Part shown: one piece after another, positions 1 through 64,000 of the stretch
How positions within the stretch are numbered: position 1 is the stretch's first letter
Layout: every line of letters begins with the position of its first letter
NCBI GenBank assembly: GCA_040954595.2
Contig: CM082593.2
Span: forward strand, 2,329,830 to 2,393,829
Length of the DNA: 64,000 bases
Reading direction: 5' to 3'
Source: Balanoglossus misakiensis
Lineage: Eukaryota > Animalia > Hemichordata
Notes under the pieces: generated by a model
The model's input: the letters and a program-made list of their open reading frames with translations, nothing else
Told to the model about the DNA's origin: nothing
Databases searched by the model: none
Translations under genes and position numbers: made by a program

Positions 1-3000
1 CACCTCTGGCAAAATCAACAGGATATCCTGCTTTCAGTGCTTCTGCCAAATGATTGAAAACAGTCCCTGCTTTCAAATTCCTCATAGCTGCTACCTCCTC
101 CTATCCATAAAAAAAACAGAAGAATTTCACAATTTCTGTAATTATATAACAAATAGGATAATTTGAGAGAAATACTAGTATTCCTGAACAGTACTCACCA
201 CTGTTTTGTTCTTCTCATGAAAGAGTGTGTAGCTTTCCATCACTGTGTCCGACACTTTCTGAACGATAGAGCTCCGTTGGAATACTACACTTTCAGGTGC
301 CTGGAATTATAGAGAAAATAAACCAGTTAGAAATGTCAAATTGTGTTAACTAAGTATAGAGTCTCTGTTATAAGTTTGCTATGTAACACTAACCCTAATG
401 CTAACCATCGCCACCAGACAATGGTATTGTCCCAGGTCCCCAGGCACTAAAATTGAACAGGTCTACATGTTAAACATTTGAAAAAATAATACCTTAGGGT
501 TTTCCACGATGCTGCTGGGGACAGTGTCTCTAAATCTGTCCATCTTCACATCCCGATTCTGGCAGAGTTCTTTCAGCTTCTCAATGAATTTAGCACCAAA
601 TTTCTCAGCTCTGGCTTCAGATATGCCATCGATGCGCAGAAGTGACTTCATAGAGCTTGGTCTATACAAGATAAGGATTGCACAGAACATACGTGTCAGA
701 ACTGTATGGGTGATGGCCATCATCAGAAGTGCCTCTTGAACATTTCGTGTTTCACTCATGATAGTCAAATACTGGTATAACATCTCAACTCACCTGATTC
801 GTGACATATCTAACAGATTCTTGTTGTTGGCTATCATGTACGGGGCAGCCCCAATGCTGGATGCTAACTCATTACGCAGAAGCACCAGCTTGCTGTACAA
901 CTCACCCTGTTGTTTGAGATACAAAAAGACAGAAGACTGTGTGAGTAATTCAACAACATGTATGCTGACTGTTAGTCAGAAGTACTGGTAATCTGCTGTT
1001 GATTAAGCCAAGATTGCTGATCTATTGTAAAAAAGTTTCCATGCCTGTAGCTCCAGCTCTTTTGGGTCCACAGGTGCCTGTGTTGGTTTAATCTCTCCTC
1101 CACTGCTGGTGTTTCCAATCACCATCTGAGTCCAACCCCCAACGGGTATGCTTGGTAGTATCTTCGGAATGAATGTACATTCAACCTTCTCCTTTTCCTT
1201 CTCGCACAGCAACAGTTCCTGAGGTCAAGAATATTGTAAATGTGGTTGATTGTTCAGTGTGTGCAAACTAAAGCCCATGCAAGAAAACTCTGCAATATAC
1301 TGTGAGATTTTGGGTGGCTTAGGCAGTTTATATGGGAGGTCATTCTCATGTAAAGGACAAACAACATGTGACCCATCATCCTGTTACCTGATTGGGTGTC
1401 ATTTTGAATTCCTTGGGACTTGAAAACCACTTCTTTCCATCGGCAGTCAATTCCACTGTATATCCGAACCCGCTACGAACTGGTACCTCAACTAACATGC
1501 GCGCCATGATGGCCATACGTCCTACGAAAATACAAGGATAAACAAATTCAAACTTTATACAAATTATGCCACTAGAGCTCGGCATATTGTTTTGTGCTTT
1601 AACCCTTTCACCACCATGGTTTGGTCCAAATCCATTGTTTTCTATGGTAAAGTGGAACCTCCAAAGAGGGAACTGGGGGTGAACATCAAAATCACCAAGA
1701 ACTGATTAGATCCAGAAAACTGTTACGTACCAAATGCTTTCCACCACTTCTCACTGTGATACCTGTGGAAAACAGAATGATTTTAAAATGACAACAAAAT
1801 CATTCCCGTATTTCCTGCCTGCACTTGGCAGTGCGTGTGTGCAGTGCAGTGAACATTTCTAATTTCACACTTAGGTGCACAAGGCATACAAGAAAATCTT
1901 GGTATTTCTAAAAATGCAATACTCACTTTCCATTGCCAAATGCTTTGTGTTGGTGAAATCTGGTGTAAAGCTTCTGGTTTGTCTGCAAGCAGAAACAAGA
2001 CAACTGATGATTAGAAAAATGTACCAAAAGTTGCCTTAGCTTTTGTTTTTGCAAAAGTTTGGACTCAAATCAGGTCCTTCACTATCTCACAGTCAATTAG
2101 AGTCAATAATTAATGGCTTACTGATCCTCTCAGGAAATAAATTGGAATGGAAAGTCCAAATCTTTGACCAGTGATGGTAATTGCTTGTAGAAGGTGGTCT
2201 AACTCCTTGGAGAAATCTCTTTCATCAGAACCATCAACTTGGGTGGAAGACATCCCTGGATGTCTATTGCCTTGTGGTGCCTTGGCTCTGAAAGGGAGCA
2301 ATAAGTCATTGTTGATGACACAGTCACCACTTGAACTTTGAGACAAAAGGAAATGTTGAGATAACCTTTTATTATAGAAAAGTTCTGCATCCTAAACACC
2401 TACTTTCTTCTGCATACATCACAGCAATCTTCAGTGCCCACAAGAGGACTTGTTTCACTTTGGAAATGCGACAAGATTCCACTGAAATATTAAACAAAAA
2501 CATAAGATCATTGTAATTATTATATTGATGAAGTAACTGAGTAAGCACCTACATGTAGAGTACATGTACCATAAATGTAAAACTCTCACCTCCTTCTACA
2601 CTTGTTTGTTGTCAGATATTGTTCCATTTTTGTCATCATTCCGATTCTGTGATCACTCATCTTGTCCGTCAGAAACATTCTGTAGATTAGAAAAAATATT
2701 CAGAATCAGTCAGATGATTCAACCAACCCATCCCTCCCCTCCCTCCCTCCATCCAGCCTAGATGCAAATATCAACGAGAAAAAAATAACATTACCGGTAT
2801 CTGCAGTTGTTCTGAGACAGTCCATGGAAGAGTCAAAACTCACTTGTTCAAAGTGAAATCAGCAGATGCATAGAAAGCATGGCATTCACTTGGCAAACCA
2901 TCCCTTCCTGCACGTCCTATTTCCTGGTAGTACGACTCAATGTCCTTTGGTGCTGAAAATAAGACAAAACACAGCAATTTCACAAGCAATCACTTTGGTT

Positions 3001-6000
3001 TGCATTCCCAAACATCAGTCAATGTATAAATGTATTAATCTTACCTCCATAGTGAATAATTTTCCTGACATCGGGTTTATCTATTCCCATACCAAAGGCC
3101 ACAGTGGCAACAATGCACTGAGAATACAATGAAATAAATATACATTTATGTATGTAAATGTATAATACACACAGTCCCCTAATCACCGGTCACTGACTTT
3201 CAATACTTTACTTTCAAGAACTGACTGATGAAATCTGATTTACCTGTAACTCATCTCTAACAAACTTGTGATGTGCACTTTTCCTTTCAATTAAGGTTCG
3301 CCCTGCATGATATATATCTGCCTTCACTCCCAGGCCTGTTGAGAAATATTGAGAAAGGTTGACAGTAGCTCAGCAGCTGATTGGCCAGTGTCTATACATT
3401 GACACTGCATTATCCAATCAGAAGCCCTGTACCTCTGGTTACAGCAGAAATATGTGAATGGCTCAGAAAACCATTGTGTACTAACTTTTTATGATTTCAC
3501 CAACGTTTTCTGTAATTTTCTTAGTCGGGCAGTAAATGATGGTGGGTCCATCAAAGGCATAGTGGAAGCTGAGGAGGTAACAAAATAGGAATCATGTGAA
3601 TTTTCTTTGAGTTTAATCTATACATTGGAAAACTGCTTTGAATATGGCACAAATGTGTAGACCACCATAAACTTGGCTGGTTTAGATACAAATGGCTCAC
3701 CGTGAATTCTCATGGAGAAAAGGCATCAGATCTTCCTGAATGTTTGTCTTCATCTGGACTTCTAAGTACAAATTGGGTCTGAAAAATAATAATTCAAGGA
3801 AAAAGTCGAGCTGTTTTATCCCATAATCAGAAAAATTTCATTTTTCAAGCTGAACATGATTGAAGGAAAGCATATTTCAGTGAATATAAAACAGCAATAG
3901 TAAAAGGCTGCTTAGCAGAGATGATGTCTCAACACAGATGTTGTCACTTACCTGTCAAAGCTAGTACATGTTACAAGAGGATTTTTCAATTTCAGTGATC
4001 TGATAATGTCCTCTCTTACTTCAGGAGTTGCCGTGGCAGTCAGAGCCATGAAAGGCACCTACAAGGAAATCCATACAAAACAATAATCTCAAAGTAGTAA
4101 CCTCACTTCGTCAGTGTTCCATTCTCACAAAATGACATTTAATGACTTGGAATGTGGAATGCTATTAATACCCTGTCTGTATACACTTACCCCTGGTAGA
4201 ACGTTTCTCAATCTGCCAAGAGTTCTGTAATCACTTCTGAAATCATGACCCCATTGCGATACACAGTGCGCTTCATCTATTGCAACCAGACTGATTCCTG
4301 TAAAGTAATGGTAACAACTCTAGAAATAAAAGCAAGAAATCTTGTCCATGATGAGAAATATTGTAATGAGCTGGTGATCACAAGAAATGAGCGAGTATAA
4401 CTGGCCCATAATGCTCCGAAAGGATTGTGTGTTTTTTAAGATGTCTCAAGTCACTTACCAACTCTCTGTTGTATATCTTTCAGAAGATCTGTTGCCACGG
4501 ATGCAAACTCTGGAGTCAAGTACACCAGTCTATATTCACCACTATCAACAAAATGAAAATTGGTAAGTACTGATGTTTTCCATGTCATCTATGTAACACT
4601 ATAGTATAAGTATAACCCTATAATACAAAAAATATTTACTTACTTTATTATTCCTTGCTTGACCTTGGACATTTCAGATTGTGCCGATCCCAGATAACAA
4701 GCACTGATGTTAGATAACCTGTCGAGATATTGTCAGGGAAATTAAAATCTAAAATCTCTGTGTAAAGTGCGCCCCCAACGACAGAAATGTCACTTCACCA
4801 ATAATAATAATAATGTGTATGGGGGAGGTTTGTCTTAACCGCAAGGAAACACGGTGAGTTGTGGGATAGAACTGGAGGGGCACTCGCGGAAGACACCACT
4901 TGTGCTGTACACACTCCTACGTCAAGTGCCCCTCCAGCTATCCCACAATCCACCGTGTTTCAAAGATGGTGGTTAAGACAAACCTCCCCTATAGACAACA
5001 TGTAATGTACTTACTGTAATGCTAGCACTTGGTCCTCCATTAATGATATCAATGGTGAAATCACCAATGTGGTTCCACCAGTGTAGACTGATGGGAACTG
5101 ATAACACAGACTTTTACCGTAGCCTGTAGCCATTATCACACAGTTGTCCTGTTGGCGTTTCACTATCGACTCAATGATTCTCCACTGCATACTGAAAATA
5201 AATGGGGAAACTTTATGATAGCACCTCAGACAGTAATTGAAGGTCTCGGTGACCAATCACTGTTTTTCATCATGGAACAGTAGAAAAATTATACACGGGG
5301 GAAAAATCAAGCAACAGATGAAGAATAAATAATATGCATATTTTTAATGCTTAAATTATAATCATAGAAAGTACAGCAAACAAAGCAGTCTCTAAAGAAC
5401 TAGAAGTTTAAACTGCACTAAAAATCTATTTGCCAATAAACAGTAAAGCTTGCATGTCAGCAGGACTTGACCAGCAGGACTTGACCACTGCAGCAGGGAG
5501 GTTTCCAACAAAAGTTCAAGTTAACAAGTGCAGTTCAAAAACAGCTATAAAATCCTAGATTTTTGTCTTCTGTTCATGTTAATTGATTTCTACATTGACA
5601 CTTCTTGTCCTGAGGATAATTTCACCACCAATATTACTAACTGGAATCCATATTCATTGATACACACACTTGATCAAGCATTTGTCTCACACGGCATTTC
5701 TTAACACTGAAATTGCTCAGTTTGTCCTGCAACCCGGCCCTTGTCGCCATGGATTTCATGATGGAGTTCAGGGTTTGTATTCCCAGCGGACCGTTCCGAA
5801 ACCATATGTCCTTGTTACTGACTTTGGTAGTGTGCTGTACTCCAAGGTAGAAAGGAGCATCCAGACATTTCATCGCTTCCGGCCTCCTTGCGCTGTACAC
5901 CTTGTAAACGCCAACAGGGCATGTCTCTGGCTTCAGAGGCGTGGCGTATACTTTAAAGTTTATATAATCCGCATGTTCAGTCTCGGTAGAATTCTCCCTA

Positions 6001-9000
6001 TAGACCAGATACTCCCCTCTGTCATCGCTGGCCAGTGTCAAGTCACCCCATTTCATGTTTTTGTGCGCATCATTTCCTTTGATGCCAAACAGTTTCGTGT
6101 TGTTCAACCACACTGTGTTCAGAATGGCAGTGGGTGAGTGGGTACCCAGCTGACCAGCCTTCACTAACATCGATTCATGTTGTGGCGTTAAAACCTTTAC
6201 TCTCTTTGATAAATTCCCCTTTCCCGTCTCCTTCAGTTTTTTCCGCTTGGCCGAGAGTGCCTGTTGGCTTTTCTGGAATCTATCACCGCGAGTTATACTG
6301 AAACCGTAGTTCGAAGCACACAAGTATCGACTTATTGATTTTTGGTAACTGGAGAGGGAGTCTGGTTCAAATTCACTGCGATCCTCTTTCCGCACATTGT
6401 GGTAGAAAAAAGCCAGCAGAGAATCGAGCTCGTCCGGTGGAATGTCCACAATGTCCCGAGAATCATTGGCCATTTGCTGAATCCAATTCTTGAAGAAGGC
6501 AACGTCTCGTCTTGTTTTCATTTCTGTGTTTTTATTCTGTGGTCTCACGGGGGTGCTGTTGCAGGACGATGATTCAGAGGCACTGGCTGATGATGGTGAC
6601 TCCGTAGTGGCTGGACTTGTAGAACAGGTTGCAGTTACACTCCAACTGTCTTCATCACTGTTTATTTTTAATATTACAAGTAATGGTATAGGGGCCAAAG
6701 GAAAGACATTTCTAGAACTTGTCAAACTGACTCAAAGCTTTCACGAATGGTTGTTAGAGGACACACTGCGAGTCAGTCAATTTTTGTGCAGATATATTTG
6801 GAGGGTCAGGCCAGCTATTCCTAAAATTGAGGGCAGAAGTCACAGAACTATGAGTGGACATGTTTCATCCAGGCCTGGTCTCAGTTGATGCCTCACAGCT
6901 GATCACGGGTCAAAAGACACCGACTTCGAACTTGATCAAATATGGGCAAAGACCAAACCAGTCTTCAGATTAACATTTGAGTTCTAGAAAACAGGATGAC
7001 TTGTACTTACGGTCTAAACTTGGAATGTCCAAACGCAGTCTTCAAAACATCGGTAAATTTTGGATCCACTGGAGGTACACTTGAGTCTGCAATAAACAAA
7101 CTGGGATGAGGAAAATGCCAGACACTGCGAGATTTTGCCACACGGGAAACATAGATTTGAACAGGGTTGTGTCAGTATAACTTATACATCGGTGATTAAA
7201 ACAAACGACTGCATGCCTATAACACTGATTTGTACAGGTTATCATGTGCCTATAATACTCAGACTTATATCCACCACTATTTGTTTTGTAACTACAGTCA
7301 CACCTGTGTATAGCTGCTGGCCAGAAGGCTCAGCTGAAATGGCCGCTGTTGGATGATTGAATAACTTACTTATAAATTTAAAGCCTGCATTAGCAGATTT
7401 TGGATAGGGCAGTGAAGCAACACATATACGCATACACACAAACTGTGTCTAAACTGTTTTATTTGAAGTTAAAAATTGATTTTGCCAGATAAATAGATCA
7501 CTGTAAAATGAAGAATAAATACAGAATAGAAATCAGCAAGTCAATAAGAAAACAGTGGAGGAAATCATAGACAAATGAAATCAGTCAAGACAAGTCTATG
7601 GCAATGTTTCTGTTATCCTGGTAATAAGAGTATGCTCTCCTTGGGACAAGTTTAGATTGAATCAACTCAGGTACTGTATGTCCAGGAAATGTTCGACAGA
7701 ATGGTGGAGGGCTGTCTGTTTCCAATGGCTTGGTCTCCTGATGTCATCCCGGCTTTTTAATGATGTAGCAGACCATTGGTAGTGGCTTTGTATCAATATT
7801 TTTTGAGCTGCATGGGTTCCTTTGTGTGACTTGCCGATGACAAGGGGTTTCTTGTTTTTCTCCAGCCATGTTTAACATGCACACAACATACGAGTCAAGC
7901 ATCCTTTGAGTTTTCACCATCATAAGAGTCCTCTCCTTTGATAAGCTGAGAAATGTTACTCGCATTCCAGCAAAACTTCCCAGTCTCATCCATGCTGAGA
8001 TATCTAGGAAAATATTCTTGATAAAGCATTGGTAACCGTTGTTGCCAGTCCAAAACTGCTTCATCAGACAATTCACGACTGTCTCCGTTCATTTTCCCAA
8101 ACACGATGTTGTGGCGTTTCTGGAAGGACCCCAGCCAACCGTTGGATGCTTTGAAGGTTGTGTTGTTCACCTCGCCAGCAAACTGCAAAGCTGTCTTTTG
8201 TAGCATAGGGCCACTGACAGGAAGACCACGGTTTGTGACATCTTGGAACCACTGCCAACACAGTTCGTTGATTTCTTCATTTCCTGGTTAAAGAAGAAAT
8301 AAAAGACGCAAACGAGTAAATTGCACATCGCGATGACTGGTGCAGTAACACTCTGGAGGATCTGATAATCATATGAATGGTCCACTCCCTGTCGACACAT
8401 CCGAAATCTGAAAGGGTCACACAGGAGCCTGTGGACAGTGACCAAGCTTTCAAAACAACATCTCGTGGAAAATTTTCCAGTTGAATCTAAGTCTAAATCA
8501 CACAGATAATGAACTTACCTGTTTTCCTCAGTTTTCTTTTTCTATCACCAGGTACGTTACTTTCATACTCCTCAATGATTTCTGCTTTTCTTTTCACAAT
8601 CCGGCAGACTTGAGTCTTACCAACACCTATCATCTCTGCAATAGCTCGACCACTTTTTCCCGCCTCGTGGAGTTGAACGACCACCATCTTTTCATTTAAT
8701 GTCAGTGTCCTCCGCGTGGACGCCTTGCCAGTAGCCATAGTAACTGAATGAATAAGATGCAACTTCTGACACTAAGGGGATGTAGTCAGTACTGTTGCTT
8801 GAATCTGACTGACACAAACCTTTTTGCAGACTTTACAAGGTACCCTGTACTTACCTGCCCTAAATTTTGGTCTAATCTTCTATATGCAAGTACATGTATA
8901 CAACCATGATAACCTGTTCTTACAGCAAGGCATGCAGACGTTTATTTATCACATCAAACCCTGAACCTTACTACTATGAAAACTTCTTAATTTTGACTAA

Positions 9001-10168
9001 ATTATCTGGAAGTTCAATTGCGCTGAAGTAACCAACACCCACCTGTTTCAGTTTCTGTTTCATTCAAATCTCTCACCGACTGAGGTTTAGATGAAGAAGT
9101 CGTTGCTTTAGCACAAGCATCATCCGTTTCCTAAAAAATTGAAGAAAGAAAAAAGAACTTCATTCGAAATCAGTGACTTATACAATCTGACGGTTGTTAA
9201 TGTTTTTCACCTGACATTACAACTATTGAACAATGAGTAACTCTACCTGTAACATTTGGTCATCGAAATCTTCATCATCATCATCACATGCAACATAATA
9301 ATTCATGATTTCAGCTGCTTCTTCTTGTTCTGTCTTGGTCAGAGCCACACCTTCGGGGGTCGTGAAACTGTGTGCCAATGGAGGTTTTTGAGGAGTCGGC
9401 TATAGAAATAAACCATACAAGTCCATCTGTCATGAACATTCCAAAGGAAAATGGAAAATCCATGCACAAATACTAGATCTTAAAGTAGCGTACATTTCAA
9501 TCTGAAAACTGCCACACAAACTTAAACCATGACCCTTTCACTACCAGGTCTCTGTTTTGACCACAAATATCAAAACATTTTCTAAATGCAAGAAAAGTCT
9601 TGCACTCTATACTTACCATAATGATCTCATTATCACTACCATCTTCGCTATCTGATCGCTGCCTATACTTCACTATGCAAGGGCTGTTTGTTTCAGAGGA
9701 ATTTTCTTCCATGGGTGTTCCATGTTGTTCATTGCTTGGGGTGGATTTAGTAACAACACCTGATTCAACTGTCCAGTTTCCAGTAGTATCCGCATCATCA
9801 TCACAGTTTCCATTCCTTCCCATCGATTCATCGAGTGCCCCATCACTGTACGAGAGATCTGCAACTTCAGTCTTTACTTTTACTTTCTGAAAAGTATCCT
9901 TGGCACTTTTTCTTTCTGCACATATGCTCGCAGCTGCAGGATCACCTGTCACACTTCCAAGGCAAACTTTATTTGTGCTGAATATTTCATCCAGGTTTTT
10001 TAACTTTGCCTGTACAGACTTGATCAGTATGCTTCCATGGGTGAAGCTGTCCTCACTAAACTTAGCACACTGAGTTACTGTTTCAATTAACTTCTCTGCA
10101 TAATTAGATACAATAATCAGTTCTTCAACCAGTATTCTCTTCTGATCTGTTTGCTTGGTGTCATCCAT
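1..10168 (-). CDS. WRN: Werner-syndrome-type RecQ helicase, multi-exon, 3' end beyond the left edge, no exonuclease domain visible
   Basis: Spliced minus-strand exons with GT-AG ends: 10168-9617, 9399-9247, 9130-9043, 7086-7011 (AFGHSKFRP), 5191-~5013 ([24 protein letters not shown], motif I), ~4298-4190 ([15 protein letters not shown]), ~4058-3951 (FMALTATAT), ~3119-3045 ([16 protein letters not shown]), ~2953-2845 ([12 protein letters not shown]). RQC-region exons at ~2680-1388, HRDC exons at ~905-492, C-terminal HTH exons at ~300-1. Confidence 0.95.
1599..1683. mobile_element. Short non-autonomous element (TTAA-CCC start, piggyBac-like MITE), copy 1, right end degraded, in a WRN intron
   Basis: ttaaccctttcaccaccatggtttggtccaaatccattgttttctatggtaaagt is nearly identical to the sequence at 56604-56660. 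Confidence 0.6.
4818..4993. mobile_element. Foldback/MITE-like element with long imperfect inverted repeats in a WRN intron
   Basis: ggggaggtttgtcttaacc pairs with ggttaagacaaacctcccc. gaaacacggtgagttgtgggatagaactggaggggcact pairs with agtgcccctccagctatcccacaatccaccgtgtttc. TA is present at both flanks. Confidence 0.75.
5637..6657 (-). CDS. Crypton-derived DUF3504 (tyrosine-recombinase-like; ZMYM/QRICH1/KCTD1-type) domain ORF nested in a WRN intron; candidate alternative terminal exon
   Basis: Uninterrupted ORF with family-type motifs [81 protein letters not shown]...PLG..TL..IMK.MA..AGL. Phase-2 AG acceptor at 6659-6658. Confidence 0.85.
7458..7463 (-). terminator. Candidate polyadenylation signal (AATAAA) for the Tigger-derived terminal exon
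   Basis: tttatt on the plus strand, followed on the minus strand by a GT-rich tract (tttgtgtgtatgcgtatatgtgt). Confidence 0.5.
7744..7894 (-). pseudogene. Degenerate, frameshifted remnant of the Tigger DDE catalytic domain downstream of the stop
   Basis: A different frame reads [34 protein letters not shown], resembling the Tigger C-x-N-x-x-G-E-K...NPRCFK...LPV.Y..NKKAW segment. Confidence 0.6.
7895..8743 (-). CDS. Tigger/pogo (CENP-B-like) transposase-derived DNA-binding module, two exons (8743-8519, 8283-7895), truncated just after the first DDE Asp; nested in a WRN intron
   Basis: Exon A encodes a CENP-B N/psq-type HTH ([36 protein letters not shown]), followed by a GTAAG..CAG intron. 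Exon B encodes a CENP-B/Tc5 HTH ([36 protein letters not shown]), then MDETG and a stop at 7895. Confidence 0.85.
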
Positions 10169-11245
10169 GGCTGACTCTTGTTCACGAGACAGTTTCCTCA
10201 CATGAACAGATTTCTGATGTATAATCCTTGTCCTGTTTTTAACTGAGGATACGCTCTATCTAAAGAAAAGATGACACAAACATAAGCGTATGAGAAACAC
10301 TGGTGGTGGTGGTGGTTAGTTCCCTGAAATTTCTTTTTCAGCGATCGATCACGTCCAATAATGCCCACTATGGCTGCCCTGTGTGATTAACTAAAACCAC
10401 GTTCATTTCTATGAGTCAAAAAATAGCTAAAAGTTTAATACCTCCTAGAAATTCAACTCCGTCTTCCGTTCTCATTATTTTCCTCCGCGCCTTCAGCCAT
10501 TACGACCTCTGACCTTGGGTAGCGCCCCCAAAGAATCTTTTGTACCAACACTTTCGTTTTCATTTCTCGAGCGTATACGTGTGTTCTGATACATGTATTT
10601 TCTAAACCGGGAGTCTTGGCGATTTTATATATTCGTTGATTGCCCCCTACCTTGTTTCATAATGGGAAATTATGGAATTATGTAGATTTTTATAATTCTT
10701 GGGATTTCAGTCTTTGAACGATCCACATCTGAGCAGACATTCTGGACTTGCATTTTGTAATAAAGAAATAAAGACAACAGAAATAACATTCATCTTTAAA
10801 GACATAATTGTTTATTTCAGATTCAGCTGAAAAAATTTAACAGATGAATACTTCTGGCTTCTATCAGAACTTTGCAAGACCAATTTTTCAAGATGCATAA
10901 ATTGTCTAAGGTCCAGCCTTGTAAACAATTTCCTACATCAGGATGACACACAGTGTCAATAAATTCCATCATCTGCTCAATTCTAATGTCATGTACCAGA
11001 GAAATATAGCTCATTTGAATAAATTCATATATCAGTGATATCGAATTTGCATATATAAGCGCCACTAATATCAAAACTATTTAAGGTAATGAGATTTATG
11101 TGCCATGAACCTAGCTAGGTTGTGAGTGGTTTATAAAGACTGCAAGTCCAACAATCTTAATAGCCTGGATGAGATTCTGATTCAACAAATTTTGCCTGTG
11201 TCATCATCAGAGAAAACATCAGAAGAATGCTAAACAAGCATTTCT

Positions 11246-14147
11246 TTATTCTTTCTTCACAGGTGCACCACGCCCACCGAAAATCTTTTCAGTATAAATT
11301 CGGTCCTTACGTCGCAGTGTTCCATGGAGCCAGTCAAAAAGTTTGGTGTTGAATCCGTAGTTGCAATGGAAATACCTGCAAAAGGAAACAAGTGAGTAAT
11401 GTATTAGAAAAATAGACTACTCTCTCTTCAAAGAGATCACCAAGATCATCTTGCTGCTCACTTGGATAATTGTACTTACTGGTGGTGGTTGTCATGGAAC
11501 ATGGAAGAGGGTTGCCATGGCCATATTGCTTCCATCATGATGCCGGAATGGTCAATCATTCCATAATAATAAGTGTACAGCAAAACACCAATGAAAACAC
11601 CTTCAATACAAAGAAAAGTAAGTTTAATAAATATGTTTCAGTATATTACATGCACATACTTTTTTCAAGTATAAAACACAACGTCAATAACCTGACTGTA
11701 TTATCCCAATTAGAGACATTACAGCTTTAAAAACTTACCAGGATGAACAGGAACTACAAAGATAGGTATCACCAGGGAAGCTTGTAGGAGGAAAAATTCG
11801 ATCGGGTTCATAGCTGTAGCAGAGAAGGCAGTGGGCTGTTTGTAACGGTGATGTGTTTTGTGAATCCTCTTGTACCAGACAGGATGGTGAAAACCCCTGG
11901 AGGAAACAAACCAGTCAACCAACAAACAGACATGAGTTGGCAACTTCACTGTATTCAGTTTGGTTTTATGTTACATTTCCAAAAGTCTGTCCACATGCCC
12001 TAGCATTTTAATTTAAGGAGCATTTTACTTACATATGGAAGTAATAGGCGACAGCCTCAACAAACATGAACACAATGGGTATAGAAAGTAGAAAGTACAG
12101 CCATCCATGATCTGATATTTTGTAGTAGAGTGTGGTATAGCCTCCATTCACTATGTAACAGGCCAGAATACCTAGGAAGAATAGCCAATATGAAAATTAT
12201 ATAGTGCTTTAAAAATCGAGGATAATTCAAAATTGTGTTCTTTCTTTGACAGAAATGACACATAACCAAATAAATAATATGCCATCATTAGTTTTGTAAG
12301 AATAAAAATCTGTTTACCAGATGCAGTCGCTCCAAGAGCCATGTTAAAGCTTCCCAGCAGAATTTCATGCCGTTCGTTTTCCGGGGTGAGGAATTTTCCG
12401 GGCTGGCATTTCCATTCATGGGATCTATCTCTCCTGGCAATGTAATAATACCACTGCAGACCCCATGCCATTCCGTAGTAGGTCAGAAAAGATATGACGA
12501 GAGAGATACCAATGTAGAATTGAACATCGGTCATGAGGTGTGGCTTTGAGAGAAGTGAATCTGTTGTTGATGTGTTGTTTTCTGTCTCTTCATGGCTAGA
12601 TTTCCACGTTTTAAAGGCTAGTATCAAGACAAGAACCCAGTCACCTGTGTTGAAACAAGAAAGGGATTTCCAATCATACTGTCACAATTCTAATAATAAC
12701 TTTAATAATTCTTATCAATAACTACACTGTATAAGTCAACTGGTTTGATCGTGGAAGACCATTTTATTCCCTGGAAATTAAACTGCATATGCTTTTTGGG
12801 CCATTTATTTTTATGTTACATTAATATGAGATAGACAATTTACTTTTTTCACACATATTTGCAGTGATTTTAGATACGGTTCAGACTGTACGTATCGTTT
12901 CCCAATCGTCTATGCAGCTCATCCAGGCCCGGCCTACTGAGCTGTGCGCGTACGAGAAAGACGCGCGCGCGCACGTACCGGGGACGCGGACGCTTGGCCA
13001 GTGCGCAGTCATGTACATTTCATCGTAATATACATGTATTTAATATCTGAACCCAGGCTCCTCGCCGGAGAAAATTATCCCCGGCCGAGTGTACGGCAAG
13101 CAGCTGCCGCGGACAAAAATATTGTCGATGCTATGTCCCCAATCACATTACGTAAACCCAGGTTCAACAAACTTTTCAGTGTTTTCGCGTACGTTGTCAT
13201 TGAAGGGTCAACAAACTATGCCATTGACGCGTACTAAAATACGCTTAACTTTACGCAAATGTTTCCCGAAGATCTCCTCGGTTTTTTCTTCAGGAAAATC
13301 ATTGAACAATCTTCTGACAAATTGTGATCATTATTTTCCCCCGTGTATATTACTGCAAACGAATCAAGGATGAAAATGATCAAAGGTCTTGTGATCGAAA
13401 AACGGGCATTTTCCGTGAAATCGCACACGTACACACGCACTCAGCCACTGCGGGTATTCGACTAAAATATATGCCTGTCATTATTTTTAAGCTTGAAAAT
13501 AATCAAAAATCGAAGTGCGGAAAACGAACAAATACTTGTAATTCTGTTAATTTAAAAAAAATCAAATTAATCATCACCATTACACTTTACCAGTACAACT
13601 AACAGAACAATTCGATATCATCAATGTACATTACATGTGTACGTTCGGGGAGTATTTCATGTCTGATGACTAGATAATAGATTTTTAATTTACGTCGATA
13701 TTTGTGTGAACTTGTGAAGTGGGACATCTTGTTATCTTTGTTTGGGGGAAACACTTTTAACTATATTATTTGAACATTAAAATTATGATAATACATATCT
13801 GACTACACAGGTATTACACATCAACTATATGTCACTGGTTCTAGGTCGGAAGTGATGAAGATTATACCGGTATACTCCTAGTCGACATTGCGAATCATGC
13901 AAACCAAATCACAAAATATAAAAACGAATTTTGACAACTATTGAAGCAAGATCAATATCGATAATTTACCTCTCATAGCGGTTCCCAAAACAAACAGGAT
14001 AACCGTTGCTAGAATAACGCCGAAAACGTGCGTCCGTTTTCCTCTCGATTGCCATAGTTTCTGTAGAAAGCTTCGCAAGTATACGGCGCTACTTTTCTTT
14101 GTTCGTCTCCCTTCTTCTTTATCCATGCTTGCTGCTTTGAGAATCAT
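11246..14147 (-). CDS. Sterol desaturase / fatty acid hydroxylase superfamily enzyme (lathosterol oxidase/SC5D-like), 6 exons
   Basis: Exons at ~14147-13970, 12645-12318, 12171-12031, 11898-11739, 11603-11478, 11375-11246. His boxes GFHHPVWYKRIHKTHHRYKQP, IDHSG and FHDNHHQYFHCNYG..LFDWLHGT. Confidence 0.88.
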
Positions 14148-14461
14148 GATGGGACCGTGATGATTTTGTGTCTCCAGGAGATGAAGGGTTCGGTGTAGTT
14201 TGTCGACCTAGTTCTTGCGAGCCCGGTGTCTACACGTATAATACGTACCTCGTTATGTGCACCACTACATGTAAAGCATTGTAAACCAACTCTAACAGTC
14301 TAAGGTCAGCGAGGGAGCAATCAGAAATGTTACCAAGGGAGGCGATCAGTCTGAGCAAAATAAATTGCGATGGATTGCCTGGTGCAAAATTGTTAACATA
14401 AGAAAGAAAAAATCGACTGTTTGGACATTCCCTGGTGTCATTACAGATGTGGAACTGTCCT

Positions 14462-14465
14462 ATCA

Positions 14466-14546
<81 letters not shown>

Positions 14547-14618
14547 GTCAGTCAGTCAGTCAGTCAGTCAGTCAGTCAGTCAGTCAGTCAGTCAATCAAT
14601 CAATCAATCAATCAATCA
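14462..14618. repeat. Compound (ATCA)n/(GTCA)n tetranucleotide microsatellite
   Basis: Directly visible. It explains the SINQ/SVSQ spurious ORFs. Confidence 0.97.
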
Positions 14619-14993
14619 AGCAGTAAGTTTTTATTATGCCATGACTGGGCAATTGACATTGCAGCAGTGACAAACACGACACAACAATCATAAAGCATGA
14701 CAATCTTAATAAAAACACAAAATATTAAAACACCAAACAACACAACTTTGCCAAAATTGTTCAGTGTACACTTAAACTACAATGTACTAGTATTACCCCA
14801 CAGCCTGCCACAGACCCTCAGATATTTCCCAACCTATTAATATCCGGGTGAAAGGGGGTCATTTGACAACTGGTGGAAGGTGAATACACTTTTCTGGTCT
14901 TCACAAGAGTTTGTTGAACTTAATCGGGGCGGGGCACTGTTGACGACATAATTGGGGGCGACATTACTTTGTTCAAGCTCCTTCAAGTTCAAA

Positions 14994-15255
14994 ATGTCAA
15001 ATGCTGCTAACTCAGCCTATCTGGTGATTCATTTAGAATTTTCACCTACAGCTCTGTAAGTATCAGTCCAAACTAATCACACACAATAAATCTGATTGAA
15101 ATCGCTTGTAGAATTCAATTTAATATGTCATTTGATCGATTTGAAATTGTTTATGTCATCCATTAGCCAAGAACACCTTTGTCATGCAAATGTACATCAA
15201 GCTAACACTGGGCTAGGCCCAACCAGTAAAGCTACATTTCTAGCTGTGATGATGG

Positions 15256-15291
<36 letters not shown>

Positions 15292-18200
15292 GGATCAATC
15301 GCCTCGATCTCCACAGTGTCCTCTGATGTCCTTGCATCGTCATCTGCAAAGAGACGAGGACACCGGAAGAAACGATAAGATTATGGAGGGCGTGGCTTAC
15401 GTATTCACAAAATTATTATTACATGAAAATATTTATTTTCCTGACAAGGGTGGTATGTGGAGAGTATACACTTGAGGTAATTTCCATTGTACACAATTGT
15501 GCAATGCATGTATCATGTCAAATATCCATTATTTGCACATTTCATAAACTTTTTAATTAGTGGTATATTTCCGAATTTACTGCATCATTGGAATTTGCCG
15601 AAAATTGCCACAAATATTAATTTGATAGCTACCTGCAACATACTATGCAAGGAACTAGTATTCAGAAGTTTCATATTATGAATTAACATGTTAATTTGTA
15701 TATTAAAGGAACTGTTGATACTTGACGTGCACGTGATTGTCGAAAATACGGGCTACAAATACCAAACTAGTTGGAACAACCTTTGACCCCAGCACTCGAT
15801 TGACGCGTCGTCTGCATCCAGGGAGCTGTTTGTACTGTGAAATTTTTGTTTCAGCATGGATCCAGCAACTCAAGAAAAGCTTCTTAAGGTTCGTCATAGA
15901 TCAAAAGAAGGGTAGTTCCAATGTGATGTATCTTAAGTGTTCCAAATGTGAAAAATGACAAGTGTTTTATAGTTACAGCAGCAGTGGAGCATATACTATA
16001 GTCCAGCTGGCCTGTAACATGTACACTTCAGAACATGTACTGTAACTTAATCTGCACAGATGTTTGATTGATAGTTTATCGAAGTCCAAAAGTAAACTTG
16101 ACCTAAGCTGAAATTGACCAACAACTGCTTTTTAATAAATGCCCCCCAAACCATCTGGCATTTTCCGATCCCGTGGTATAGATCATGATGATTTCCTTAT
16201 CGATTTGTCATCACAAGGCTAACATACAGCATGTTTCACGGTCATACGTTGACATGCATGAATTAATTAATAATCAACGACCAAGTCTATCATAGAAAAC
16301 ACGAGAAAGTGGTTCTCTAACATTCTAGTGTGTATGAAAGTGATCACTAAGGGGGTTCAAACATTGTGATTTACATTAACAGATGAAACATATGTTACAT
16401 GTACATGTACAAAGAGGTTAGTTGGCAATGAATGGTCGTCACACATTTGCAATGACGTTTTTTTTACAATTCAGTTTCAGAAATGGTTCATTGCATTCCG
16501 GGATCCCAGGGATATTTTTGAGAACCACGCTTCATTTCTGATTGGAGAGCTGGCATTCTATTTCTTTGCCATTCTCACATTCAGACATGGTAATTAAACA
16601 CTTCATATTCTAGCAATTGCAATTTGCAATTCATTGTGTGTCACTGTGAATACCACATGAAGTATATGCTCATGCAAAGACATGCATGCCTAACTTAGTA
16701 TTCTAATGACCATGTGATGGTATCCTTTTAATATTGTCACCCAAGTGAGAATCTGTGATTGGCTGGATCTTTAATTTTTCATGGTGTACATATGATCTGT
16801 TTTTCTTGCAGCATGGAGACATGGTGGTCGTTTCATGTACCTGTGGTTTGCAACCATTGCTCATGGTCTGACTACAGAGTGTGTCAGTTACTTTGTTCCC
16901 GATATTGACAATTTCTGGCATGCCCAGGGAATGATCATGTTACTGGGAAAGAGGTTACCATTCTATGTGGTCGTTGTTTGTAAGTAGTTTTGTTTTGTTT
17001 TGTTTTGCAAATCAGAACATCTTATTACTATGTGACAGTCTCAGTACTATCTCTTGTCCCTCGCTAAGTTTTGGTGGTGATCCCATGCTTTAATATTATA
17101 CAACCTGATTTTATCACTTCTACTTTCAGATCCAGTATTCATATATACTGCAGCAGTTTCCGTATATCGACTCAGGTTGCCCTTCTGGGCTGAACCGTTT
17201 GCCCATGGACTTGCTGTTGTCATATTTGGTGAGTAAGTTTACTGTCCATTCCATACACTTTTATTTATGTCTGTTTCCTAGACTATTGTCTATTTTTCAT
17301 ACACTATCCTCTATATCCATCCAGATATCCCGTTTGATATCATGGGCATCAAATCACTGTGGTGGACTTGGCATGACACTGATCCCAACATCTATGACAG
17401 ACATTACTGGGTGCCGTGGACCAGCTACTTCTTCCATATGTCGTTTGCCTCCAGTCTGAATTTCCTGATCCATGGATCAAGGAAACTGTTTACAGGAAGT
17501 GATAGTCGGATAGAGTCGAGTGGGTAAGTGCAAGGAATTTCCATGATTTCTTGCTGGGATTGCGAGAAATCACTCTTCTATGCGTTATAAATAAACCTTA
17601 CAACTGTATATGCTGCCACGTGTATAGTGTAGTAGCACTAGGGAGTCTTTTATGTTTAAGTCTATCTATTTGATGAAGTGAATAAATGAACCCCCTAGCA
17701 TGTCATGAATGGATGAGATTGACATGTAGTTTTCACTTGCATTTCATTTCTTCCTGCAATCAGCTTCTTCAAAGAGACGGCGTGTGTCATCCTCACTGGT
17801 TTGTTCAGCTTTCCACTGGGAGCTGTACAGTTCATCATTCTCTATCACACACTGCACGACAATCTCCACATCCACACTGAAGTCTGTGTGCTCCTGCTGG
17901 TTGCTGTCTATGTGATGACTGTATGGAGTGCTGACAGGAATCCGTCGGAAGACGCCCGGAAAGGCAAAGGTAAAGGCAAGGAAAACGAAAGCGTCATTCA
18001 GGCATGACCTATGCCATTATTGTTTCACTTGTTCTGGGAATATTTTTTCAACACTTTTGTTTTTTTTATGTCAGTATTTGGTACAACAGGTTGATGGTTT
18101 TGTTTAACAATTTGAATGATCTTGATTATTTCTTTTCAGGGAAGAAGAACTGGTTGGATGAAATTGGACTGGTCATGTTCATTCATTTCGTCATCTACAT

Positions 18201-18982
18201 ATTGATGGCAGTTTATTCCAAACCGGAAAACATCAAATCCATCGGGCTTCACGAACCCACTGGGGACTGCAATGCTACTTCTCCTGTCATCACAGCAATG
18301 GGACAGGTGACACTAGGATTTGTAAATTACAACTCAGTAGTTGTGTGGTTTCATATGCGTCCCTTGTTTATTTAGCTTTAACTTTGAACTAGGAAATGTG
18401 TCTGTATGATGACGGATTCCAATGATAGAACTTGACTTGTACATTTGTAGGTTCTGTCAAAGAAGACATATCTATGCACCACAGACTATGACGAAGGTTA
18501 TTTTGACTGGCACTGCTTGAAAGATGGTCTGCCACCAAAGGTGAGAAAATCGTCATGATTTGTCAAACATGAAGGGACGTTCATGACATTATGAGGTACC
18601 CAGAATCTCTAATCTCATTGGCTGTGTCATCCATGCACCTATTGTCCACCTGTTGTGTCAGCAGAGACATTGACCAATCAGAAACAGCCCTGCAAGATTC
18701 TGGTCACTGAGCAGTATCAACAATGTTTTTTTATAAATATTTTGATCTGTACAATGTATGTGATATCAAAGTATCTTTTTCTGTTTACAGGATGGCCTAG
18801 AATGGTATACAGCTTGTGGCACCCCGTTCCCCAACCATGCAGAATACACAATCGTGGTGACTGCATTCTCTCTACTGGGACTGTTTGTATACTGGCAAAT
18901 GCTGGCCAACTCTGGCAGAGACTTCTTCCCGCCCCACGCCCATCACCACCACAACTTTCCCAAGAAAATCAAGAAAAATTAA
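14994..18982 (+). CDS. Multi-pass membrane protein, DUF7802-like (uncharacterised), about 9 exons; first exon uncertain
   Basis: Spliced exons at ~16474-16589, 16811-16979, 17130-17228, 17325-17523, 17764-17969, 18140-18306, 18451-18540, 18792-18982. They encode FLIGELAFY, HGLTTECVSYFVPDIDNFWHAQ, RLPFYV, FDIPFDIMGIKSLWWTWHDTDPNIYDRHYWVPWTSYFFH, GLHEPTGDC, YLCTTDYDEGYFDWHC, WYTACGTPFPNHAEY. Putative first exon MSNAANSAYL at 14994. Confidence 0.8.
15248..15290. repeat. (ATG)n trinucleotide microsatellite (intronic)
   Basis: Visible gatgatgatg run. Confidence 0.95.
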
Positions 18983-20164
18983 AATAGAAAGATATCGATG
19001 CAAAAATCTTGATTGGTTTAGCTGCTTAAAAAGACATCAGGTTTAGTATACTTATCTGGTGAATTTAGTTATAGTTATCATGGTCATGTTTTTCTTTAAA
19101 AAAGGCAAATTATCGGTGTTTTTATTGATATGGAATAATGCTTTGATAAGATGTAAAAATTCGGTTTTATGCTGTCAAAGACAGCATTAGTATTGCAGTG
19201 GTTATTATCAACCTTTGCCCGTTGACCTTGCTTTTAATAAGAACTGTTTTCAGCATCTCCAAACTTTTTTTTGTAGAGAATTGACAGTACTAGAATATAT
19301 GCACACACTTGTTCATGTAAGACATGCAAAGTTGGTTGTACATGTATGCATGCACACATACACACAGTCACAGGGTTAGAATTCAAATTTTATTTCGTCC
19401 AGGTAAAACCTTAACCTAGGAATATCAGTTCTGAGAAATCATAGTTTTTAACATAATTCTTGCTTCCAGTTTTGATTCCTCAACTGTTAATTAATGATTA
19501 TTGATGCACAGATATGTGTATTTTGGGTGATTTTTAAATAAAATATGATTTCAAACCTTTTGTTTCTTTATGTTATATTATTTTCTTTATTAACCAAAAT
19601 TGTTTTTAAAAAGAATTTAATGAAAAACTTGAATATGAAATTTTGGTTGTGCTTTAGATGCACTATTTTTTATTTACACAGCGCCCCTGGCGTTCAAGAA
19701 TTGCATTCTTTTGTTTAACAATCATATTGATGTGATCTGATAATATCCACAGATGACGCAATTTAGAAGAAAGGATTCAAAATATGTTTATTTCCAGCAA
19801 AATAGTTAAAAATACCCACCACAGGTTGAAAAGGTACAGTTTTCTAATGAAGTACATGTACATGTATTACTTGACACATCAGAGCATTTCAAGGTAAGGT
19901 AATTGTCTGAACTGTGTGTGTGTTACTTTTCTGTTGATAAATACATCATTGGCATCATTTGCATGTTACGGAAGAGAAGCCAGCCAATCTGGTTTGCAAC
20001 AATTTTCATTATATCATTTTACGACAGCCAACTGCTTCAGATAGGACAATCACCTCTTGATGTGCAAATAACCAGCATTTGAATTCTGTCAATTTTCAGG
20101 AAATATTTGGATGTGAAAATAATCCAATTGGCATGCATGATATGTAGACTTAGACACTAAATTG

Positions 20165-23100
20165 TCAGTTGTCGCTGAACTGAACACCAGCCCCAGGTGA
20201 CGAAGGACGGCCAAAAATGATGTTCCGGAGTGCAGTACCAGTTCTTACGACGCTGGAAGTCGACCATAAACAGAGAAAATTAGGACTAATTCTCGTCAGA
20301 GTTGACATGAAGTGGAGAAAGTACCGGTAATACAAGACAGAGAGACACAGGAGGTAGGCAGAGGTGGGAGGGAGGGAGGGAAGGATGAAGAAACTGACAA
20401 AGAGACAGAACGACACCAACCAGTATGTCATAGACAGGGGCACAGACAGATAGATCTTAAGCACTGATTCTTACCCTCTTTGTAACTGTTCATATCGTCT
20501 ATTGATCACATACTGAACACTTTCCAACGTCGTCATGTTATGTCTTTTCTCAGCCTCTTCAATAACTGCCAATCTCTGTTTTATTCTGGCTTCCAGATCT
20601 GGATCAGATTCAAAGGCTTCGGCAGTGCTGTCATCTGCAATGACAATATCAAAAGTTTATATCTGCACGATTACAGAGGAACTACCAGTACTCCCATACT
20701 TGATGATGTCATTATGACAAGACAATATCACAGGATATACTGAAATGATACAAGGAAACGCAAGTAAGTATGTTTCACATTCACATTCACCATCCTTGAG
20801 AATTGCACTTGGACCGGTCTGGACCAGTTTGAACTGGTATGACCCGGTTTCCAAGCAACCACTTACCTGCATATTCTGTGTTGTTTCTGTCCCTGTATTC
20901 TCTCACTTTTCTGGAGAATTCTATTTCCGTGGTGTTGACATAGATGTACATGTAACAGGAAGGTGTCTCTGACACTGTGTAAATCCTATGGTACTCTCCG
21001 GCTGGAATCTAAGTAATGACCAAAAATTAAGAACATTTTAAGACTTGAAAAGCAGGGAGGTGTAAGGGAAAGGCATCAAAAATTGTGTTGAAATAAAATT
21101 TTTTTACATATACCTGAAGCTTTTCGCCTTCTGCAAGGGTAACATTAGTGTCATTTGCTTCCAAATAAATTGCTATATTTCCTTTGAGAACTTGAACACT
21201 GGTGTTGCCCAGGTCTTCACTGATGTAGTTTTCCAGGTGCAGACCTGCATTGATGGAAACAAATCCAAAGAATTATTAGACTTTATTCTTTCTTTTTGGT
21301 GCATTTTTCTCAAAAAATACAACTTCAAATATGATTCATGCACATATTGTTTTTTTGGAGATTCCTGCCAATTAGTATTCAAATGTGACTTTGATATGAA
21401 ATATAAACTGGAGAAAGATGTAGATACAACCTGGAAAATCTGCGACGAAGACAACATCGCTGTCTGTATCGAGGGAATCTTCTATTTCATCCAATTTGGT
21501 TCTCCATGGCGACAGCTCCACCAATAGGGGTAGTAGAAAAGGCACTGGTTTGAAAGGCGACCAATCAGCTTTCACGATATTAACTCTTGGATCCCACACT
21601 CTGATTGGTTGAGAGAGAGAGTAAAAACATACTTTTAGCCAGTCTGTCTCTCTGTCTCATTTCAGAATGACTGCCCGGAGCCTGTCCTTTGCACCACAAT
21701 AGTGCCCAAATAACAGTTGGTTGGTGATTTGCTTACCTCTGCTGGAACCGATGGTTGATTGACATCCACACATCAAAATACAACTCTGGATCGGAGATAT
21801 TGTAATTTTGTAGATGGTCCGACAGACAGGTGCTGTACTGTTTTAACATATCACCATGCTGTGCCCAGCGTCTGCTAGTTGTCCATACCTGTATTATAAA
21901 GAGTGATTGATTAACTGATTGATTGATTGATTGATTGATAAAATTTTGGATTGATTGGTTGATTGATTGACTGACTGACTGATTTATTCAGAAAGCCAGC
22001 AAGAAGCAAGTAAGAAAGCAAGTTGACAGGGAAAACCTGAAGTGACTTACTCCTGGATTCAAAAATCCCATTTCTCCAGTTTTTCCGTCAACATAGGTGA
22101 CTTTAATGTGTTGAGTTGTCCATGTGTGAACCATCATGTCCCAGGAATATCCATACAATCCATTGGTCCAGTTATTGTAACCCTAAAAAAGCATCAATCC
22201 ACATTAGAATATTCTTAGTGATTAACTTGGGCCAACCTTCAATAGGGATGATCCAAATTTCTAATTTCCATTTGCCTCAACACAAGCAATCCTTGTGAAA
22301 AAATTCATGAAAACAACAATAACAATATCTGCACCATTTTTCTTTTTTAATTACAGAAAATATGAGAAGTAATATGCAATTATAATGTGATGACCATTTA
22401 CTTGAAGATTACCTTGGTGAGGAAATGCGAGTAAGGTAAAAATAACTGCAGAGCTGCGTAGGCTATGATCAGTGTAGTCATGGCATAGTGTCGAATGTTA
22501 GGATCTTTTGGTTTCTTTCCTGTTGACTTGTCATACTTGTCTTCCTGCAATTAAACATGCACAGACAATCGTATATATGATGTCCATCAACATAAAGACA
22601 ACTCATACACATATCTGAAAGTATACACCCCTTTTTGTTGTTATTATGGACTCTTCCAGATCATAATGAAACAGAAGATAACTGGGAGCGTTCCTAGATG
22701 ACTGCATTATAAAGAGGGATGTTCCAAGAAACTGACCTCATCTTCTGTCTTCTCCGACACATCCTTGACAGCATCATAGATACAGTGAGGACTTGGCTGT
22801 GCAGGATCTGTCTTTGGAAGAAATGATTTCAGTCGAGCAGGCACTCTACATAGCAGTTTCTTCGGCCAGTCAGTGCAGCAGAAGATGAAGAGGGTAGCCA
22901 TCATGGCCCATGGAAACATACCTGTAAGCAAAACAGACGTACTGTGTACTAAACTTTTTATTCATATTTACACATACACATACAATTGTCAGCACAGAAA
23001 CATGTGAACATACAGTACACCTGCACGTGTACATAAATATACATGTTTTCCAATTGACAGATGGATGCAAAACATCTTCATTGTAGAACTCACCAATTGA

Positions 23101-25906
23101 AAACATGAAGAAGTTCATGCCATGGAACATAAAGCTGAGTGTAAATGCCAGAGGTCGCGTCTTGTCAAAGAAGAGGAGATAGCCAACAGAAAGGTCATAG
23201 ATCAAACCGCCCATGTGGACCATATACAGCGATATTTGTTCTCGGGTTAGGAGATACCTGAAGATGCAGAAAAGCAAAGGTGATTTGAAAAAAAGATTTC
23301 TATTTTTCGCCTGTCCAATACAATAAATAGTATATGGGTTTTCCATAGCTGGAAAAACATATTTTAATATGTATTGAAATGTCCAAATTTGGCTATTAAA
23401 ACAGGTGTGGCTTCAATTCATAACTTTATGTACTGTTACTATGACTACTGTGAGCTATGCAGTAGCTACAATAATGTTGATTTTTTTTTTTTCAGAGAGA
23501 AAGAGGTTTAGCTTTACCTGAACGGTTTAAAGACCCAGTTTGATGCCAGACTTGTCATAGAATAACCGGCCACCCAGTCCATGTCTAATTTCTTCAAACC
23601 GGCTATGAAATACACAAGGAATAGCTGTGGGGAGAATATGACATCACACTGGTAAATATAGACTTTTCTTTTTGTGACTAACATGAGATAACCAGTTACC
23701 AAATATTCATAGGTGTAGAATAGAATCGGAATAGTGTTACGTCTGCCTCAGTTCTCAAACAAAACATCTTACCATATATACAGGTTAAGTCATTCCCCTA
23801 AGTAATTTAAAACACCTGTTTAAAATTTGATAAAGGAGACATTTTAAATACACTCGTAGAAGAAAGTAAGACATTCTATGAATTCATACCTGAAACCGTA
23901 ATAAAGCATAATTCCACAATGGAACATGGGAGTTTGTTATCTGTGGTTTTCTGATCCCATCAATGGACCTGCAATTGAAAAGTAAAAAAAATAATTTTAT
24001 TTCTTAGGATGATTATTGACTTTCATACAAAACTTCTGCCATGTGTTCAATCTACAAGAGTCTGATGTTATAACGGAATATGTGAAATATTGTTTTGTCG
24101 TGCTCAAAGCATTCCTGACAATTGGACATTGCATGATAAACACCATGTGATACCACCATGAAATTGTCTGAAACAGCGGAAGAACATTTTTATGGACACA
24201 TCATGATGTCATCTCTCAGTACAACACGACACGCAACACACGTAATCCTCATTCCCATAAAATAATTCAATCACCAGTTGTGATCTTTGGGAGCGCAACA
24301 GATGAAAGAACACTTGTGAGAATCAATATGCCATATATTCAACATGTAATTTTTTTGATAAATATTTTCAGAAAAAAAAGAAAGTACATATCAAATTCAC
24401 ATCAATAACACTCTCGTTCAAATCTCTCTGGGCGCAAAACACTCACCAGTAATGATGGGCATCGTATAACAACATCTGGAACGAGATCAAGCCAAAGAGA
24501 TAGGAATGATTGTTCCAGGACGTCTTGTCCAGAAAAAATATATACCAGTACACGACGAGAAACATAGATACACTGACTCTGTAAAATAATCCCAACATCA
24601 TCCCCGCAGCACCTAAGAAATAGAATTGAAAAAATGAAACTGTCTTTCATATGATATTACACAGTGCAAAAACCTTGGGTTGTTCTAATAACCCAATTCA
24701 CATTTTTTACCTCATAAACAATTACCAATGATTGACTGTGAGTTTCGGGATTATGTACCGTACAGCCATTAAAGAGCAACTTTATAGACAACTCTTCCCC
24801 TTTAATACAACCAACCAAAGTTCCCCTTTAATACAACCAACGTTGCAATCACTATTCCCTTAACCCGCATCTCTGAATTCAACAGAAACAAAAGTACTGC
24901 ACGATTTTTACAGCGGAAGCTATGACTCCTAAATGAACCCTGATGAAATTATTGCTGGTATCCTATAACATCTTAATGATCTTCGATGCCATAAAATTCA
25001 ATCAATAAACCTGTTAATACAGTTATCTCTAGGGTAAACGGCCGCTTGACTTAATTTTCTCATCATATTTCATGGGAATGCAACCACACGTCAATCCTGG
25101 CTGAAGTTCCGAGACAGAATCAATAGATTGCATCTGTGTAAACACTACAGATCGGAAGTCAATCAAAGGTTCATGGAAGGCTGTGGTGGAGATTTGAGAA
25201 CAAAATTTATCTAGCTCTCTGCTTTCCTAGCAACTGTCAACAACAGAAAGATCTAATGTAATGAAATTTCCACACTTGAATTGAAATGACGTGATAATAT
25301 TTCCTTTTTAACATTTGAAAATGCTCTAATGCTAGAAATAACTCTCATAAATTTCTCTGTCTCACAGCTAACTTTTTATGGCACTTACCAAGAAACATGA
25401 TGAGGTAAGCAACATACATCCAGTCCACTGGTAAAGGTTGCAGGAAATTAAAAAGGGGAAACTGACATTCTTCCGTGTCTCCCCATCTGTATTCTGCCAC
25501 AGTGAAACCTCTCTCATACAGCGTATCCATCATCATCAAAAAGCCTGCGAATAGATAGAGGAATATCACGCAACATTTTAATTGCAAGATTGCACAGCAT
25601 TCATTGTGACCTGGTTGAAAAAAAGGCTTTGATTTATCTGGATTTTTTTCTTCATATTTCAAGAACGGTCAACTTACCAAAGAGAATCCTTGTAACGCCA
25701 AGAGAAGATGGATCTCTGGGCTCATTCAGCAGTTTCACGATCCCCTTCTCTCGGATGTCCTGCAAATCAAAGCCGAAGAGTCTCTTCATCACTCTGGTAT
25801 CAGCACCATCCCCATCTGATGCGGTTTTCGGTGGTTTGACGTCCTCCTCCTCCTCCTCCTGGCTGTAATTCTCCTCTGCAGGTGCGTGAAGCTTTCGCTG
25901 TCTCAT
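20165..25906 (-). CDS. GGCX: Vitamin K-dependent gamma-glutamyl carboxylase, multi-exon
   Basis: Motifs [117 protein letters not shown] and C-terminal [11 protein letters not shown], all across canonical introns. Confidence 0.96.
21905..21985. repeat. Imperfect (GATT)n/(GACT)n microsatellite in a GGCX intron
   Basis: Visible gattgattgattga runs. Confidence 0.85.
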
Positions 25907-28900
25907 TGTGCTTCCTGAATGGATACAAAAAATACACACACAAAGATTAAAACTCTTGCTTGCAGCGGGCTTTATCAGGTATCAAAAAAAGATTATACTG
26001 TATCCCGCTTTGAGACATTGCTGTTTCAGAGTATAGCATCTCTGTTCTGAGTATAAAATACTTGACTAGATTATTGCCACAAATTCAACATTTTCACTCA
26101 AATATTTTGAGGATTTCACAGAAAAGTTGCACATGTGCAGAACAGACGACACTCTCCCTTTAAAAGGGACCCATAAATGTTAAACTTTGACCCTCAAGAA
26201 GTACACTGAACCAAACACACTCATTTTCATTTCCTAACAAGTTTGATTTACATTCTACGCTGCAAGGTAAACTGTAGACATCTGTCGCTCTGTGACTGTT
26301 TCCGTGATTTTTTTTCTTCTTCTTTATAACGTACTCTACAAGACGAAAGTACATGCATTGATTGCATGTGCCTGGCAACCATAAATCTTGTCTAACATTT
26401 GATGAATCTTAGATTTGGCTTTAGGATGTCAAATCAATAACTGATATCTCTGACCCACGCAAATCAATATCCTGTGCAACCAAGATATTCAAGTCCATCA
26501 ATTTTAATTCTCAATTGCCATTGACATTATGCCCCAAACCTTCACATATGACAAGGCAATCATAATGACTGCATCATACCAAAGTTTAATGACTGTTCCC
26601 TACAGCCTTGAAGCAAGGCTGTATATTAAGACTTTGCAAAGTGCATAGTGTATTATAACAAACCATATTTTTATCAAATCTGCATCGATTTGATGTTTTC
26701 TAGAATTTTCCTTGTACCTTCAGTGTAATATTTCTTGTGTTACTATTAATTGTTCGCATCAGCGACAGATATGTTGCATCACCTGAAGGAACCTACTTAT
26801 ACACACGTGTGTACCATTCGCTTTACTTTGTTGAGGTCAAAGTTCAAACAGAGTCCGGTAAAAATGGCAACATGTGTGCGGTAAAACAGAATTACTATAA
26901 TGTAACCATAGCGACAGCACCTCCTGGGAACTGAACTGCCATGTATAAGCATTAATCTACTGGCAGCATGTGGCCACCTTTGATATTTGGATGCAGAAAT
27001 TTCATTGCATGGTTTTATTATATTTCCATTAATTTCCATCAAGCCATTTTCTCTTTCCTGCAGAGAACAGCAGGTTCTTATTATTGACAGAGAATAAATC
27101 ACAGATCAGTCATATTGCCTCCAATTTCGATGAAAACACTCAGCATTAGTTCCTTGGAAACCTACTCTAATATTTCCACGAATTTTGAGATTTCTGTAGA
27201 TCATAAAAATAAACTTTCAGAATGTACGATACATGAAGATAACAATTATATGGTATCTTCGTCAAAAATACAAATATTTGCGAGGATGACATATGCAGAC
27301 CAAACTTTAAATTATATTGAATTATGACGATCCCATATGGTCTCACACAAATTAAATTTATACTCCTTCCATCAAACCCTGCCCCTGTTAACACGCAAAA
27401 CATTCAAACATTACCTTGACGACCAGTACCAGGTAGAACACTGGTGATTTTTAAATTGAAATGTAGAAATGCAGCCAAGCTGTTTTCGTTGGTGACAAAA
27501 AAACCAAGCCATTGTCAATGACATAGTCCTTGTTGGACTAATAGATTAAGAAAACATTGCAGGAAACCATGGCATGTTTTCCTATCTAAGCCCAATCTAA
27601 AATGACTATAAAAACACTCATTAAATTTATTGTGATGATATTGGGCAATTGATCAATTGAAAAAAGTATTTTAATACCCTAACTTCAGGTTAATCAAGGG
27701 GATAAAAACATGCTCCCTGTATGTTCAACTGTGACAGGTGTGTATATGAGCAACCATCACACCTTTATAGTTTAGTTGCCACAAATGAATGTATGGTACT
27801 GTGGGGTGATACTGTTGGAACATCTGGGAATTTATGGTGATATGCAGATTAAAATATAAAAGGGTGCCACTAAACCGAGGAGAACTGCTCAGGGCGCACG
27901 CACGCACACAAACAAGGAAATACGATAACAGCAGGGAACGTAGGATAAGCTGCAAAAGAAGATAATAAAATTACCTGTAGTGTTGGATAAAGAGGCTACC
28001 CCATGCTGATGTTATTCAATTACACTGCATGCGGAGGGGACAGATTAACGTTTCTTATACTCAACCAGTGTCTCTTTCATTTAATGGCTCAAAATGTGCC
28101 CTTTTTACAGACGCTATCAACTCATGTCTGCGCGTCTGCAGATGATTGAATCTTACAAGCCGCTAAATCATGACATATCCCCGGTAACACGGTTATACCT
28201 GTATCTTTGACTTGCATGGAGTTCCAGCATTGACTTCAACAACTGATGTTTCCAGTGAAAAATGAAATGCTCGCATTTGTTTCTCACAAGAGTAATCCTT
28301 CATACTCGAGAAATTAAGCCTCCATTGTAAAAATGCTCTCTGTAGATGTACTTATGTATGTCGTATAAACTGCCATAATGTCTACAGACTCTGCTCCATC
28401 TTTTTACATGTTTGTTGAACACTCTTATTTGACATATGTCTAAGAAAAATAGGTTTAATATCTTAAATCGATTTCCAAATGAGGCACGTTTTCAGAATTT
28501 AAGCTCAGACTACAGGTGTACATGTAAGACAACCCAAACGGTTACCTATTCATAAGGTTTAATCAGTTTTGGCTGCCGGCAGCAAATGGATTGAACACCC
28601 TGATCACCACAAGTGAAACATAACCCTAAGCCTTCTATATGGTGTTTCATGTCATGAAATGGGATTTCACAGAGGCTTTTCTGATTGAACTTTATCGATA
28701 GCATCTGCAGAAAGAGGACACAAATCCTCGTACAATTTGTCCAAGCAAGTGATTTAGATGTTCTGATCATGTTAAAGGTTATCGTCTTTCTAAATGTGTA
28801 ATCACAAGTGAAGTTATCTGATCTTCATTTGTGTGTCTGTAAATTTCCTTTACATACATTCCGCATCCTGAAGAAGCTTTCCGTGCTGGGAATATCAAGA

Positions 28901-29396
28901 GAAGTCAAGATTGTGGAATATCGGGAGACAGCTTTATCAAAATTCATTGATATTTTGTGGACCAAATCAAAGTTATGAATATCAGGATGGAAGGAGACAT
29001 ATTTAAAGCCTAAACTTTAGGTTTTTCGCAGAAAGTTCCAGCTGTTACGATTTAGGACCTAATCCCCCCTTCTCTCTCTTTATCTCTCAAGGAATCCAAA
29101 AGCAACTCTTATCAAAAGAATTTCTGGACAGTTAGCAAAATAAATTGGAGACACTGCGATTGTTCAAGATTGCCCAAGGACCTTATCAACTCCAAAAGTA
29201 TAAATGTAAGTATTATAGAAATTTTCATGTGCTACGTCATGGTTACACCAATCATGAAGTGAATAATATGAAATAGATAACATATAAAACATGAATTCAA
29301 ATGTGAAATCTCCCGCGAGGTGAAGTACTTGTCTTTATCTAAAAGAATCTAAAAAAAATATATTCATTTAAAAAAATCATACAATGAAGAGATTAC

Positions 29397-29437
29397 CTTC
29401 TGTAGCCATGACGTTGACGAAACTACTTGAAGTTGAA
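29397..29437 (-). other. Candidate upstream GGCX exon encoding MATEG- in frame with the main first coding exon
   Basis: Strong acceptor (ttttctgtttctgctcag), gtcATGG context and GAA G|gtaat phase-1 donor. It joins cag|GA AGC ACA ATG AGA at ~25914 in frame. Confidence 0.5.
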
Positions 29438-32400
29438 CTGAGCAGAAACAGAAAAGCACACAAAACTTATCAGACGTGGTTTACAGCTTGAGCAGTTGAG
29501 ACTAGTGGAGAGCTTGGCAAACAGTTGGTCTGTTTAACACAGTCAGCTGCTTCACAGAATTTATTTCTGAATGGAGCTGGGAACGTGTATGAGAACACGG
29601 GCCTTAACATCACCAAGTTAAGAGGAGAACAGGTCATGCGGAGCAAACCATTATTCCTAGCTCTCGAAATTCCCTCTAAGGGTATCAGACGAGAATGAGC
29701 CAATCCACTCTATGTGTAATACTGGTATAATATATATGGTATATCAGTCCACTCAGATGCATGGATTCAGAAAATTTGCATAGATGTACATCAAACTAAT
29801 ACATGGATGATTTGCATGAATCAATCTGATACATCACAGATGCTTGTGCATCATTAAAATATAGCAATAACATAAGGTTTCATATTCATGTTATGATATA
29901 CATAATCACATGAATACAAAATACTGTGATTTTTTTCATGTGTGTTTTTAAAAGAATGCAACCATCAGACACCCCTCTCCATCAACTTTGCCAAGTGAAA
30001 TGGAACAGTCTTGTTGATCTGTATTGCGGTTGAGTACATTTCTCAAGAGGCAGCAGGGGTGACAGGTTAAAAGAATCCAATTTGCTTTCATTTAATCTGA
30101 AAAGCGAAAGTAAATCATACCTGACATGATAGTTTTATCAGAATGCAAATAATCACACATGGTCCCATAACTGGAACGAAAAAAACTGGCTGTAATCTCC
30201 AGAATGATTATATTTGATGGCAGATGCCTTTTACTTTTTTTGTTTCCATCACGCAAAGACATTTTTTTCCATCAGACTTGGTTTTCACGATCTGTTCGCA
30301 AGCAGTCTGCTCCATCCCTGCTGCGACACAGAGAAATTGGGACACAGCAGACGGATGGGTTTAATAGAATATACAATATGATTCATGCACTTACAAATTG
30401 CGGTTTGGTCAATGGTGAGTGGATTGACTTAATGGAGTAGAGTGATGGATGTGTAAAAGGTTGGGTAGGTTGAAGTCCGGTAGGTGTGTACATAGGTAAC
30501 CGCAAATGAACAGATGCAGTGTGTGGGCGAATGGGCAGTCTCTATGATATATGTGTATGCATGGTTAGATGAATGATGAATGGAAGGAAGGAAAGGATGA
30601 ATGGAGAGATGGAGGGATGTGGGAACATTTCTTCAGTTTGTTTTGGAGCTATAAAGCTAATTCCCACACTTTCAAGCTCACAGGTTTTTTGTGATTATAC
30701 TTAGCTTGGTTCAGACAGCAATGTGTAGATGTACATGTATAGTGTTTCATTTACGCTGCGATGTTAGGAGATTATGCACAAGCCCCGCCCCTGTCTGTAA
30801 CACACCCAGGGGGTATCTGAGTGGAACTGTATCACAGCCTTTGTATAAAGGTTGTCTGAAACCTCCTCTTAATAATTCCACGTGTGCCTATAAGAGGCGA
30901 TATATGCCCACGCCCCAACCTTTAAAATCACGCTTGAAGTCAAGCTTTTCAAATCTGGCATTTTGTGTTGTACGTGAATTATTCAGCTAGAAAACTGATG
31001 ACTGAGGGTGATAAGTGGGTGGGTTCCCCAAAGCCAACCAAGGCGGCTGTATTCAGTTTTCAAAGTTCACCCAATGACTTAACACTGGGGAATTAAGACT
31101 TTTAAAACTCTGAAATCCATAGAAACAGGTTGTCATTTTATTGTATGTTATTATACACATGTTAAAGTTACTGTCATTGACACAGTGTCCATTTAATTAT
31201 TCTGGCGGCATCCAAAATAAGAAAATGTACTTCATCATCACACAGACTCAAGGAAATGCATCATTTACAACATTGAAGGAGTTTCTTTAATTTCAGCGAT
31301 CTAGTGAAAGAGGCATTTGAACAGAAAGATAAATTATCAGAGTAAAAAATCCCCCCTAATCTTTCTGTGTCCAATGAGAAATGCAAAGCTCATTTTCTGC
31401 CTGGACAAACACAAGTACGTTCCCAATCTTGAGCTCATTAAACATAATTACTTACCACTTTACCTTTCCTATCCAGCGATATATTCTAATTTTAAAACCA
31501 TCTACAGTCGCAGAATGGCACATCACTGTAATATGGTTTACATGATATATTGATCATGGTTGTACAGTTTGCTCCTGTGCAGAGATTGTTTTCGGTAAAG
31601 TCTGTAATAGAGGTCAAAAAGGCTTCCTATTTCATCCACTGCAAAATTCACCGTGAGTCGAGTTCAATACATTTCACATGAAGTAAGATGATCTCAGCTA
31701 GAACACAGCTGTACAGAGACATGCAAGGAAAATTGGATGACTGGGGCCAGGGGACACGTATCGTAGAAAGTCTTAGAATACAAACCTTTCTCAATTGCAA
31801 ATCTGAAATCCTATCCTCGTGATTTCATCTCTGTATCATTTGAAAACCAGCTGATACACTCCCACATCTAATTCACACATATTTCAAGAGCCTGTCCACC
31901 TTTTTTACGCAAGTATATTGATTTCCAGTCACATCCAAGCCAAGTCACCACGACTGAACAACTATTTATAGAATCTTCAGTCTATAACCTCTTTCTGCAT
32001 ATTGGCGAGAGAGGTTGTTATTCCGCCCACTTTTTTCCCGTCTAATATTGCCCTTATTGGGTTATTGGCGTCAAAGTTTGAACTTTCATAATTTGATTAT
32101 TCGCTCTGAGAACTGTGGTGTTACACTATGCTATTCTACAGTTGCAGGTGATATTTTATTCACTGACTTGCAAGTCTACTGTACAGGAAAGATTAATTTC
32201 AGAAAATCCCTGAGAAACTAACTCAAGATCAGTTAGTCCGAGTACGGACGTAGGGGTCATAACTCCCTAAAATGAATCATCCTAATGAATTATTCCCTTG
32301 AAATCAACACAACTGATATTAACTGCAGGCAATGTTTATTTCCTATGACGCCATGAGGTTTTGCATTCTGTGACTCTATCAAGAAAGGTGTCAGCCAGAC

Positions 32401-35166
32401 TTGTTAATCTTCCAATTTGCAGTGTAAATGACACACTGTAATGGTGATGAAGGGGATGGCCGCATCTCTGTGTTTGTCACAAACATGCAGAAATGTCCCA
32501 GAGTGTAAAATTCTAACAGAGCGAACTAAATCTTCTGTACATCCATAAGGTTAATGGTTAACTTAATAGGCGCACCTTCACTGATAAAATATCAACAAAG
32601 CTGTCAGTATCACCACTTTTTAAAAATCCACCTCACATACGGAATTTATTAATTTTTTTGTTCATTTTGATATTATAATGCAAACAAGCAACTTTTAAAT
32701 GTTCACACTAACATATGGAATGATATGGACATGCACATGACAAGGTATATTTCAAAACAAGACAGTATTGTTTTATTTGCCTACATGAACTGAATAGAAC
32801 ACACATGAACGACTGAATATTTTAAAAAGGACAGTATTTTTATTCCGAGATCATTTAGTTTCCTTTTTAACACCCCCAGAGGATGTCCTTGAAACAGAGG
32901 TGTAGAAAGAAAGAGAGGTTTTGTTGAAGAAAGCTGTGATATGTATCAAGTGGACTGATGTGACATTTCGTAACGGCTCTTAATTGAGCTCCTTGTTATG
33001 TATTCCACAGCAAAAACGCTAAAACAGACACTCAGATCGCGCGGAAGACTTTCCCTCGTAAAAACCGAATCAACTATATTAGAGAGACGACAGGAGAGCA
33101 GTGATGAAAAGACAGATCTGTCAATTAGTCAGATGGTGGTGTACTTCAGTACGCAGGATGTTAAAAAGTCAGGCCATTCAGTCTATTAACAGTATGTACC
33201 GTCTGAGGTTTACGTGTTGGCCAGTGAAGTGACGTTATTTCATAGCGGAAACGTAACTTAGTGAGTGTAGAATGTCATCGTATACACGTACATTCACAAA
33301 TGAATTTTAAAGTGACTACTTTATGGCTGCTGGGACCAGCCAAAGATTGCCTACCACACCAGTGATTTCACTAATTTGCTGATTTCAGTGTATCTATGGC
33401 AACCTCAGACAGGCAGTTCAATACATCAAGTGATGTCATATTTCGTAACTGTGTGCCCGGCAATCAATCTGAAGTGTGTTTGTGGGCGTAATTGAGAAAC
33501 CATTAGTGATGGCAAGATAGCCAGTGGCTGTGTTTCAATTGATCAATTATTCAGTCGGAATAAATGTCAATTGAATATGGGGCGATATGATTTTTTTAAA
33601 AGACTGTTTTAGTATTTTAAAGTGAAGAATTAAAGTGGGGTTTTTAACATGAAACAAACTGTTCTGATGTAAGCTCTTGTTCCAAAGGATCTATAATTGA
33701 AATCCTCATGAATTTAGACAGATCAGAATGAAATAATGAGAACATACACGTAAAGTTCAATTCAGCTTTGTATTATTTATCATGTACTTTCCTGACTACA
33801 AGTATCAGGGGTCCAGAAGCTATAAGTTTAATTGCCCTCTGGCGGACACGATTTCTGGATTATTCGAAGTCGTGTGCAGTTTTAAAGACGTGACTAACGA
33901 ATATAATGGGCAATGACTTTTTTTCTGATTTGCAATCAATTTGAGACTTGTAAGTCTTTGATTCAGCCTTGCAACCATATGTAAAATCCAAGTCTGTGTA
34001 TCAATGGGAATTGTGGGAAATTTATTTTAGCAAATCACATGTTTCTGTTAAGACTAACAGAATACGTGGTCAAAGTTTTACCTGAATTTCATGTATTTCA
34101 GACCTGTATGAAATGCCATATTGCAGTAGCCAAGCAGTATAAATTAATCTTCTAATAACCATATAGAGGCACATTTTTTCTGCATGACTACCCAAGTGAA
34201 ATTCTGTGATTGGTTAGAACTCAACTTTCCAATGTAACTGTAGCTTAATTTGCATATTAATCATATTCCTTTAAAATATTCTGTTTTCTTGTATGTACCA
34301 GGTCTATTGACTCTGTCATAAATCTTGAATATTATTTCTCTGGGCAAACAATTCTTGATTAATGTAAATATTAAAGCGTGACTTCCACGTGTGCAAATTT
34401 GATGAAATGCTAAGCAATCACTGAGTGTTTGAACATATTGAACAGTCACTGAGAAATTAAATATTTTGCAAAAATGGCAATTTCCTGATTGTTCAATGTA
34501 AGTGAAACCTTGAAATCACAGGTCACTGGAAAAAAATGCTGCTTCGTGAGGCAGTAGCATGAAAAAATATTTGTATATCTCAAATGAGACATGAAATTGC
34601 CTTTCGCTCATATCTGGAGAACTTTGAAATCAATGTCAGCTCTAAGAATGAAGACATACATGTTTTTTGTGTCTGATCTTTTTTCAGATGACGAATTCCT
34701 TGTGTTACTAAACACACATTGACTGAATCTGTCCATGGTTGGGTAATTGCACAAAGAAGAGTGTCTGATGTCACGCCTGTACATCACCCCGTATCTGACA
34801 AACATAGCCAGTCAATATTCGTATATCCTGTATCATAACGAAAGTACATGCACCAGGTATACATGTCAGATTGAAACACAATTCCAGCTATAGTGAAACA
34901 TGGATGGAGTAGGTGAGTGTCATTTATCTGCTAATGGCTTTTATCTGCTTCACAATTACAGACACTGTATATTCAACAGAAATCATGTACATGTAAAGTT
35001 ATACAGCCATGTATAGGTGGGTGCTGTGTGTGTGATATCTGAGACAAGGCAATACATCACATGGCCATCATATAAGTGATAGGTGATATTCCTTTAATCA
35101 TCGTGTTTGTCACTGGCACAGGTGATTGTGAAGTCAAGAGCAATGTTATGTATTGTAGTAAAAGAA

Positions 35167-35609
35167 AGCTTTCTCACAGCCCCTTCTTTGCTACAAGTGT
35201 GTCCTCTAAGGCCATATGACGAGTCACAGACTCAACAAACTCACTGGTGACTCAAGAAAATTATCCACATTACATGCAAAGTGTAGGGCTATAGTTTTAA
35301 GAGCTTTAAGTTAATTTGAGTACATTTAGAAATACTCAAATTGACCTTAATCTTTTAAAAACTATGTTTGTTTAGAGGGCACACTGGTTGCTATGCTGGT
35401 CTGATTCTCTGCTGTGCACACAGCCACTCAAAGAAGTACACGTAGTACGTACAGCGTGCACTGATTTCCCATGATCCTCTGCTGTACCTCTGGTGACCCT
35501 TCTCTGTGAATAACCAGCTTTGCTGACTCAGCAAACATCGAGCTTCTCAGGGCAAACAATCAATCAGAGGATAAAAAGTTGGCGTAGAAAGAAGGGCTGT
35601 GAGAGAGCT
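35167..35609. mobile_element. ~440 bp element with ~27 bp imperfect terminal inverted repeats (MITE-like)
   Basis: agctttctcacagccccttctttgctac (35167) is the near reverse complement of gtagaaagaagggctgtgagagagct (35584-35609). Confidence 0.6.
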
Positions 35610-36655
35610 AGTAGTATCATGAGTTAAAGAGAAGCTTGAGATATACAGTCCTCGACGAAAACTGCCTGTGGATAAATGTTAAGAAGATAAAGAAACGTAC
35701 ATGATGTATGTACATGAGTGTACGTGTCAAAATGATTAACCCCTCAAAGCACTCAACGAAGTTTTCAGCTTCAGTGTCGTTTTCAGTGTCAACGAGTTGT
35801 CACTTCTCTAAATACCATGAAATGGGGAACAGTTTGTTTGAAGAAAAATGATTATTTCGCGGAATTGTGAATGAAATGCTCCCACAAACGTCAACAAGCT
35901 TGACGATCAGAAAAGTGGGCGTGGTCTAAATACTGGTAGATTCGTTGGTAGAAATTCGTGGGGTACAAAACCCGGGGATCAGGACGATCACACGGGTCAG
36001 AAATCATTCATCAAGCGTAACGGACGTTGAGACACCGGTTGGATCACTTGGGCGTCGCGTAGCAACAGATTTCGCTCCCTCCATACGAGACTCGGACCAG
36101 TCCGTCGTCTGCTCAAACTTCATACAGTCTCTGCTCCGATCGATCGTAAATCATGGATTATTTGCGATGAACATTCATTTCTCTGAGAAACGGCCGAAAG
36201 CTGTGTACTTACAGTTGGAAGGAAAAGCATTATACTTTACCTTGCTTTCTTGTAGTAACCATGATAGCAGAATTCGTATTCCTTTCCGTCGTGACCTTGG
36301 CGTTAACAAACTTTCAAAGGTCATAAAGTTTTAAAACAACATCGTGAATGAATGTGGCATCAAAACTTGGTAAACTGACCTCGTGTAAAACGCGTTTTCA
36401 TTCTCGAGATTCTCATTTAACCGATATATGACATACGATCACAAAGTTCATAAAGACAACAATATTCGATGTACCACCGTCGCGTCCGAGTCGTCGAGTC
36501 TTGTATATTGCAGAAATCTACATGATCTTCTTAATCTTGCAAACTTTACATCTGCCGTTGGTGGCGCCATATCACCTCGTCTTACTTTACTGAAATTTGT
36601 TTAAAAAATTTGGTTGGAAAATTGTGATTGTCTCATTTCAGTTTGATTTAAGAAA

Positions 36656-37906
36656 CTATCCCTTTATAAGTTCTTTGTTGCCATAGTAGATAAATCGGCA
36701 TATTTCTCCGAAAGCGCTCTTGAGAAGTTTAATATTTTCGGGAGTATAGTTAATTTCTTTGTCTCTGTTTTCTGGACTGAGGTAAAAGTTTCTTATGAAG
36801 GTATGTATGGTGTAATGGCCCTCCCACCATCTGTAATGACCAACGAATATCTGCCAACAGTCGTTCCAGTTTGGTTTCACGAGGGAATCCTCCTCGATGT
36901 GTATTAGCTCTGGGTACTGGATAGCCAGGGCGTTCGGGTAGAGAATGGAATCACAGTTCCAACTCCGTCTTGTGTAGAATCGATATCCCCGGTAATACCA
37001 CTTCAAGAACTTGGAATCCTTGTTGGCGATGATGATTCCGTTGTTCAGTCGGGTCTCACTTTCTCTGCCCATGACGAAGTTGTAATGACGCAGTGGTTCC
37101 AACGACTTGACGACGATAACGTCATTGTCCATGTAGACTCCACCATGCTGCAAAAGAATTTCCAGTCTCGCCATGTCAGATTTGTGCTGAATTTTGGACT
37201 TTTTAAAATCATGGCCGAAATTGCTGCGGGGCTGGTCTCTGTGTAGAACCTGAAGAGTTGGGATTGTCCTGAGGGCTTCGTCCCAATACTTGCCCACTGG
37301 TTCGCTATCCGTGTGGAACATGATTTTGTCGGCCCGCATTATTTTGTAGGCGCTCAGCAAAGACACCAGGTGGTCGAAACGGAAGGGCTGTTGGCCGAAC
37401 CACACGTAATGAGCGATATTGGGAACAACTGCAAAATTGTGTCTTTGCGCAGTGAACGTTTTCAGCTTTTCATAGGACACTTTCCTGCAAAAAGGCAAAA
37501 CGTCTTCTTTTTTGGAAATGTTGAATTCATGGCCTTGGTGCAGTAACTGTTTCACAGAGCGAATGCAGTCGAGAGATATTTTATTACCATTCGTTGCTGA
37601 AGCTTTTGGTAAAATTCTGTTTTCAAAATAAGTCTCTGAAAGATTCTTTTTCCGAGTTGTGTTCTCCAAATAAGTCATCAACAAACCGACCTTCGTTGAT
37701 GATGCGAGTTTGAAGGGTTCCGAGTATTGATCAGCGCCATATGGTATCCATGGTGATGCAGCAAACGTTTGCTTCTCTTTTTCTTCATACTGCTCGCGAC
37801 TGCCCGAAAAAGACTTGAAAGCATGGAAAATGTGAAAAAGTACGACAAGTGAACATGTCAGGAGAAGAACGGCTGTGAGGCGTCTCCAAACATACTTGCG
37901 ATGCAT
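36656..37906 (-). CDS. Intronless type II membrane glycosyltransferase, GT32/DXD sugar-binding family (A4GNT/A4GALT-like)
   Basis: 416-aa ORF with an N-terminal signal anchor, VPNIAHYVWFG, HKSDMARLEILLQHGGVYMDNDVIV (DxD) and LNNGIIIA. Confidence 0.9.
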   Translation of the reverse strand: MHRKYVWRRLTAVLLLTCSLVVLFHIFHAFKSFSGSREQYEEKEKQTFAASPWIPYGADQYSEPFKLASSTKVGLLMTYLENTTRKKNLSETYFENRILPKASATNGNKISLDCIRSVKQLLHQGHEFNISKKEDVLPFCRKVSYEKLKTFTAQRHNFAVVPNIAHYVWFGQQPFRFDHLVSLLSAYKIMRADKIMFHTDSEPVGKYWDEALRTIPTLQVLHRDQPRSNFGHDFKKSKIQHKSDMARLEILLQHGGVYMDNDVIVVKSLEPLRHYNFVMGRESETRLNNGIIIANKDSKFLKWYYRGYRFYTRRSWNCDSILYPNALAIQYPELIHIEEDSLVKPNWNDCWQIFVGHYRWWEGHYTIHTFIRNFYLSPENRDKEINYTPENIKLLKSAFGEICRFIYYGNKELIKG

Positions 37907-39828
37907 TGTTACTCCAAATACAAGTGATGTTTCGCGCAGTGTTAATCTCGAGGTCCGTTCGTGTGTAGCTATATACTTTCACAGCATCGTGGAGTTTCCT
38001 GCAAGTAAGCAAAATCTCAGAGACGTAAAAACTCATGCCATAACCAATATTTAAGGCATATCTTGTATGTTTTCCCGATCGTTATTACAAAGTTTACATT
38101 CCCATGGAAAGTTGAATGACCATGTACAAACGTGGATACTAGCAAAATCGATCGCCTAAATTGTGGTCTTCTGACTACAGTTTCGGAAAATGTGTGCATA
38201 TAACAGCACGTCGACCATTTGCCGTTGTTGGCGCTCCTCGTAATTTTCTGATTCGACTGTATTCGCCAATTTCTCGTGTGAAAAGGATCACAAATAGCCT
38301 AGGCAACCACACTTGTTTCATCGGGCAGAAATGGTCATATGTGATGGTTCATCCATTTAATCTTTACGGCAAATGTCAGATTTTATCGTTGTAGCAAAAC
38401 GCCTGGCCATGCATGATTCATGCTTAAATCTGTATGACAAATTACAGTGAAGTGGTATACATGTACTTACTATCACATAACTGGTACAAGCACGCGATGA
38501 TCTACGTACATTTAATACGTGCCGATAAATGTAGTGTATGTAATCTTGGTAAAAGTAACGAAATTTCGCGAGAAAACAGAAAAGCAGACAAATACCTACC
38601 TTATCCCGTTTTCAATATACGCCACTCTCTTGCAAAGAAGAGCCTTTTGCCATACAGCATTGGTACAGCACTGTTTGTAATAGGATTTGCACCAGCTGTG
38701 GGATTTCAATATATTTTCACTACGTTGTGACATATTGTGGCGTTGCTATGTACTCTATCCCCAACAATTATGGGATGTCTCAAGTGGGATGGTTTACTTA
38801 CTTTTCCCGCAGCCCACCAGAGAAAAAACGTCTTAGTGAACTGATTGATGAAAATGTTTTTGACCAGTTATGTATTTCTGAAGTATATAAAAACTCTTCG
38901 TAGTTGAGAGCACCATTAAAGTTCTAAGCATTATAAAAATCCGAATCGACGACAGAAACGTGCAAGATATCTTTGTATATATTAAAAGTTGTTTGTTCAA
39001 ATCAATGTAATTTCAAAAAGTGAAAACCACAAGACTAGTGAGATTTTAACGCGACTGCACCATTCTGCTGTTGTGATAGCGCCCTCTCAAGCTGAGTTTT
39101 GAAATATCTCCCATGGAAAGTTGGGATCTAGCCAACCAACGATTTTAAAGGGATGGCCACTCGAAAAAAGTGCTTATATGTCTCTTGCTACTGTTCGTAC
39201 TTGCAAGTTTCAGTTTCAAAGATGGTCACTCCAAAGGGACCGTCCGTGGGAATAGCCCTATGAATAGTCAAGAAAGTTTGGTATTTTATTACACTTTCTT
39301 TGTATCTAATTTTTCTGGAAGGTGTGTCGCCATGCTGTATTATAACCCTCAAAACCACACATTCAGCAATAATAAGTACACGATAGAAGGACCACACTGA
39401 GTTCATGTTGTTTTACTGTCTGGGCGAGACGTTCCAACTCATTAATATTCAACAAAATAATGATCTGTGACGTCACCAGATAACCACAAAACAGTCGGTT
39501 CGGAGAAACGGGCGAGTAATATTTATCTTTGGCTCGCGCAGGATCGTTCACATTCACGGAAACAGTGACTCGTGGCCATCTTCACCAAGAGGTGTTAAAA
39601 TCTACTGAAGGCCTGGCATTTTCTGTCTTCATTGTATATTTCGTGCTTGGTTTCATTGGTACGGCGGTGGCGATTGGATCCTGTACATTATTCATTTACA
39701 TGTAGAGAAAAACATGGCGGCGAAATATACATCGGTCTTGTGCGATCAACGTGTGTGCTACAATATGTAAACTCCAACGCTCCCTTATAGTTCATTTTGC
39801 AAAATTTCACTGTAACCAGTTTCTCAGT

Positions 39829-42800
39829 ATGCCTCTTACGCAGATTTCAGTAATTCCAATGAAGGCTGAAGAGGGAGAATCTAACGTCGAGGGCACAAAT
39901 AAGGTGAGATATATACAGACTACATTTTACAGTAGGATCGACTCTAGGTAATAATTATATACACACAAGTTTTTTTTTCATCGGTGGTGTTTTGAAACGC
40001 TTATCATATATGATATGGTACAATACAACCTGTATCATGCGAACAACTTTACTGCCTCGGCAGGAAAGCTTATCAGTCACGCGGTTTGTGCACGTTGAGA
40101 AAATGTTGACATTGGTTATTTTAAGGTTTCATACATAACACCCAATTACAATAGATTAATACATTGGTGGGTTTCAGAAGCCTTGAAGTTGAACTGTTAT
40201 CAAATTAAGCCATTTCGAGAAGACATGCTGATGTCTTCCTGAGTGTAGTTTTATTGGGAAACTGTAGACTTCACTGATCACAAGACAATCTCCTGGTCTT
40301 CTTGTGCTGTGCTATTTGTTGTCAATGTTTGGATTGTAATTGTATGGGTACATTCTCAGCTTTTATCTTCCAACATATCAACACATCACCCTCCCACTTA
40401 GCAGAGTAGTTTGATCACGACTGAGATGTTGTGGCCCGATATTCAAACAAGAAGAGTCAAAATAAGGGGCCAAAACAAGAAAAACCTGTGTGTTTCTTAA
40501 ATACAAGACTTTGTGTTGATTTCAATTTTTCTTTTGTTTATGAATTGTAAATCATAAAATGTGAAATGATTGGAAGTAAATGTATTGCATCATTTATCTC
40601 TGTCTGTGTGCACCACAGAAACTCTTAGAAGCGTGCGTCAAATTTACATTTGAAAATGTAAACAAAAACAGGGCTGATGCTGAAACAAACAAACCCAGAG
40701 CAATCAGTCCTATCAGAATGTACGATGACCTTTGACCAGGCATCTTGACAGCAGAGCAATGGGACGGTGACAGGCGTATATTTCACCAGGATTTTATGGC
40801 AGAGTTTGTGCAGGGGTGTGCCATCTCTGTGACTGAAGTCAGGGCCACTGCTACAATAAAAATTAACCATGCCCCGCATCAAAACACATTGTCACATGAC
40901 CCACTTCTGTACAATGTATGTGAACCACAAAGTGCATCAGGCAAACAAAAGATCACCTGAAAAGAAATGAGGGTACCTGTCAGTCTGGTATAATATATTT
41001 AAACCTGCTAGTCCTGTATCACTGGGTCAGGTCCCTGGTTTTGTTGTATAGTAGGGTGTGGAAGGGGAATCTGGCATTTTTGTAATCACTTTGTCCTGCA
41101 GTAATCTTTATACTGGCTGGAATGCAAGATGAATGTGCCTTTGTTTTATTTACGATATTTGCTTTTGTTTGTTTTTTGGATTTTTGGGTCACCACTGTGG
41201 CCAGTACACCTACTTGTCAGGGTAGGTTCCAGGTAACCATGATATCAACACTGATTAGATCACATGATTTAATGGTCCTTGACTGGTGTATTGTTGGTAA
41301 ATAGCAAAACAGGTAGATCTAGACTTGAGGACCTAGTGTTTTGTTAATATGAACAGACTACCAATTCTTTCACTTTATATTATTGTCAGCATATGTGCCC
41401 AGACTTATTTTTTGTCTCGTGTTCAAATGGTGTGTTCTATGAGAAACAATGAATTGATCAATAAACATAAAATGGTTGATTTTGTATTATTGTTAGCGGA
41501 ACAATGAAACAAGCCAAAACTTGCCATTGCAATATATCATGATACATGTACATATACATTTTAATATTATTTATATATATTATACCAGACTTTCAAGTTG
41601 AAAGCAGTGGGACTGGACCATTTAATATTCAAATTGTAAATTCTGATCAGATGTACATGTACACATACTTCCACATGATTTCTTATTCAGTACTTGTAAG
41701 GTAATGCTTTGCGAAGTGATCATGCCAAGTCTTTGACTGAGTAACCTGGTGCCATCAATTTTGTGTTAACGGTGTTGTCATGCCACAGCCACCTAGACAG
41801 CGTGACTCACTCAAACACACGTGGCAACATCGTCCTAGATCTGTGGTTGAATGGGGGAGAGGGGGGACTTTCGGGGAGGGGGGACTTTCCGTGTGTAGGT
41901 CAAGTTGCACATCAGGCAGATTTCTATAATGTATTTTTTCAGGTAGAACATATACATTAGCCCTGTTACCCTGTACATGTACTGTCTATGGGCATCCTTG
42001 GAAAAGGTGTCAAAAAGTCAACAAACTCGGCTGATCTCATCTCAGAAGAGACCTATATGCTGAGTCATCCAAGGTTGCTGAACGGTCAGTCTTCAGGTCC
42101 TACTGGCACACTGAATAATGAATTTCTGTCCACACAGTAGCGCTTGAATACTTTGAGGGAAAGTCGGTTGGATCTCACACAGTGAAAGGAAAGGCCATTA
42201 TGTCACGGAGAAAGGCCAAGCATATCTCTCTTCATCTGATTTTCAATTTTGAATCTCTGCTCTAAGGAAAAGAGATGCAGAATTTAAAGTACCATGATAG
42301 TGGTACAAACAAGTAGACGAGCATGTTTAATACTGGTAGGAATATGCATATTTTAATACACATCAAATCAATACTATATGCCTTTTATGGGATCCCATTA
42401 TCAATTCATATCTTTGTACTTGTGCTTTAGAAAGGCCAGAATACCAGTTATTGATTTTACTGCAGAGATGTGGAATTGTATTCTTTGTGATCGAGTTTTA
42501 ATCAGTGTCCATATTTCTGATGATTGGCCACATAGCTTTTGTGTTGGTACATTGTATACGTACGCAGATGTTTGGACTGGTCACAGTTTTTGTGTGTGTT
42601 GGTATTTAAGATTTTAGGCAAATGTCAAGTCATCATCAATTTCAAAAGGATAGCTGTCTGTTTCTGGTTTCAATATTTCGATTGCCTGTCATACCCACAA
42701 TTATATCTGTCACTGCTGTATCAAGTCCTTGTACACAGATATCAGCCCCTCAGTTTATGAAGTTTACAGGTCAAGGGTCACCAGTTCCCCCCTCAGCCTA

Positions 42801-45800
42801 TGACGTTTCAGGTCAAAGGTCATCTGTGGCCAGCGGTGCTGACTACAGCTTCCCCACCAAATGGATGTCTCATTACTACAGAATACAGTCCCTGTCTAAC
42901 ATTTGCCAAAGTTCAATACATTGCATTGAAAGGTATTTTTCTCATTTACTTATTTGAATGAAGTGGTTGTTTTAAGGCACTTTGGATGGCGAAAGAGATT
43001 GAAAGAATCCCTGCAGTTGTCATCACTGCTAATGGATAAAGTGCCAGATGGCGCAAACCGCTTTCTTTAAGAGTTAATTTCCATGGCAACCTGGAAATAA
43101 AGCTAAGGATATGTGATGAATATACCTTTTATCATCTTGAAGAGATTTGGTTGCAAATCTAATTTACCCTCTTTTTAGTCTTAGAAAGTTGGATATGCTT
43201 GTAAGACACTGTCTTTGTAACCATATGTTGTATGTAGATCTACAGTTGGCATCATTCACATTGTCATCTATCTCCTGCAGTGAACTAGGCTTATGAAATT
43301 TTGGCAGATATTTTAGAGCACATGAGGATAGTATACCCAGAGATATTTTTGGTATTCTGTGGATGATATGATCAGAAGAGCCAAAAAGTGAAAAAAATGA
43401 CTCACGGATAAAAGTCAGTCTGAGTTGTGCTATTTTATTTATTTGCAGGAAATATATATGTAGGGTAGGTCCAAAAGTCAAATGACTCAGCTGATGATGC
43501 AACATGGAATACCTGTGGAATTTTAATTCTGAAACCGTTCTGGACTCACAGACAGACACACTGACAGACAGACAAAGACACCCCCACATACAGTGGTACA
43601 TTTCTTTCAAACATATCAGTTAACTATTTGGTGCAACCCAGCTATGGTTCTCAACCGTACACAGCATCAAGTGAATTTCAAACTCATGATACATTGGACT
43701 TTAAACTCACATGATAAATTGCACGGCCATTAATGTTCTGCATATTTTAATTAAAACATTTCAAAGTCTCTATAAACTGTTTATGGATACCACAAACACC
43801 ACCTTAAGGCCCAAGTGCCCTTAAATGTTTTATCTATATAAGCCTTTTCATCAATTTAAGTGGTTTTTGCTTTTAGTTCGCAGTCCAAGGCCAACAGAAA
43901 ATGACACAGCTAGTGGTCATGTAGAAGAATAATACCTTTATTCATCAACAAATTTGAAAGGTGTACGGTTAGAAAAACGGGTAAAGGTCAGGTATTATAT
44001 TAGTTTGCTAAGGTGTGGAAATAAACCCACCTACTGATCAATAGTGATGGTTGCTTAAATTTTAAAGCAGGACAAAGTTTGTTAAAAATCAGTAATACAC
44101 TAAGATGTCCCTTTTGGAAAGGAAAGGTGTCAAGGTACTGTGAAAATGAAGTTAACGTTAACACTGTCAAGGTCAGCCGATCTCCAGAAACCTCACGGTA
44201 TAAATTTCAGGATCTCATCAAAAATCATGTGTTTCAATGCCCCTTCCACAAGTGTTCACTGATGCAGTCATTTATATTTTTGTACCTAACTCACGCAACA
44301 TGACACATTGAGGGGAAAAATTGAAGGACTCTGTATGATCAGACGTCATCGTGTCCCGACAGAATTAAAGTCTTGGGTGGTTACAGCTACTGTGATTTAT
44401 TTCACAAAACCAGATCGCATATTAATGTGTATGCGATTAAACTTTGAACTTCATTTCATTGAATTATTGCATCATTTGCAGTGGGGTAATCACCAGTAAA
44501 CGATGGAAAAGCAGACGACTAATTAAATGGTACATGTATGTTGTATTGTGACATTATGTAATTGTTTGTTCAGAAATTAAACCTAGCTGTTAGGAGGTCA
44601 TTTTATTTTGCATTAGTCAGCAGAATTGTATTGTATTGAATCAAGTGTCATCTACATTTATTAAACCTCAGATATGAATATCAATTATGTTTTAGTGCAG
44701 GCATTGCTACTGTTTTATTTGGCGAATATTTTTGTTTTTGATCATCTGGTTCTGCTGTGGTTTGATGTTTTCATAAAACGTTACCAGTTGATGGTATATA
44801 AATAGTGTCTGGGCAGGAAGGCAGATGTTTCTCATCTGCTGCGACAGTTCATGATTTGTTATTGCCAATTCAATACCTTGTGAATTTTTCTTTGTGGAAT
44901 CACACGTAGTTACCTGTCTATTTCTGTAACGAGGTCCAAATTTCTGTGAGAAATTGTTCAATTTGTCCACAAACAGGGCAAGCCGAATTGAAATGTGTTA
45001 ACAGCAGTGGTATTTTACTTTGAAGATTATGTTTCCTCCAAGGAATATTCAGTGAACTGCCTGAAAATGATGTATTTTAATATTCCCTGCATGATAGTGA
45101 AGCAATGTTGTATGTAATTGAGGCATGTTCTTGGCATATATAAGAATGAGATTGGGTCGTCGCAGGTCAGAAGAAATCTAATTGTAACCATAGCAACCCG
45201 TTGATAAATTGTTTCACTATGGAAATGTAATCGCTTTCGATGCAAGTCTGGTACTGAGGCGTATAGCCAACCACGCATTCTTGTTTTGGGGGATTTATTA
45301 TTTAATACAAAGTATATCCACAATAAGTAGATTTGACAAATGTGTGATGTAATGCTGCAAATTTCTGAATACTGCCAACACGTTCTTTTAGGGCATGATG
45401 TGTGTCTGCCTCAATTTTGCGATTATTATTAATGTGTGTTTTTTTGTCCTGTGTGACTTGGGGCAGCGTTTATTTTGCAGATTAATTTTCCAAACATCTT
45501 ATCAGCGCCAGCTCCCTGTTGATGCCATGCATGCCCGCTCGCATATCTGGAAATCTTGATATTCATTGCAAGTAACAGGGAAATTCTCCCAGCATGCGAA
45601 TTCATGATACGAGATCGTGCCCGCATACATGTACTTACTGGTAAACAAAAACCCACAGTACATCACTTCTGCTTGGGGAGATTTTCAATATGACAGCTCC
45701 AAATGGATGAGAAAAGTCGATTTAGCTCATGGCAGTCCTGCAGGCTGCCGGTACAAATGTCCATGTTTTTCTGAGAATGAGAAAATGCTTGGCTGGTTGC

Positions 45801-47631
45801 CGATATAGCTATCACTCCTTTCTTGGAAGACAAATTTGACTCATAACATGCCACTTGCTATTAAGATGTTCACAAACAAAGATAAGATGTTTTTACTCTC
45901 AGTGATTGAAATCTGTTGTGTGAGCAAATCACATGACATTTTGAACCCCCTCCCCCCAGACAGATCTTTATTAGTTGTTGTCCGCGTTTTACGAAACGAC
46001 AGAAAGTTTTGTTTGCCGATAGTCTTCTGCTGTACATTGTGCATCTGTGATTTGAGAGTGTTGTCATCTGAGTCAACACAGACGCCTGTGTTCAGTCAAC
46101 AAAGATGGGGTAGTGCTGAGTTGATGATGTGGACATTACATCTTTAATGGCAGGATTGGTTTCAAATTGTTATTGACAAAGTGCTGTGCCACTGGTCTGA
46201 TAAGATTTATGGCGTTCGGGTCAACTAAGGTTACGTATGTGTGTGTGGAATGGCTTGTGCTTTGCATGGTAATAGCTTCTGTGAGTTCAGTACAGACACA
46301 GTCACTCCACAAGATAACTTTTCCCCTTTCAACCCACTACTTTGATCAATTGCTTGGAATTGTGTGTCTGGGGAAATTCAGGTGCACTGTTAAATATGGT
46401 TCTTTTATAACAGGAAAAATCTCATTCCTTGTTGCAGAACTCCGATGTGAGTCGCCCAGGAACTGCACCCACCATAACCATGACACGAGAAACAATCAAA
46501 CGGCTGCCATGCAAGAGCAAATCAATGGGCGCCATCCAGAGAATGTCTATGGACAGTATAGAGTATATCACCACAGACAGGCACGAAAAAATCACGGAAT
46601 CCAAACCACCCTCCTGTCCGCAATCCAGGTGTCAGTCGTCAGTCTCAATGGTCTCATCCAATGCCGACATCTGTCGTATATGCCACTGCGAGGGAGATAA
46701 TGAGCTACCTTTGATTTCGCCGTGTCTCTGCACCGGAAGTCTGAAATTTGTCCACCAGCAATGCCTTCAACAGTGGATTAAAAGCTCTGATATAAAAAAC
46801 TGTGAACTGTGCAAATTTGAGTTCTTTATGCAGTCGAAGCTTAAGCCCATCGGAAAGGTACGTGTTTCGCTGAATTTCTTCTCTTCCCTCCTTTGCAAAG
46901 TTCATCCAGCTATCTTTAGATGCAAACCTTAAATGTCAACCCCATCACTGCTGCAGTAATAGCATTTTCCATGTTTCTTAAAGATCAAGTATAATTTGAT
47001 GGCAGTATTCAATTATGGTAAAACGTTTAATTCATGGAAAAATGCAGATCGTGTTACATACACGTGAAGGTAAAACCAATTTAGTTAGAAATTTTAAGTG
47101 TATTGCCTATAAAACACTACATAGATTGATAATTCATCCTTCCTTTAAAAATAGAATACCAAGAAGTTGAGTATTAGGCATCACAATTCTCTGATACATA
47201 TTTTTTTTCTGTATCATGTATTTCAGTGGGAGAAGCTTGAGATGTCGTCAAGTGAAAGGAGAAAGATTATGTGTTCGGTATCATTTCACATCATAGCAAT
47301 CACATGCGTGGTGTGGTCGTTGTACGTTCTCATCGACCGCACCACAGAGGAAATACGTCAGGGGGCCTTGGAGTGGCCGTTCTGGACGAAACTTGTGGTG
47401 GTGGCGATTGGCTTCACGGGCGGCCTGGTGTTCATGTACGTGCAGTGCAAGGTCTACGTTCAGCTGTGGCGGCGACTGAAGGCGTATAATCGCGTCATTT
47501 ACGTGCAGACCTGCCCGGAGGAAAAACGAGCCGAACTGATGGTACAGAAGAAGTTGGGGGAGAATCACGTGAAGGAGAAAGTGCAGGCCAGCCAGAGTAA
47601 CAACGACCCCCAGGCAGAAGTGGCTTTGTGA
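39829..47631 (+). CDS. MARCHF8: Membrane-associated RING-CH E3 ubiquitin ligase MARCH8/MARCH1-like; exons 39829-39903, 46438-46857, 47227-47631
   Basis: N-terminus [10 protein letters not shown] (vertebrate MARCH8 has MPLHQISAIP, recalled), RINGv [40 protein letters not shown], two TM helices and [39 protein letters not shown]. Confidence 0.93.
41802..41890. promoter_or_regulatory. Candidate intronic enhancer: tandem NF-kB-like sites plus AP-1 and E-box motifs
   Basis: GGGACTTTCG (41864-41873) and a perfect GGGACTTTCC (41881-41890), TGACTCA at 41802, CACGTG at ~41818. Confidence 0.45.
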
Positions 47632-50600
47632 ACATTTACAGGAATTTAAGAAAAATGGAACCTTTTTACGTCAATGATTGAACATTATATTACCACATTG
47701 ATGCATTTATTGGACTCACTCTGTCGTGCAAACAAACAGTGCAGCATTGGATTGCTGTACTTTCTGTGTTCATGTGGCAGAGATTTTTCCTCGGTTTTAA
47801 CGGGGAATTGAACTCTGAAAGACTGTGTAGTACAGAGTACGCACCATACTGTGGAAATGAGAGTAGGAAGCACAATCTTGAATCTAAGTGTACACAACAA
47901 GTTGGCGATGATGATGCCTCGATGCAGACTAGCCAGGAAATGGACAATCACAAACGACCTTGAAGGTGGACCCCCAGTGCCTGTCTTGTAGTGATCATTG
48001 GAACAAGGCATCCCATCCAATCAAATTGTTGCTTAAATCCCGCAAAAACAAAAAAGGTTGACATTAATCATCTTGACAGAACCTTGGTTATTACTATTTA
48101 TATTATGATAGTCATACTCTAAGTTGTGAATGTTGCGAAACTAATTGGCAGTTGACAAGCTCTGCCTGTCCCTCATAGATGTTGGTTCCAACCACACCCT
48201 GGGGATGAAGACCAACGGAAAACGTGATGAGATCGTTCGGGGATCTTTATCGTAGTTTAGAACAGTTTTACCTACTGGTACCATGGTGATAACTGAAGTT
48301 AATATTCTGTTAGAAAAAACTTAAACCAGTAAGGTTAAAAATGCAGCAGACTTGTGTTTTTTATTCAAATCTGCGACAATTTGACGATGTCTGCCCAATA
48401 AGTGAAAAGATGTGACACTGAGATATGGCAGATCAGTTCAGAGTCATCGAGGCAAACAGTCTTGACAATCACTGTCTCTCTCCCCCTCTTTCCACAAAAC
48501 AGATATACCCGCACAAGAGCATTCTGTACTTACACATAGTGTAGGACAAAAAATATTGTGAAAATCTCTCTGATTAGTTTGTACAAAGCTATCCAAAACA
48601 ATATATTTGTAACCTAAGAAATATGCAGTGGCTATTTTAAAAGTATAGAAAACCCTGACATTTTGTACATTCAAGCTCACAAAATATAATAATTATAAAT
48701 TCTTAAACCTGTAAATATGCTGTTTACCATTATGTAAAAATCTCATGGGGTATATAAATATGAAGTGTGAAATGCCTTTGCTCTGCCACAACCATATTTT
48801 ATAGTGTATTGATCATTAATATTAATTTGGACATTTTTTCCAACATAATTACCTTGCGGTGTTAATCTGCTGAGGATATTTATCACACTGTAACTTTAAA
48901 TTTTAATGGTACTTTACATGTCAGCTCTTATTGGCTGAGGAAACAAAACATATATCTAACATGCTTTACTGTTATCCAATGAGAGGCTGCCATTCAAATT
49001 TTGAGTCATGTGACTTGTAAGTGTACAGTTTTGTCTGGAAGTGATTGCATATGAACTGTGCATTTTAATTACTGTATAAGCACTTGTATGAAAATTGGCA
49101 AGCAGGCAGATAACCGTTATTCACATGATCATTTACTCGTGAAAGAGTGACTCAAAGATCTGGGCAGTGGCAGACTGGAGACTTTATATCATTGAACTAG
49201 GGTGCCTTGCTAATCTTCCCATTTGGCTAGACTAGGGGGTCACTTCTGCCTTGCGTCAATGTCTGTCACTCATGAGACGCTGGATTCATTTCTTTTATTA
49301 AGGGGGAATGAGAAAGTAAAAACTGTACGTCTTTTAAATGATGTCTTTAGTTTTAATCAAATCACCAAAAGAAAAACTTGTATGTCATAATATTGTATAG
49401 TATTTGTAGATATGGTTTTGAGTAAAAATATGTAAAACATGTTTTATAAGTAATAAGTGCTATACCAAACATTTATACTTTTGAGCTTTACTGAAACTAA
49501 TCATTTTAATATTGATGAGAAAAGTTGAATGGGGCAATACTTTGACATTTGCTGTAAAATTTGCTGCTACTTGTGCATTTGCGAGCTTTTATGGATTGTT
49601 TAGAGTTGCAATGGTCTTTTTATTTTGCAAAATAAAACAAGATGTTTATGGGAGTGAAATACAAAATGGAGGAAGAGACAGTATCAGCACTGCGCCAGAT
49701 TTACTGTAAAAATGTTGGTATTTTCATCAGATTTTATTTTCAAGTGAAGCAATGTGGGATACAAATTGCAGGTAGTCCTTGCACACAGGAAATATACAAG
49801 TATTTCAGTATTATTATTCAAGTAGTTAAATAGACCCAGGGATACATATCAGATCAGTTTCATCTTCATCAGCAATCCGTCGTTCATTCATTGTTGTCAT
49901 GGAAATCAAGTTCCTAACTCAGCTTTTGGTCATTCACCGCTGCATGGCAGTGTAGGCAGTAAACTGTAAACTTTTTGTTTCAAAGATTTTTGAAATCAAG
50001 GCCCTTTAAGTGGGATGGTCTTCTGAACTGCACATGTGACTTTTTAGTATACTGGAATGCCCAGTTTTCATCTTGTCATTACAGTCTACATATTTGTAAT
50101 AACCAATATTGTTTACTGCTATACTGTCTCATCAGGTGTACATTATTCAATAAAGTGACCAAAATGGAATGGGGAGCTCTTGTGGAAGTTATACCTCAAA
50201 CATTGAACTCATTGCATGTCAACACAGCCTGTATATGTATTATCATAGACACTGCAAAACCCCTGTATCTACTGGCTACCATGTGTGGATAAAAATGGTA
50301 GCAATAACAATATACAACAGAAGTTGGTTGCTATAAAGAAAACAATCATGAGCATTCTAGTTTGTGTCCCTGAAAAAAAATTTTCTGAATGAAATCTCAC
50401 TGAACCCTGACAATTGTATCAATTTGATTAAGGAAATGACGTGATTTTAGGGTTGACCACATCCCCTGACCTTGGGCCAATGTTAACATTCACGCCTGCA
50501 CTAAACAAAGGCTCCTTGACCTTTTCTTCCAAAGGTCAAGTGAGCATGGCCAGTTTGATTATAGCTGCAGTGGTTTGACACAGACAAGGGTGAAATTGTC

Positions 50601-50948
50601 TGTGGCTGCATGGCTATTTCAAAAGACTCAGACTCCTAGTGTCATCACTGCTGTCCAACAATAAGCTAAAGTATGCCTGCATTGTTCTTTTATTTCATAT
50701 TGTCTCTAAATCAGACCAAAGTCTTGGCTCACGCCAGACTCTTTGTAAACTGTCACGTATACTTGTTGCTGATGTATATACAGTAGTCAGTTTATTTCCC
50801 AGAATGTGTGTTGTGTAGAGAAATCCTTGAACATCTATGGTCAGTCATGTCAGCCTGGTTTCACAACAGGTATCAGGGTTGGTACATATCATCACAAGAG
50901 GGCGCACTTAAGGTCTGACGAGCACTATGTATATTTCTTGGTCATAGT

Positions 50949-52398
50949 TCAGTGTCTTCTCTTTTTACTCATTTCTTTGATATAATCAAACAATTTTGAG
51001 GAATCAGTCTCTCCAACTCTTATCATCTGCTGCAAGGCAAGAGCTTGTTCAAATGAACTCCAAAAGTCTTCTGGCCACATATAGAAACTGTAAAGAAAGA
51101 CAAAAACATGGTTATCAACAAAGACTATTTTTTCTTTATGGCTATATGGATAGATGTTCTTCAGATCAACATTGTGATACTCACTCTTCTGATATGGATA
51201 CATCACTTCTGTCACCATAGGATACATCTGGTGCAGGACATCCCATGTGGTTGTAAGCCCCAAAATGAGGGGTTGGAGGTGGTGATGCAGGGTCCTTGGC
51301 GTGTTTAGCTTCTGCTTCGAGTCTCTCGTTCACTTTATCGCATACGTGGCACTCAAAACTAGAGATGAAATCATCTTTCCCGACCTCATCATCGTGCCAC
51401 GACCGTTTTGTCATGTGATCAATCAAGAACTGGTTTGTGATGCCGTCTTCTTTAAATTTCAAGTACTCTGAGTATTCTTTGTCGTCTTGATCCAGGGATG
51501 TGATGAACTCGGCCAGTTTCTGTGGAGATTCAAAGTCTTCCATCATGATGATGGACTTGTCGTTTGGCATCCAGTCTCTGGCTTTGGGGGAACCCCAATA
51601 AATCGGCACTGAGCCGACATGCAGAGGGCGGAACAACTTCTCTGTCATGTAGTCGTCGCAGATGGCGTTTTCAAACGCCAAGTGAAATTTATATCGCGAG
51701 ATCAAGTTTAAGAAATCTTGCCGATGCATTGTCAGCGTGTCCTTGAGTTCATCTGGAAGCTCTTTATTGTTAAGACATTCACCATATGAATCGATTTTGA
51801 TGTATTTCATGAGTTCTCTGACGTACCGGTCCCTGTCTGACGCCACGTTGCAATGAGACTGGACATACAACACTGGGGCCAGGTTTTCTGTGTCTTTCAG
51901 TCGGCTTTTGGTCTCCAGGGGTACTGGTTTCCTGACTGTTAAATGGTCCAGTGATCTGATCGGCAGCGAGGTTAGCGGGAAGTCGGACTCCCGGCGGAAC
52001 GTGGCCGTGTGATTGAACTGCTGGATCATTGGCTTGTGTGACAAGATGTAGTTATTCATTGGGGATTCCTCGTGGAGCAAGGCCCATTCGTGATGTGCCA
52101 GTCTCGGCAGAGGAGCTTCATCCCCACGGAAATCAGTCCCGTAGAAGATTATACCCCTTGTCATCGGATTTTTCAGCTTCTTCTTGTCCTTTGTCGCTAC
52201 ACACGAGCCTCTGTTACAATTTATGACATCACTATCCCCGTTAAAGTGAGGAAATAGACTGTCAGTCCACCATAACACGATTGGCATTGAGTTGTTTCTT
52301 GATGAAAACACAGGATTAACTTTGGGTAGGAACGCGTCGCCCGTGTCCGCTCCTATTTGGCTTGCAAACAACAATATCACGCACAGAGTGTTCATCAT
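50949..52398 (-). CDS. FUT11: GT10 fucosyltransferase FUT11 (POFUT4)-like; exons 52398-51185 and 51087-50949
   Basis: HEWALLHEESPMNN, FNHTATFRRESDFPL, YVQSHCNVASDRDRYVRELMKYIKIDSYGECL, YKFHLAFENAICDDYMTEKL. A short GTGAG..TACAG intron restores the frame to FYMWPEDFW. Signal-type start MMNTLCVILLF. Confidence 0.92.
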
Positions 52399-52583
52399 TT
52401 TTACACTTTCGTTTAGCTCTATACTTACTTGACTTGGTTTCTGCACTTCGAGATGTCGGAATGATGAAATAACCCAAATAACAACAAAGTTTCGGGTTGT
52501 TCCACCAAACCCGGAAGTAACAGACGACTTTTCCAAACTTTCCGTATTACCCGACATCCTTTGCGAGTGACACCGAGCTCAAG
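52399..52583. promoter_or_regulatory. Compact bidirectional promoter between FUT11 and MRPS24
   Basis: Head-to-head ATGs about 185 bp apart. ETS/GABP-like CCGGAAGT at ~52511 and YY1-like AAGATGGC over the MRPS24 start. Confidence 0.7.
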
Positions 52584-53750
52584 ATGGCTGCGACCACGAG
52601 AATGCTCCCATTGAAGGTAAACCAATGTTTATTCTGCGCTGTTTCGTTTGAAAGCATGCTGATAAATCGACACTCTTATTTCAGATGAAAGCACTCTGTA
52701 CTTTAACTTGCAAGGGCACTCATAATGATACGTCAATCAAAGCCGTTGAATGATGATCTGATCCTATGTGTGCACATGCATGTGTATTTCTCATCATCAT
52801 TCGAATGATGGAGCTAGCTAACCTCCATGTTCGAATGGAGAGGTCAGTGTTTAAACTATTTCTGATCCGTTCACCGAGTCAAAATCACTTGAACATGCGA
52901 GTTGCGTTAGGTTTGTTTCCGCAAGCATCGTCTTCTACTCGGTTGTGCACGTGCACGTACTCAGTGCCACTAGGAGGGCTGAGTGGAAAAGCCGTCGCCC
53001 GAGGGCGCTCGCTGCGCCCCTCCATCGACATGCCAATACACTACTTCGTGTTCAGTTGACTTTAATAAATGATGTCAGAGCTTACAGGGCAAAGCCATTT
53101 TTGTCAGGGGTAGTGACAGTGTGTTAATTTCAGATCACCCTCTCTGATAAAATTCCAGGAGATTCTACTACGACAGTGTCATCGGCAGACTATACTACAG
53201 GTAACAAGGCATTTACACACCACCACAGTATGCTGCAAGAAGAAAGCTGGCCATGTCAAAGTAGGGAAAGGTCACAAACCAGTCACATATGAAGAAGCCA
53301 ACCCACCGTATAGGATTGGAGTCAGAAAGAGTTGGAATTCTTTACATACAGGTTTGTATTTTCAAGTGTGCTATGCTACATAGCTTGTACTGTACATGCA
53401 TATCAACAATTTAATGTATTATGAAATTTTATCTGGAAACTGATTTCTGTTTCTTTTTTATTCCAGCAAATTTGCATGAAGAAGAAGGAGGCCCGGAACG
53501 GACAGTGGAAGACATGTTTATTCGGAAATTTATTTTTGGAACGTTTCACAACACTCTTGGTGCAGAGACTATAGTCAAAAGACGGGCAAATCAGATTATC
53601 ATTTGCCTGGTCCTAAAACGAATGATTGCCCCAGGAAAGATTTATTTCCTCACTGCATATTCAGAAGCTCTGCTTTCCTATTGGTTGAAAAGTATCGTGA
53701 AATTAGAAGTCCAAGTTGTAGATGATGTGCCAATATACAAATGGCTGTAA
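52584..53750 (+). CDS. MRPS24: Mitochondrial ribosomal protein S24 (uS3m); exons 52584-52616, 53159-53351, 53467-53750
   Basis: [76 protein letters not shown]-terminal IYKWL. Confidence 0.93.
52745..53110 (+). ncRNA. Candidate structured intronic non-coding RNA (family unassigned) in MRPS24 intron 1
   Basis: Several nested stems found by eye (see finding) and a higher GC content than neighbouring introns. Confidence 0.4.
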
Positions 53751-54395
53751 CACTTTTGCTGAGTGTATTGTTTTCTGTGGTAAATGTGTACTTCTACAAA
53801 GTAAATGGGGATGTGGGTAATAGACAGGGAAATACAAATGTATGGCCAAAATCGTCTTGTAATATACAGGGACAAAGTCCATCAGATGTATCCCTGTTGT
53901 ATGTTTTCTGTAACAATCATCATCATGAGACAAACCGAGTTATCTGAAAGTGTGAAATTTAGCCAAAGTCGACATATGTACAAAGTCTCAAAGTGAAGTC
54001 AATGCACAAATCTAAACTGAATTTGGAATTCAAATTTTAAGTAAAACTGACGCTGACAACTATAATGGCAAGGGAATAAAACCCGCTTTCAAACTACATG
54101 TATAATCTTACATGCACTACATAGTCATTGAAAACACAATAAAATTGAACTTGTATATTGTGGAAGATAGAGTTCTGATTGTTCACTGTAGTGTCGCTGA
54201 TTATGTGTATAAAATTGATGAAATCAAAGTCTACAGCTTTGCTTGGTGTGAATCATTCCATTGGCTAAGACATCTTCACATAACTGCGTACGGTGGAGTT
54301 TCGAGATTGTCGATTGAAGGCTATACAAATATACAACTTGTTTTCATAACATGTGCTATGAGTCTCACATTATCACATGACCATCATCCCGTGTT

Positions 54396-54776
54396 TCAGC
54401 ATATTGAACAGGCTGCTTTGTTTTCCCCGCCTTTCTTCCTCGCTCTTTCTTCACTTTGGATTATTGCTTCACACTTCAAATCGATGAGATGATAAAAATC
54501 GGCCTCAGACATCAGCAGATCGTATTCATTGAAATCCTCGGGCAAATGCAGTTGTGAGTAGCGGAGGAAGTTGAGGATATGACGGAATAGTTTTCCGTCT
54601 CCATCGATCAGGTATGCTCCAGTGTTGTCTGTTTTAAGTGGCATACGTCCGCTAAACATGAGGCCCAACCTGGAGTCGGGATATCGTCCCAGCGTCGTGA
54701 GTGAGGTGGTGTAAAGCTTGCCTCCAACGTTCAGGTTCACCATATCACCAGCTGCAGTTTTTATCACGTGTGCCAT
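54396..54776 (-). CDS. Single-exon KCTD-family BTB/POZ (T1) domain protein, 126 aa
   Basis: VNLNVGGKLYTTSLTTLGRYPDSRLGLMFSG, YLIDGDGKLFRHILNFLR, EADFY. Confidence 0.9.
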   Translation of the reverse strand: MAHVIKTAAGDMVNLNVGGKLYTTSLTTLGRYPDSRLGLMFSGRMPLKTDNTGAYLIDGDGKLFRHILNFLRYSQLHLPEDFNEYDLLMSEADFYHLIDLKCEAIIQSEERARKKGGENKAACSIC

Positions 54777-55451
54777 GGTCAGTAATATTTGTTCCGCCGT
54801 TTTTTTGCCTATAAGTAAGTATGCGCGTCACAATGGCAAACACCTTTTTAGACTAGCAGTATTCTTAGAAAAAATGTTGCCTGTCGGGATGGATTTTACA
54901 CTTTCGTTTTCGTTTTGAAGTCCACTTGTAGCATGTGTAGCATGTACTCGACAGTTTAACATATGTCGTGTCAAATTGTTATATTTTGCATGTATCACGG
55001 TCATGGTGTTCCAGATGGTTACTTATCAAGAATTATGATATTACGGGGCGCATATACCCACCCCCCCCCGGAAAGCGCCCTCGCGCAGTGAAGTTCTGTC
55101 AGTGGAGAAGTGAAAAGAAGAACAAACAACTGGGTCATCGAGGTCACTATGCTGTATGTACCAGCAATCTTCCTCTTTTCTGTTTAATTTTGCCCGTATT
55201 AACTGCTTGACGGGATTATAATCAGAGTACACTAGGATTGTAATAAACCCGAGGTAAGACCACTTATTTTATTTTTGTTCTGGATAAATATCGCGTGAAA
55301 CATGTTTGCACAAGGGATCGGACGTGTTTTGTTACCACGGTACTCGTTGGCATGTAAATAATGTTGGCCTCTCCTACCCATAGGCTATGGTGGGATGGGC
55401 GACCGGAAGTGAACCCGGCAGGATTCGTTTTTCCAGTGACCAGTGATAAAT

Positions 55452-57596
55452 ATGACGGTGTTTGATTCGGCAGGGGACAAGAAAATCAACATCTGGAATG
55501 GCGAATACCACCCAAAATCTCCTTGCAAGGTAACTGGACGTTTAGTCATTATGGTCTGTGTGGACGTTTAGTCATTATGGTCTGATCAGACCGGTGTACG
55601 CGTAAGCGGGCGGGTTTCGTCTGTCGGTACTGTGCTTTGCGAAATTGCTGCAGTCACCCATTTTAACTTATTTCTGAAATCAATTTCCCCCTGCTAGATA
55701 TACATCTGCGATGCTGAATTGATGAAACAAAAGTCTCCCATAATGGACGACTTACCTGTGTATACGAGTCATGAAAACAAGAGACGAGGTGTCATTCTAT
55801 ACAATTACAATGATGTACCTCACTTTTTAAAAGGCAATCCATTTATTCTAAGTGGCTACAGGGCACATTTGCCATCATCTATCTGCATCAAGAGGTAAGT
55901 TTCGTTTATGATTTTTTAACCATGCATGGCTTGGACAGGTTGAATTTTTAGCTTGTTATGCACTGTTCGTGTTTGTGTCTGCATGACAGAATGTGTCAAT
56001 GTTGATTGTTTCTCTTTCACTTTCAGTTTATTTCTGTGGTCCAATGAAACTCTGAATATTTGGACACACCTGATTGGCTTCCTCACGTTTTTTGTCCTGT
56101 GTATCTATGACAACGTTGTCATCATTCCTGAATATAAAGGAACTGCGGTGGATCATGTGATGTACTCTGTCTTCCTGACATGTTTTCAGGTATGTTTTGA
56201 AGTACCCAAACAACATAGCTTCTTTAATGTGCCATTGCTGATTTTAGGCTATAGTTTCATTTTTGCACTGTACCTTATCTTATATCTTATAAAACAGTAA
56301 ATGGGCTTTTTGTCTAATGAGTTATGGATGAAATATTAAAGATTGAAAAGATGTAATCACATCTAAACATGTGCTGCATGTGAATCAGTCGTTCCCTAGT
56401 GGTGGTATTCACGGTTTCTTTTGTTTTCATGTTCCCCTCACAGTTCTGTATGTTGTGTTCAACTGGGTATCACTTGTTCTGCTGTCACTCTGAAATAGTG
56501 TGTAAGTGGTGGTTATCGCTGGACCTGGCTGGGATTTCTGTCGGTCTCCTCGGTTGCTACGTGCCAGCTGTCTACTATGCATTCTATTGCTTTGAGGTGA
56601 GGTTTAACCCTTTCAACGCAATGGTTTGGTCCAAATCCATTGTTTTCAATGGTGAAGTTTGGGAGCCATACTGTAACCTTTGATCTGGTTGAGACCAGGA
56701 CTTCCTGGGTTAACTCTAATACGACTTTGTAAAACCGTCCACACTTTGATATTTGATATCAATAATTAAACAGATGCAGCAGATAGTGTTTTTAAAACAG
56801 GTAAATCGTTGTCTTATTTGCAGATGTGGAAATTTTTTTACTTAATTTTCGTAAGTTGCCTGTTGTTGGTGACGTTATTCATGCAACTTCATCCGCGATA
56901 CTTGTCGTCTGGTTGGGCCATAAGAAGATTAATTTTACTCTGCACAGTTGTGGGATTTGGCGTTATCCCTGTCACTCACTGGATCTATTTACACGGTGGA
57001 TACAGAGCGCCGATAGTTTTAGTAAGTTGCCATGGTGACTTCGCCAGATTTCCATGGAGATTTTTTATTTGCTGCAGAAATTACAACCGTTTTCATGACA
57101 TCTGTGTGACCTAACATGTAATATTTGATAATGTGTAGTATTTAAAAATGGAACACTTGCTGACAGGGAAAAAGATTTTTTTGCTTGAAATTCAGTTACA
57201 TTGGATACAGAATTCATTGAATTCTGATCGCAACTTTTGTATCTTGCAGGAATTTCTTCCAAAGGTCACTGTTATGTACATACTAGGAATTTTAGCTTTG
57301 ACGTTTTATGCAACCAAATTTCCAGAAAGGTGCTGCCCAGGTACGTAATTTCACCATCAGATTTAATAACCTATATTCAACTATCATTTTTTGTGTTCAT
57401 TTCAAAATATTATCAAACTAATTTGGAATTGTGTATTGCTTTATCATCAGGCAAAGTAGACTACGTGGGGTCGAGTCATCAGTGGTGGCATATTATTATT
57501 GTGGTAGCATTCTTGTGGTGGCATCAGTCAGGACTGCAGCTGATGGAACACAGGTACAACAATCCGTGCAATGGGGAGGAAAATATTGTGTCATAA
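55452..57596 (+). CDS. PAQR3: Progestin and adipoQ receptor family member 3, 7 exons
   Basis: Exons at ~55452-55529, 55698-55894, 56027-56189, 56443-56596, 56824-57021, 57250-57340, 57451-57596. Motifs GNPFILSGYRAHLP..CIKSLF..SNETLNIWTHL, CSTGYHLFCCHSE, LDLAGI, KFPERCCPG..DYVGSSHQWWH. Confidence 0.94.
55535..55584. repeat. Tandem duplication (24 bp unit, period 26) just inside PAQR3 intron 1
   Basis: tggacgtttagtcattatggtctg occurs twice. Confidence 0.9.
56604..56713. mobile_element. piggyBac-like MITE copy 2 with TTAA at both ends
   Basis: TTAA-CCC...GGG-TTAA boundaries. The left ~55 bp matches the copy at 1599. Confidence 0.65.
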
Positions 57597-58115
57597 CTGT
57601 CATAAGTACAATTAGATGTATGTGTATGTTTATTTTTTTATTGTTTTTTTTAAGTTTTGTAAACAAGTTGCTTTTTTATAATAATTTTGAAATTTTACTA
57701 TTGCAATGTAAATGTTGATTAAAGGAAAATGTAATTTTAATTTTTTTGTGTGAAAGCAGTATGTGTTTTTAATTGTACAGTTTGTAATAGTATATGTATG
57801 CACTTTTAAACAAATGAATAAATAAAAGTAAAACACATATAGAATTTTACTTTTTATTGTGTGATTTTTTAGGTTTGTGAGATGGATAAATAAATGTAAT
57901 TAAAATTTAAGAAAAAAGGTTTGGTATAATCTCGAAAATTTTCATCCAGGCACTTTCTGTGTCCATTTAAGAACCCATTTCCAGGTGTGCGCCTGCCGCG
58001 CGCGTCGGGAAAGAGCGAGTCTCGGACGCGTCGCCATAGTGAATCGAACAAAACAAATCGTGGAGATAGAACTCGTATTGCGATATTGGAGATAGTTTTG
58101 TTTTGCTTCGTGGTG

Positions 58116-59015
58116 ATGAGTGTTCAAAGACTTCTGCGACTAGCTTGTATCGGCTCGCCTAGTCTACTCGCAGGCCAACAACTGCGCAGTCGAACAACCA
58201 TTTTACCAATAATTTATGCGCAGCGATCGAATTGTCTGTTGCCGTCCAGATGTAACGCGAGGTATTTCCATATCTGCTCGAACATCAGGATGGACCATTG
58301 CGGAAGGAGTGGATGGAGGGATTCGGGAACTGAAATCATCAACCCTGCAACGATACAGGTGAAAATACGTGATGCTCTCTTTTAGGGTCGGCGTCAAATT
58401 CACTAGGGGGGGGGGGGGAGACTTCATTTCTTTAGTTCACCTCGAGTAATTAAAGAAAGGCCAAAATCACATTTCTAGAACCGCGCATAAGTTGTGAGAC
58501 GACGCTTTTCAATCGTACGGCATTTTTATGATCCAGTAAAAAATTTGCATTATTGATTATCGTGATTTCTCCATAAGGTATACGCCGATCCGAAGCTGGC
58601 TGGCACCGTTAGAGACATGACTGCCGACGTCGTGGAAATCCGAATGACGCTTGACCGGCTGTCGAACGACATACACGACTGTGAGTACGAACTTCTGAGA
58701 CTGGGTGAAGATCACGAGGAGTTCAAGGCCACGACAAACGACCTGCAGGCTTCAGTCAGTTTAAACGAAAGCAAGGTGAGCCTCTTTGAAGCGGAACACT
58801 ACAATTTCGGCAAGAGCATCCTTCACCTTTCCAAGATGGCTGCCGAGAAAGACGGACAGTTTGACAAGTTGGCTATTTGCACCAACGCCCTTCAAAGCGT
58901 TATTCAACTTTTGAGCTTGAGTTTTGACATCAAAACAGATTTAACGAATATTAAGATGGAATTACACGATGTGAAGACCAGACTTCGAAGGCTAGAGTCT
59001 TTGCCAGTAAAATAA
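58116..59015 (+). CDS. Uncharacterised ~226 aa protein with a mitochondrial-type presequence and a coiled coil; exons 58116-58358 and 58578-59015
   Basis: Arg-rich, acid-free N-terminus (MSVQRLLRLACIG..RYFH), an in-frame phase-0 GT-AG intron and heptad-rich exon 2. Confidence 0.65.
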
Positions 59016-59598
59016 AAAAACCCGTATTTCTTAAAAATGCATGGTTGTATATTACTTGGCTAACAACCCGTTGCTACGGTAGTTAACCAAGTGTCGCGAG
59101 ATCCCGTTGTGTAGTATTCTGCTAAAAGACCATTCAGGTTCGATATACCCACGACTGGATCGCTTACAACACATCATTCACAACACAGATAGAGACCATT
59201 AATTTCAAACTGATTTGAAAGCTATCTTTGGTTTTTGAAGATGTCTCTTTATTCAGTTGGTGAATTTTAAAGTCTAGTGGACGTAAACAATTATTGAATA
59301 CATGTATTATAAAAAATGGTTTCAATACCAGTTCACAAATATCTCAAGCCCACCCAGTACCCGTTAATAGAAATGGCACCAACAGGCGAGTTTATGTAGT
59401 CCTTCGGTAGCCATAAACACCTCTCATTGCAATATCATATCTGTCACATATCATTACACATATCATTATTCAGTACTTGTGATTGGCTGAGACGTACCCA
59501 CGTGATACAAGACGCGCATAATTCAGCTGCCATTCACTGTGAACTAGTGGGAATACATGTCCTGAGAAAGATAGAAAAAAATCCCATTTTCTCCATCC

Positions 59599-61923
59599 TC
59601 AGAGATGTTTTTGGCATCTAACGCCCGCATACTGCGACTGGCAAACACATTGCCAGTATCCGGTCTGCGTGGCGTTTGGGTTGTGATCACATATACCATG
59701 GTTCGAGCACTCAGCTGGTCGAAACTGTTCCCACAGTGCAACGTGCGGGCCAATGCCAGTCCAGGGTTTGTCTGCGGATGAATACAAAATGAGACAAAAG
59801 TAAAAGGGTCGAAGATGGCCTATTTTAGGGGAATGTAGCCCCTTTGACGTCAGTGACATCATAGTATTCATTATTGGTAATTGCCTACTCCCAAGTTGGT
59901 ATGTATACGCCCTTTAATACCGTCGATTACTGTACATGTAGTAAGTAAGTCAGTCAGTCAGTCACTCAGTAAGTGAGCTAGAAAAGATAACTACCTGCTG
60001 CCGACCAATGCAGTATACCAGCTGATTCAATGAGTTCTGCGGGGCGCTCTTTTTTTCTGCCCAAACCACGACTGTTCCACTTTTGGTTAAGTTTTCCCCA
60101 CAGTTCATGGTAAACAATTTGAAAGACGGACTGGCAATCGAATCGCCAGAGCCTGGCTGGGGCGTCAGAAAACTGTAATCAATTGAGTTAAGAAATTTTA
60201 TTGAAATTTCCATGTCTATTGATAGATGCAAAGCCAGTCCCGGGATTATCTAACGTTCCGCAGAATGGAAATTGCAATTTATACGAAAATTGTGCATCTT
60301 GTAACAGACAAAGCTGGCAGCATAGCACTTACAGCTTTTACCCAGTATTCCACTTCATCTATTAAATTGTACTTCCGGTAGAAGTCTAGGTCCATTACGA
60401 GAACACCACCATTAAAAACAGTTGCCGTAGGATCAAATTGTCTTCCGTACCTGGAAATTACAAACGCAGTTTATTGACTTTCATTTATTGTTCCCAATTC
60501 ATGCACAGCTGGCGAGAAATATTTAAACGCAAATGACCCTTCACCTTTCAAAAGGGAAGTGTTACGTAATATGATGCAAATTCCCTGACGTTGTCATCTA
60601 TCAGAACACGTGGAACGTATCTCACCTGTCAAGGTATAATTTCGACACGGCATCCGTCACGAACCCATCGGCTTCGTATGTGCGATTCACTTCTACAGCC
60701 AGTAACGGTGCGTGGAAGTTGTTGGCGATGCGCCACAGGTTTTCAATCGGTTCTTTGACAGCGATGTCAGCATCCAGATAGATAACCCTCTTGACGTCAG
60801 GGAAAATTCTGCAAGCAGGAGGCGAGAAGTTGAGAGCGAGAGAAGAGACAGACAGACACAGGCGAAGAGAGAGAGAGAGCGAGACAGCGGCAGAGGGAGA
60901 GATAGAGGTAAGATACACTGATCACACACGACGCAGATAGGACATGTGGCGTCAGATAAACCAGCAGAATTCCCTGTGAGAGGGGCGTGTAGTCAGAATG
61001 TCCGGGTGGTTGAATAACACACACCTTGCGGTACATTTAACAGGGCGCCGAATGGCGGACTGGGATGTATACAGAGGCTAACTTTACTTCTCCAGTGCAT
61101 TTCTTTACCTGTACATGTAACTTCTTGCAAAATTACAGTCGCTGGTGAGTCGTTTGGCTGAAAACATATCTTTCCATGCATACATCATCTCCTCACCAAC
61201 AATATCTCTTAATTGAAACTTCACAATGTTTATCTGAAATCATAAAAATAAACATAGACATTTAAAGGGAGACGATCGTCTTATGCGCATGTGTCAACCC
61301 AGAAACTCAATTGTATTCGCAAAGAATGAGGGGGGGGGGACCTACCTGAATATCACCGGAACCCCCAAAGCCATAGCACGCTAGAAATTCACGCATGCTC
61401 TGAATAACATTGTCCCCGCCGCAGACTATCACGTGGACCACAATTGACGGCGGATACTTGCTTGACATTCGAATAGAATTGAACAAAGTAGGCAAACCTG
61501 TAAAAATAAAATAAAACTCGCAAAACTCGCACAACCAAGTGACTGCACCGGTTGAATCTCAGTAGTTCTTTGAATTGTCTACCATACGGAATATGATGAA
61601 AATTGTCTGATGAATATTGTCTGTTACAAAATAGAGTTTTGCATGTAAAATTGTCAGTAGGACGTCATACAAAAACACCAGGATTGTCAACAAAGGGCCT
61701 ATCGTTACACAAATCAACAGTACCTTGAAAAAAGGACTCATCACTAGCAGTTACAATATGAATGGAATCAGAACTTGTGAATCTTCTGACGGCCTGTCCC
61801 AGGGAGACGAACCGATCATTGTGCACCGCTATCGTCAGCCAGCAACAGACACCAATGGCTACCAAGTAAAAAACATTGGTGGCTCGTTTCCGCCACCGTA
61901 GTCTGATTCGTAACTTCTGAAGC
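59599..61923 (-). CDS. GT8-family glycosyltransferase (GLT8D-like) with a C-terminal EGF-like segment; start exon not located and internal exon(s) apparently missing
   Basis: TM anchor, IHIVTASDESF, GLPTLFNSI, NFARSYMYRIFPDVKRVIYLDADIAVKEPIENLW (DxD), FNGGVLVMDL, last exon DKPW..CSNHGIC..CVCQSQYAGVRC. Confidence 0.75.
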
Positions 61924-62415
61924 TGTAAGAAAACAAACCACACAAGTAAATTTCCATACTTGGGGTGTTTTGACAGTTGCCAGAGGTTTATGTTCAGTGT
62001 TTTATCGTGTTCCTGATTCGATCAAAGCCGATAAACAAACAGAAGCGTCACAGAATCAATGTATTTTTGTCTCTTATAATATGTATGTTGGGTCTCCCAA
62101 CGTAGGCAATAGACTGACTGTGCTTGCCGGTTCCATACAGATGGCGCTGGTAACAGCTTGGGTAACCAATATCAACGCAATAAATAAAGTGACGAACCGT
62201 CATTTGAGGGTGCATGAAAATAAAAAAACGCACGTTTATTGCCATCTTAGCAAATATCCCCACCGTAAATGACATTTCATGGTTTGTTTTATTACATAAC
62301 CGTCACATAAATGTTCATGATTATACATTAACAAGGTATAAAGTTATTAATGTGGCATAGTTTACCCGCACGTCTGCACACTTGGCCACATGTATGGTTG
62401 AACATCGTGCTTTTC

Positions 62416-62425
62416 TCTCGCGAGA
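62416..62425. promoter_or_regulatory. TCTCGCGAGA palindrome (BANP-type promoter motif) in a CpG-rich patch upstream of the GT8 gene
   Basis: Exact motif visible. Confidence 0.45.
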
Positions 62426-64000
62426 ACGCCCGACGCTTTGTTGAAATGTCGGCAACTGACAGAAACCAAATCCAGATCGCGCGGGATGGGGGTTAACGTT
62501 GCGTGTGATGATGACTGACCAGAAAATATTTATCTAGTATCTACACGCAAAAACAAACACACCGGTTTCTTTAATCCCGGACCACGTGACAATGAGAACG
62601 TGTCATTATGTGCGAATCAATTGCATTAGAAAAATATGAGCCGAAATCACAACACCAGAACTGCCCAAGTGGTGCTAATAACAAGCCGTGTGTTATTTCA
62701 CTCGGGGTTTTGCTGTTTGTTTGAAAAATAGAAATCGGTGCACATTTGTGTAACGTAAATATGTCAGAAAAAATGTCCGTCTTACCTCGTTCATACTGGT
62801 GGGAATCCACTATTCCAGTTAGACAAACCGACACAACGTCACGGAAATGGCGGGGAGCATACTATCAGAAATTTGGATGGACGATTGATGATGAGTTAGC
62901 AGGGGAAAAGTAACCCAGTGAACAGCTGTGTGCATACAAATGAATAGGGGAGGGATTATCGTAGACGACACGTCTCATCGCTTTTCAATCTCAGTATTAT
63001 AAATTCCAGCGTGTGCCACATAGCATGAATGGGCACCCAATCTGTCTGTGGACTTTGAAATTTAAAAATACATGTAATGGAAAAAAATCTCCAACAATTT
63101 GCAAAGGATCATCACCTGCATTTTTGTGCCAATTATGGTAAATGAGCGACATTCAACATCTTTTTGGTTTGTGTCCTAGCAACGGGTACTCATGTGTTAG
63201 TTTTAGGGTTGATCGCTAAGTCGAGAATTTTTCATTTTTGGATATTGTTCATATGCGCTGCGTAGGATATTTATATTATAGTACATAAAAGACTTGCTTC
63301 GAATTGGCCTGTTGGCGTTTGCGGCACCTTTGACTTTTTACAAATCTAAGTACTGTATCATGTATAGAGTGCCAACTACGTCGCTTCGCTGAAAACTTTC
63401 GGATTTCTGCACGGTGGATTTTAAGAGCATTTCAGAACGTCAGAAATAGCTGACAGTCAACTACGCTATCTGCTGCCTTTCTATTTCTATCTGTTGGCAC
63501 AGAGAGATAACATCTCGGAAACCATTAGCAAACATAAGCTTCTCGGATCGACAGTAGAATGAACGGGACTGTTCACTGTTATTGCTGTACCGATAAGCTG
63601 GCACGTCCAATTTTAGCTGTAACATTCATCAAAATACTATCGCTGTTCTTATCTGAGAGAAAAAAATAGAGATAGTTGCTTTGGCGCCAACAGCAGCATG
63701 GGAAGAACAAACTAATGCTACTGACCGCCAAGGTCGCGGCATTAATTTTCATTTACAGACTCCTCGGGCAGACTAAACCCCCGGCGTGTTCTTATATGCT
63801 CCTCAATACGGTCACTGCATTTCTCATGGTACACAACTCTAATTCTAGCATGCACACATGGAGACATTAGAGTATAAAAGTAATTCTTAATACCTGCGCT
63901 TAGGCCAGATGAAATCATATGGTACTTTTAAAACCCACATGACTGAGAAATCCATAGCTAAAGGGCATATCAGTGAATTGTAGTTTGAACACCATGGCAC

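Follow-up and report, generated by a model that had tools for sequence, protein, structure and literature searches.

The window analysed here is the whole 64,000-nt stretch of Balanoglossus misakiensis DNA (GCA_040954595.2, contig CM082593.2, positions 2,329,830-2,393,829 of the forward strand), and all coordinates below refer to it. On its minus strand lies a gene that we identify from its predicted protein as an exonuclease-less WRN orthologue, with a spliced frame that stays open through 25 coding exons (1022 aa), as far as the window edge. The 21 exons at 1..5191, which continue past that edge, encode the helicase core (DEAD Pfam match, E=5e-10), RQC, HRDC and the C-terminal HTH_40, and the helicase core is nearest WRN (exon E6 scores 73-76 bits against human WRN versus at most 47 bits against other RecQs). 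Vertebrate WRN has an N-terminal 3'-5' exonuclease; no Pfam match to this domain was found in exon E2 or E3. Upstream of the core, E2 (9617..10168) codes for an N-terminal segment predicted to form three helices and then for acidic low-complexity sequence, E3 (9247..9399; phase 0/0) is acidic with GT-AG boundaries and an open frame, E4 (9043..9130) ends in a phase-1 donor of 10.0 bits, and E5 (7011..7086) ends in a phase-2 donor of 7.1 bits. A putative non-coding first exon has its donor at 10441.

E2 gave no Pfam match and no credible homologue: none of 1113 candidates among proteins of 323-2000 aa qualified, the ESM Atlas yielded no usable match, and the lone match among 1.84 billion representatives was a tandem-repeat protein that we judged spurious. 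The structural model of this region is of low confidence (pLDDT 62) and returned generic three-helix matches only, with no fold match at E<=0.001.

The first-pass annotation had placed two unrelated transposase-derived modules in consecutive WRN introns, both on the WRN strand, and all of these coordinates were confirmed. Intron lengths in the gene are 92-296 nt in 23 of 25 cases; the sole two long introns (1956 and 1819 nt) are consecutive, lie directly upstream of the helicase core and carry one module each.

The first module is of the Tigger type. Exon T1 (8519..8743, minus strand) encodes a CENP-B_N helix-turn-helix (HTH; E=1e-11), and exon T2 (7895..8283, minus strand) encodes HTH_Tnp_Tc5 (E=4e-19) followed by a degenerating linker and the start of the DDE domain, terminating at a stop codon at 7897-7895. 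The T1 acceptor, 8743, scores 7.1 bits, and 5 nt past it stands the module's own ATG at 8738, which has a purine at -3 and to which Met1 of a homologue aligns, so that the ancestral ATG has been kept. Between T1 and T2 runs a phase-1 intron of 235 nt (8284..8518; donor 12.5 bits, acceptor 11.6 bits). Because all 14 related loci with matches to both HTHs (of 80 fetched) lack it and homologous proteins run contiguously across its position, we conclude from this comparison that the intron has been gained. A further donor at 8854 is perfect (12.5 bits, higher than all 204 background GTs); with the Tigger acceptor 111 nt downstream it would define a putative 5'-UTR intron (8744..8854), and a similar donor and an ATG-proximal acceptor are present in a related Tigger element (L024). 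Neither this donor nor the intron between T1 and T2 is in the first-pass annotation. Use of 8854 as a recursive splice site was ruled out by its acceptor score of 0.6.

Beyond the T2 stop codon lies a shattered DDE remnant (7501..7894, minus strand), consisting of weak pieces in three frames within ~200 nt, with nothing beyond profile position 240 of 522. A donor at 7891 (4.6 bits) and an acceptor at 7500 (12.0 bits) may allow it to be spliced out as a 3'-UTR intron, and a candidate poly(A) signal, AATAAA, follows at 7458..7463 on the minus strand. On the plus strand, 7293..7322 is what we take to be a lone right-end Tigger terminal inverted repeat (TIR) with its TA, the window's sole exact match to a TIR pattern; it resembles the TIRs of related loci L002, L003 and L016. 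A search for the left TIR was not significant (80/500 shuffles). Where an active Tigger/pogo element has an intact DDE domain and paired TIRs, this one has a stop codon at 7897, a frameshifted remnant and a single TIR. The whole cassette is flanked by an inverted repeat of ~50 nt (5' arm, 8905..8953; 3' arm, 7193..7247; both given for the minus strand), whose score was reached by 1/1000 shuffles and whose arm duplex is more stable on the sense strand (-52.9 kcal/mol) than on the antisense strand (-43.2 kcal/mol). Further copies of the arm in the window were limited to 3-mismatch matches, and no inverted repeat surrounds the second module (607/1000 shuffles).

The second module (5637..6657, minus strand) is a Crypton-derived ORF of the DUF3504/QRICH1 type (DUF3504, E=3e-23; QRICH1, E=4e-5) comprising an S/T-rich linker and a tyrosine-recombinase (YR) fold, with a candidate poly(A) signal, ATTAAA, at 5343..5348 on the minus strand. 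The catalytic R, K, H and R are replaced (near 6080, 5984, 5711 and 5702) and truncation has removed the C-terminal H and Y. Set against the R-H-R-Y tetrad of an active Crypton, the changes are R>K, H>F and R>K, with Y lost by truncation, and this combination of a DUF3504/YR fold with a lost tetrad is that of domesticated DUF3504 proteins. The best structural match is QRICH1 in the Zincore complex (9hjt). Among the proteins of 200-637 aa searched, intact hemichordate Cryptons are nearest in sequence (57% and 53%), which points to an independent capture. A small exon lies upstream (6767..6861, minus strand) and can be read either as a 54-nt exon that bridges from E5 in frame (6820-6767; acceptor 6.2 bits, donor 5.7 bits) or as a first coding exon starting at ATG 6861, which has a purine at -3 and is joined in frame via the donor at 6766 across a 109-nt intron. 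Both models are stop-free, giving 647 and 371 aa, respectively. No significant similarity linked the 6861 exon with Crypton N-termini (213/2000 shuffles).

That the two elements are domesticated, as the first-pass annotation had proposed, was supported by differential conservation in both modules together with the Tigger intron gain. With family-invariant columns defined from 9 of 40 matches as references, the Tigger HTHs keep 29/32 invariant residues versus 9/16 in the linker and DDE start (Fisher p=0.01), the three changes in the HTHs being I>V, I>V and L>M. The Crypton module, with columns defined from 5 of 7 matches, keeps 0/4 catalytic residues versus 57/66 of the other invariant columns (p=0.0008). 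Its frame has remained open across 289 codons; under neutral drift by substitution only, 3-7% of runs do so at 8-10% divergence. For the Tigger HTHs an open frame, seen in 23-31% of such runs, is by itself unremarkable. These patterns of residue retention show that both modules have lost catalysis and kept their DNA-binding parts or fold. Together with the gained intron they are indirect signs of selection. Such signs of domestication in both modules are what this analysis newly contributes.

We then considered whether WRN exons could be spliced to these modules. The join of the phase-1 donor at 9043 to the phase-1 acceptor at 8743 is indeed in frame, and the spliced sequence encodes, stop-free, a WRN N-terminus plus Tigger protein of 468 aa. 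The corresponding join proposed for the second module, 7011 to 6657, is likewise phase matched (2 to 2) and stop-free (629 aa), but its acceptor proved weak: 6657 scores 0.0 bits, below all 25 WRN acceptors (3.6-12.5 bits), 43% of 137 background AGs score at least as high, and its tract holds 9/14 purines versus at most 7 in WRN acceptors. Moreover, several AGs of different phase occur in the open 5' stretch of the ORF, so the phase match at 6657 carries little weight. Judged by splice-site scores and frame, the 54-nt exon is the better in-frame route from E5 into DUF3504. The statement that the ORF has no ATG until 6521 holds for the unspliced ORF but not once ATG 6861 is joined to it through donor 6766. 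The best acceptor ahead of each module (8743 and 6820) keeps the frame of the WRN donor before it. The arrangement of an exon trap, in which a transposase ORF lies in an intron on the host strand, behind an acceptor that fits the host frame and ahead of a poly(A) signal, is clear for Tigger and is present for DUF3504 via the weak 6657 acceptor.

The explanation that we favor, with about even confidence, is a double exon trap like CSB-PGBD3, in which WRN would use the two catalytically dead modules as alternative last exons. One promoter would then give the helicase, a WRN-N/Tigger double-HTH protein and a WRN-N/Crypton-DUF3504 protein, a putative three-isoform output that fits the locus anatomy. 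E4 would splice to the transposon-borne acceptor 8743, in a transcript ending near 7440, and E5 would splice through 6820-6767 into the DUF3504 exon; pairing of the arms 8953-8905 and 7247-7193 would loop out the Tigger cassette, so that full-length helicase mRNA could still be made. The fusions would have neither nuclease nor helicase roles but would act as DNA-binding regulators bearing the acidic N-terminus of WRN, and solitary forms from ATGs 8738 and 6861 would probably be made alongside them, as at CSB-PGBD3. In favor of this explanation are the shared strand, the adjacent introns at the boundary between N-terminus and helicase, the in-frame best acceptors (phase-1 donors are just 5/24 in the gene), the inverted repeat around Tigger, and the little intron left for separate module promoters (about 190 and 150 nt).

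Other observations weigh against it. The perfect donor 8854 is a local partner for acceptor 8743, and hand-checked upstream AGs give no in-frame exon ending at 8855 between E4 and T1, with one exception that leaves a 20-nt intron. Related Tiggers carry their own 5'-UTR splice sites, so acceptor 8743 can be explained without a fusion. A purine stands at -3 of an ATG in each module, acceptor 6657 is weak in any model, and the Crypton flanks lack an inverted repeat. Nor did we find a related protein joining this WRN N-terminus to either module in length-limited searches, E2 being without a detectable homologue. No fused orthologue of the DUF3504 module occurred among proteins of 200-637 aa; T2 had 40 matches among longer proteins at 37-54% identity, none orthologue-like by identity, and a WRN-like N-terminus was absent from those inspected (6 full sequences and 10 N-termini). 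Separately, viral contigs gave no match, and the literature searched, in which coverage of subscription papers was short, yielded no WRN-transposase fusion.

Since each module has a usable ATG (8738 and 6861) and Tigger has its perfect local donor, a real rival, possible though doubtful, is that these are two independent nested domesticated genes with compact intronic promoters, to which splicing from WRN exons is absent or incidental: a Tigger-HTH gene with a non-coding exon ending at 8855 and ~203 aa from ATG 8738, and a KIAA1958-like gene of 371 aa from ATG 6861. The typical 111-nt intron, the 109-nt intron after in-frame ATG 6861, the retained ancestral ATG and the similar 5'-UTR splice sites of related Tiggers fit this reading. 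However, it has to fit two promoters into 150-190 nt within a gene, leaves the shared strand, adjacent introns, pre-helicase position and two in-frame acceptors as coincidences, and begins the second gene with an exon that lacks significant similarity to Crypton N-termini.

It is improbable that the modules borrow the WRN promoter and not its protein, whether an upstream non-coding WRN exon is joined directly to 8743 or a truncated WRN-N message runs to acceptor 7500 and the poly(A) signal at 7463, with the transposon proteins starting at their own ATGs. The retention of ATG 8738 in a strong context, the putative first exon with donor 10441 and the strength of acceptor 7500 suit such messages, yet three exons must be skipped, and donor 8854 and the in-frame match to E4 and E5 are left unexplained. 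Least probable of all is that both modules are neutrally decaying relics open by chance, for although a TIR survives, no orthologue was found and the open Tigger frame is unexceptional, losses are limited to catalytic parts in both modules, the gained intron has near-maximal splice sites, and the 64-kb window holds no second copy of either module.

If the fusions of the favored double trap are made, an invertebrate would have arrived independently at a parallel to CSB-PGBD3 in a second genome-maintenance gene, having captured elements of two transposon superfamilies in neighbouring introns. This would show how an intron placed where the regulatory N-terminus of a repair enzyme meets its motor can recruit DNA-binding modules repeatedly. 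The locus would also be a compact one for testing how a host keeps its full-length mRNA by means of a flanking RNA stem. More tentatively, with the two transposons as swappable last exons the gene might switch three ways, among a helicase and two sequence-targeted DNA-binding proteins that have the WRN N-terminus in common, with the long-range RNA stem around the Tigger cassette setting the choice and TIR 7293 serving as a putative binding site through which the Tigger fusion autoregulates its own locus. If the modules are instead independent genes, the locus adds two lineage-specific domesticated transposon genes, an ordinary outcome.

Among known systems, the Tigger module shares its CENP-B_N and HTH_Tnp_Tc5 pair with the Tigger-derived TIGD/CENP-B/JRK proteins, and differs from them in that its DDE domain is destroyed, not kept, and an intron has been gained between the two HTHs. 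The Crypton-derived DUF3504 genes described in PMC3212892 (KIAA1958 with a/b alternative exons, KCTD1b, ZMYM2-4, QRICH1, WOC and an intronic YR in ATF7IP) likewise have a YR fold without the R-H-R-Y tetrad and an intronless terminal exon; here the host is WRN and the closest relatives are intact hemichordate Cryptons. KRABINER and SETMAR, tetrapod host-transposase fusion genes according to bioRxiv 10.1101/2020.05.07.082677, differ from the present case in that our host is an invertebrate, the N-terminal partner has no recognisable domain and one gene has undergone two captures. CSB-PGBD3, a piggyBac exon trap in ERCC6 intron 5, has, according to PMC2268245, an acceptor lying 7 nt ahead of the element's own Met and a cryptic promoter. 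As there, a DNA-repair ATPase gene of B. misakiensis carries an intronic transposase right before its motor domain, with an in-frame acceptor a few nucleotides before the element's Met, a downstream poly(A) signal and a possible solitary form. Unlike CSB-PGBD3, the host is a RecQ helicase, the fusion is predicted from sequence, and there are two elements, one from the Tigger/pogo and one from the Crypton superfamily, each catalytically dead or truncated.

The gene on the minus strand could be followed from 10168 to the left window edge as 25 coding exons, placed manually using GT-AG sites and frame, which splice into a stop-free frame of 1022 amino acids. Human WRN matched its first helicase exon with 73 to 76 bits, the remaining RecQ proteins reaching at most 47 bits, and RQC, HRDC, and HTH_40 domains follow downstream. 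Residues 1 to 264 are acidic (20% D+E), and because they gave no Pfam match in a domain scan and no detectable homologue in protein and structure-atlas searches, the gene is, judged by its sequence, an exonuclease-less WRN. We infer the positions of the first exon and start codon; the true start may lie in the 10500-10453 region (minus), reached via other splice sites, where the putative first exon holds an upstream ORF of 15 codons. The exon ending at 1045 is followed by an intron (1044-907, minus) with an apparent GC donor (GC-AG), which the frame requires. Most of the introns (23 of 25) are 92 to 296 nt long; the two directly preceding the helicase core are 1956 and 1819 nt long.

The first of these, intron 4, holds a Tigger-derived module in two minus-strand exons, T1 (8743-8519), encoding CENP-B_N, and T2 (8283-7895), encoding HTH_Tnp_Tc5 (both by Pfam); one of the top matches comes from hemichordates. 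Since intact Tigger proteins align unbroken across the 235-nt gap between T1 and T2, all 14 related metagenome loci matching both HTHs (80 loci fetched) lack an intron there, and the gap scores highly (donor, 12.5 bits; acceptor, 11.6 bits) under a model built from the 25 introns of WRN (leave-one-out ranges, 1.3 to 12.2 for donors and 3.6 to 12.5 for acceptors), an intron was gained within the Tigger ORF and has stayed in good order. Compared with nine intact references taken from 40 matches, 29 of the 32 invariant columns are preserved in the HTHs, the other three showing conservative changes, and the HTHs are as similar to the references as these are to each other (identity, 0.50 versus 0.50 and 0.60 versus 0.61). 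In the linker and the beginning of DDE, 9 of 16 are preserved (identity, 0.33 to 0.36 versus 0.51 to 0.65; Fisher p=0.01 for retention). Downstream of the stop there are just weak DDE pieces in three frames, and one right-end TIR survives (7293-7322).

The intron 5 ORF (6657-5637, minus) matches DUF3504 and QRICH1 in Pfam. Its nearest proteins are intact Crypton recombinases (57% and 53% identity), the nearest Crypton matches coming from hemichordates, and structurally a predicted model (mean pLDDT 58) best matched QRICH1 (9hjt) and Cre. Other residues stand in place of the catalytic R, K, H, and R, and the protein stops before the last H and Y, whereas 57 of 66 noncatalytic columns invariant in five references are kept; the difference (p=0.0008) is indicative, because the Lys, which we presume to be the catalytic one from YR motifs, was assigned after the alignment was seen. 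Loss of the catalytic tetrad, as defined for Crypton YRs in PMC3212892, is the pattern that this source describes for domesticated DUF3504 genes. Because five residues identical to the nearest Crypton precede Met 6521 and the predicted first helix starts four residues ahead of it, translation probably starts upstream, as the first-pass annotation had proposed. A perfect 14-nt tandem pair lies in the 3′ flank (5458-5485). We regard both modules as very probably domesticated.

That annotation had also joined WRN to each module in frame, and re-splicing both joins reproduced its phases and coordinates, with open frames of 468 amino acids for the Tigger fusion (9043 to 8743) and 629 amino acids for the DUF3504 fusion (7011 to 6657). 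Acceptor 8743 is the regional best (7.1 bits, equalled or beaten by 3.6% of 137 background AGs) and is in phase with exon 4; phase 1 is found in 5 of 24 WRN coding introns. However, donor 8854, 111 nt upstream, is perfect and outscores all 204 background GTs, and T1 retains the ancestral Tigger ATG. Among 12 related Tigger elements, nine have a locatable ATG, and in three of these (L003, L004, and L024) a strong acceptor of the same phase lies 8 nt ahead of the ATG; L024 has a strong upstream donor too. Because related elements carry similar sites near the ATG, those of the module are probably element-borne, which permits capture by WRN without proving it. The three acceptor-bearing elements form a mobile-looking family, in effect a ready-made phase-1 exon trap. 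For the DUF3504 join the frame at 6657 is open, but the acceptor scores lower than every WRN acceptor. The highest-scoring acceptor and donor in the vicinity, 6820 and 6766, delimit a 54-nt exon (6820-6767) that passes the exon 5 frame into the ORF stop-free (647 amino acids), and that frame can also start from an ATG at 6861 (371 amino acids). On either route the ORF is still entered at a weak AG, be it 6657 or a site like 6555.

An acceptor at 7500 is strong (12.0 bits; AG-free zone, 95 nt) and stands just upstream of an AATAAA at 7463 (7500-7440, minus); used directly by exon 4, it would give a short message encoding WRN-N only. An inverted repeat of ~50 nt (8953-8905 with 7247-7193) encloses the Tigger cassette and the poly(A) signal. 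For regions picked after a prior repeat scan, a single one of 1000 dinucleotide shuffles equalled its score in an alignment test, and none of 200 did so in a duplex test; three other flank pairs were at chance level. Pairing is stronger on the sense strand (-52.9 versus -43.2 kcal/mol antisense). A splicing loop protecting full-length WRN is one possible reading of the repeat; alternatively, Tigger may have inserted into an older MITE, whose arms would then form the repeat. Near where the 3′ arm ends, a 13-nt sequence is present twice (7214-7259).

The same-strand upstream neighbor (11375-12681, minus), by its motif presumably of the sterol-desaturase/fatty-acid-hydroxylase family, ends ~700 nt ahead of the WRN promoter region. 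From the ORF list read by eye, we take 36656-37978 to be a candidate glycosyltransferase, 46411-47631 a MARCH-type RING-CH ligase, 51181-52578 a fucosyltransferase, and 54396-54827 a KCTD/BTB protein.

Because in-frame WRN joins coexist with ATGs and splice sites of their own, each module could be interpreted either as a tail of WRN or as a small independent gene. The joint arrangement suggests joining to WRN, because both modules lie on the host strand in neighboring introns, at the boundary ahead of the motor domain, the best acceptor before each is in frame with the preceding WRN exon, and just 150 to 190 nt are left for separate promoters. The inverted repeat bracketing the Tigger cassette adds to this. 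Length-limited protein searches found no orthologous locus or fusion protein. We think it likely that at least one fusion is made; that both are made is possible and somewhat doubtful.

Transposase capture from introns is a well-known phenomenon. The literature searched held no WRN-transposase case, and double capture by a RecQ gene from two superfamilies would, if confirmed, be a new form of such capture. Two limpet proteins (P0049 and P0050), similar between two Patella species, have the Tigger HTH pair without DDE, flanked by unrelated N- and C-terminal sequence, and are likely another domestication. For CSB-PGBD3, both host-fused and solitary forms are reported (PMC2268245). In its probably element-borne splice sites, the Tigger module resembles tetrapod host-transposase fusions, for which such sites are reported in eight of nine cases (bioRxiv 10.1101/2020.05.07.082677).
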